A DNA stretch of 64,000 bases from Octopus vulgaris (Eukaryota), in assembly GCA_951406725.2 (NCBI GenBank), contig OX597817.1:60264001-60328000 (forward strand), read 5' to 3'. Shown in pieces: positions 1 to 64,000 of this stretch (position 1 is the stretch's first letter; every line of letters starts with the position of its first letter). A program made the translations under genes and the position numbers. Under the pieces are notes generated by a model, which ran no database searches, was not told where the DNA came from, and saw nothing but the letters and a program-made list of their open reading frames with translations.

Positions 1-424
1 ATTTCGAGGCAGCGTCGAGATTTGAATGGTGTTGCTCTACATTTGACATTATGACCCCAACATGCTTCCGTATCTGCCGCTTCTGCTATTTTTCTAACCT
101 TTTCTTCGACACAAATAAATAAAGAAGCCGGAAAGGCGACATCTGTCGGCTGGAATTGACATTCTGCAGATTGTCTTGTCTTATTTTCTTTCTTTACTTT
201 CAATTTCAAATACCCTCTCTCCCCCCACCCCAATTATTCCTACTTTCATTCTCTCGATTTCCTTTCAGTCTCTTACCTTTCTTTCTTTCTTTCTTTCTTT
301 CTTTTCCTTTTTTTGTTTCTTTTTCCTATTTCAGAAAATTTCCTTTCCTTTACTTTTTCATTTGTTTCCCCACTCCTGTCTAAAAATGCACACACGCACA
401 CATGCATACATATATTGATGCATA

Positions 425-798
425 CATCATCATCATCATCATTGTTCGACCGTGGTCGAGACAATGGAATTTACCATGCTACGCCAGACTTCACGGTCCA
501 TCATGGCATTACGGAGGTCCTGTTGCTGGATGCCTGTATCCCTGGAGATTACATCAGGGTAGGAGAGTGTGCGCCCTCTGGTATTGCGAGTAGATGGCTT
601 CCAGAGGAGAAGAGGAGAAATTACCTCTTTTTCAGCTCTACAACAATGTCCAGCAAACTGGACTCTCCTACCTTTCACAAGAGATGACACAGATGGTAGT
701 TTCCCATAAATTTGCATTTTGGTTGGATGGCGCTTCCACGAGAGATTTTGAGCTCTCATAAGGAGGCGAGTGTAGGTTCCATCCAACCGCCTCTCAAT
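425..798 (-). mobile_element. 5'-truncated RTE-clade LINE (C-terminus of ORF plus (GAT)n tail)
   Basis: Minus frame reads IERRLDGTYTRLLMRAQNLSWKRHPT...RRVQFAGHCCR...DREVWR, typical of the RTE/RTEX post-RT region. The stop codon runs straight into a (GAT)n tail. Confidence 0.85.
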
Positions 799-1318
799 AC
801 ATACATACATACATACACATACATACATACATACATACATACATACATACATACATACATACATACATACACATACATAGATATACACACACATACACAC
901 ATATACATATATACATGCATACATACATACATACATACATATATTCATACATACACATTATTAGACATACACACACATACACACATATACATACATACAT
1001 ACATACATACATACATACATACATACATACATGCATTCATACATACATAGACATACACACACATACACACACATATACATACATACATGCATATATACAT
1101 GCATTTATACATACACATACATAGATATACACACATGCACACACATACATACATACATACATACATACACACATATACATACATACATGCATACATACAC
1201 ACATACACACACATATACATGCATGCATACATACATACATACATGCATACATACATGCATACATACATGCATACATACATACATACATATATATACATCC
1301 GTGCGTGTGTGTGTGTGC
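797..1318. repeat. Compound (TACA)n/(CA)n microsatellite
   Basis: Visible tandem repeat. Confidence 0.95.
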
Positions 1319-1376
1319 AATAAACCCACCCTTCCACAAGTTCAATTTGGGTTATAATCTTTGTGGTTTATACTGA

Positions 1377-2125
1377 AGCTGGCCAAAGGAAACATTAAAG
1401 AAAAGCACTGAGCAAACGGTTTTGGTGGAATAGCAACAGTTCCTGACCAGCAGGATTATTTCTCTAAATGTAGAATGTGTGAAGGTTCACGTGAGACTAT
1501 TGCTGTCGCTGTATGGGAAATGTCCGTAGCCCCCAAATCCATTCATCCATTCAAAGAGTGGAGGCGTAATATGATTTCTGCGATAATTCACAAGAGTTCG
1601 CATGTACAGCAGAGAGCCATAACAATTTTGTTGGAACAAAAATGGTAATCCTCGAAAACAAGGGAATGAAGTTGTCGTCGGTCTTCCCTAAACAAGCCAA
1701 ATGAAGAATACAATATAATAGACACGATTTTGTAGCTTTTGATAGGAAGAAGAAACTGCGTATGGCAGTCGGTGTGGCATGTCCGTTTGATAGGAGGGGA
1801 AAAAGAAAAGGGGATAAAAAGTAGATTACTACACTGACTTGAAGTATGAATGGAGAAATTAAAAAGGTCGTGATCTTGTCTATTAGTATGGGGGCCTTGG
1901 AATCAGTTATAAAAAAAAATTCAAGAGCAGAACTTTAAAATCTTGATCTTAATCTGGGATTAGGTGTAAATCTGTAAAGCTGTTTATTTGGTTCACCAAA
2001 AAGTCTTCAAAGGTTCTCAATACAAAATAAAAAAACAGATTTGAAGAGTAGAAAATAGAACCTTTTCTACAGAAGCTACAAAATGATCTTTATCCTACAT
2101 TTCACGGGTTGTAGCATGATGGGAA
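1377..2125 (+). mobile_element. Decayed R4/Dong-type (restriction-like endonuclease) non-LTR retrotransposon, 3' end
   Basis: Across frameshifts it reads W..ETLKKSTEQTVLVE*QQFL, SKCRMCEGSRETI (CCHC knuckle start), KEWRRNMISAII, NRHDFVAFDRKKKLRMAVGVACPFD (RPD..D RLE motif), ISMGAL and SCLFGS. This is the usual motif order of R4/Dong/NeSL C-termini. Confidence 0.75.
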
Positions 2126-2129
2126 GCAG

Positions 2130-2211
2130 TAACTGGTACTTATTTCATCGACTCCGAAAGGATAAAAGGAAAAGTCGACCTCGGCGGAATTTGAACTCAG
2201 AACGTGAAGAC
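2130..2211 (-). mobile_element. tRNA-derived SINE family A fragment
   Basis: Reverse complement of gttctgagttcaaattccgccgaggtcgacttt...aagtaccagtt, which recurs more than 10 times in the window. Confidence 0.85.
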
Positions 2212-2520
2212 CTAATGATTTATAAATAGCTTATTATTCAAGCGGCAAAAAATTATCAAGAAAGACAATTGCCGAAGATGCTGCGTAGTGGAATCGAAAC
2301 TGGAACCACATCTTTGCAAAGCGAACTTGTTAACCAAAACAGTCATTCTTCCACGAATGATATATTTGCATATTTTCTTATTAGAGCATTTGATTATATT
2401 TACAAAGATAAAATGGTGAAACAGGTCAGTCCATCTCAAATTCTTTGTAAACTCCTAAATATATCTCCTTCTTTGTGTATGTATATACCACCAAAATATG
2501 ACCTTTTTGAACTTATAATT

Positions 2521-2640
<120 letters not shown>

Positions 2641-2645
2641 TTATT

Positions 2646-3005
2646 ATGAAATCCTAGTTTTTTTTAGAACTTATTAATATTTTCTCAAGATTTTTCCTGT
2701 AAACTATTTTTAACATTTTCTTCTTATAATCAAAGAATGTATATATGTATTGTAATTTTTTGTGACAATCAGTACTTAACACAACAAAGCTCTTACAAAG
2801 CTTTCATATTTTACTTTTGACAATCTTATTTTTAATGAAATCCCAATATTTTTAATGAACTTTTTAACATTTTCTCAAGATTTCTCCTTGTAAACTGTTT
2901 TTAATATTCTCTTCTTCTTATTATCAAAGAATGTATTGTAATATTTTGTGACAACCAGTACTTAACACAACAAAGCTTTTACATGTTACTTTTGACAATC
3001 TTTTT
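2646..3005. repeat. Diverged tandem dimer of a ~185-bp AT-rich unit
   Basis: The blocks atgaaatcc...ttttctcaagattt...cagtacttaacacaacaaagct...ttacttttgacaatctt occur twice head-to-tail. Confidence 0.8.
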
Positions 3006-3066
3006 GTTAAAAAGTGAAACCGGTCAAGTGAATGAACATCTTTTAAAATTGGATTTTCAAACCTTC

Positions 3067-3124
<58 letters not shown>

Positions 3125-3131
3125 ATACATA

Positions 3132-5167
3132 TTCTTTTCTTTTCCTAGTTTCAGCTAGGGAGCTGCGGCCATACTGGGGCACCACCGTTTGGTTTGCTAC
3201 ACTTTCACTAAACCTCTTCTGATGCGTGATATTTGGTGGATGATGGGGCTTGACGTTGCTGCCTTCATCTGCGTTTCTTGCTTTGCGGTAGATTCATCGG
3301 GAACTCTTGACAGAAGGAGACCTGGTTTTGTTTTGAAACATCCACGCCATGCACGTCTCTCGGGCTTTGTGGAAGGATATTGAAGAAGTGTGGGCCTTTC
3401 AAGCGCAAAGTATGGCAGTATCTGGTCCTGTATTCCGATGGCAATGATGGTGTTTTTGGTACGCTGCAGTGGTGCTCCGTTCTGCTGTTTGTATCGAAGT
3501 TTGGTACAAGTTCTTCTAAGATTTTCCAGTTGTATATTACTGTGTTTCTTTACCGCCTTCGTTCTCGGGAGTAGATTCCTCACACTTTCAGTCTCACCCA
3601 GCAACTGATATGTCGCATTGAGACGAGCTTTGTATAGCTTCACTGGATTGCTTCGAGCTCTGTTGTCAATTTTACAGTTTGTTAGCCACAACTGATAACA
3701 GTAATCGAGACGGCTGAGGATGAATTTCTTCCAGAATGCCGGCATGGTTTCTTGTTCTCTCGTTCTGAAAGTTCTAAGGATCCACCCGACCAACCGTCTG
3801 CATTTTATTGCCAACTTAGTAATATGTACTTGGAAAGATGCATCACATGTCAGTGCTCAGTTCATACACTGATTTTGATTCAGGAATTGCAATCACTTCT
3901 GGGCCAATGTATCCTATCTGCTTTTCATTCAGCTTCGTGTGTTGATAGCGCAGGGCTTGGAATTTTCCAGCATTATACAGCATTTTATTCCCCTCAGCCC
4001 TCCTGTATATTACGTCCAACATCTGTTGCAGATGCGCAACGTCTCCAGGGTTCTGTATACTCTGAGAATCTTTTGTGTCATCTGCATAACTAGCAAGGGT
4101 GGCTATCTCGGTAGTTGAGGGCATGTCTGAAAGGGCCACTGAATAGCAGCGGTCCTAAGACAGTGCCCTGTGGGATACCACTCATTATTTGTGTTTCCTT
4201 GGAGGTGGCTCCGTTGGCCACCACTTCCTGACTTCTATCTTTTAGAAAGTCGTGTAGGTATTCTCCAAGTTTTTTTATGACGCCAAGATTACGTAGCTTA
4301 TGACATATACCATGGTCGACTTTGTCAAAGACTTTTGCAAAGTCGAGATATATCGCCTCCACATTTGAGTTGTTGAACAGTTGCTTTATCACCCAGTCGT
4401 AATGCCGCAAGAACTGTGTCAGGCAGCTTCTACTTGGTTGAAAACCATGCTGGGAGTCAGTCAGCAAGTCATTCTCTTCAAGGAATACAATTAATTTCAT
4501 TCGGACTATAAGTTCCATGACTTTGCTGATGAGTGAGGTCAGAGAGATAGGCCTATAGTTTTTAGCATCTGCTGCCTTTATGAATAGGGCGTATTGTTCC
4601 CTCCCTCAGTTTGTCCGGGAGCTTACCATTTTCAAGGAAGCTGTGAAAAAGAAGCTGCAGTGGTTTTGCAAGGACTCGTTTAGATGACTGGAGAAGGATT
4701 GCTGGGAATCCATCGAGGCCAGCAGCTGAGTTTGTCTCTACGTCATCTAGTGCCAGTATTACGTTCTACTCTTTGAAGTTGATGTAATCAATGGTTACTT
4801 CCTCCCTTTTGTAGCGGTAAAGAATTCAACAGGTTTGCTAACTTGCATGTGCCATAGGGGTTGGGTGAAAACACTTTTGAATTGTTCATTCTGTGTTTCA
4901 CTTACCCTCATTGGGATTCCCGTGAGGGAACCGTCATTTTGGAGGAGTGGCCTTACCTTGCAACGTACGGGGGCAGTTTCTTTACGTACTTTAAGGCTTC
5001 ATTTTATACTTTTTATAACCAAGGATTCTTTGTCTGCTCTTTCATTTTCATGGGAGCGTTTCAGATGTTTTTCAATCTCCAGGCAGGACATTTCACTGCC
5101 GTTGAGTTCTCTGTTGAGGCGGTTTGCAATCTTTGTTCACCGTCTCATAAGAATAGACAACTTGACA
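3132..5167 (-). mobile_element. CR1/L2-group LINE, 5'-truncated, frameshifted RT pseudogene with intact 3' end
   Basis: Minus strand reads NYRPISLTS, QHGFQPSRSCLTQ, YLDFAKVFDKVDH, SGIPQGTVLGPLLF, YADDTK, GWILRTF and SRLDYC. The 3' end is a stem-loop followed by (GAAAA) repeats. Confidence 0.9.
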
Positions 5168-5749
5168 GCATGTTAATTATGATAAATTATAATGGTTATT
5201 GACAATTTGTCTATTTTCGGCATATTTGGCATTAGAATTTTTCTTTTGCCCTTATTTTATAAGTTATTTATAAATTTAACCTTTAAAGGTATTTTTTAAT
5301 ATGCTGGCCATTGATAAAATTTTTTTCGAAAAATTTTATCCTGCATTAGATGCCAATTTAATAGTGTTCACTTCCGGACTCTCTCACTCTGTGAAAGTTT
5401 CTAGTTCGAATCACACGTGTCTCGAGATGTGCTGAAGATTTTCTAATTTGGATATATTTGGGATATTTAGGTCTGCTCAGGACTTAGTGCTTGCTTTTTC
5501 CATGAGTATGAGTAAGTATTTCATTTATGTCTTACGTATTTATCGCTGAGGAGGAGAAAATTCTTATGAATTAACTCTGAAATTGGGACCAATACGGTAA
5601 TAACGGAATTTTTTTTAGAAATTTCTATCGGCTTGTTTCGAGACGCATGTTAATTGTGATAAATTATAATGGTTATTGACAATTTGTCTATTTTCAGCAT
5701 ATTTGGCATTAGAAATTTTCTTTTGCCCTTATTTTATATGTTATTTATA
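5168..5749 (+). mobile_element. Retrozyme-like / PLE-associated non-autonomous element: 477-bp unit plus 105-bp partial second unit
   Basis: 5168-5272 repeats directly at 5645-5749 (about 4 mismatches), and the unit contains a complete hammerhead motif. Confidence 0.7.
5540..5600 (+). ncRNA. Type I hammerhead ribozyme (complete, monomeric fold)
   Basis: Stem I ttatcg/cggtaa; CUGAGGA 5546-5552; stem II ggag-aa-aattc-ttat-gaatt-aa-ctct; GAAA 5579-5582; stem III attgg/ccaat; cleavage triplet AUA ending at 5594. Confidence 0.8.
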
Positions 5750-5879
5750 TATATATATATATATGCATGTATGTATGTGTGTGAGTGTATGTACGTGTAT
5801 GTTTGTGTGTATGTATGTGTGTATGTGTGTGTGTGTATGTATGTATATGCCTATATATGTATGTGTAAGTGCGTTTGCG

Positions 5880-6090
5880 TGTGCCCCGACCTACTGCTTG
5901 ATAACCGGTGTTTATTTGTTTTCATACCCGTGGCTTAGAGGTTCGGCAAAAGAGACCGACAGATTAAGCATCAAAGTTAAGAAAGAGAAAAAAAAAGAGA
6001 AAAAGGCAGTTACAGTTCGAGTTGTTTGACTAAACCTTTCGAGGTGGTACCACAACAAGTCTGCAGTCCAATGATTGAAACGAGTAAAAG
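5880..6090 (+). mobile_element. SINE family B, 3' half
   Basis: gcttgataaccggtg...ggttcggcaaaagagaccga...gattgaaacgagtaaaag matches the full copy at 18522-18980. Confidence 0.75.
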
Positions 6091-6099
6091 GACAGACAG

Positions 6100-6174
6100 A
6101 CAGACACAAACACACTGACACACACACACACACACACATAAACACACACACACAAATACACACACACAAACACA

Positions 6175-6242
<68 letters not shown>

Positions 6243-6357
6243 AACACACACAAACACACACACACACAAAACACACACAACACACACACACACACAAACA
6301 CACACACAAACATACGCACAAACATACACACACACTCACTCACACACACACACACAG
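6100..6357. repeat. (CA)n-rich microsatellite
   Basis: Visible tandem repeat. Confidence 0.95.
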
Positions 6358-6807
6358 AATTTGAAGATCTCAGAAGTCGTAGGCGGCCAACTACATAATG
6401 CAAAAGACTCTCGGATAAAACTCTTATAATTTTAAACTCTGGTATTCTGCCACTCAGCTGCCGAACTCTGTACAATGCGTCTAAGCGATGGCTCCATGCA
6501 TGTGCACGCGTCTTCAAGTAATTGCCTGCATGTTTATGCCATAGAATAAGCAGAAGCGAATGCAATATGTGCTTTCGTCATTAGCCGGTAGAATGAAGAT
6601 GGAAAAGCCAGGTGTTCGTTGTCTGTTACATACTGGGTAGCCGTAGAGGCGGTGGTGGTGGTGGTGCCGGTGGTGGTGATGTGGTTGTTGCTGCTGTTGT
6701 TGTAGGTGCTGGAGGTAAGTGTGGTGCCTGCGGTGGTGATGTTACGTGTAGAATGACATAAGAATTACCTTATAAGGGGAAAAGAAAAAAATGGTATAAC
6801 GAGACAA

Positions 6808-8160
<1,353 letters not shown>

Positions 8161-8226
8161 CATAGCATTTCTGTCTGTGCATGTCTGTACGTGTGAAAGG
8201 AAAGCGTTTTACTTGCATTGCATTAT

Positions 8227-8259
<33 letters not shown>

Positions 8260-8829
8260 TTTGGTAATTTCGTTTCTTTTCTGTTTGTGTTGTCTTTATT
8301 CCAGCAGCAGTAAACTGATATATTTCTCAGAGGAGTCACATTGGCGCGAAGTTTCAAACAAACTGACGAGACACCACGATTAACGAACGATATTAACCGT
8401 TTGCCAGTCCCGTGTAACGGACGACATATTTCCCTGGTGTCCTTGCATCATATACGATACACATTCGCAGTTTTTAAAAATTTTATTTTAACCACCAGAG
8501 TAACTTGGGAGTTAGGAAATGAAAGCTCTATGTTACTCAGTGCAGGTAGAACGAGGGCTTACTGAAAATCTGAAAACAGCGAGTAGGATGCTCAGGACAA
8601 ACTTATGAAAACCCTTTAAACAAGCAAGGGGCTAGATAGGTATCGAAAAGGCACGTAGTGTAGTTGACTGAAATGATGCGGTTTATATGTGAGAAGCTGA
8701 TCGCCCCACTAAGTCCTGAAAAGAAGGCCAAAGACAGCTTCGGCGTTGTTCGAAATCGTAAAGTAAAAAATTGGTTTACTTAGTTTTGCTTTGAGACTTT
8801 GGACTGAAAAGGTCAGAGCTAAACCCAAT

Positions 8830-9056
8830 TTGTATGGCGTATAAGTGACTGAGATCGCAACACTGCCCATCCCCGCTGAACGGAATGCAGGTCCGTCGCG
8901 GAGTTGATTTCTCAAGCTATTACTGAGACACATTTACAGCCGAGCAACGTGGAATAAAGTGTCTTGCTTAAGAACACGATTCACTTCCTCGTCTGGGAAT
9001 GGAAACCGCGATCTTACGAATGTGCGCACAACTTCTTAACCACTAGTCTGCGCGCG
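8830..9056 (-). mobile_element. Degraded tRNA-derived SINE family C (CORE-like central domain)
   Basis: aaagtgtcttgcttaagaacac...aaccgcgatctt...taaccactag, the reverse of a tRNA head plus CORE-like ttgagcaagacact. Confidence 0.6.
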
Positions 9057-9751
9057 AAATAGTCGAATGGATTCTGTTCTTGTACGTTTGAACTCTGCCA
9101 TCTCAATCAGACTCAAAACTTCAAAAATAGTCATCGTCATTATCGTCGCCGTCGTCATCATCGTCATCGTTGCTATTGTTGTTGTTGTCGTTGTTCAATT
9201 CCAGGTCAGCCCTGATCGAGCTGACACATGATTAAAGGTATTTCACTCTCGAATATTATATTCCATTCCATTCTGCCCTATTCTCAGGATCAGTACTTCC
9301 TGGACCAAATTATCTCTCCCTCACCAAGACAATAAGGTGTGATTTCAGGTATATTTCACTACTATTTCTGGCGGTTTAAGCGACCTCTCAGACGCTCCTC
9401 TGTGACTAAGAAGTTCGCTTTGAAACTATGCAGTCCCATTGCGTTGAATCAGGGGCAACTGACTCACCCCACCCTATCTCTCTTTGTGTATATACATATA
9501 AACAGACACACAGACACACAGACACACACACGTCCCTTTCGCATTCTGATTTCTCTGTCAAATGTTTATTCATTATAGACTTTGTTTTGTATTAATCATA
9601 GATTATCCCGTCGCTCTGAAATATTGATGATGTGATTGTTTACTTTGAGAACGACATTGCAGGTGAGTGTGAGAGGCCAGATCTTGCCAGTTTGAACAAA
9701 AACAGGCAGAATATTTGGACTGAGTATGGCCGATTGAAATGCTAAATCTAT

Positions 9752-9826
<75 letters not shown>

Positions 9827-10056
9827 TATCTTGGGAGGGTTCCATCTGAGGTCTCTTGTCAATCACAGTCTTCTTCAGCTAGTCTCAGCTGCCATACCTA
9901 TCTGTTGTTAGAACTGGATGACAAATGAAATCTTGAAATGCAGTGGGCCATGAAAGGATTTTTTTACGCTTTTGGATGACATTCAGCGTTCGTCAACAAG
10001 TTTCTCACTCACTTGTCATTTGTGAATCTCGGATTTTTTTCCATAAATTTTCCCAA

Positions 10057-10310
10057 GCGCTTGGCTTAGTGGTTATGGTGCTGCATTCACGATTGCAAGA
10101 TCGCAGTTTCGATTCCTGGACCAGGCGGTGCATCGCTTTTCTTGACACCCCACCCCTACTTCGCTTCATGTTGCTTCAGTCCAGTCAACTGTAAACGCGC
10201 CTCCCTGCAACGGACTGGGGTCCCGTACCAGGGCAATGTTCTGATATCGACCACTTACCCACCATAGAAACCCGGGTGACCGCTTTATGAGTCCTAGGAC
10301 TCGACACAGT
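10057..10310 (+). mobile_element. tRNA-derived SINE family C
   Basis: A box ggcttagtggtta, B box gtttcgattcc, followed by a ggactggggtcccgtaccaggg V/Meta-like block. Confidence 0.7.
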
Positions 10311-10964
10311 GATATCCGCGGGGACTTACTCGGGCAAATGCGAAAAAAAAAATACAAAAATCAACAGCAGCAAAAAAGAAAAGCAGACCATTAAAGAAGT
10401 AAAAGTTGTTGTTTTGTAGCGAGAAGGCCCCGTTTGTAGTCGGTTTGTAGTCGGGTTGGTTGTCTTTTGCTTTCTAACCGTTTGTTGGTTGGGGTTGTCT
10501 AGATTTGGTTGGCTTGCGTAGCAGTTTGTGTCTGTTGACTGAAATAAATCTGGGATTCCATTTCCATTTTCGGGAGGGAAGAACTAGGAGTCATTTATTA
10601 AAGTGTCAGACAGACATTCTGAACAAAGGCAGCAATCAGCATCTGGGCAAAGACTGTGTTGTTTGTGTTGCTGTTGTTCTTCTTGTTGTCTACTTCTAAT
10701 TTTATTGCCATTCTTTCAGTGTGTGTGTGTGTTTGTGTGTGTGTGTGTTTGTAAATGTAGGCTTCTACTAATATGCATGCACGTACACATATGCGTACGT
10801 ATATGCATACGTACGTCAGTATGCCTGTGTATATGTGTACATGTGAGTGTATATGTGTGTCTGTGTATGTGTAAGTATATGTCTGTGTATGTATATGTGT
10901 GCCTATGTGCATATCTCTATATGTGTCTCTGTGTATACATATGCGTGTGCATGTGTGTGTCCGT

Positions 10965-10996
<32 letters not shown>

Positions 10997-11658
10997 GAGG
11001 ATGTGCACATTGCTTTAAAAGTCGGTCTCTTTCTACTTGGCCTAGTCTCTGCTATTTCTAACCTTTTTGAAAAAACAGGTACAAATGAATAACGGAATGT
11101 GTGTCCTTTTAGCTGGAATGGCAGAATGGAAGAGTGGAATGAATGCCCACGCCCTGCTCCCACATCACCTTCTTCCACTCTAATACAAACAGATTAGGCA
11201 TTCGTGGTGAGGGCAGCCCTTCTCCAAACCTCTTCTCCGGCCCACCTCCGTTCCCTTACCTCTCACCCCCATTTCTCATTATTTCTCGTCACTGTTTTCA
11301 GTTCATTCAGAGAAGAGACTAAAGGTTGTGAATGGAGGAGGAAAAGGATTGGCGAATGATATTTGGAGTGTTTGGCGCCGTGGAATTTAAGACGGGAGAA
11401 AAATCCAGAGTGGAAGGCAATCGAAGGAACGAAAATGAAAAAAAAAAAAAAAAAGAATACAAAAAAATAGGGGAAAAAAAAACCGAAATCCAGAAAAAAG
11501 AAAAACAAAGAATGTAAATTAAAAAGCAACAACAATCAAAACTTCATAAACAAGTTTCTCCCCCACCCCCACCCCTAACTGAAAACTGGAAGAAGAACAA
11601 CAATCACAACAGCAAGAACAACGATGGTAGTTCAATTCTTGGAACAATAAAACATTAG

Positions 11659-11659
<1 letters not shown>

Positions 11660-11746
<87 letters not shown>

Positions 11747-11980
11747 ACATCTCGTCATTGTCACTGTCGTCGTAATCATCAACATCATCATCAACAACAA
11801 CAACAACAACAGCAGTAGCAACAGTAGCAGCAGAATCATCATCATCAGTATCATCATCGTCGTAGTCGTCGTTATCCTCCCCTCCTCCTCATCATCATCA
11901 TCAACAACAACAATGATGACAACAAAGGCGATTGAGTTGATGAATAACAATAACAACAACAGCAGCAGCAGCAGCAGCAC
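11660..11980. repeat. Compound trinucleotide repeats (AAC/TAC/ATC/AGC)
   Basis: Visible repeats. Confidence 0.9.
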
Positions 11981-12586
11981 TGAGGAGTTCTTAAGATTGG
12001 AAGAAAGCCACAGATATGTAGACGTCTGCACTCTTCCTCACAAAAAGCTGTGGTTTGGTGCCAAAGTTAGACAACCATGATTAAGATAGAATTGTTCAGA
12101 GACTACAAAGATATGACGGACTCATTCAGAGATTCTTCATTGTGCGGTTTTACGTAATTTGGGAAGAAGCTAGAAATGGTACACGAGTCTGCATGTGCGC
12201 ATTTGTTGCCTGCCTACATATACTATAACTCTCTCTCTCTCTCTCTCCCTCTTTCTCCCACATAGACACACATCAGAACAGGAGATTGGAAAAATTATTT
12301 TGGCATTATTCACCATTACACGTGTTTTGTTTGCTAATAGGAGTTACACAATAGTACATGTAGGAACAATATGTCTTACATGTTTTTCCTTCATGTTGTT
12401 GGTAATGATGACGATGATAATGATGACGACAACAGCGATAAAAGCGACGACGAGGGCAGCGATGACTATGATGGTGATGACGATGCATGCCTCACGCACA
12501 AATATAAAATCTACATAGAATTTTGGAGCTCTGGAATAAGGAGACGTGCTTCGAGAGTATACAGCTTGGATTTATGACAACCCTAT

Positions 12587-12793
<207 letters not shown>

Positions 12794-13242
12794 CGCACAT
12801 GATCAGAATTAAACTGGAGATTCTGTTAAAGATTTAAAAAACTTTTAACATGATAAATTATATAATCTTTACACGCGTTTCATTAACCAATACTAGCTTT
12901 AAATACATAAATACACACCCGCCCACACATTTATATATTAATGTATGCATTTAAATCGACTTGTAATAAAAACAACTTAATTTTAAACTGAAAAGTTACT
13001 CAATACTTTTGTCGATCTATGATACTTTTACAAGATGAGGAGTGACAAATTCCTCCAAAGTTGACTTTGCCTTTTATCATTCGTGGCTCGACAAAACCGA
13101 TTCATGGCCTCACTCAAAGATTACTGCCTTGATTTCCAATTTATGTAGGAAATCATTATTAAGAATCAAAACCTTACGAGTCTCTGGTTTTACGATTCTC
13201 AAATCAGTTCTGGTCATGTTGACTCCTGGTCAAAAGATTTCC

Positions 13243-13597
13243 AAGGGTGTGAAGACAACACCCAAATTCATTTGCCTGAGGTTATGTAGTGCTGACCATC
13301 TTAAATAAGGATGAAATGGTGCTGTATATGACTCCAACAACATAGCGATATATGGTGGTTTGCTATGGTAGGGGAGACAACCCCTGCTGGATTAAGTTTA
13401 AGTGGGATTGGAAGTTTGAATTTTAAATCAAAGAGCAAAGAAGACAGTGTACAGATTAAATATTTTAATTTGTACACATTAAATATTTACTTTTTCTTAC
13501 ATATTACAAAGGCCACATATCGCCATGTTGTTGGAGTCATATACAGCACCATTTCATCCTGAGGCAAATGAATTTGGGTGTTGCCTTGACACACTTC
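13243..13597. mobile_element. MITE-like fold-back with bipartite inverted arms
   Basis: 13243-13277 pairs with 13562-13597, and 13308-13355 pairs with 13513-13560. The left arm has a 30-bp extra segment. Confidence 0.65.
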
Positions 13598-14599
13598 CGG
13601 TTTTCAGAAAGTGATTTGAGCGACCACGGAGATGCGATCTCCTCTCGTGCACATTTACGGTCTGGTTATTGTACTCGGTTCTCCAGAGATATTCATTTGT
13701 CAGATAAAATCGTTCCATTCCAACTTGGCACTCCATCGGCATGTGTATGAAAATATAAATTTATTCAAATTTCAAAAACGATAAACAAAAGTTGCAAAGG
13801 CAGAACAAACCTGCAACACCAACCCAAAAAAGAAACCACCACGATAAAAATATTTTTCGTGTTAATTTAAATTACATTAGAAAGGATTAAAATAAATGGA
13901 AAAGAAAAAAAATAAATTTATCTGACATCCCAATACATATTATGATAAAAAAATATAAACTAGCAATAAGCGTTATAAAATGTTATGAAAGAATGTAACA
14001 CTCTACAAAGAAGGGGAGGCATAAAGCAAGAGAATGAATGAGAAGGAAAAGTGTGGGTGGTGATGGTGCGAAGAAATGAAGATTATAAAGAAGGACAAAA
14101 GAAAGTGGAGGGATACGAAAAGGAATAAATGAAGGCAAAAGACGAAGAAACACGGGCAAAGCGGCAGTGGGGGGGGCGGATCTGAAGAAAGAAAGAATGT
14201 TAAGAATACATACATACATACACACATACATAAATACACACACATACACACACACACACACACACAAATGCATACATACATACATACATACATACATACA
14301 TACATACATACATACATACATACATACATACATAAGAAATGGATGTAAATGAAAGAATGTTAATGAAGCGAGGTTGAAGAGGCTTTAAAGAATAAAAAAT
14401 TGACAAAGATGGTAGAAAAGAATGAATAGACTTTTCATAATAAAAGTCATTGAAGAAAGGCTAAAGTATCGTCTGCTAAAGTATCGTCTGGCAAAACAGC
14501 TCCAATGGCTACGAAACAGTTAAAATGGCTGTGTGATTTCAAGATTTTCATGCTTTGTACTTTTTATTTTTAGCAAGTCGAGAGGCTTGTGGATTTTTA

Positions 14600-15110
14600 T
14601 TTCTTTGTCCTCGGGATTATCCTCCCGATGGATTTCATTATAGAGTGTCCTAGCTACAACGTCGTGTCTCATCGGTAGTTAATACCGTGATGACATTTTC
14701 GGACAACTGCTTACCATGTGCGTGATATCTTCAGTGTGAACTCCACATCGGTTGTCAGATTTTACTGCTTTTTCTGCAACTCTACCTTTTTTGTGCATCA
14801 GGTACTTGGTTGATATTTCCTGTTCCTGGATTGCAAACACATATCCTTCAATATGGGAGGTAGTAATACTGCTATTCGTCCACGATAAACTGCTTTGATG
14901 ATCGATGTTACTATCATCTCAGAGCTTTCTACTAACATATCCACGCATAGTCTTCTGCTCTTATAGGCTCATCCTTTCATCTGATGATACGTTGCAGTAG
15001 AGTCATGCGACTACCTTGGGCGTGTACTCTAGGTTATCAGACAAAGAGTGTTGCTCAAGGAGCTGCCTTCCAAGTCTTATGATGTTATCAGCCTCATGTA
15101 TGCAAACATC
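14600..15110 (-). mobile_element. Second R4/Dong-type RLE LINE relic (thumb to CCHC region)
   Basis: Minus strand reads SLSWTNSSITTSHIEGYVFAIQEQEISTKYLMHK and then, after frameshifts, EDITHMVSSCPKMSSRY*LPMRHDVVARTLYNEI. Confidence 0.8.
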
Positions 15111-15440
15111 GATCCCAGCACTTGATTGGTACTTTACCTCATTGATCTCGTAAAGATACAAGGGCAAAGTTGACTGTAAGCGGCATTTGAATCCAGAAAG
15201 TAAAAAAATAAAAAACCAAGACTGGAAGAAATAAATGTTGCAAGGTTTCTGTTTTCCAGCTTCCTTAATCTATCCGTCCATTCAGATGACGATTTCAAAA
15301 TTTAGCAAAAGGTCAGCATTTCGGAGGGAAAGGAGAAAGCGATTACGGTGACCCCCTCGGCACAATTTGAACTTAGAAAGTAAGGACCCGGAAGGAATAC
15401 TGCTAAGCATTTTCCCGAGACACGCAAACGCTCCGCCAGA
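15110..15440 (-). mobile_element. Two degraded SINE family A copies
   Basis: The motifs ggtacttt...gggcaaagttgac...atttgaa and atttgaacttagaaagtaa...gctaagcattt. Confidence 0.6.
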
Positions 15441-16715
15441 TCTGACTGTGCAAATCTATGATTAAAAGCATTCCACCCGTGACTATCTCGTCTTACTTTC
15501 TTTGTGCAAGGAGGTGCTCAAGCTCACACCATTTAATATATCCTTTCCTAAAACAATTGGGTATGATTTGAGGGCAATTGGCTGTTATTTCTAGCGGATT
15601 GATTGACCACATACATGTTTCTTAGCGGTTATTAGTGAAGGCGTTGGTGATGATGGTGGTGGGGGTTGCGGTGATGTTGGTGGCGGAGAAAAAAAAAGAG
15701 GACAAAGAAAAGATCAGGAAACTGAATCAGTGACGAAATTGAGGGCGCGGTAGTGGTGGGAATGATGGGGGATTGGGGTGGATGTCGCGCATAGGGTGGG
15801 GTGGTGAGGTTGATTGGGGTATCGGGTGGCAGTGTTCGTGTCGAATTATGAAAGGAGAGTGCTTGTGAAGGTGCGGCGGATAGAGTGGTAGTTGTAGGAG
15901 TAGTAGTAGAGGTGATGGTGGTGGTGGTAGTGGTGGCATGGGAGGGTCGTATGTTAATGTTGTTGTTGGAAAGCATGGGTGAATACCCGCGGTGCTGATG
16001 TCGGGTGGTGGTAGTGTGTTAGTCTTGGGTAATGTCACTCCTGTGGTGGTGGTGGTGGCGACGGTCGGGGTGGTTGTGAGCTGTGGGGGGTGGTTGTGGG
16101 GTGCGTGATAGGGGTAAGTAGGTTACTTACGGGTAATGATGCGGGGAGCTGGGGATTGCGGTAAGATGATGGACAACAGATTTGATAGAAATCGGGTATC
16201 ATGGTGGTGTTACGACACAGTGCAATGGAGCAGAAATAAAAGATATTGAAGAAAAGGATGATGTTGATGGAATGGCGGAGACGTGTGGGGGAAGCTGGTC
16301 ATAAGGAAAATGGTGGCGATGAAGACGAAAGTGGAGTTGGAGTCGATTTGGTATGGAATGTCAGAAAACGAGAAGAACATGACCCCCAACTCTTCGTCAT
16401 TGATTCAGACGGCATCCAAGTAGACCCTTAAGGTTTATTTAAACATTATGCCAATAATGAATACACACACGCGCGCTGGTTCTATTTAACTTTATCATTA
16501 TTATTGCTCAATTAACTGATCGATGGCTTGATTAATCTTCGATCAGTCCTTTCGTCGCCATTCGTGACCTCACCAATAACATGCTCTCTCTGCAGAATTT
16601 ATATTGAAGTATACAGGAGAGTGGTGTAGTTCTGTACAGTGTAGAAGGCATTATTGGGATATGATGTGTCAACGAATGACCTTCTACGTGGTCGTTCGAC
16701 CTACTATAAATAGTA

Positions 16716-16911
16716 TAAATGCGTAGCCGTATTTCGTCTGCCGTTACGTTCTGGGTTCAAATTCCGCCGAGGTCGACTTTGCCTTTCATCCTTTCGGAGT
16801 CGATAAATTAAGTACCAGTTACGCACTGGGGTCGATGTAATCGACTTAATCCATTTGTCTGTCCTTGTTTGTCCCCCCTATGTTTAGCCCCTTGTGGGTA
16901 GTAAAGAAATA
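16716..16911 (+). mobile_element. Young 5'-truncated SINE family A with 11-bp TSD
   Basis: Well-preserved body (gttcaaattccgccgaggtcgactttgcc...). tataaatagta is duplicated at 16705-16715 and 16912-16922. Confidence 0.9.
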
Positions 16912-17317
16912 TATAAATAGTAGCTTCAGGCAGAGGCAGTTCTTGGTTTTTCTTGGTATATTATGGCTGACGGTGGCCGAAAATGGCAAAACACTCGTGG
17001 CCTCTATCTTAAAATAGCCTAGTTTTTAACCTTTGCATTGAGCAATTTCAATTCAGTAATCTTTAAAATGTACTTTTATTCCGCATCTCTGTTGTGTTTA
17101 CAAGGATTTCGGCAGCGGAAATACTGAAGTGTGAATCTAGTGATTATAGTTTTAAAAGCCCATAACTTCGAAACTACTGCAACTAGAAAGCTGCAATTAC
17201 AGATATACCATTTCTGCATTGCATTTAGTCAGCAAACCAAGTTTGGTAAAAACTTGAATGGACGTTATGAACCCGCCTAGAATTTTGCATGATTTGGGCC
17301 AAAAGTGGTGATCGATT

Positions 17318-17471
17318 CGCTAGCCACTACACATTCTTTATTTTCTCTCCTTTCTGAGGAAGAGTGTAGGCTCGAAACGTTAAAGACTTTTTCACTTCCC
17401 GAGCGTTAAACTAATACATCTGTTTGTTGTCTACACTACCTGTCTTCGTCTTTTGTTTTTTTACGAATTCT

Positions 17472-17474
<3 letters not shown>
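17318..17474 (+). mobile_element. Short hammerhead-containing repeat (copy 1; second copy at 29345-29487)
   Basis: Shares ttattttctctc...gaagag.gtagg..cgaaacgt.aaag...ctaatac...acctgtcttcgtcttt with 29345-29487 and ends in (TA)n. Confidence 0.75.
17350..17385 (+). ncRNA. Minimal type I hammerhead ribozyme
   Basis: Stem I cttt/aaag; CUGAGGA 17354-17360 plus an extra A; stem II gagt-gtag-gctc; GAAA 17374-17377; palindromic AACGUU stem III with a GUU triplet. Confidence 0.7.
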
Positions 17475-17552
<78 letters not shown>

Positions 17553-17578
17553 TGCAGAAGCTAGGAATCATGGCATCA

Positions 17579-17614
<36 letters not shown>

Positions 17615-18521
17615 TGTATGTATGTATGTATGTATGTATGTATGTATGTATGTATGTATGTATGTGCATGTGTTTGTATGTGCATTCTATCATGCTATGT
17701 CACTTCCAGCATGAACATTCTCTTGGAAATGGTTTAAATGATAATGAAAGAATAAAATATGTTTCCCGTATATCTTTTGTACATTAGCAAAAACAAAACA
17801 AAGACTTCCAAGACAAACCATTGCATTCTGCATGATTTGTTCGTATTCTTTTTATTTGCAATACATCCTCTTGTAACAATATCCCCCTTCTTCTATCTCC
17901 TGCGATAGGAGAGGCACGGGACAAGGGGAAGAACCTACTTCTCCTCTTCTAATTACAAACAACGATACATAATGTGTTAACGACACACAGTCTTAACCTT
18001 CGCTCTCACCCGTTTCTTCCTCTTCCCCGAGTTTCTTTTTTCTTTTCCTCTTTTTCTTTATCTTCTTCTTCATCCTTTTATCTTTCTGAATTTTTTCTCA
18101 TCTCTTCGCATACAATAATTATTTTTATAGACATTTTGTGCTGTATTTTATTAATCACCGTATTTCATACATCATGCATAACATCTTACACACACACACA
18201 CGCACACACACAAATACGCACACATTTTTCTATGTAATTTTCTATATATTTTCCTCAATTTTCTTTATACAGTTTTTCATATCTACACCCGCAATTTCAA
18301 AAACGTGCGCGCACGCGTAGATTGTTTGAAATGGTGTAGAGATTTTATAAGTATAAAAGAGAAAAAGGAGATGGGCAGAATTTTGGATAACTATTTATTT
18401 ACTGCTTTCACCTCATCTCGAAGAATTATCAGAACCAATTTTACAGAAAATTTATGCCTTTAATATGTGTGTGTTAGTTGAAATAAATATGGAGTTGAAT
18501 GGGGAAGAGAATGTTCTTTTG

Positions 18522-18750
18522 TTTACTCTTACTCTTTTACTTGTTTCAGTCATTTGACTCTTACTCTTTTACTTGTTTCAGTCATTTGACTGCGGCCATG
18601 CTGGAGCACTGCCTTTAGTCGAGCAAATCGACCCCGGGACTTATTCTTTGTAAGCCCAGTACTTATTCTATCGGTCTCTTTTGCTGAACCGCTAAGTGAC
18701 GGGGACGTAAACACACCAGCATCGGTTGTCAAGCAATGCTAGGGGGACAA

Positions 18751-18789
<39 letters not shown>

Positions 18790-18978
18790 TACACACACAC
18801 ATATATATACATATATACGACAGGCTTCTTTCAGTTTCCGTCTACTAAATCCACTCACAAGGCATTGGTCGGCCCGGGGCTATAGCAGAAGACACTTGCC
18901 CAAGATGCCACGCAGTGGGACTGAACCCGGAATCATGTGGTTGGTTAGCAAGCTACTTACCACACAGTCACTCCTGCG

Positions 18979-18980
<2 letters not shown>
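18522..18980 (-). mobile_element. Full-length tRNA-derived SINE family B with internal microsatellite and duplicated 3' tail
   Basis: Head ggcgcaggagtgactgtgtggtaag...gggttcagtcc, CORE-like cttgggcaagtgtctt, internal (TA/TG)n, and tail gctccagcatggccgcagtcaaatgactgaaacaagtaaaagag. The last ~34 nt occur twice. Confidence 0.9.
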
Positions 18981-19036
<56 letters not shown>

Positions 19037-19291
19037 GTATATATATGTGTGTGTGCGTGGAATTTTTGAGGGCTTGACTATAGGGAAAAAAAGAAAGAAA
19101 GAAAGAAAGGACGAAATTTGGTAGATGAGTGAAGGGTGATCAGAACTTTATTGAATATCATTTGTAGATCATCATTTGATTTCTTACCAAAAAAAAAAAA
19201 AAATGCGGAAGCGTTTCTACTTTTCAACGACATATTTCTCGCAATTTTTGTCAAAAGTTTTCTATACTCACCCCTTTGTTGTTTTGTAAAG

Positions 19292-19493
19292 GCCCCATAA
19301 CCAAGTTAGCATTCGAAGGTGCAAATTTGGTCCCTCCAAGCCGCTGTCGAATATTCTTTTCATTTCTCTATTTCTTTTTTAGGACAAGAAATTTTAAAGA
19401 ACACTCCACTCGTATTAAGCAACTGTATGCCTACTTTTGCCACCACCCTCTGTTTGCAACACAGTCTTCGCGTTCACATGTTTACAAATAAAC
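19292..19493. repeat. ~200-bp segment duplicated in inverted orientation at 25036-25242
   Basis: Near-identical reverse complement that includes a Tc1/mariner-like TIR (ggcaaaagtaggcatacagttg). Confidence 0.85.
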
Positions 19494-19639
19494 ATTTACG
19501 TATAAACGTTCGTGTAATTCTGTTCTCTTAAACACTGTTTTTTCATATAGTTAATGATTTTTAATTTAAGAAAGCCCTTCTTCAAATATTGTGACTGCAT
19601 CAAGAATTCTTTGTAAAACAGTTACATATGTGTGTGTGT

Positions 19640-19737
<98 letters not shown>

Positions 19738-20184
19738 GTGTGTGTGTGTGTGTGTGTATTACTATATCACTGTGTCCACCAGACTATCGGATGTTGTTAT
19801 GCATCGCTGGTCTCAGTGTCCTATTCATATACATATATGTACATATATACACACACGCATATAATATGCATATCAAGTAACTTTGACAACATTCCACCGA
19901 TATGTACACCATTTATGCTTATTCAATTTCTCCAAATCTGTCAACAAAATCCTGCTTCTGTTGCCATTCAACAGAGAGACACCATCATCAGATTTCATAA
20001 ACGGCAGACGACAGGAAATGATAGCATGTCACCTGCTGAGAAGAGACTCTCTATGAATGAAACACAGCGTCTCCATCATGTATCATGAACTACAGAACAG
20101 CAAGGACACCCCTTGGGATGAAAAACAAAACCCGTCAAAGGGTGTATGAACTCAAACGAACCAACAGCCATCCATTACTGTGTA

Positions 20185-20610
20185 TTGCGGCCATGATGGG
20201 GCACCGCCTTAAAGGGTTTTAATGGAAGAAATCAACCCCAGGGCTCATGTTCTTTTAAAGTCTTCTACTAACTCTGTTGGTCTCTCTCTTACGCGAACCG
20301 CTAAGTTATGAGGACAAAAACAAACCAACACCACTTGTCAAGTGGTGTGTGTGTGTGAGACAAACACAGACACACATAGACGAATATATACATATGAGTG
20401 TGCATATGTGTCTGCATGTGTATGTATGTATGTATGTATGTATGTACATGGGAATCCATATAATTTTCGAATCTATCAAATTCCCTCACAAGGTATTGGT
20501 TGGCCCAGGGTCAGAGTAGAAGAAACTTGCCCAAGGTGTTGCGTAGTGTGACTGAACTTGAAACGACAGGATTGTAAAACGAGCTTCTTCCCTATACAGC
20601 TATGTCTACG
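20185..20610 (-). mobile_element. SINE family B, degraded
   Basis: tgcggccatgatggggcaccgcc...gaaccgctaagtta...ctcacaaggtattggttggccc. Confidence 0.8.
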
Positions 20611-21035
20611 TATTCACGCCATATTGTATGCACATTTCCATGGGTATCCCAAAACATATAGGCGAAAGAAGATTCCATTAAACTCTGCAGTGCTTGTAGA
20701 CTCTCACCGTTTTATTTGATTGTTCTCAGATGAATGGCTTCAAACATTTTCAGGCCGAGACTGCACAAATAATTGTCACTATAAGCTTAAACGTGTTGGA
20801 TCCTTTTTATGATATTTCTTTTTCAAGTATAAGATCCACGCCATCCAACAGCGTTGAAGGGCATCGGATGAACAGACCAGTTAAATTGCTCGGGTTTAGG
20901 TATTATTCTCTTGGGGGATAAGAACTAGGAATTTTTTGGAATGTTTGCACCTCCACTTTCAGTTGAACACTGGAGTCAATGTAATCGACTTCCACCTCCC
21001 CTAATAACTACTGGCTTTCTGCCCAAATTTGAAAC

Positions 21036-21107
<72 letters not shown>

Positions 21108-21255
21108 TTTTTATCACAAGTTTTGTTGGAGCTCCTGGAGTCTTGCATGCATGGCGGGCTTACTACCTGCAGCCTACGGTACCATTCTATTCATTCTCTT
21201 CAGCTAATACTTTCCTGATTCTTCTGACTGTGCCGGGCTATTATTATTATTATTA

Positions 21256-21289
<34 letters not shown>

Positions 21290-21292
<3 letters not shown>

Positions 21293-21515
21293 AGCTGGCA
21301 GAATCGTTGTTAGCGCGCCCGCCGAAATACTTAACTGAATTTCTTCCGGTTTGACGTTCTGAGTTTAATTGCCGCCCAGGTACGAGACAGACTTTGCTTT
21401 TCATTCTTTGGGGTCGACAAGACAAATCCTAGACAAGTACTCGAATCGATGGAATCGGCAAACCACTCTCTTCCTCCAAAATTTCGGGCCTTGTGCTTAT
21501 ACTAGAATGAATTAT
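21290..21515 (+). mobile_element. SINE family A in a (TAT)n tract
   Basis: agctggcagaatcgttg...acgttctgagtt...ggccttgtgcttatactagaa. Confidence 0.75.
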
Positions 21516-21769
21516 TGTTAACCAATTAGCTAATTAATGAGTCGATAACTTGATTAATAGTGCGATCACTCACTCACTCACTCACTCACTCACTCAATCA
21601 ATCAATCAATCATATTTGGTGAGGATCGCCATTCACGGCCCCTTACCCTGCGTCTGTCTCTTTGAAGATATTCTACGCTTTCAATATGATGTCTGTCTGC
21701 GTGTGTATTGCATGTATGTGAACCTTATTTTCTGCTGCTGTATCTGTTGTTTTAATACCTAACGAAGCT

Positions 21770-22570
21770 GGCGTAGGCGTGGCTGTGTGTTGAAGAAGCT
21801 TGCTTCCCAACCATGTGGTCTTGAGTTCAGTTCCACTGCGCTCACCTTGCGCGAGTGTTTTCTACTCTAGCCTTATGAATGGATTTGTTAGACGGAAACT
21901 GAAAGAAGCCCGTCGTACATACCTACCCACCCACCACATATGTATATATATCCATGTATGTCTTTGCATTTGTGTTTGCCCCCCGCTACCATTTGACAAC
22001 CAGTGCGGGTTTGTTTATGTCTCCTTAACTTAGCGGTTCGGCAAAAGAAATCGTGTGCCAGACTAAAAAAAAATTGTTCTGGGTCGATTTGTTTGAAGGG
22101 GATGGACAGCATGGTCGCAATCCAATGACTGAAACAAGCAACAGGTCGAAAATTTATATGTTTCTTCAAGTTTGTACCTTTTACTTGTTTCAGTCATTGG
22201 ACTGCGGCCATGCTGGAGCACTGATTTGAAGAGTTTTTAGTCGAGAAAACTGACATCAGGACTTATTTTGTAAACCTGGTACGTATTCTATTGATCTTTC
22301 TTGCCGAAACGCTAAGGTACGGGGACGTAATCAAACCAGCAATGGTTGTCAAGTGGTTTCAGTAGGGACAAAGACGCGCATAAACACACACACACATGCG
22401 CGCGCATGCGCTGGCTTTCCACTGTGTTTCCGCCTACCAAATCCACTCATAATGTATTGATCGACCCGGGGATATAATAGAAGACACTTACCTGTGGTGC
22501 CGCGGAGTGGGACTGAAACCGAAACGACCTGGTTGCAAAGAGAGCTCCTTACTCTCACAGCTGTATCTGC
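21770..22570. mobile_element. Two SINE family B copies, tail-to-tail (+ 21770-22145, - 22176-22570)
   Basis: Family B head, body and tail motifs occur on opposite strands. Confidence 0.8.
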
Positions 22571-22779
22571 TGTTATGAGCACGTGCATCATCGTATCTCA
22601 TTATATTGTTTTACCCTGGTATGCATCGGCGCTGATCTTAAATATTTTACCAAAATAATTTGGTAATTTATTGCCTATGAACCCAGAAGGCGGCATTGCC
22701 CTTCTTCGTTGTCAGGATGTCAGAAGTCTGTGATAGTATAACTATTTTAATACTCTTTGAGTTCTTATTGCCATTTTCT

Positions 22780-23290
22780 GGAGTCTTTCAGTGGCATTTA
22801 ATTCCTTTGTGCTTGTATTTCTCTTGCTAGAATATCCTAATTTAGACGTAGCTACAGAAGGAGAAACACAAAAAATATTTTTACATTCACATCAGGGAAT
22901 TCAATACATCTTTTTATAGCACGGATAACTTTTAAAAGTCATAATTAGATTAACTTGTTGGGTCCACCTAAGTTTGTTGTGTATTTCTGTCCCTCAGAAG
23001 GGTTGATGGATGATATGCAGTACTGATATTCCATCTTCTGTCTATTATAAGGCTGCAGTTTATTTCAATGGAAACTCGTAATATCAATAATATGATTACT
23101 GTAGTTAGTAGAGCTATAATATGTTTAATTATCTAAAGCTAGTTTCTTGGATTATAGGCAGTCAGTTATGCTGTTTAGTTCGCTGTTCAGTTTATTTCAA
23201 AAGGTATTTGTATTTCAATGGTATTATAAGTGAGGGATGTATTTGCATGGTCTGTGAAGTGTAGCTGGTTTAGATTAATGGATATATAGC
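22780..23290 (-). mobile_element. Highly decayed CR1/L2/Crack-type LINE RT C-terminal relic
   Basis: Minus strand pieces read FTDHANTSL, NSELNSITDCL*SKKLAL and EIHNKLRWTQQV, resembling FADD...LN....WL..NKL.LN and FLG..ID.KL.W..H. Confidence 0.45.
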
Positions 23291-23297
23291 CTAAGTA

Positions 23298-23523
23298 TTA
23301 ACCATTGGTTTCCATGATCGTGAGATTGTGGTTTCGATTCCTGGACCGAGCGACGCGTTGTGCTCTTGAGCAAAACACTTCATTTCACGTTGCTCCAGTC
23401 CACTCGGCTGGCAAAAGTGAGTAATGCTGTGATGGACTGGCGTCCCATTCAGATGGGGAACACATACGCCACGGAAACCGGGAAACCGGGGCCATGAGCC
23501 TGGCTTGGCTTTAAAAGGGCGCA
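23298..23523 (+). mobile_element. SINE family C
   Basis: gtttcgattcctggaccg...cttgagcaaaacacttcatttcacgttgctccagtccactc...gatggactggcgtccc...ggaaaccgg. Confidence 0.8.
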
Positions 23524-23619
23524 TTTATTTTTATTTATTAATCCTTGGTAGTAACTAGTCATTATATTAACTGTTGGTGATATTTCTCTTTTCATATCCA
23601 TGTTCTGGCTCATCCTATA

Positions 23620-23900
23620 TACGAGGGTGAGTCAAAAAGTAATGCCATTTTGTTTAGAACAGGTATTATTACCAACATGTATCATACATCAAAATGAAGC
23701 TGGTCCGCTGTGGATCACATCCCTACTCCTCAACATAGTCACCGTTTCTCTCAATAGCAATGTTTCACCTTCGAATGAGAGCATGTATCCCTGCCCCGTA
23801 AAATTCTGTTGACTGTTCTTTGGGCCACTTCTTCACTACAGTTTTCACTTCCTCGTCACTGGAATAATGTTTGCCTCTCAAACCCCCTTTCATGGGACCG
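23620..23900 (-). mobile_element. Mariner transposon 3' end (transposase C-terminus plus TIR)
   Basis: Minus strand reads GPMKGGLRGKHYSSDEEVKTVVKKW..QSTEFYGAGIHALIRR*NIAIERNGDYVEE*. Terminus is TA-cgagggtgagtcaaaaagt. Confidence 0.85.
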
Positions 23901-24189
23901 AAGAGATGATTGTCCAGTGACAATGATAGTGCAGTCGACCTTGGCGGAATTTGAACTCAGAACACAGAGACAGACGAAAACAAGACTATATATTGGCAAT
24001 AGAACATCTGTTTTGTAGGAGGAAGGCGGATAATCGATTAAATGTATCCCCCAGTGTTTACAATACAGAAATATTTTCCTTCAGTTGTAGGTCTCATAGG
24101 GTCAGATACTCGGTTTCAATGGCATGAGATTGACCGAGGTTACAATATTCCTTCTGAACAGGACTTCGGTCTGTTGCAGGGTTTAACGC

Positions 24190-24376
24190 CAGCAATTTTG
24201 AAGGGAGGGGCAAGTCGATTACACCGACCGCAGTGCTCAGCTGGTACTTTATCAACCCCGGAAGAATGAATGGTGCACTTGATCTCGGTGGTATTGGAAC
24301 TCAGAACGCAAAGTACCGGAGAAATGACGTTTAGCATTTTATCTGACACTCTAAGAATTCTGCCAGCTCGCCTCCC
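24190..24376 (-). mobile_element. SINE family A
   Basis: ctggtactttatcaaccccg...gaactcagaacg...ttctgccagctcgcc. Confidence 0.75.
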
Positions 24377-24540
24377 CGGTAGTATCTACTATAATAATAC
24401 TTTTGTGTTTTTATCGGTCACAACATATGAATGAGAAAGGAAGGGGTGATAGATGAATAAGGAAGGAAGGGATCATGGCAAACTGGTAGTGGGATGATGG
24501 AAATTCTACGGTGAAAAAAAATCAAACAGCGTTTTAACTC

Positions 24541-24597
<57 letters not shown>

Positions 24598-25977
24598 AAT
24601 GGAAGTGGGATGGTAAACATTCAGCGCTGAAAAGAAAAATCAAACAGCGTTTCAACTCTGCGTGAGTATTTGTGTGTATGTGTGTGCGTATACAAGGGAA
24701 GTATGAGAATGTTTGTAGGTGTGAACCAGCGTTCCTTCAGTAACAAACGATGATCGATGTCACATCTAAAAAGACAATCACTACACAACACTGACAAACG
24801 TATTAATTTGATTTACCATCTATATTCTGCTTCGTTAAAAATAATTATTACAGTCACACACACCTAAACACCTACATATACAAACTCATTACAGAAAATA
24901 ATTATTGCCTGAGTGTATCAAGAATATAAAACGACTGCAGTTGAAAAGTATATTATAAATACACAATTAACAGTTCATACATATGCCTGAACCCGGAACC
25001 ATGTGGTTGGTAAACAAGCTACTTACCACACAGCCGTTTATTTGTAAACATGTGAACGCGAAGACTGTGTTGCAAACAGGGGGGTGGGGGCGGGCAAAAG
25101 TAGGCATACAGTTGCTTAATACGAGTGGAGTGTTCTTTAAAATTTATTGTCCTAAAAAAGAAATAGAGAAATGAAAAGAATATTCGACAGCGGGTTGGAG
25201 GGTCCAAATTTGCACCTTCGAATGCTAACTTGGTTATGGGGCATTGAGAAATTTATTTACTAAATTTTGAATAGGGAGTTTTTACAACATCATCTATATA
25301 AGTCAGGGACTGCTTTTTGTGGCTTTAAGTCGTATGAGTTTATGTTGGTTTCCAGTAATGGAGAGCGTAACTGAAAGGAAACAATCGCTTGAAAAAAAGT
25401 TGGTATTTACTTGCCGTATTTAGCCACGGTCAGCTATATGTGGCCTGAAATCGTACAAGAAGGAAGGAAAACTTTAAAATTCTTTTGAAGGAAACAAGCA
25501 GTCAAGGGACGTTAGTTGCGGATAGATTTTTCACAAAAAAATTTGGTAATAAAAGTATTATTAAACTAGAAACTTGGTTTTGTACCTCATCTATATATTT
25601 ATAAAATACTACTATTAGCTGTCATTTTTGACGGCATGGGACCAGCTAGTCTTATGATAATTCTGCTTATACTTGCGTTACTTAGCCTGTCGGTAACGCT
25701 TTCACGTGATTAGAGAAAAAGAGAGACAAAGAGGGAGAGGGAGAGAGAAGCATCCATGACATGAGGTAGAGGGAATGTAAGTGCAACGCTTTGACATGAT
25801 TAGTTGAATGGAAAGAGAGGAGAAAGTAAAAGGAGAGAGAAAAAGAGGATAAGGCAAAGGGGGAGAAAGAGGAGAGTGAGAGAGAAAAATATGGAGAGAG
25901 AAAAGCTTCCATGACTTGAGTTAGGGAGAACGTAATAATTTTAGCAAAAGGGTGATGTTCTGATGGTGAAGTTAAAG

Positions 25978-26033
<56 letters not shown>

Positions 26034-26544
26034 AGGGGGAACAGATGATGATGGTGGTGGTGGTGGAGATGGAGGTGGTGGTGATGGTAATTGGATAGTA
26101 AAAAGTGTATTTTTCTTTTAATTGAATTAATTTTTTTATATCACGTATCACTTAACGCATGCGCACAAGTGCAATTCCGTGAAATATTCACGCATACTAA
26201 TGTGGCAGATATATGCAATTTTACTAAAGGTTGTATCATATGCACGGGATATGTTTTTTTTTGTTTATGGGGAAAATGGATAAAGAAGAGTGAATCTTTA
26301 TTTTATGAGTGCTGTGTATTAAGTCTATAAACTTGTGCATAAAGTAAATAAGGTGTATTAAATAATGATCTTATTCCAATTTCCTTCACTTTTCAATGAA
26401 TTGCAGATGAGTGACTGTCTTTCCATGCAGACACAACACAGGTTACGCTTTCAGGTTTTTGGGATAAAGTTTTCAGAAATAACCCGATAGGTTTTCCATT
26501 AATTCCGTTAAATATTTCCGGGTTCCGCTAGTAATATAAATATT

Positions 26545-26765
26545 CCTTCTACTATATGTACAAGGCCTGAAATTTTGAGAGGAGAGAGGTTCGTCAATTA
26601 CATCGACCCAGTACTTGACTGGTACTTTATTTTTTTTGATCTCGGAAAGATGAAAAGTCAAGTCGACCTCTGCAGAATTTGAACTCAGAACGTAAAGAAC
26701 CGAAACAAATGCCGCTAAACATTTTTATCCGATGCGCTAACGATTCTACAAGTTCGCTACCTTGG
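26545..26765 (-). mobile_element. SINE family A, near full length
   Basis: caaggcctgaaattt...catcgaccccagtacttgactggtac...gaatttgaactcagaacg...gctaacgattct. Confidence 0.85.
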
Positions 26766-26824
26766 CGGTATAACATAATACAATATTCATACCAACTGAT
26801 TAGCAGAATTCCTAATTGAAGTCT

Positions 26825-27460
26825 CATTAAATCTTCCGTATTTTCTAGTTATCGTCTGCCTTTCATTTTATTTAACGCCGATTCACCCTCGTACAGCCAA
26901 TAATTAATCACTGAGATGTTTTTTTTTGAAATGTAAGACCGTTAGATTTTCCTTTATGTAAATGTTATTGTTGTTTCTTTCTCTTAAATTTTGCTAGTTT
27001 CAAAGAACTTGTTGGTTATTCCTGTAGTTTGTAAAGCTAAACTGTGACTATTAACGTTGTTGTTATTATTATTATTATTATTTTTTTAATATATTTTTCG
27101 CTGTTTCATTTTCCCAGTCCACGGCGTTGAAATCGGCTGTTATCGCCTGTGTTAATATTACATTTTAATCTTTCGCCAAATCTTTAACAACTTGGTCCGT
27201 ATTCTCTTCTCTCCACGCCTAATACCAGAAAAAGAATTTCTGACGTTTGTCGAGTGCCAAAGAGCGTTCTTAGATTTTTGAAGATCTGCTTTGAGGCGAT
27301 TCTATTTCGTCATCCATTTTAAATATAATTTATTTCTTCTTATCGCCTGTATAATTTATTTCTTCTTATCTTTGTAGCATTTCGTCGAATTTCTTTTCTA
27401 ATGTTTGTTCTGGAGACTGATATAAACCCGGTTCTTCGTATCTTGCTGGCGTTCAGTAAC
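26825..27460 (-). mobile_element. Decayed CR1/L2-type LINE ORF1 relic
   Basis: Minus strand pieces read EENTDQVVKDLAK, FTNYRN.QQVL, IYIKENLT, W..EG and ENTEDL, the usual RRM-CTD layout of these ORF1 proteins. Confidence 0.55.
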
Positions 27461-27985
27461 TTCAATATTTACACACGGTTTTATAGGGAAATATGAATTA
27501 AAGGAACAATGAAATGAAGGGGCAAGTCATTGAAGAGGTCGTGAATGGTGACGAAAGGACTTTTTTTTTTATAAAAATAACTGATTGATTAAAACAAAAT
27601 GATTATTCAAACAATTTAATTGTTAACTAGTTAAATAGTCGACCAATCGACGAATAATAAAAAAATAGAACCAGTGAAACAATAGAGTCAGTGAAATATT
27701 ATGAATATAAACTGGTGCCTCGATCGTCGTTTTCCATAGGGATTTGATAAAAAGACAGTGATAAACGAATCATCTCTATGCATTTTTTAAATGGAACGAA
27801 TGATGGATATTTTGACACGAAATTCGTGGCCCATAGCAGCGAAGCTTCCACCATCACGTATTTTTTTTATCTCTTCTATCCATTTCTGTAGAGAATATAC
27901 TCATTTTCGCCGTTTGTTAGGATCAGGCGCCTGTTGTTTGGTGCTCATTTGCATGTCACACTCAAATATGCACGAAAATAGATGA

Positions 27986-28075
<90 letters not shown>

Positions 28076-28167
28076 TCATACCGAAATAATACTCACATGA
28101 CTCGTTGTTACGACAGGTGTAAATGATCGAGCGTATGTGTGTATGCATATGTAATATGTACATGTTT

Positions 28168-28209
<42 letters not shown>

Positions 28210-28232
28210 GCGCATATGCATATATGTGTATA

Positions 28233-28280
<48 letters not shown>

Positions 28281-28330
28281 AAACATGTACATATGTAAAT
28301 AAGCAAGTATATCTACTTATGAATGTATAC

Positions 28331-28382
<52 letters not shown>

Positions 28383-28633
28383 GTATACTTATAAATATAT
28401 ACTTGAGTGTGTGTGTAGGGTTAGGTTGGGATGGGGGTTGAGACAGACTTGAAGTCCAATATGGCGGTATGTTAAGTTTAAAGGCAAGAATTTAATCTGG
28501 CTTAAGATAAATATGTGGTCGTGCTTCACCTGTCTTAGAAGAGATGTTGGAAAATAACAAAGCAGCACCCACCTCCCCACCCCCACAAAACATCCTCCTT
28601 CTCCTCCCTTCCAGTCAGCCCCCCCACCTCATG

Positions 28634-28686
<53 letters not shown>

Positions 28687-29193
28687 CGACTAAAAGCCTT
28701 CTCTCTGTTGTCTTCAACATATACAAAAGCCCCGTTTAAGTATGTAGAGGTGCATACACGGTTCTAAATATGATAAGTAACGAAATAAATAGACATCGGG
28801 AAACGCATAGTCATACAGGCGAGGGCCTGGCTGTGTGGTTAAGGAACTCGTTTTGCATCCTCGTGGTTTCGGGTTCAGTTTCACTTTGCGCCGTAATACA
28901 CTGGCTCTCTTCTAGTATAAACATAGGCCTACCCCAATACCTTGTGAAAGAATCTCGTCACCGGAAACTGTGTAAGCCTGTCGTATACACACACACACAC
29001 ACACACAAATATGTATTTGAACCTCTTTGTGAAAAATTACTTAATGCTATTTTTAAGTATAAAGAGGATTTAAAAAAAACCAATTATTTAAAAAAGTTAC
29101 AAAAATTTTATTAGGATGTTACTAAACTTTTTTGGGAAGAAGTTTGTTTTCTAGCGTGCAAGCGCTTTCGCTTAACTTCTTCAAACACACGTG

Positions 29194-29331
<138 letters not shown>

Positions 29332-29398
29332 ACTATGCTGGACCGCTGAAATCTATAAGTGTTTTACACTCTCTCTCTCTGTTTATTTTCTCTCATTC

Positions 29399-29434
29399 CT
29401 TTCTGTTGAAGAGCGTAGGTGCGAAACGTAAAAG
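29399..29434 (+). ncRNA. Degenerate copy of the 17350 hammerhead
   Basis: cttt CTGTTGA a gagc gtag gtgc GAAAC gta aaag. Core A6 and stem II are mutated. Confidence 0.5.
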
Positions 29435-29503
29435 TTTCATTTTCCTAATACACTTGCTTGTTGTTCATACACCTGTCTTCGTCTTTCATTTTTCTGTAAA
29501 TTT

Positions 29504-29541
<38 letters not shown>

Positions 29542-29602
29542 AAATTCTCATAGAAATCGACCCATGATATACAATGATGTCGCTATTAAAATTCATAACA
29601 GA

Positions 29603-29671
29603 GCATGCGTAAAATGTGGAATGGTATGCCTCTGAGTTGGAGGTCTAAAAAGACATGTGAAGAGGGTGCAT
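29603..29671 (+). pseudogene. Isolated C2H2 zinc-finger remnant, probably an RTE C-terminus
   Basis: Reads ACVKCGMVCL*VGGLKRHVKRVH with an in-frame stop. Confidence 0.45.
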
Positions 29672-29856
29672 ATGGTGGCACCTGCTTCTCCTGCCAGCCA
29701 GCACAGTTGTATAAGTATATAATAAAATGTGTAAAAGTTTGGCTGGGCTTAAAAATCATATAAGGGCATCACATGGCAATAATCATGAATCATTTCAGTA
29801 AGTCTTCTTGGCAATGGTTTTTCTCGTGTAACGAAGATGCAGGTGTGATATGTTGT

Positions 29857-29918
<62 letters not shown>

Positions 29919-30123
29919 ATTTATATATATGATATGCAATTTTCAAGATGGTGTAATTTAGTTGTTCATTTTGAATCGATAAAAGGTGTTTTTTTTCTAA
30001 TATTTCATGTATAAGCATGTATGTATAGTGGTATAAATATCAACACAATTTTTTCCCCTTCCTCCCTTATTTTTCTTTTCCTTTTTTTTTCTCTCTTCAC
30101 TTCTCCAAACACACAGACACCCA

Positions 30124-30165
<42 letters not shown>

Positions 30166-30514
30166 AACACACACACACGGACACACACACGGACACACAC
30201 ACGGACACACACACGGACACACACACACACCTCCACAAAACGATCATAAAAAGTGGAAAGAATTCTTAAACCCAAAAAAGCATTTGACCATTCTCACAAT
30301 GATAAAAGGAAATATAATTTATGGCTTGCCTCCCCGCCACCACACACTCAGTGACACTGTGAAGTGGTCAAAGCTGAAATTCTCTTTTTTTTTTTTCCTA
30401 AGGCCTTAGAACCCCCTTGGAGTCAATATTCTGTCCAGCAGACCCCCCAAAAAATCTTTCCTTCTTCTTCCCTCTCCCTTCCCCTCTTTCTCTTTAGCAC
30501 TCACCCCAGATACA

Positions 30515-30573
<59 letters not shown>

Positions 30574-30849
30574 ATATGTTCTCTCTCTCACTTTCTCCTC
30601 ATCCATCATCCTCCTGTACTCTCTTATATTCCTCCCCACCACTACGAAACTCTATAAAATGATCAAAATTCCCCACACAGGAACTTAGTTTGATTTGAAA
30701 ACCCCACTAGAAAGGGAGAAAGCGCTAATGGTTTAAGTGATATTTTATATATATAAAAAATGTAATATATAAATAAATATCTGTAAATATAAACTATCCG
30801 ATCTTCTGAGTACCTCATTTCTTCTAATATATATATGTGTATATATATA

Positions 30850-30899
<50 letters not shown>

Positions 30900-33018
30900 C
30901 GTGTGTGTCTGTGTGTGTTATCAGCTGTCGAATTTGATCATTTTCAAATTAAAAAAAAAAGGTTCAAAGTGGGGCAAAATGAGTAACGAGTAAGTTTGAT
31001 AATTTTTTCTCTGCATGGTGTGTAAGTGTACCAGGAAGAGAGCCACCCGAGCGAATCGCCAAGAGGACTTTTTTGTATTAAGTTTTAGATTTAGTTGAGT
31101 TTTGTTAACTTCATATCAAGCGCCATTTTTCCATGATCCTCTTTCATTTGACCGAGACACTTAACATTTTTGTTGCATTTATGATCACTCTGATGTCCAA
31201 GGATCAACATTGGTGTGTGTGAGTCCTTTTTTCAAATATAATTCTGGAGAATTGAATAGACAAATTTACATTATTTTGTCTTACTAATTTTGCCTCACCT
31301 AAAGTTGTCTCTAGAGAACGGAGATAATTTCCTGAAACAGTGTTCGGAATATGCTATAGTATTTTGAATACACTCAGAAACGGTAATTTGCAAAGAATTG
31401 AACATTTGTGGAAAGCATTTCCTTTCTCAAAACGAAAAAAAAGTCAGTAAATATTACTCATTGTGCCCCACCCCCTAACCTCTAATTCACCCAACCTCCA
31501 ATTCTTCCCCCTTCTCTCCCCATGTTCAAGAATTTATTCCAGGCTTCTCTGCAGATGACTTTGCCAACCGCTCGTCTTTGATGTAGTTGGAAAGTTCATT
31601 CGACTTGCCAAATTAGATATTTTGGCTCATTTACCACCGCAAAAAGAAAGTCTGATGTATTCATAGAATTGGACAGAGTTTTTGATTCGATCAGTATTAG
31701 AACCACACCACCAAGTTCGCCTCTCTATCACACAGACAATATTTTATTTCAATCTCTGCTCTTTCTTTCCTACAAGAAACTATGCAGCTATTTTTGTGCT
31801 TGATACTGGAAAACGCAAAGCGTACAAACTGAGTGACAGTTGAAGGTATTTTAGTGTTAAACGAAGCGTAACGCCAAAAAGCAAAGCGTCAAACTAGAAC
31901 AACAGCCTTCTTTTACGCTCACGTTCTTACATAACTGTTTGTGGGGATGGGGGTGGGGAGAGGAGGTGTCAGAGAACGGAGGCGTCAAGCCCTGGGACTT
32001 ATAAGGCCGGTCAACCGGTTTCCATGGCAACAAGTGAGCGAGATCACAACTCCCCCCCCCCCACCTGCTCCGTTGCAGGATTCAAGGTCAGCGATTTTGA
32101 GGCGAAGGGAATGTCGATTCCATTGACCCCAGAAGCTGACTGCACCGAAGCAATGAAAGGCAAAATCGACCCAAGATCGCAAAGAGCCGGAGGAAAGGCC
32201 GCTAAGCTTTTTATCCGACAAGCTAATGATTGTACAAGCGCGCCACCTTTTAGCCAGTTGCCGAAAACTATTCCTTTCCTTAAATAATTTTCCTTTCTGT
32301 TTATTTACTTTGTTACTTTGAGTTTGATAATAAAAAGTCATAAAGATTTGTCACATTGTAACGAAGTGACGAACATGCGAAAATGGATTTAAAGACGGTT
32401 TTGAGCGCTAATGGCCGATTGGACTGGAGCTAAGTCTGTTTTCTGTGAAATTTAAGCGACTGAGAATACAACCCGTCCCCCCTTTTTAAACAGAAAGGGG
32501 GTGATGCACTCTATTGCACCTCCAGCTTTGGCTATTACTTTTTTCCAAATGCGTGGAACTGAAGCAAACGTGCAGTAAAGGACCTTGCTCAAGGGTACAG
32601 CACGTTGCTCGCTCTGAGACTCGAAACCTTGACTTAACGATCATTGGTTCAACATTTAAACCACAACACCACGCGCATTCACTGTGGAAGAGTTTAATCA
32701 ATACAAGTTACTCCAGTACACAGGTGATCAGGTATGGAGTTGTCAGAGTCATAAGTGCGTCGGACAAATTGTCTTGCAGTACTTATCGCGGCTGTGTTCA
32801 AATTAGGCAGAGGTCGACATGCCTTTCGTCTCTTTGGAGATAATAATATAAGTAGCAGCTGAGCTCTTGGGGGGACGGGATAATCGACTAGGCCCCTCAA
32901 AATTACCGGTTTTGCACCAAAATTAAAACAATTTTAGAAAGAATTTATAGCTATTGTGTTATGTGGGGGAAGCATTGATTTTTTTGTAAGAAATATCATT
33001 TCGAGTGATTTGTTAAAA

Positions 33019-33219
33019 CAGTGGTTTTCAACCAGGGTTCCGCCAGTACAGTCCAGGGGTTCCGCAAGAAGTTACAAAACTGCTAAAATCGACAGTAATT
33101 TTTAAGACTCCTGTGCAGATATGTGTGCATAAGACTATTAAATTATTGCACAGGGGTTCCTCGAGCCAGTGGAATGTTTCATTGGGGTTCCGCTCCAGCA
33201 AAATGTTTGAAAAGCACTG
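33019..33219. mobile_element. hAT (Charlie-like) MITE, 201 bp
   Basis: TIRs cagtggttttcaa / ttgaaaagcactg, perfect 8-bp TSD tgttaaaa (33011-33018 and 33220-33227), and internal ggggttcc repeats. Confidence 0.9.
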
Positions 33220-33511
33220 TGTTAAAAGTACAAAGGAGAGATAATCTGGTGTTCTGTGGTGCATTTGGTTCATGAAAGAATTGGTTATATAAAGGTGAAA
33301 CTGTATAAATCTCGTTGAGATCATGTGATCATGTGATCATGAAGATCACCAGATATATTCCTCTTTGTGTTCAAACTGATTTTTTTTTACTGGTAAGTGG
33401 GTGGGTAGGGGTCGACGTAATCGACTTCCCTTCCCCTTTCATCTTTTCGGGTTCTATTTAAAAACATCCCCCAGCTTCCTTCTCTCTCTCTCACACACGC
33501 TTACACACACG

Positions 33512-33548
<37 letters not shown>

Positions 33549-34064
33549 ACACACACACACTATCTCTTTCCTTCACAAACTCACTCTGGATTGCACTTAT
33601 AATTCAAATATTCAGCTTCTTGACATCGTGTCGCACCGATTGCACATCAGAGTTACGTTAAGAGTGCGCTTATTTATGCGTCAATTTCGCAAGTCGAAAC
33701 CGACAGAGAAACCACCACCTTTGTATAACTGACAATTACCCGGTGCGGCGCTTTACTATTTCTGTCAACTCGCTAATTTACAATAATCGCAACAACAGGA
33801 TAATGAGTTCAGGAGGTGTAATAGGTTTAATTCAAGAACTAAGGCGTGTGGGGGACGTCTTAGGTTCTCGGTTTTCTTTTGAACTTTCGATTGCTTATTA
33901 GCAGACCAATTATTAAAATATTATCATATTTTTGTCATGTTTAATTATATCTGGTTCCTTGTGTGAATATTGGTGGTTAGTCAAGATGCCAATGTTTCAC
34001 ATAAGTTTTGAATTTGTGATTTCATAAGACAGGTGGCGCTTCGCCCACTACGCCATACGCCCAC

Positions 34065-34590
<526 letters not shown>

Positions 34591-34881
34591 CCTTCATTGG
34601 AGGTGGATTGTCGATGTAAGGACGGGAATTTGAGAGAGAAGAAGGCAATGCTGTGTAGAAATATGCTTAGTGTAAGGGGTCTAGGGGATGATATTTAAGG
34701 GTGAGTGTAGAAGATGGAGAAGAAGACGTGGGTGTCGCTAGTGTATAAATAAGAATATTAAGAGGAGCAGAGAACGTTGGAGAAGTTCTAGAAAAAATGG
34801 TAAGAAAGGATACAGGTGGGAAAAGAGGTGGAGTGTCGTTGAAATGTGTTGGCGAATATGTTTGTCAAACAGATAACATTT

Positions 34882-34970
<89 letters not shown>

Positions 34971-36005
34971 GAGTGAGAGAGCAGTGCATGCCATCAAAGT
35001 GACACTGGGGTAAAATATACGAAGCCCAGTATACCCATCATGACTACCCGTCTGATAAGGGTACACCAGGCACATGCATCACAGCCATATGTGCGCGACA
35101 TGATCTCATATCAAGATAACCAGCACATGACCTTGCAGGTGGGGCCCAGTTAGAATTTTCTTCTGGTCGAGTAGCCCATCCCACTCAAAAGGTCCCTGAA
35201 TAAAGGTTGTTTAAGGATGGTGAACGAAACACCCATGTTCCCAGAGGTGAATTATTCAAACCCCAAAGAATCCCTCTCAACACATGGCTATGATGCTCCC
35301 CCACTACTTCTACTCATGATCAGAGATACACAATCGTCAGCCACTAAGGGACATACTCAACTGGTTAAGGTCAAACAACTGACAAGCAAATCTGTGGTAC
35401 TGAGCAGAATATTTGCTGTAGCCCATCTTTTATACCAAGACAAAACAATGTACATGATAACACTTCCAATCAGTTAAGATCAGAAGCCACAAGGATCCCT
35501 GCCTGGTACTGCATCAGGGCATTTATTATTATTATTGAGTGAGCAAGCAGAGCATGCCATCAAAGTGACACTGGGGTAAAATATACGAAGCCCAGTATAC
35601 CCATCATGACTACCCGTCTGATAAGGGTACACCAGGCACATGCATCACAACCATATGTGCGCGACATGGTGATCTCATATCAAGATAAACAGCACATGAC
35701 CTTGCAGGTGGAGCCCAGTTAGAATTTTCTTCAGATCGAGTAGCCCATCCCGCTCAAAAGGTCCCTGAATAAGGGTTGTTTAAGGACGTTGAACGAAACA
35801 CCCATGTTTCCAGAGGTGAATTATTCAAACCCCAAAGAATCCTTCTCAACACATGGCTATGATGCTCCCCCACTACTTCTGCTCGTGATCAGAGATGCAC
35901 ATATCGTCAGCTACTAAGGGACATGCTCAACTGGTTAAGGTCAAACAACTGACAAGCAAATCTGTGGTATTGAGCAGAATATTTGCTGTAGCCCATCTTT
36001 TATAC

Positions 36006-36006
<1 letters not shown>
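34971..36006 (-). mobile_element. Two tandem copies (34971-35520 and 35537-36006) of a ~550-bp non-coding element inserted in (TAA)n
   Basis: Highly similar direct repeats, each bounded by (TAT/TAA)n. The second copy lacks ~85 nt at one end. Confidence 0.85.
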
Positions 36007-36095
<89 letters not shown>

Positions 36096-36540
36096 CATCA
36101 TCATTATTATTGTTGTTGTTGTTGTTGTTGTTGTTTTCAACGTGACGATCTGGCAGAAACGTTAGTGCCATCGCTTTTCACTCTTGTCTCGCTTCCTAGG
36201 ATTTATAGGGCGGGGTACTTGGTCCCTGTGTAGTATTAAGTGACCGAGATTATAACATCTCCTCTACACAGGATGCCACACCGTTTCGGGGTCATTCATT
36301 TTCAGCTGGAGCAAAGTGAAATGAAGTGACTTGCTGAAGAGCACAATGCACCGCCCAGTTAAGGAATCGAAACCACGATCTTGCGACCTTGAGTGTATCA
36401 CTCCAACCACCAGGCCACGCACCTTCATGTTCATCATTAAGAGTTTGAACAAATAAAGTACCAATGAAATTCTGGGGTCGATGTAATCGGCTGCCCCTCC
36501 CCCCAGATCGCAGTCCTTGCACCAAAATTTGCAACAATTA

Positions 36541-36635
<95 letters not shown>

Positions 36636-37104
36636 TTGGATGTGGTCTAGAACTTGCGAATACAGATAACAGATTGTATAAGATGTGATGCTCACACACA
36701 ACCATCTGTTTTGGATTTCTCTGGTCTAAATTCGTCTGTGACAGATGGTGAATTTATTTGGTTTTTGAAGGTTAGACTATGCGAAGAATAACAATAGTAT
36801 CAAAGACAATGGGTCTCACATTTTCATGACATTTAACAACAGCGAAATATGTGTTACATGGTAAACATTTTCTTGTTCAAGAGAAAAGGTGAAACGGGTG
36901 CAGATGATAAACACTGAGGTTGCTGGGGTTCTCTTCAGTTAATTTCAGTCCCATGAGTTTTCTTGAGGTGGAATCCTCAAAGAAATCGCATCATCCTTGA
37001 CCTTTTCGTCATTTCGCCAGTATCAACAACGATAAACACCTCCTCCGACCCACCACATCTCTCTCTCTCTCTCCCCCTCCACCTTTCTTCATAGTCATAC
37101 ATAT

Positions 37105-37302
37105 AAAATTCGTTAGTATTCTGCATAAAATGTTTAACAGCATTTCTTCCGGCTTTACGTTCTGAGTTCAAATTCCGCCGAGGCCGAATTTGCCTTTCAC
37201 CCTTTCGGGGTCGATAAAATAAGTACCAGTTGAGCACTCGACGTAATCGTCTAGCCCCTCCGCCTAAATTTCAGGCCTTGTGCCTATAATAGAAAGAATT
37301 AT
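37105..37302 (+). mobile_element. SINE family A
   Basis: acgttctgagttcaaattccgccgagg...aagtaccagttgagcact...ggccttgtgcctataatagaaagaatt. Confidence 0.85.
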
Positions 37303-37329
37303 AAGGCAACTCAAGATATATATAAATAT

Positions 37330-37387
<58 letters not shown>

Positions 37388-37389
37388 CC

Positions 37390-39060
37390 AGTTAATAAGA
37401 AACACATCAGAAAAAGTACACTGTAACAAAGAGAGCAGCAATTATTACAACAAAATTTTATGTAGAGTTAGCCAAGGTTTCGCGTCCACAAAGCCTAAGC
37501 GTTGTGGACAGCTCGTCAGACGTTATATGAATACAAAATTTGAAAATATCTACGTCACAGACGTGAGGAAACGCTCAGAACTCGAGGAATACGAACAATC
37601 ATTAATGAGTACGGGTTATTTCCCCCTAATCCGAGGGGGAAAAAGAAGTTTATATACTCGGAGAGGCCTAGCGAGCAAACGGGGAGATCCAATTTTCTAG
37701 GAAGTAGCGCTTGAAGTGATACACTTAGAAAACACTTCTTTATGGCCTTTAATGCACCACACTTCTTAAAGTCTCTAAGAATTTTGATTCTCTCCGCGAT
37801 GCAGATCTTGCAACGGTCACTTCCATTAATATAAGGGCCCGGAAAATCAATTGATTTCTACCTGATATCACATGAAGGTCCCTTGATCTTCGAGGTGTCA
37901 TACATGGCGGGCCAGGGACGTGACAAACCGTCTTTCTGGGACTCTGAAGGATGACTGGTGGTTAAGAAAACGTGTCTTGAACGAAGTACTCGCCAAACCA
38001 ATATATTTATAAACATGAGATGTTTATTTGCACTCTTATTTGCACTATTCGCACTCCTGGTAACGTATGGCGCAGGGCTGGTCATCCCATTGGTGTCGAA
38101 GATGAATGTTTGGTCCTCATCTGAGTTGGGGGATCTGGGAAAGGCAGATAACTCCTCCAAGTCGTTGGTTCAGGTGCAACTTTTTTTTACTGGTCACTCT
38201 ATCTGCATCTATGGTTTGTTCTTTATCTGTGACAGTGGCACCGGGGTCTTCGGTGACGCTCTCTGTGATGCTGGTCCCGGCTTGGTTATTATCTCAAGAT
38301 TCCCATTGAGAACCACAGTAGATTTTTTAGATGTTACTTTAGATCTGAGCTCTGGTACAAGCCAAATGAGACACTGCCTTATATTAGCACAGCCTCCTGC
38401 CACCTATGCTCGAGCCAAGATATCTTCGCTACCGCTGCCCGCTACTACAATAAGGCACTGGCATCGAGTGGGTTTAAGGACCGTATTTCTTACATGCATG
38501 GCCCTAGTACCTGCAAAAGGAAGTGTTGCAGAAATGTCGTTTGGTTTGCTCCACCCTTCTCACTCAACGTCAAGACTTGTGTGGGAAAGATTTTCCTTAG
38601 ATTGATAGACAAATAGGTTACACACACACATAGATTCAGGCATTTGTTTAACAATCACAAGCTGAGAGTCTCCTTTAGTTGTGCACCTAACATAACAAAC
38701 ATTTTATGAAATACCCACAATACAAGGAGGAGGCATGTTGCTCTTGCGGGGCATATATTAACTGTCCAGTAGGAGGCCGATGCGAGGCTGAAGAGGTCAC
38801 ATACAAGGCTACGGTGACACCTAGACCTAATATCCATAATAACAGTGATGTAATATCGAACAGCAGTATTATTAGCAGATTAACCAGGTCTCACTCTATT
38901 ACAGTTGCCACGCCCAGAGATAATAGCCAAGCTGGGATCAGCATCACAGACAGCGTCATCGAAAACCCCGGCACCACCGTCACGGATAATGAACAAACCA
39001 TAGATGCAGATAGAGTGACCAGTGCAAACGCTGCGCCTGGAAATAATGAATATATGATTC
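37390..39060. mobile_element. Penelope-like element with inverted 5' part: GIY-YIG C-terminus and pLTR on - (37390-38295), RT end and linker on + (38296-39060)
   Basis: Plus strand: VDFLDVTLDLSSG, RNVVWFAPPFS.NVKT.VGK.FL.LIDK, LRVSFSCAPN, CSC..YINCPVGGRCEAEEVTYKATV. Minus strand: YIGLASTSFKTRFLNHQSSF and PYINGSDRCKICIAERIKIL. Confidence 0.85.
37465..37525 (-). ncRNA. Degenerate hammerhead in the PLE terminal repeat
   Basis: CUGACGA-gc-t-gtccacaa...ttgtggac-gc-GAAAC has a strong stem II, but stems I and III are imperfect. Confidence 0.55.
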
Positions 39061-39069
39061 CTTCACACT

Positions 39070-39760
39070 CCACCCGATCTGATCAACCATTGCTCCAAAG
39101 AATAGCTGCTATGTTTCATTGTTGGTGGCAATCTTTTCACAACAAATTCCTGATCTCAAAGTCTCCAGACCCACACTCGACCACTCTCAGGAAATAAATC
39201 TGGACTCATCACAGAATATGACAGTGTCCCAAAATGCTAGTGGCCACTCCAGCATCTCACTGGCCCAATGTTTTCTCCGCTTGATGTCGACTGGTCGAAG
39301 AGGTGGCTTCCTTCTTGCTGCTATGCCATAGTAACCAAGTTTGTGGAGATACCTGACAGCTGTTCTGGGACTGGCATCAACGTGTTCTGCTATGTCAGAG
39401 GCCTAGCAACGAGGATTATCCTCCACACTTCTCTTAGCTAATATAAGGGTCCTGTCAGAGGGCCTTGGTTAATCTGGGTGATGTTGACTCCTTCCCCACT
39501 CTATTAACTGTAGAAAGCGGGATCCCAAGGTTTTCTGCAATTTTACACTATGTCCACCTTCAGAATGACCCACAATACGGCCTCTTTGAAATTCAGACAG
39601 TTCCAAGGCCTCTTTTGTACATGGCAACATTAAACAGTCACATATGGAACCTGAAACATAAAAATGTCAATTAATAAAAAATATATAAACCATTACAAGT
39701 TTGAATAAACAGAAAACGATATTATATGGAATGTCTATTTACTTTTGCCATGTGTGTGTA
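39070..39760 (-). mobile_element. Tc1-family transposon 5' part (transposase pseudogene plus TIR)
   Basis: Minus strand reads LSEFQRGRIVG, IAENLGIPLSTVNR and YLHKLGYYGIAARRKP...WDTVIFCDESRF. Terminus is cacatggcaaaagtaaatag. Confidence 0.85.
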
Positions 39761-39793
39761 TGTGTGTATACTATACGCACGCACACACACACA

Positions 39794-39931
39794 CACGTTT
39801 TATGTTTATTCAAATTTGTAAAGGCAATTCCACTCACAAGGTTTTGGTCGACCCGAAGACACTCCCTAAGGTGGGACGCAGTGGGAGTGAACTTAGAACC
39901 ATGCGGCTGGGAAGCAAAAACATCTACACCT

Positions 39932-39992
<61 letters not shown>

Positions 39993-40454
39993 AATTAACT
40001 ATCGATTTCGACCTCGGATCGTTGATTTGTGAAATGAACTGAAATAACGCCTCCTAGAACTGGCGTGCGTAATGGCTGAGTATATCACAGAGGCACATGG
40101 GCATTTAACGTAGTTACCAAGCAGAATCAGCGTGACGCGGTGTGTGACAAAGCTCAGCCTTTGAATTACGAGTAAATTTGTTCCGACCAGGGAGGGGGCT
40201 TCTACACAATTTCCGCTCGCCTAATTTCATTCACGGGACTTAGAGGTTTGGATCCTGCCGAAGCCATGGTAAAGATACTTGCCTAAGATGCTTCGCAGTT
40301 GGCACGAACCTAGGATGTCATGGTCACAATACGGAATACTCAGCCATGCCAACATCGACTTATATAAGTGTGTGAGTGTTTTGGTTGCTTGGTTGGTGTG
40401 TATAAAGGCATTTCGTGTTTATATTGCGGGTTTGTGGGTCTGTACCTTCTCACC

Positions 40455-40490
<36 letters not shown>

Positions 40491-40592
40491 GCCTTTGAAT
40501 TACGAGTAAATTTGTTCAGACCAGGGAGGGGATGCTTCTACCATCAGTTTCACCTCACCCATACTTTCATTCACGGGACTTAGATAGTTAAT

Positions 40593-40633
<41 letters not shown>

Positions 40634-40834
40634 AGGTGTAGAACCGTTTTGCTTCCCAGCCGCATGGTTCTAAGTTCACCCAGTCCACTAAATTCGACAT
40701 GCGTCCCACCTTAGGCAAACTGTCTTCGGGTCGACCAAAACCTTGTGAGTGGAAATGATGGACGGAAAGAAGGCCGTCGTTTATATATATATATAAATAT
40801 AAACCTTTACAAATTTGAATAAACATAAAACGTG
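39794..40834. repeat. Complex local inverted and direct duplication involving SINE B heads
   Basis: 39794-40003 is inverted at 40583-40834, and 40154-40243 repeats directly at 40488-40584. Confidence 0.8.
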
Positions 40835-40882
40835 AAACTCAGAGTAACAGGTTTTGTTGAATTTTCTGCTGCTTTAAATAAA

Positions 40883-40955
<73 letters not shown>

Positions 40956-41976
40956 ATGCATTGCAGGATATATATATATACTGTTGTAAAAGCAGCGTGT
41001 GTACACACACACACACACCCACAAACACAGACACACACACACACGTTTGTACGTGTGTCATTGTGTGTTCGTGGATGTGAAACTACACTGTGTATGTATG
41101 AATATCTTTGTATAAGGTCGAGCCTACGCGTTTATCTTCAAGATGAAACAGGCATGCGCCGAGCCACTGTATGTGTGTGTGTGTGTGTGTGCACGTGTGG
41201 GGATATGTGTGCGTCTGTGTGTGTGTTTGTGCGTCTGTGTATATACATGTGTGTGTGTGTGTGTGTTTGTGAATGTGCGTAAGCATGTGTATGTGTGCGC
41301 GCACGTGTGGGTGTATGCATGTGCGCGTGCGTATCTGTATGTACATGTGCGTGTATGTGCTTCTATGCGTTTGTGAGTGTATGTGTATGTGTATGCGTGT
41401 GGGCATGTGAGTGATAGTATGAATGTAGGAGGAGTTTTATGTGCGTGTGTATGTGTGTGTATATATATATATAAACATACATATACGTGTGTATGTCCCT
41501 GTATATGCGTGTGTCTAAGTATGTGTGTGAGCGCCCGGGTGTGTGCATGTGTGTATACGTGTGGATTCCGGCACCGTTTATTGAGAAATGGAATCCGAAA
41601 AACTGGGTGTGAATATGAAGTGAAGGAGAAAAGGAAAGAGAAAGTATTTGATGGGATACTTGAGACAGGATATCATAGAATGAAAGAATAGAGGAATAGA
41701 AGAATACAAGGCATATTTCAACGAAAATTGAGCGAAACAATTGATATTGGTGAATAACTCTTTAAATATTCCTCTCTTCTTTTCGTCAATTGCAATGTCA
41801 GTCATGTTTTATTGTTGTTGAATTCTTTGTTCGTTTCTTTTTAATGTGTTGTTTTTGTTTGCTTGTACTTTTTTTCACCGGAAATAGCAAGCTGTGACGT
41901 CAGAAGAGCAATGAAAACAGAGAAAGAAAGCAAGAAAGAGAGAGAGAGACAAAGGGAGAAAGGGAGAGAGAGATAA

Positions 41977-42010
<34 letters not shown>

Positions 42011-42114
42011 TGAAAGTGAGAGGACAAAGAAAGAGAAAGAAAACAAACACGAAAATGTCAGAAAGCAGTACAAAAGCATGCTCAGGTATATTTACGTATA
42101 GCTATCAGTTTGTA

Positions 42115-42265
<151 letters not shown>

Positions 42266-42269
42266 GTCT

Positions 42270-42397
42270 TCTAAACACATGGTTTTGGGTTCTGTCCTAC
42301 TGCATGGCACCTTAGGCAAGTGTCTTCTACTATAACCTAAGGCCGACCAAAGCCTTATGATTGGATTTCGCGAACGGAATCTCAAAGAAATCTGTCG

Positions 42398-42463
<66 letters not shown>

Positions 42464-42682
42464 GTATGTGTGTGTCTTTGTGTTCGTCCGTCACCACCGT
42501 TTAGCAACCGATGTTGGTGTGTTTGCGTCCAAGTAACATAGCGGTTCATCTGGGATGTCCGATCCTCTAAGGTAGGCTTAGAAAAAACATAAGTATTGGG
42601 ATCGATCCGTTCGAGTATAAATTCGTCTAAGCAGTGCTCCAGCAAGGCCGCAGCGTAATGACTGAAACAAGTAAAAGATAGA
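42270..42682 (+). mobile_element. SINE family B with expanded internal (TA)n
   Basis: cacatggttttgggttc...ggcaagtgtcttctactata...gctccagcaaggccgcagcgtaatgactgaaacaagtaaaag. Confidence 0.85.
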
Positions 42683-43164
42683 TAAAATATATATACGTAT
42701 ACATAGGTGTACCCACCAACATATATACATGTATACACACATACATATGCACACAGACACACACACATACACACATACACATCCCATTTTTATAAGTAGA
42801 TGTATTCATATTTACAAGTTTATATATGCACTCATACCCGTTTTAGAGCGGGTGCATTAGTATTTATACAATACAGTATTATAGATCCACTCCAACCGAT
42901 TTTACCAGTCAGTTTCGAAAACGAGAGTTAAGGGAACACTCAATCCCAGCTGGTATGAAGAGTATGATAACGGTTCTCTTCTGTTGGAGGCCAGGAGGTG
43001 TGACATCTGGTTTCTGGGTGTTGTGAAAAGCTGGAACGGAAAATTTCTATGGGAGAAGCTCAGAGAGGAAGTTCATCTAGAGTTCTGCGCTTGCACTAGG
43101 ATGGGAGTGATTTTACGGTATAAGAGGTAATTGCAGGCAGAGTGGAGTTGGGGCTGTCAACACC

Positions 43165-43380
43165 CTGTCAGTCAGCCATAGTGTTCAGGAACCTGGTTAA
43201 AATGAGGTACAGAAGAATCTCTAGCTTGTATTCTATTAAAGAGATTTTTGACGCCGAGGCTTCGTACAACAGCGAGGCCTTGACTGCGAGCGGATTTAAC
43301 GATGGCATTAGATACATATCCGACCATAACCCCATCAACAGAGAAAAAAAAAAAAACGCCTCCAGAAAGGTTTGTGCTTA
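43165..43380 (+). mobile_element. Penelope-like RT C-terminal relic
   Basis: Reads RNLVKMRYRRISSLYSIKEIFDAEASYNSEALTASGF. Confidence 0.6.
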
Positions 43381-43384
43381 AGAG

Positions 43385-43730
43385 AGTTGTCATACACTCT
43401 CGTCCCACGTCTCTGATGAACACAGCGATTGGATCAGTGCCTTTGTTATGCGACGTCTGAATACAATCATCAACATGAAATGGTGACGACATATCTCAAA
43501 CTCCGATCCCTCTACCATCAATTGATGCAGAGAAGTCTCTGTTGGACCGGTTGCATTGCCGAATTTGGTGATGTTATCCTCCTCCTCAAAAATTCTGTCT
43601 TTGCAACTGGCTACCAAAACCAACGTAGAAACAAAATGAGATTCAAGGACACGGCAGATCGATTTATTTATCGCCACTGACAGGGGATACTAGCTAAGCG
43701 GTGATCGCTTTATCTGAGGAAATTCGACTC
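43385..43730 (+). mobile_element. RTE LINE relic
   Basis: Reads AFVMRRLNTIINMKW...LMQRSLCWTG...RNKMRFKDT. Confidence 0.6.
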
Positions 43731-43813
43731 ATAAAATTAGTCGTAGTGGTTAACGACGAGTTGGAAGTCATAGATGCGTGCATGTATGCATATATGCATG
43801 TATGCATGCATGT

Positions 43814-43891
<78 letters not shown>

Positions 43892-43950
43892 CTCTATCTA
43901 TCTATCTATCTATCTATCTAGTATATATATATGATACACTTATATATGTA

Positions 43951-43990
<40 letters not shown>

Positions 43991-44036
43991 AATAAATATA
44001 AAATATGTATAAATAATATATGTATATATATATACA

Positions 44037-44070
<34 letters not shown>

Positions 44071-44694
44071 CATGCACACACACACACACATATAGTTTTG
44101 TAAAATATTCTTCCTCCTACTAACATGGAATGGAAACAACTCATGATAGCTTGAAATTGTAACATTGCCACTAACTTTTTAGTCATGATTAGCACAATTG
44201 AAACCGGTCGATTTTGAAAAACATTTTATTTCGTATATATATATATATAATATTACGAAGATGTACTTGCATAGCAAGTTTTGTCATCTGAGACAATTCA
44301 GTAACGACCAATGATGGTTAATTTCACTTATTTGTAGTGTGGTGTCAAAATTTTCGTCGCTCGAAATTTTGATCTGGTCGCTGACAAATGTGTGCCGCAG
44401 CGCACAGATGTCACTGACCCGGTCACAGTTTGTAATGGTCTTTTGTATTACATGTACAGTCCAGCAAGCATATTTCCACAGCTTCACAAAGCTTCTGTCA
44501 CACAATGATATATTAAAACAATTTTGCTCTAGATTGAAACCGGTTCCCTACGACCGCCATGCGCACTTCTCAACAACTCGGCCATGCTTATCTATATTTC
44601 TACATGCAGGCACACATGCATGCATATATACATACATACATACAATTGTACATACGTACGCATATGAGTATGTATATGTGAGTATATATATATG

Positions 44695-44834
<140 letters not shown>

Positions 44835-45349
44835 AAGTAAATATATGTACATCCTCACACCCAGATACATACAACATACTCAACATGTTTGTATGAAAGC
44901 TTACGGAAAAACAAACAAACCAAAAAGACAAGAACAAAAATAAATACACAGAACGAAAGTAAGACAAGACACTACATACCGACATAACAGTGGTATTTCT
45001 ATGTAAATGTCCGGATCTATGCGTATCTAAAGGTGTATGTGAAGGGTGTTCTAAGTAAATTGCCTTCTCCAATATCAACACTTTGGTAAACTCCCTTCCA
45101 CTAAAACTTACACACAAAGTCACTGCCACGCGCCCCTACTTTAATACACTAACGCCCCCTACCTTCCTTGTCGTTTTACGTATACACCGGTGCGCACACA
45201 AGTACAGAATGTATGAGAAGTCAGAGATGCTTACATACAAAGTTGAAGATATATGCACGAACAAAGACTTTGTAAATCTATATCTATGCATACGTTTATG
45301 CATACATGTAGACATGCATACGGGTGGGCAATAAAGTGTCTGTCTATCC

Positions 45350-45429
<80 letters not shown>

Positions 45430-45987
45430 GTCTGTCTGTCCGTCCGTCCGTCCGTCCGTTTATCTATCTGTCTGTCGACGTCCCTCTCTCTATATATATG
45501 CCGCAGAACCTCCCAAAACTAGACAATATCCAAGCAATGTCCACTGCTAATTAGGTTATCTCTGAAGAAAGCCAAACAATACCAGAGAAGGCAATCTCCA
45601 CAAATTATGAATCCACAAACACTTGCCGCTTTACAAGAATAAAGGGAGAACCCAGAATACTGAGACTAAAACACAGGAAATTCAGAATCGAGCAGACCAT
45701 ATGTGCTTTCTCGTCATCAGCTGCCCAAGCGGATATCGTTATGGTTTCGACACCTGGACAGTACCATTCAATCCAGCTGGGTCCTCAGCATTAAAATATA
45801 AACACTACTTGGGAATCCTCCGACGTACTATTACAAGTAATAAGATAAGAGTAAACAAATAGTGATAACTTATAGCTACAAAATAGCATTCATATTAAAG
45901 AACTAATTCCCAGAAGGATATTAAGACAATACAACAAACATAGGCAAGTAGATACCTTGTTTCTCAACCGATATCATACCATAAACA

Positions 45988-46278
45988 TGTTGTTTGTTCC
46001 TTCTCGAGCCACGCCTGGCTCATAAGGGCCGGTTTCCTTGGCGTATAGGTTCCCCACCTGGACGGGACGCCGGCCCGTCGCAATTGAGCTACAAGAGGAA
46101 AGAGTGAGAAAAAGTTGTAGCGAAAGAGTCAGCAGAAGTTCGCCATTACCTTCTGCCGGAGCTGCGTGGAGCTTAGGTGTTTCGCTCATAAACACACACA
46201 TCGCCCGGTCTAAGATTCGAACCCGCGATCCCTCGACCGCGAGTCCGCTGCTCTAACCACTAGGCCATGTGCCTCCAC
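45988..46278 (-). mobile_element. Full-length tRNA-derived SINE (family C-related)
   Basis: Head gtggaggcacatggcctagtggttagagc...gggttcgaatc and tail ggaaaccggcccttatgagcc...aacaaacaac. Confidence 0.85.
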
Positions 46279-46528
46279 CCGTAAACATGATATCACACTA
46301 GAAAAACAAGCCTAATACCGATTAGTGGAACAGCACATCAAGTTAACAGCATCCTCGAACGACGCACAGAGGAAAGGACAAGCGTGGATCAATATCTATG
46401 AAACAAGTTCAGTAATACAGAATATATGAACCAAAGAAGCTGCTTACCAAAAGTAAAACAACAAGAAGAATTAAAAATAAATGAATAAAAATAAGCATTA
46501 AATAAAAAATAAGAGAAAATAGGAAGTA

Positions 46529-46602
<74 letters not shown>

Positions 46603-46624
46603 GTATATATATATGTATATATAA

Positions 46625-46677
<53 letters not shown>

Positions 46678-46832
46678 AATATGTATATACGTACATCTAT
46701 AATTAAAACAAATAACACTTCTTAACGATGTCAGAGACTAAATAATCCATTATAAATAAATGGCCAATGAACTTGTTACTTGGGAACAAATCAAATTACA
46801 ATTAATTATAGAATGTGTGTGCGTGTGTGTGA

Positions 46833-47380
46833 ATACATACATACATACATACATTCATACGTACGTACATACATACATACATACATACATACATACATAC
46901 ATACATACATACATACATACATACATACGTACATGCATACATACATACATACATACTTGCATACATACATACATACATACATACATCCATACACACACAC
47001 ACATACATACATACATACATACACACACATACATACATACATACATACATACACACATACATACATACATACATATATATATACATACATACACACACAT
47101 ACATACACATATACATACATACTTGCATACATACATACATACATACACACACACATACATACATACATACATACATACATACATACATACATACATACAC
47201 ACATACATACACATCCACACATACATACATCCACACATACATACATGCATACATACATACACACACATACACACATACATACATACATACATACATACAT
47301 ACATACATACATACATACATGTATATATATATACACGCACACACACAGACACATACACACACACACATATATATATATAT
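46833..47380. repeat. (TACA)n compound microsatellite
   Basis: Visible tandem repeat. Confidence 0.95.
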
Positions 47381-47451
47381 TTAGTGTGTAAAAACGCTTT
47401 ACGTTTCTATATGAGTTGGGGGTTTGAACCTGTTGAATTTTAATCCTCACA

Positions 47452-47510
47452 GTTCGTGGTGTTTTTGGATAACGCGCCTGAGGATTCCAGGTTCGACTCC
47501 TGACGGTCTC
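47452..47510 (+). pseudogene. tRNA-Arg-like pseudogene lacking the anticodon loop
   Basis: tggataacgcgcctga...gattccaggttcgactcctg matches the D arm and T arm of metazoan tRNA-Arg, with ~12 nt of the anticodon region missing. Confidence 0.6.
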
Positions 47511-47527
47511 AAACAGTTTGATGTCTT

Positions 47528-47952
47528 AGGTGTAGGTGTGGCTGGGTGGTAAGAAGTTTGTTCCTCAAACATGGTTACGGGTTCAGTCCAACGGCGTGTC
47601 ACCTTTGGTGTCTCTTGCTATAGTTCTGGGCCTATCAGATCCAATCACAAGCATATGGACTTGTGAGTTTGATAGATGAAAACTAAAAGGTGACTATCAT
47701 ATATGTGTGCATACATACATACATACATACATACATACATACATACATACACATTTATGTGTGTGTGTGTATGTGTTTGTCCCTACCACCGCTTAACATG
47801 TGTAGGTCTGTTTGTGTCTACGTAACCTAGCAGTTCGACAAAGTACCATTCTTAAAACAAATAAACTAAATTCTAGGATTATTTCATTCCACTAAAACAC
47901 TTCAAGGCCGAGCCACAGCATGACCGCTGTCCAAGTGAGTGAAACGAGTAAG
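47528..47952 (+). mobile_element. SINE family B, degraded
   Basis: ggtgtggctgggtggtaagaagtttg...cacagcatgaccgctgtccaagtgagtgaaacgagtaa. Confidence 0.7.
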
Positions 47953-47964
47953 TGATATATATAT

Positions 47965-48270
47965 ATAGGGTGAGATGGGTAAATTGTCGCTATTTTATAC
48001 TTTTAATTTCGCGCATGCGCATTGTTTGTTTTTGATTTTGTCGACTACACAGTAGAGTAGGGTCAGTTGGGCAACGTCTGTGAGAAAATCAGCACCATGA
48101 CGTAATTCACTCTGTGGAAACAACATGCTGTAGTGCTTGGCATTCGCGCCGGAAGACATTTCAGAGTGTCTGGGTGTCAGTCTGAGGACAGTGTAGAGTT
48201 GGATGAGCCTAATGATGATCACGAAGGTACGGCAGCTCGGAAAACGTACTCTGATCGTTCTGACAGAATT
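47965..48270 (+). mobile_element. Tc1/mariner-superfamily 5' end relic
   Basis: TA followed by TIR-like gggtgagatgggtaaattgtcgc, then an HTH-like WKQHAVVLGIRAG...ISECLGVSLRTV. Confidence 0.55.
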
Positions 48271-49054
48271 ACATAAAAAATACACTCGGAAATCTATGAT
48301 CAATTAGACAGAGTGTAGTGTTTAAATGCGGCGCTGATAGTTTTATTGGATGTAACAGGATTTCATATGAAAAGAGAAAATCATGCAAAGGAGCGCATTA
48401 GGATGATCATTTCGTTTTGATGTTGAGGCCAAGAAGTGTTGAAATGTTAATGAACGTGGCATTGTTGGTGATGCACCGGAAGCGGAAGGGGACATTAGTG
48501 AATGATGCACCGGAAGTGACGAAGCGCACGATTTGAGGGTCTCCTTTTTGTTCGGTCAGTAGCTGAGAACGGAAGCATGCGATTAAGTGGCGGTTCTCGG
48601 GGATTCAATCTACAAGATTGAATTGGTAGAGTTGAGAGTGTCTTATGGTCATAAAGCAAATTCCAGTCAGTCGGGTTTAGTAAACTAACCATGGAGAAAT
48701 AATAGGCAAATATGAAAAATTAATAACAAAATAGAAACACCTAGAACACAGTCGTGTCCTCAGCACAAGGTTTCCAACAAAATGTCTTCCCTAAATGCAG
48801 ACACACGTAGGGAAACAGACTTGGAGATATCCAAACGAAGACATGTAGAGTTAGTGTAATGTGTGTAAATGCACGGTACGTAGATATGCGTGGAATGGTA
48901 TAAGATTGAAGACGGACAAATTATGAATTTTTAAAATTTATATATACACATGTGTGTGTTTGTGTGTGTGTAAATAGCCATAGGTGTCTTCTTTGTCTCT
49001 CTGTCCGATTGTTTATCACTGCATGTGTGTATATATATGTATATATTGTGTATA

Positions 49055-49111
<57 letters not shown>

Positions 49112-49123
49112 CTGTATATGTAC

Positions 49124-49178
<55 letters not shown>

Positions 49179-49616
49179 GTATATACTAAGATATAAGTAC
49201 AGCTACACACAAATGCATATTATACATAATGTCCGCTTCTGCGTACAGGCATTTATACACTCTCTCCACACACACATGCTGCTATATACATATATATATA
49301 TATACATATATATACACCCGCTTCCACTGGCGCATATCTTCGTTCATAGCTTCATCGTTCATTGTTAATCGTGAATAATAAAACTGTTGTTTGGATCAAT
49401 TCCAGCTGCAGGAATTTTGATTCCGGTCTCATCTTACCAAATACCTTTACCACCCGTCAAGATCTCTGTAGCTCCCTCCTACAAGTCAGCACCACCGCAG
49501 TCTCCAGCTCACCACAATGCCCGCCACCACCCGCCACTTACACACCGCCCCTCCATTACCCTCAACCATCAGCACCGCACGCAACCATCAGAAATTTTTA
49601 TATATATGTGTATATA

Positions 49617-49663
<47 letters not shown>

Positions 49664-49702
49664 ATATGTATGTATGCATATATATACATATATATATACA
49701 TG

Positions 49703-49749
<47 letters not shown>

Positions 49750-50898
49750 TTATATGCATGTATATGTGTGTATTATCATGATCATCCGTGCTTAGTCCGG
49801 CAACACACCCTTTTATCTTTCCCCTTATCTTCATCTCTTTGTATACTTCTTCGTATATCCTCATCTCCTTAACCAACTTTTTCTGCATGTATATGTGTGT
49901 GTGTGTGTATTACATACATGCATACATATATATATACACCTACATACATAAAGATTCATACATTCATATACATACACACACATATATCTGTATATGCATA
50001 TATATATATATGTCTATATATGCGTACGTATATATATATATATATTTATATACGTATATATATGTGTATATATACATACGTATTACATACGTATATATAC
50101 ATATATATATACATATATATATATACGTATATATACATATATACATATACATATATGCATATGTATACACACACACACGCATTTCTATACACACATACAC
50201 ACACAAACATACACTCATGCACACACACATATATTTATGTATACTTACATGCACATGTATATAGAAAAGCACCGGTTTATCTGAAATTACTTGTCACTCC
50301 CGCAGAGTAAGTGTATACCAAGTTTGTATTGATGTCTAATAACAAAGGTGTTAGCTGGCAGATGTCCGAGTTATAAATAAAGCATCGGACAATCAGATTG
50401 AGATGTTCTCATCCGGTCATTGACCGTATTATGATCATGTCATTGCATGACATGGCCTTTATAATGCGCAGTCCAGCCAATGTTATACGAACGATCTTTG
50501 TCGAGCTTTTATGGAAGTAAAAAAAAAAAGGCTGACAAACCAAAATCAGTTTAATGAGTGCGTTTTACATGGAATACAAATAAACAAAGAGAATTATGTT
50601 AGAGAATTCATTTTTACAGCTGTTTTAGGTGAACATGTATGATTCCACGCACCTACGATATTATGAGACTTTATTACAAAATATACACTGTTACGGTATC
50701 AATCGTACTTCACCCGAAACAGCTGTTAAGTTAAAATCATTATGCAATTGTTTATTTATATTTCTTATAAATACACTTATTGCACTTTTGTTTAACTGCT
50801 TCTTTTTACTTCTCTCTCTCTTATCTCTATCTTCTCTCTCTCTTCCTCCTCACTTTCTCCTTCTTTCTCTCTCTCTATATATATATATGCTTATGTAT

Positions 50899-50972
<74 letters not shown>

Positions 50973-50973
<1 letters not shown>

Positions 50974-51337
50974 TAAATTATAAGAGAGTTACTACTATGT
51001 GGATAGCTCTAGTGCTAAAAATAGCCTCGTTACTAGTATAGCCACAGAAAGATGTTTCCAAGAAGAAATAACATTACATTTAACGGAAGGAAAGTGAAAT
51101 ATAACGAAAACATAGATTGACCCTGAACAATAGTTTCATTACTAATGTAATATGTAATTTTACTTACATAGACATCTATAAATCATCGGTCAATCTATTT
51201 TTTCGTTATGTTTCACTTTCCTTCCGTTAAATGTATTGTTATTTCTTCTTGGAAACATCTTTCTGTGGCTATACTAGTAACGGAGCTATTTTTAGCACTA
51301 GAGCTATCCACATAGTGGTAACTCTCTTATAATTTAT
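50973..51337. repeat. Long fold-back: 150-bp arms with a 65-bp spacer
   Basis: 50973-51122 is the near-perfect reverse complement of 51188-51337. Confidence 0.95.
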
Positions 51338-51566
51338 GTATATATTTGTATTATCTCATTTTCACCCTCATTTATGAATTTATAAATTTAATGATACTGC
51401 AGTAAATATTTCATGCAGTATTCGTTTCCAATGAGTCTTAGCATGCTTTTGGCGGGGAATTTGAGGCATTACTACAAATGCAATCGATTAAACCGCACGT
51501 GTATTTGACGCTCGTGAGGGTCTAATAAATATCAAATTTTTCACCCTCATTTATGAATATATATAC

Positions 51567-51617
<51 letters not shown>

Positions 51618-51660
51618 ATCCTAGATACATATATATGTATATGTATGTGTATATATGTAT

Positions 51661-52080
51661 ACGAGCAAAACGCCCCCCATCTAATGGACGGTGCTGAGGT
51701 GTCAAATATTTAAACCAAATTTTCTGAAAACAACTTGTCCGTCCGTCCCATAGGCCTCCCCTTTGAGAAACACTGATTTAACCTAAATTTGAAACATCAA
51801 ACAGGCCGGCTTTTTTTTGCACAAACTTCACGTGCATTTTTCTCGCGTACGCGTATTATCGATCGCAACAGCTGATGTACTTGCGCGTACAAATGCACGT
51901 TCCCACGGCTTTATCGATCGCATTCTCACCCGGAATCGATTTTTGTAATTTTTTCAAGATTTATACACGCCCTGATACCCTCGGTATCTACATATCAAAT
52001 TTGAGCACAATCGGATGGAAGATACCCGAGATCCTAGAAGACACAGACACAGGCAGACAGAACGGATTTTATATAATAGA
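51661..52080 (-). mobile_element. Probable non-autonomous Helitron/HINE-type element
   Basis: Minus strand starts TCTATTATATAAAA, then a tctgtctg repeat and ccgattgtgctcaaatttg. It ends with a GC-rich imperfect hairpin and gctcgt. Confidence 0.55.
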
Positions 52081-52207
52081 ATATATCCATATTGAAATTA
52101 TATATATATAAATATATATGGGTAGGTGTATATATATATATATATATATATATAAATATACACACATATACACATATATGCATACACGACAAAGACACAC
52201 ACACAAA

Positions 52208-52760
52208 TATCCCCCTACAAAGATGTCCTCAGGCAAGCAGGAATACCAAGCATGTTTGCACTCCTCACGCAAAGACGTATGAGATGGCTTGGGCATGTTA
52301 GCCGTATAAAAGATGGCAGAATCCCCAAGGACATACTCTACGGAGAGCTTGCTAGGGGTACTAGGTATGTGGGTAGACCGCTCTTACGTTACAAGGATGT
52401 TTGCAAAAGGGACATGAAGGCCTGCAACATCAATATTAGCGGTTGGGAGGCAGTTGCCGGCAACCGTGGAGACTGGCGACGTACCGTAAGAGAGGGAATA
52501 CAAAGGAGTGACAGAGAGAGAGAGAGGAGAAATGGAAAGACAAGAAAAGACGTCAACAAGAAACTATGGCATTACAACCAGCCAGGAACAGTCTTCGCTA
52601 CATTTGCGGTACCTGCCAGAGGGAGTGTTTGTCCAGGATAGGACTACACAGCCACAGCAGGAAATGTATCAGGACATGAAATGTAAAAGCCGGACTAGAC
52701 TACTTTATGCGCAACTCCATTGTCTCCCGAGACAAAAAGGATGCCAACCAACCAACCAAT
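52208..52760 (+). mobile_element. 5'-truncated RTE (BovB-like) LINE with (CCAA)n tail
   Basis: Reads RRMRWLGHVSRIKDGRIPKDILYGELARGTRYVGRPLLRYKDVCKRDMK...NRGDWR, then CGTCQRECLSRIGLHSHSRKC. Confidence 0.9.
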
Positions 52761-53664
52761 ATATATATATAAAATATAAATTAGAGATAAAAACCACTAT
52801 TATGCAACTCAAACTGTGATAGACATAAATCAATACATAAATAACAAATAGAATATAATTTTATAAAACATATAACTTATAACTAGATCTCAAAAAGTAT
52901 AAAAATGAATGATCAATATATAATAAGTTGCATAATAGTGGTTCTATCTCCAATTTATATTTTATATATACTGTGAAATTTGATTTAATACTAAATCTAA
53001 TTTTTCCCAGTAAGTTTGGAGTTATACTCCCTAATATTATTATAATTATATATATATATATACACAGATACATATATATGTATGGTGATGCTCCAGCATG
53101 GCTGAAACAAGTAAAAAATAAAGAATATATATATATATATATATACATATATACACATTATGTATGTATATATTAGTGTACAGTGAAGCTGATATTTATG
53201 ATACATGTCTAGGTATTGCTTGTAAAAGACAAAATTTGTCGTAAATGTGTGTGAGTGTATATGAGTGTGTGTGAGTGTTTATGTGTGTGCGTGTGTGTGT
53301 GATTATGCGTGTATGTGTAAGCTTGTGTGTGTTTGTAATTGAATAGACATATGAAAAACTTGTGCGTGTAAACATGTGTAGGTGTTTGAGGCCACGTATT
53401 TCTGTTGGCAATTTCAGTTTGGCAATAATTTTATTTTCGGTGCAAAACGTTTAATATCTCGAGGGCAAACATCAATGTGTTAGATTGATTAAGATCAGTA
53501 GGGGCTTACAGTTTGCAGTGCTCAAAACCCTCACGAAATGTGAGATGTTTCTATAGCAACTAGTGCTGGAAAGCGATTTAAATAATTCTCAGCTATTTGG
53601 AATCTCTTGTTACGTTTTTAAGAAACATTCTGAAATTGTGGAAAGAAAAATCTACAACTGATGT

Positions 53665-54830
53665 AGGCACAGTCATGTTTGTGTCGTTAAGAAACTCGCT
53701 TTTTAACCACGCGGCTTCAGGTTCAACCCAACTCCGCGGTACATTGGGTAAGTGTCTGCAACGCAAGCACCGGACTGACCAATGCTTTGTGAGTGAATGT
53801 GGTTACCGGAAAATATGTGGAAGCCCGTCTCATATGTATATATATATATATGTACGTATAATTGTACACGTGTGTCTGTAGTTGTGTTTGTAACCTCTCA
53901 CCGCTTGACAACCGATTGATTGGTTTGTCGGTTTGTTTGCAGCCCCGAAACATAGCAGTTTGGCAAAAGATATTGACAGAATAAGTACTACACTTAATAG
54001 AAGTAGTAGAGTGGATTTGTTCAACTAAACTTATCAAGGCTACACCCTACCATGGTTCCTTTCTGATAACTGAAACCAGATACAAAGAAGAGTTTTCAAC
54101 TCTAGGCACGGGGCATGAAATTTTTTTTGGGGAAGGGCCAATCGATTAGATTGATCCCAGTACGCAACTGGTACTTAATTTATCGACTCTGAAAGGATGA
54201 AAGGCAAAGTCGACCTCGGCAGAATTTGAACTCAGAACGTAAAGACAGACGAAATACCGCTAAACATTTCGCCCGTTGTGCTAACGTTTCTGCCAGCTCG
54301 CCGCCTTAGGCAAGAGATATAATGAGAGCAAATACAGATTACGAAGATAGATGTTAATACACGTATGAATACATAGACCTATATATGCATAGATATATAC
54401 ATTCAAGTATATATGCATAGATACTTACATATATACATACATGCACACACGTATACATTCGCTCACACACACATGTATATATCTTTTATCTTTTACTTGT
54501 TTCAGTCATTAGACTGCGGCCATGCTGGGGTGCCGCCTTCAATTTTTAGACGAATGACCAAATCGCCCCCCCCCCCAGTGCTTATTCTTTAAAGCCTGGT
54601 ACTTAATCTATCATCCTCTTTTGCTGAATCACTAAGTTACGGGGACGTAAACACACCAACACCGGTTTTCAAGAGATGGGGGCGGGGCAACCACAGGCAT
54701 AAAGACACACACATATACATACGACAGGCTTCTTCTAGTTTTCGTCTACCAATTCCACTCACAAGGCTTTGGTCACCCCGAGGCTACAGTAGAAGACACT
54801 TACTCATAGCGTCATGCCCGGATTGAACCC
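53665..54830. mobile_element. SINE cluster: B (+ 53665-54080), A (- 54095-54308), B (- 54482-54830)
   Basis: Family-diagnostic motifs as in the copies above. Confidence 0.85.
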
Positions 54831-54834
54831 GGAT

Positions 54835-56420
54835 TCCTAAATCACGTTCCAGAAAGAGTGGATAAAGAGACGCTCCTGGTTAGTTTTGACGTAACCAGTT
54901 CCCATTCAAATATCCCCCATGGATTAGGATTAGAAGCAGAAAAATTTTGGGCAGACAAATACCCTCACAGAATTCAGCAGAGATTCTTGAAAGAATTCGC
55001 TTGAAAAAAAAGCAACTTCCTCATACGTCTTGCACCAGGAATAAATGAGTTTTTCTTTGACAACCAATATTACCTTCAAATCCATGGCACTTGAAGGATT
55101 ACTGTTGGTTCTTGGAAATAACTGCTTTGAGAACCAGTATTAGCTTCAAATATAAGGCGGCGAGCTGGCAGAATCGTTAGTTCGCCGGATAAAATGCTTA
55201 TCAGTATTTCGTCCGTCTTTACGTTTTTAGATCAAATTCTGCAGAGATCGACTTTGCCTTTCATACTTTCGGGATCGATAGAATAAGTACTAGTTGAGCG
55301 TTGGGGGTCGATTTAATCGACTTAGCCCTTCGGAATTAGTTTTGATTCTATTTGGTGAGAAACTGGAATCGATTCCTGATGGCTGCTTTATATTGTAAGG
55401 AAAACCTTAGAAGATTCATTAGAATTAATTAATAACATTCTCAAATCGTTTCAATTCACCATGGAAATAAATAAAAGATGGTTTCCTGTTTTGGATATCC
55501 TGATAATTAAAGAAAATAAGATGCTTAAAACTGATCTCAGTTGCAAGGAAACGGACGCACACAATATTTAGATTTTATATCTTGCCACTCATTCCATTCA
55601 ACATGGCAAGGTGTAATATTCACGGAGGCAAGTAGACAAGAGAGACAACTGGTAGAACTAAATATATTCCTTTAGAAACAATAATAGCCCCCGAAACGCT
55701 TAGTAAATGGTATCATAAACAAAGCAGAAGAGATCTCAAACTCTGGCTTTCGGAAAAAAACATTCTAAATGAGGATGAAGAAGAAAAAAACGTAAATGTA
55801 AATATTCCAGTTGTATCCATCCGTAATTTCAGACACCAACTTAGATTCGGCCAAACGAATTCTACACCAACCATCAAAGCTCAGGAAAATAATTTAAAAT
55901 AAAAATTACAAATGATCAACAGTGGAAGACAACCACTAAATCTTAAAATACTCATAAGAAAGGCAAAAATTACACCAGAAGAAGAAATAATGCAGCTGAG
56001 AAGCAGTGGGGACCTTCATTAGGAGACTTGTGAAATAATTTAAAGAGGGGAAAGCCAAAAAAATGCCAAGAATGGGAAGGAATTGAAGGTTAATGCAAAT
56101 ATGAATTGTGAAAAAAAAAAAATTCATCTACTAATCACATGCAATGCAATGAGAATTATATCTGCCATAAGCAGTCAAAATTAATAGATCAGATTAGAGT
56201 ACCTAAACAACAAATCAACGATCATCTCTAAGAAATGTTCCTTGTAATGAACATCAGCACATTTGTACAAAGGAAAAACGATCAATTACGGAATAAAAGA
56301 ACTGAAAAACAAATTATAAGAAATCAGAAATACTGAATAGCAATACTAAAATCAACTTTCTCTATACAGAATCTGACGTGCGTGTCTGAAGAACTAAACA
56401 GTGAACGCTCTTACACACGA
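54835..56420 (+). mobile_element. Decayed Penelope-like element (RT + GIY-YIG) interrupted by a SINE A (55156-55330)
   Basis: Reads LLVSFDVTS.HSNIPHGLGLEA..FW.DKYP, FFDNQYYLQIHGT, WNRFL, FQFTMEIN...VLDILIIK...KTD...KETD, QYLDF.SCH and NCEKK..IY..TC. Confidence 0.8.
56378..56419 (+). ncRNA. Degenerate hammerhead downstream of the PLE ORF
   Basis: gtgt-CUGAAGA-act-aaac-agt-GAA-cgctctt-acac. One A of GAAA is missing. Confidence 0.45.
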
Positions 56421-56822
56421 TGCGAAGATTTTATGCCAAAATGGTGTCACACAGGTTTTTAGAGATTTTCAGAATGATTTTTATTATCGAATTACACACA
56501 CACACAAACACACATATGCACTTGTGTGTGTGTGTGTGTACTGTGTGATTTTTATGTTAAATTACGGTTAACATTTTAAAGGTAGTTTAAGAATAACAAC
56601 TGAACATTTGCAGATGGGGAGGGAGGTGACACAAGGATGAGAGTAAATTTTATTGTAGAGTTCAAATCCTTAATGCCGTCAGGTGAAACTTGAAGTCCTA
56701 GTTATCATGAACTATCTGTGTATGTGAGTGTGTGTATGTGTGTATATATATCTAAATGTGTGCGTGAGGGTATGTATATGTATATATATATATCCACACA
56801 CACACACACACACACACACACA

Positions 56823-56861
<39 letters not shown>

Positions 56862-58283
56862 CATACACTCATACACACACATAAACATACGCACACACGT
56901 GTGTATAGGCACAAAAGAGAGGAGAGAAATAGAAATAGCGTGTCTCTTCACCCAAAGAAAATATCAAAGATGAAACACAAATATCAAAGAATCTCTATGT
57001 AAACAATGCCCCAGGTTTTGTGCTTCTGGTGCAAAGTCTTGGAAAATGTTCTACTCTCGTTTTCTGATCAATTGCAACGAACAGGAAATATTAGATTTCG
57101 TACTTTTATGATTCCGGTCAGGAATGATATCAGACTCATCTAACCCATTTTTTTCCCTGATATAACAGTTGTGAATCGTTATAGTAACCATATTACCGGA
57201 TCATAATTCAAATCCATTAAATTGTATATACATTAAACAGTTCAGATTCTCCAATCTGTGCTGTGTTGTGCATAGATAATTAAATAACTACGTTGCCAGT
57301 CAAAGTACCGTTGTGTCAATGTGACTGATCTTTTCAGTTCAGTCAACAATATTACCGTTCCTCAATGTATCCCGAAACAGAGATGAAACTAGTCAAGTCA
57401 ATCAAATCAGGTGATTTCCTCCTTAGCAACTCGGAGTTTCGACAATTGCGCTTTTTAGGTTTTGCTGGGGATATTCTCAATCGAAACCTAACGAACGCAT
57501 ATGCGAAACTCCGTGCGGCTAAGAAGTGAATCATGGACTTTATACAAATAAATAATCGCTACTGTATATAAATATATTGAATACTATTTTTTTCTACACT
57601 AAACATTGTATGTGTGTGTATATGTGTGTATTCATCTTCTTTATGCTTTGTGTATTTACCAACCCCATCACCACTATCATCACAAAGAATAAACAGCTGG
57701 CGATTCTGCTCGTTTGCATTGTGCATCATTGCTCATTTCTGCACTTCCTCTTTTCAATGCCCCCCCTCTCCACCACCACCACTACCGAAAAAAATCAACA
57801 ATAACAAGAGCATCGTTAACCTTTCTTTCGCTTCACTCTTTCTTCCTCACACTTCCGACTTCACACTTGGTGACATTAAACTTCTACTTTTCTAAGGAAA
57901 CCTTACACCTTTACATTTCCCTTTTCTCCAAACTTGCCGACGCAACGCTTTCCCATTTCAAAATATGATATTCATTGAACGTACTGTTTGTCTTTTGCTA
58001 AAACGTCTTCCATGAAGAATTATCTCAGCAAATTTCTTGGTGCTCTCGATCCTCTTCTTTTACCAAAATGAACCATCAAACGTCTGTGCCTTTCATTGAG
58101 GAATTCTTTTCGGCTCGTTACGTCATAGAAATAGATTTGATAAACAAAATACACAAGCTGTACTCATTTCACCCTCGCACCAGATACCTAAAGTTAAGCT
58201 GGTTTTAATATGTTCGCAACTTTAAAAATACCCCACGTATTATTTAATTGTCCTTTTAAGGACAGAAACTAAGTAGCAAACGA

Positions 58284-58453
58284 TTCTTCTTCTTCTTCTT
58301 CTTCTTCTTCTTCTTCTTCTTCTTCTTCTTCTTCTTCTTCTTCTTCTTCTTCTTCTTCTTCTTCTTCTTCTTCTTCTTCTTCTTCTTCTTCTTCTTCTTC
58401 TTCTTCTTCTTCTTCTTCTTCTTCTTCTTCTTCTTCTTCTTCTTCTTCTTCTT
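58284..58453. repeat. Pure (TTC)n of about 56 units
   Basis: Visible perfect repeat. Confidence 0.95.
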
Positions 58454-58574
58454 CATATTTTCTCGGATTGAGGTAACTCTTCCAGTACGTATACAGAAGC
58501 CAAAAAAAAAAAGAGTGCTATTATCAAGTGAGCTATTATCATCATCATCATCATCGTCGTCGTCGTCGTCGTCG

Positions 58575-58617
<43 letters not shown>

Positions 58618-58650
58618 TATTATTATTATTATTTTATTATCATCATTATT

Positions 58651-59075
58651 AAGGTGATGAGCTGGTCGAATCGTTACCGTGGCGGGCAAAATCCATATCG
58701 GCATTTTAACCCGTCTTCATCTTCTGAACTCAAATTCCGCCTGAGGCCGACTTTATCCTTCATCCTTTTTGGGTCGATAAAATAAGTACCAGTTGAATAC
58801 TAGGGTCGAGCTAATCCACTTACTCTTCCATCAAACCCGCTGTCTTTCTGCCAAAATTTGAAACCGTTATTATCGTTGTTGGTGTTGTTAAGGCGGTTAG
58901 TGCGCAGAATCTTTTGCTCGTCGGACAAAATGCATAGCGGCGTTTCGTCCGGTCTCTTACGCTCTAAATTCAAATTCCGTCGAGGTCCACTTCACCTTTC
59001 ACCTCTCCAAGGTCAATAAAATAAAGTTCAGGTCAAGTACTGAGATCGTCGATGTTATCGGCTGAAAATTGCTGG
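58651..59075 (+). mobile_element. Two tandem SINE family A copies
   Basis: aaggtgatgagctggtcgaatcgtt... and aaggcggttagtgcgcagaatc..., each containing tcaaattccg...gataaaataa. Confidence 0.75.
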
Positions 59076-59099
59076 CCCCCACGCTTGGATTATAGTCAG

Positions 59100-59360
59100 G
59101 TGAGGGACCTCATCACATTCTGATGAGATCTGCTACAGGGACCACGTGGCAGCACGGATGAATGGCCATCCGGTTAGGGAAGGCAACAGCATACTTGCTC
59201 CATATTTCTGCTGAGAAATCATTATGAGAAAGTCAGAACGAAGTAATGGTGTCATCTGATGGGGGACCTGATGCCGGATCAGGAGGGCTTTTGTTGTAAC
59301 GTCATCAACACCCTGCAATGGCGTTCGATTCATGGCGACGACGACGACGACGACGATGAC
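59100..59360 (+). mobile_element. RTE 3'-end relic with (GAC)n tail
   Basis: Reads HVAARMNGHPVRE...LQWRS and then a trinucleotide tail. Confidence 0.45.
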
Positions 59361-60049
59361 AACCAGGCTTGAATTAGATGCAGTTATCTCCATTAATGCA
59401 TTTCAATGCCGTAGCAAGCAGACGTGCTTCGCATGGCTCCCACTACGAGAAGAATTTTACCTGGTTTATTTAAGAAAACAAACAAACAAAAAACTAAAAC
59501 ACACACACAAAAAAAAGAAACAAAGCAGAAAAATCTTCATTTCGACTCTGGAGTATTGACAGAAGGCTTTTGGATTTAAGTCTCCACCCTATTCCGGGTG
59601 GGTGGAAAATAGATTTGTCTTTGACATTGTTTTTTTAACTGCGTGTTTCTTCTGGCAAGCAGCAATTTGTATTCTTCTTGTTTCGGTAAAGCAAGATGAT
59701 TGACATCAGGAGAAGCTACTTGACACAATGGTAGCATAAAATAACAACATCCCACAGAAAGATTTCAAAACACACACAAAAAAAGGCAGACGATATGACA
59801 TAAGAACAGGGATGCAAACATGGACAGTTATAGTCAAACATTCGGAAGAAAACAAAGAAAACTGTGACTTTTTAACGAATTTAAAATTGAATGATAAAAC
59901 AGTAACGAGAGCAACAGCAACAACAACAACAGCAACGAGTAATTTTACGAACGAGTTTGTTCTTTTAAAAGTTCTGTTAAGGCTGCGAATGACAGTTGTG
60001 GTTGTGAGAATGACGTCAGCTGGGAGAAAGAAGAATACCTGAAAAACGA

Positions 60050-60466
60050 AGGAGAGAGAGGGGGAGGGAGGCAGGAAAGTAGAGGGAGGAAGAGTAAAGG
60101 AAAAGAGAGAGAGAGAGGAAAAGAGAGAGAAAGAGAGAAAGAGAGAGAGAGAGAGGAAAGGAGAGGGAGGGAGAGTAAAGGAAAAGAGAGAGAAAGAGAG
60201 AGTGTGTGAAAGAGAATGGAGAAAGAGAAATAGGGACAGAGAAAGGAGAAAGCCAGAGATAAAGAGAGAAAGAGGAAGAGAAAGAGAGGCAGAAAGAAGA
60301 AAAAGACAGAGAATGAGTGTGAGAGAAAGAGAAAGAGAGACAGAGAAGGGAGAAAGATCGGCAGAGAGAAAGAGAGTGAGAGAAAGAGGGATAGAGCGTG
60401 AAAGAGATAGAGGTAGAGAAAGAAAGAGATAGAAAGATAGATAGAGATAGAGAAAGAGATAGAGAG

Positions 60467-60533
<67 letters not shown>
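60050..60533. repeat. Polypurine GA-rich tract
   Basis: Visible purine-only low-complexity sequence. Confidence 0.9.
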
Positions 60534-60537
<4 letters not shown>

Positions 60538-60539
60538 CT

Positions 60540-61210
60540 CCTGTCTGAGGATTTTGATCAAAATAGGGCAAGATCGAAAGTGACAAAGAATAGGGAAGAT
60601 TTTAATATGCCCCCGAAAGAGGATTTAGAATGTGCTTTAACCGAGACAAGTTGTGTATTCTGTTTAAAAAGCAGACAAATCTTAGTGCCCCACGCACCAG
60701 CTCATAGATTGGTGACCCAGCAAATAAGGAAGAGAAATACAAAGGTCACAATAAGATAGATTATTGTTGATGCGACCATTTTGCTTTGTGTCGCCTTTTT
60801 CTAATTGAAAAGGGGCAGGTGTCGAGGACAGAAGTGATTTGCAACATGTAATGAGATGGGAGTCTGCATTAAACTGTGAGTACTGAAGACGTGGAAAGAA
60901 CTGAAGGCCATTCTGAAAGTATGCCAAGTTGCAGTAGCGGTCAGAATGATGGTGTAGAATAGAGGGAGCTGTTGCCACATGCATGGATGCAAAAACCACT
61001 TAAGAACTATCTGTATAGAAGGTAAAATCTGATTGAAAAAAAAGAAGAGTATTACCAGGCAAGAATGGTAAGAACAATAACCGAAGTCTTGTAAATGCAT
61101 GTGATGGACAGGAAGATTACAGTGGCTACTGTTGAAAACACAGTACCAACATTTGCGACTCCGAAGACGGCTGGAGTATTTCTACAGGGCTTTTTGTTGG
61201 ACTTAAACAC
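60540..61210 (-). mobile_element. Highly decayed CR1-like LINE RT relic
   Basis: Minus strand remnants such as TLLFFQSD..VVFA, QFNA and HIKIFPIL occur in RT order, with many stops. Confidence 0.4.
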
Positions 61211-61754
61211 TTTCAGTACCAACCTGCTCCAAAACCAACCCTGGTTCTTTGATACTGTCTGCTTTGAAATTACTTAAGTTAAAACGTTACATAAAAGTTT
61301 CATGTTAAATTATGTTTCAGACACTAGTTTTAGAATGAGTTATTTTACTAAATATTTCAATATTTTAAAAATTAATTGCCAAAAAAAAAAAAAAGGTCGT
61401 GTATTTTGAATAGAGTTAAAGGTTAAACCGTGATAATTTTTGCCAATTTTCAAATACTGCGATTTGCCAGTGTTGATATGGACAGCAGAAAATGCTGGGG
61501 AATGGAAGAATTCCTTCGCAATTTAAGTATTTTAGAGCTATGCTTGTAATTTTGAATTGACTTTGAATTTAATGGTGTCTGCTGGAAGAGTAGGACGGAT
61601 GAAGTCCTTGTTTTTATCTTTCTTGAGCGCTTCTTTGGAAATATGTTTGGCCAGGACCTTCGTTTGTTGGATATTAAAGATTTGTATTGTGACATGGCAG
61701 ATCTGCAACGGCATTGGTTGACGTTGTTCTGTCTTTTATTGTTTATTCTTATTG

Positions 61755-61933
61755 CAGTCACTGGACTGTAGCCATGCTGGAGCATCGCCTTGAAGAGTGT
61801 AGTCCAACAATTCGGTCCAAGAACAGTTTTTTAAAAGTCTGGTACTAATTGTATCGGACCGTTTTGCCAAACCGCTAGGTTACGGTGACATAAACAAACC
61901 AACATCTGTTGTCAACTGGTGGTGACAAACACT

Positions 61934-61935
<2 letters not shown>
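61755..61935 (-). mobile_element. SINE family B, 3' half
   Basis: cagtcactggactgtagccatgctggagcatcgcc...aaccgctaggttacgg. Confidence 0.75.
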
Positions 61936-61987
<52 letters not shown>

Positions 61988-62284
61988 TACAGATACGTAC
62001 GTACACATACACGTGCACACACACACATGCACACGTACACACACATATGCACACACACACATGCACACATACACACACATACAGATACGTACGTAACGGA
62101 CACATGCACACACGCATACACGCACACACGTACATGCACACACACACACGCACACACGTACACGTATACCCCCCGACACACGTACACGGATAATTCCCCC
62201 CACACTTGTATTATTGCGATGTGAATCTCCTGAAAAATTAATTTTTAATTTCTTCAAAAATTCTTCTTTACTCTCCACATTGTG

Positions 62285-62551
62285 TAGGGTTGTCAAATTA
62301 ATTCGTTCGTTTCCGCACCACTTTCATTTAGTTTAATTCTTACCAATGTTATTTGAACTAACACGAAAAATATTTTTATTGTTATATTTTATGATGCTTT
62401 TTTTTTTGTTTTTGCAACTTTATTCTTTCTCTACAACATTTGTTCATCGCTTTTAAAATCTGAATAAATTTTGCCTCTTTTCACATCTGAAGATCGAATG
62501 GAAAAAAAGAAAAAGTAGAAAAAAGCGAATGAATTTATCGGACAACCAAAT
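62285..62551. mobile_element. Mariner-derived MITE
   Basis: Imperfect TIRs ggttgtcaaattaattcgttcg / cgaatgaatttatcggacaacc. Confidence 0.5.
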
Positions 62552-63100
62552 GTAGGAATATTTTTGTTATGAGTACACAATTATGGAGTTCCAGATGATA
62601 TTTCATTCCAGATGCTAGTTAAATTGTATGAAGATGTTGAAATTAAATTTTTATTATTGTTGTTGTAGTGGACAACATTTTCGTCCAACTATTTTTTTGT
62701 ACGGTATTTTCAACGTCAGACAATCCCGTCGTCACTTCTTATTTTGTATTGCATATCCAGAACTATTTTATGTGGCGTAAAATAAGGTCCGCTAACTGTC
62801 GTGCTAATGACGGTTATTGAGTTAGAAACACGTGTAAACGACTGTCTTCTCTCCAGACAAAACGTCTGCTCTTTCATTTAACGGAATATCAATTTTGGAG
62901 AATTCCAGATTATTCCCCCCCCCCCCAGTTCTGCTACTCGGTAATTATGACACATCTAAAGGCGGAGATAATTTTAATAAAAGCAGGAATGTATGTTGTA
63001 TAATATTTGATAGACCTGTATTTATCTAAGAAAGTTAAAGTAGGATTTGTTGCTATTTCTAACGAAATGTTTTCGTTGACTCACTTCATGATATGTGTCA

Positions 63101-63161
<61 letters not shown>

Positions 63162-63549
63162 CGTATGTAGGTAGGCACGTATGTATGTATGCCTGTATGT
63201 GAGTGTGTGTGTGTGTGTGTATGTACGTATATTGGCGTTGACGGAAATTAAGTAAGACTCGAAATCGCTAACTTTATTTACATGTGTCTCTTCTTTTTAA
63301 AATTCTTAGAATTCACTTCTGGAATTGAAGAGTTGGTTCCTCCACTGGAATTTTGACAGTAACAACTGTATAAAGTTACATGTTAAACTTCACAAAAAGT
63401 CTCATACATTTTCAGAGAATTGTTTACGGAGGGAATTTCAAGTCAAGGATATTAGGATGGGGGCGATGGATTGTTAGAATCGAAAGAGCGACGAACAAAA
63501 TGCTTTGCGGTGTTTAGTCACCTATCTTTACAAAAACAAAAACAACAGC

Positions 63550-63599
<50 letters not shown>

Positions 63600-63734
63600 C
63601 GTTGACGTCAAGGCCGACGACGGCGGCAACGAGAAGGGTTATTGTGGGTCAATGATCATACAAAGGGCATCAAATAATACGCATTCTCGAACATGTGCAC
63701 GCGTGGAAACATACGCACTCACACACATCCACAT

Positions 63735-63784
<50 letters not shown>

Positions 63785-64000
63785 ACACACACACACACAT
63801 CCACATCAACTCCCGCGTGCACGCACATATTCTTCAGCCGTCATCAACCAAGCGCCCTCCCTCTATCCTGAAGTCGGTTTGCCTCAACTCGCCAATTCCC
63901 TTTGTGTTGAACCGCATGCCTACACTCAGCCAGGCTTTTGTTTTCCGTCCATTCTCTAATATCATCAATGCACAAACATCTTTAACAGTCTCTTGCTCTA

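Follow-up and report, generated by a model that had tools for sequence, protein, structure and literature searches.

The window analysed here is a 64,000-nt stretch of the Octopus vulgaris genome (contig OX597817.1, positions 60,264,001 to 60,328,000 of the forward strand). Positions 5168-5749 (+) of it hold a 5'-truncated, single-arm retrozyme insertion that comprises a 477-nt unit plus about 105 nt and whose 3' end is the site termed E1. The full unit occupies 5168-5644 (+), its circular permutation being fixed by the position of the 5' end of this copy. A second copy of unit positions 1-105 follows at 5645-5749 (+) and stops at E1. The direct repeat beginning at 5168 and 5645, with a spacing of 477, is evident in the window sequence; its copies differ at 5179, 5219, 5238 and 5262, i.e., at four positions in the first 105 nt, and then run into (TA)n. 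This target microsatellite (5746-5765, no strand assigned) forms the 3' junction and overlaps the insertion end by microhomology. On its 5' side the insertion directly abuts a LINE fragment, a broken element at about 3200-5167 (-) with an RVT_1 match (E 9.6e-15) and coding sequence extending as far as the 5' boundary of the retrozyme. The longest ATG-started frame in 5168-5745 has 44 codons, and the unit lacks the open reading frame with reverse transcriptase (RT) and GIY-YIG domains that marks an autonomous PLE. The sequence-only reading had described a non-coding 477-bp unit with a direct repeat of about 105 bp, which was borne out.

Two internal sites are relevant to what follows: a copy of E1 at 5268-5272 (+), at the apex of a predicted AU hairpin, and a copy of a second site, E2, at 5349-5352 (+), interpreted as RT start sites 1 and 2, respectively. 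A splice-donor-like GTAAGT (5512-5517, +), preceded by CCATG(A/G)GT, lies closely upstream of the ribozyme and may be a remnant of a PLE 5' intron. The 105-bp repeat is the distance from the 5' break of this copy to E1, and the 1.2 units are its stopping point, with no defined structure behind them; the partial tandem proposed earlier is real, whereas a defined length is not, as arms in the family measure about 30 to 968 nt. With a single E1 arm of about 582 nt and one ribozyme, the window copy cannot itself release a monomer or a circle and is a product rather than a source. The earlier view of a monomer-yielding element may hold for the few family copies with two complete ribozymes in tandem (L009, L019, L022 and L027 among them), which could do so, and fails for the window copy. 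By the usage of Li et al., in which tandem ribozymes make an element "active", the family qualifies and the window copy does not.

The hammerhead ribozyme and its dispersed family

The type I hammerhead spans 5534-5606 (+) with its outer stem I included. Stem I pairs TTATCG (5540-5545) with CGGTAA (5595-5600), with one U.G pair, and the core consists of CTGAGGA (5546-5552), GAAA (5579-5582) and an AUA triplet, with a predicted cut after A5594. Stem II joins GGAG (5553-5556) to CTCT (5575-5578), carries a G10.1.U11.1 wobble instead of the usual G-C and continues into a 2x2 loop and a 5-bp hairpin; stem III pairs ATTG with CAAT around a GGAC loop. The core follows the type I pattern C3U4G5A6N7G8A9, G12A13A14, A15.1-U16.1, H17. 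In 119 copies, chosen by a motif filter and hence well preserved, C3, U4, G5, A6, G8, A9, G12, A13, A14, A15.1 and U16.1 are each kept in 113-119, and N7 is A in 22, C in 45, G in 37 and T in 15. As far as sequence patterns indicate, a fixed core beside a free N7 is what would be expected from a ribozyme selected along the lineage. Subfamilies differing by about 15% have retained the catalytic core.

Covariation was assessed in 33 distinct copies, in which 96.8% of helix cells are paired, against 27-47% in slid controls. Two-sided changes occur at 6 of 21 helix pairs: G-C/A-U in helix I, U-A/C-G in helix III, and A-U/G-C at two pairs of helix II, the latter in many rows. Three helices with an open helix I thus covary, through few independent events that were inherited by subfamilies. 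The full type I hammerhead that the sequence-only reading placed at 5540-5600, together with the stem covariation it called for, is confirmed by the window sequence, the genome-wide matches and these changes. The Rfam hammerhead models, proposed as a further check, gave no match here, neither at the gathering threshold nor at E<=10; matching of this kind tests a sequence against a library and does not define the fold.

Genome searches, each of which scored the best 40 candidates, returned 3775 candidates for the unit in its own 2.8 Gb genome, the best 40 being 88-95% identical in the main match, and 3032 candidates for a sister subfamily about 85% identical. Two degenerate ribozyme patterns of 26-30 nt had 651 and 742 exact matches genome-wide, and reversed-pattern controls had none. 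Natural monomers of the relatives measure 460-477 nt, and 11 of them lie between two cut sites. The suggested search for further and tandem copies thus returned a multi-copy element with about 3,800 candidates and partial tandems. The unit combines a short non-coding sequence, a type I hammerhead and many copies, and the window insertion is a copy of a dispersed non-coding hammerhead family, a non-LTR retrozyme on the testable features. Assembled contigs of five presumed-RNA runs cover the unit, contigs of this kind carrying no information on strand, ends, splicing or circularity; no GT-AG joint was seen for the unit in them. No run recorded as RNA was among those containing the unit. Sequencing runs labelled with other organisms also contain the family.

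In fold predictions, the minimum-energy structure of the window copy is not the hammerhead (-16.2 versus -10.7 kcal/mol), helix I having a probability of 0.03 and helix III of 0.00. Most subfamily-A copies are likewise predicted to have a ground state other than the hammerhead. Helix I is predicted to form in most subfamily-B copies, and helix III does not exceed a probability of 0.26 in any of the 35 copies. Helix III (5582-5593, +) is palindromic, ATTGG-GA-CCAAT in the window copy and ATCGG-GT-CCGAT in the sister subfamily, i.e., with a GA or GU centre; in a monomer it is a 4-bp hairpin, and in a double hammerhead it would be a 12-nt duplex. The dimer duplex is predicted to be stable (-12.3 and -15.0 kcal/mol), against 0 and -1.3 kcal/mol for the hairpin, so that a double hammerhead joined through helix III would be the likelier active form. 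A dimer model for palindromic helix III is described in the parts of PMC4209133 and PMC7229834 available to us. Given the predicted misfolding of the monomer and this dimer-type helix, a lone-ribozyme transcript such as 5500-5640, which had been proposed for a cleavage assay, may not cleave even if the ribozyme is genuine. Predicted circular folds are more stable than those of shuffled sequences (z -5.2 for the window unit, -1.3 to -6.8 for the 11 natural monomers). Outside the ribozyme, covariation is weak, with 5 of 123 pairs showing two-sided changes in few rows each, and 8 of the 26 polymorphic columns that lie in pairs disrupt the pairing.

Insertion ends and candidate PLE partners

Insertion anatomy was analyzed in two sets, one of 107 distinct insertions from 121 loci picked by similarity and one of 25 loci in genome order (5 overlapping loci of 30 were dropped). 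The 3' ends fall at two fixed sites, E1 (unit positions ~101-105) and E2 (~182-185), and the interval of about 80 nt between them is the "tail" of PLE terminology. The 5' ends are scattered along the unit, at about 30 to 968 nt from E1 or E2; a clustering of these ends at the cut site or the long helix was rejected, as their histogram is broad. Back-to-back, inverted arms were found in 49 of the 107 insertions and at 15 of the 25 genome-order loci. With both ends classed, the similarity set comprises 32 E1+E2, 2 E1+E1 and 1 E2+E2 insertions (n=35), and E1+E2 accounts for 10 of the 11 in the genome-order set; 14 and 4 inverted insertions, respectively, have an unclassed end. Combined, 42 of 46 classed inverted insertions carry one end of each type (p=2.6e-9 against 0.5). 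(TA)4 follows 69 of 77 E1 ends and 52 of 63 E2 ends, compared with 7 of 25 other ends.

Partial tandems, an inverted 5' copy, a tail on one end and (TA)n targets are features of EN+ PLEs, according to the portion of bioRxiv 10.1101/2021.04.23.441226 that we consulted. In vitro, a PLE starts reverse transcription at two internal sites whose interval equals the genomic tail, and both strands are extended (PMC11167929). The octopus family shows two fixed 3' ends with the tail on one end only (42/46), as well as 5' truncation, partial tandems, inverted 5' copies and microsatellite or AT-rich targets, and its insertions were very probably mobilised by PLE-type machinery. The copies, ends and (TA)n targets support the earlier proposal to this extent. 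An alternative in which E1 and E2 are splice acceptors and the template is an intron was rejected: copies extend far beyond the putative donor, and a GT-AG joint was not observed.

The sequence-only reading had attributed the RT to PLE relics within the window. Two broken relics are present: a Hydra-type element at 37955-39197 (+), with a CxCx5C linker and 4955 candidates genome-wide, and a Neptune-type element at 54813-55636 (+), 30% identical to P0001. The attribution was not upheld, as neither relic shares sequence with the unit; the window relics and the Hydra-type relic family (30 loci) gave no match to it with nhmmer or the covariance model. PLEs are numerous in the genome: a GIY-YIG family search yielded 6136 candidates, of which 150 were scored and 30 loci and 20 larger regions examined. 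No autonomous PLE sharing an end repeat with the unit was found in these 50 GIY-YIG loci of 6136 or in 30 Hydra-type loci of 4955, and the 5' flanks of 62 single-arm insertions held no PLE open reading frame. The only retrozyme match at the sampled GIY-YIG loci (L072/L092) is a separate insertion adjoining a Neptune-type element.

A young Neptune-type family with intact 781-aa RT/GIY-YIG frames (L091:431-5667, G000:C16:20834500-20842500) has two ends about 35 nt apart and (TA)n targets. It was rejected as a partner: its end repeat scored 39 against the unit, with shuffles at 45+-7 and no alignment. Several of its members (L094, L096, L098) have an upstream open reading frame of about 479 codons, and the family carries CCAAT/TATA-like promoter repeats 3' of the stop and a U3-A8 hammerhead-like motif. 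It also has a donor-like site after CCATGGGT, and most retrozyme copies have the identical 8-mer ahead of their own donor-like site.

Circular and linear templates

There are 148 cases in which an arm reads through the cut site, compared with five arms ending no more than 6 nt from it, two of which are the paired arms of a single insertion (L140). No deletion is seen in 143 of 144 cut-site junctions; 125 of 133 are within 1 nt of the standard length, and the other 8 are longer. Seamless passage implies that the template held an intact ribozyme, uncut or rejoined. Within a single arm, the tandem repeats carry the same base at 726 of the 754 common polymorphic sites, where 277 discordances would be expected if they were independent, and share 38 rare variants, versus 19 with the closest other insertion and about 2 with a random one. 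This shared-variant test replaced the divergence from the "best other insertion", a measure biased low by construction. The two arms of one insertion likewise agree at 604 of 628 sites and share 31 rare variants (17 and about 2 in the same comparisons). Repeats and paired arms are thus homogenised, which indicates repeated copying of an identical sequence in each event.

The longest arm measures 968 nt, and no copy beyond about 2.1 units was found. With that arm as the query, no other full-length match appeared among the best 40 of 4173 candidates, and the first 100 listed of the 742 motif matches include one direct tandem pair and no trimer, although tandem arrays may be absent from the assembly. 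The sequence-only reading had derived the copy from reverse transcription around a circular RNA of about 477 nt. Its enzymatic part is supported by the insertion ends; as to the template, we favour, with some reservation, PLE-type mobilisation of a circular RNA of about 470 nt, on account of the read-through, the homogenised repeats and the lack of any long array.

The chief competitor retains the element and the PLE enzyme and has an uncleaved linear RNA in place of the circle, read through from two-to-three-unit copies or from unassembled master arrays; the ribozyme would cut slowly or off-pathway, and a circle would be unnecessary. We consider it a serious but distinctly less probable account. 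Seamless read-through is equally compatible with it, and the predicted misfolding of the monomer speaks in its favour; moreover, in a PLE system in vitro ribozyme cleavage is dispensable and unprocessed RNA is the main substrate (PMC11167929). Among inverted insertions, 6 of 41 E2 arms stop at unit positions 102-110, that is, at E1, beside long E1 arms. Such stops fit one RNA occupied by two enzymes and are simplest on linear RNA, on which no strand displacement would be needed. Differences between upstream and downstream repeats show a polarity (p=0.012 overall) that disappears without the CpG at unit positions 51-52 (p=0.67). At this CpG (window 5218-5219 and 5695-5696), upstream repeats read TG in 8 and CA in 2 of 47 cases, and terminal repeats CA in 12 and TG in 4 of 136. 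The polarity of CpG decay at this one site is not explained by a circle. Against the linear account, repeats within an arm share rare variants with no polarity elsewhere, no copy exceeds about 2.1 units, and the catalytic core has been retained across the diverged subfamilies. In addition, such templates could only become shorter through 5' truncation, and copies longer than one unit are nevertheless present in several successive subfamilies; a lineage shortened in this way needs to regain length, and a circle offers a means of doing so.

Two further possibilities, jointly improbable, are that the RT copies ribozyme-cut linear monomers with end-to-end jumps, or that an unsampled autonomous PLE has the unit as its end repeat. 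The five arms that stop near the cut site, both L140 arms included, would suit jumping, whereas the nearly uniform absence of deletions and the standard junction lengths tell against it. The layout of the unit (ATG, donor-like GTAAGT, ribozyme, two ends) is PLE-like, as in the Neptune-type family, which would suit an end repeat; however, the unit is preceded by another unit, an inverted arm or unrelated DNA, and the 62 single-arm 5' flanks contain neither a PLE protein match nor a common new sequence. A chance hammerhead-like motif within a local duplication, for which the missing Rfam match and the non-hammerhead minimum-energy fold of the window copy might be cited, is ruled out for practical purposes by hundreds to thousands of dispersed copies, the covariation and the free N7 beside a fixed core.

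Returning to the circular template, the following cycle can be proposed, in which the cleavage, the dimer fold, the circle and the identity of the enzyme are the steps that we infer. Rare two-ribozyme copies would be transcribed, and their two hammerheads, probably dimerised through the palindromic helix III, would release a monomer of 460-477 nt that is then ligated into a circle. A PLE RT-endonuclease would nick both strands of a (TA)n tract, one DNA end priming reverse transcription at E1 and the other at E2, two sites separated by 80 nt of RNA. Each cDNA would make up to about 2.1 turns of the template, the extent varying, and would cross the rejoined ribozyme on the way. Joined cDNAs would yield back-to-back arms, and a single arm, such as the window copy, would result where only one is long. 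Tentatively, and at a little less than an even chance, we hypothesize that the family is the genomic record of a PLE enzyme dimer acting on a viroid-like circle of about 470 nt by rolling-circle reverse transcription from two sites 80 nt apart, each primed by one strand of a cut (TA)n target. If so, each insertion would be homogenised, and rare copies spanning two ribozymes would seed the next generation without a master array.

Relation to known retrozymes and PLEs

Metazoan non-LTR retrozymes, as described in the parts of PMC7229834 and bioRxiv 10.64898/2026.07.22.740005 that we consulted, resemble the present family in their low-GC non-coding unit, single type I hammerhead, monomer and dimer copies, self-paired predicted circle and co-resident PLEs, and a PLE origin has already been proposed for them there. 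The axolotl retrozyme ribozyme has a predicted dimer requirement, as here, in the text available to us. The octopus unit (460-477 nt) is longer than the 170-400 nt given for invertebrate retrozymes and lies inside the 51-972 bp range of Li et al., both in the portions consulted. Circles have been demonstrated for metazoan retrozymes in that literature, as far as consulted; for the octopus element a circle is a prediction, and no long arrays were found. The two fixed ends and their pairing are mapped here and not in the texts consulted of PMC7229834 and bioRxiv 10.64898/2026.07.22.740005. Our literature searches turned up no report of a hammerhead retrozyme from octopus or another cephalopod, and no cephalopod appears in the consulted main texts of these two sources, whose supplements may differ and may list such elements. 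The word "ribozyme" has no occurrence in the main text of a 2026 octopus repeat annotation.

EN+ PLEs share with the family two fixed 3' ends, a tail on one end, inverted 5' arms, 5' truncation, AT-rich targets and a ribozyme upstream of both start sites (consulted parts of bioRxiv 10.1101/2021.04.23.441226 and of PMC11167929). Unlike these elements, as described there, the retrozyme unit has no open reading frame, a tail of about 80 nt rather than 30-40 nt, and a full helix III in place of a minimal hammerhead. With the element PAc in vitro, the start site was equal between the strands (PMC11167929), whereas insertion ends here are almost always one E1 and one E2. The minimal hammerheads of PLEs likewise have a palindromic helix III and a dimer model in the available part of PMC4209133, where a circular origin was also proposed for PLE copies longer than one unit. 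In contrast to the ribozymes described in that part, the one found here has a canonical 6-bp helix I and a 4-bp helix II, and its short unit allows homogenisation and read-through to be counted.

Retrozymes and their proposed dependence on PLEs have been published, and the class is not new. New here is countable evidence from insertion sites, namely the one-of-each pairing in 42 of 46 cases, the unbroken copying of the ribozyme, the homogenised repeats and the failure to find an array. This evidence bears on whether a circle or an uncleaved precursor is the PLE template, on which a 2014 model and the 2024 biochemistry disagree. If the circular reading is true, the circular-template hypothesis for PLEs could be put to a direct test in vitro with a substrate of about 470 nt whose start sites are mapped.

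Other hammerhead-like elements were observed in the same DNA. A (TA)n-flanked partial tandem at window positions 2640-3070 has a period of 186 and 1.8 copies, and a U3-A8 hammerhead variant (TTGACAA ... GAAA CCGG TC, 5-bp helix I) was recognised by eye at 2987-3030. Minimal PLE-type hammerhead motifs lie at 34452-34500 (CTGATGA-A-GGCTG...CAGCC-GAAA-CG-TT) and 17350-17390 (CTGAGGA-AGAG...GCTC-GAAA-CG-TT); (AAT)n and (TA)n tracts are close by. Random flanks of the PLE loci contain several more, unrelated families of type I hammerheads, at L064:690(-), L068:45(+), L069:455(+)/208(-), L097:1499(-) and L107:6706(-) and in L193 and L196, the genome being rich in such hammerheads.
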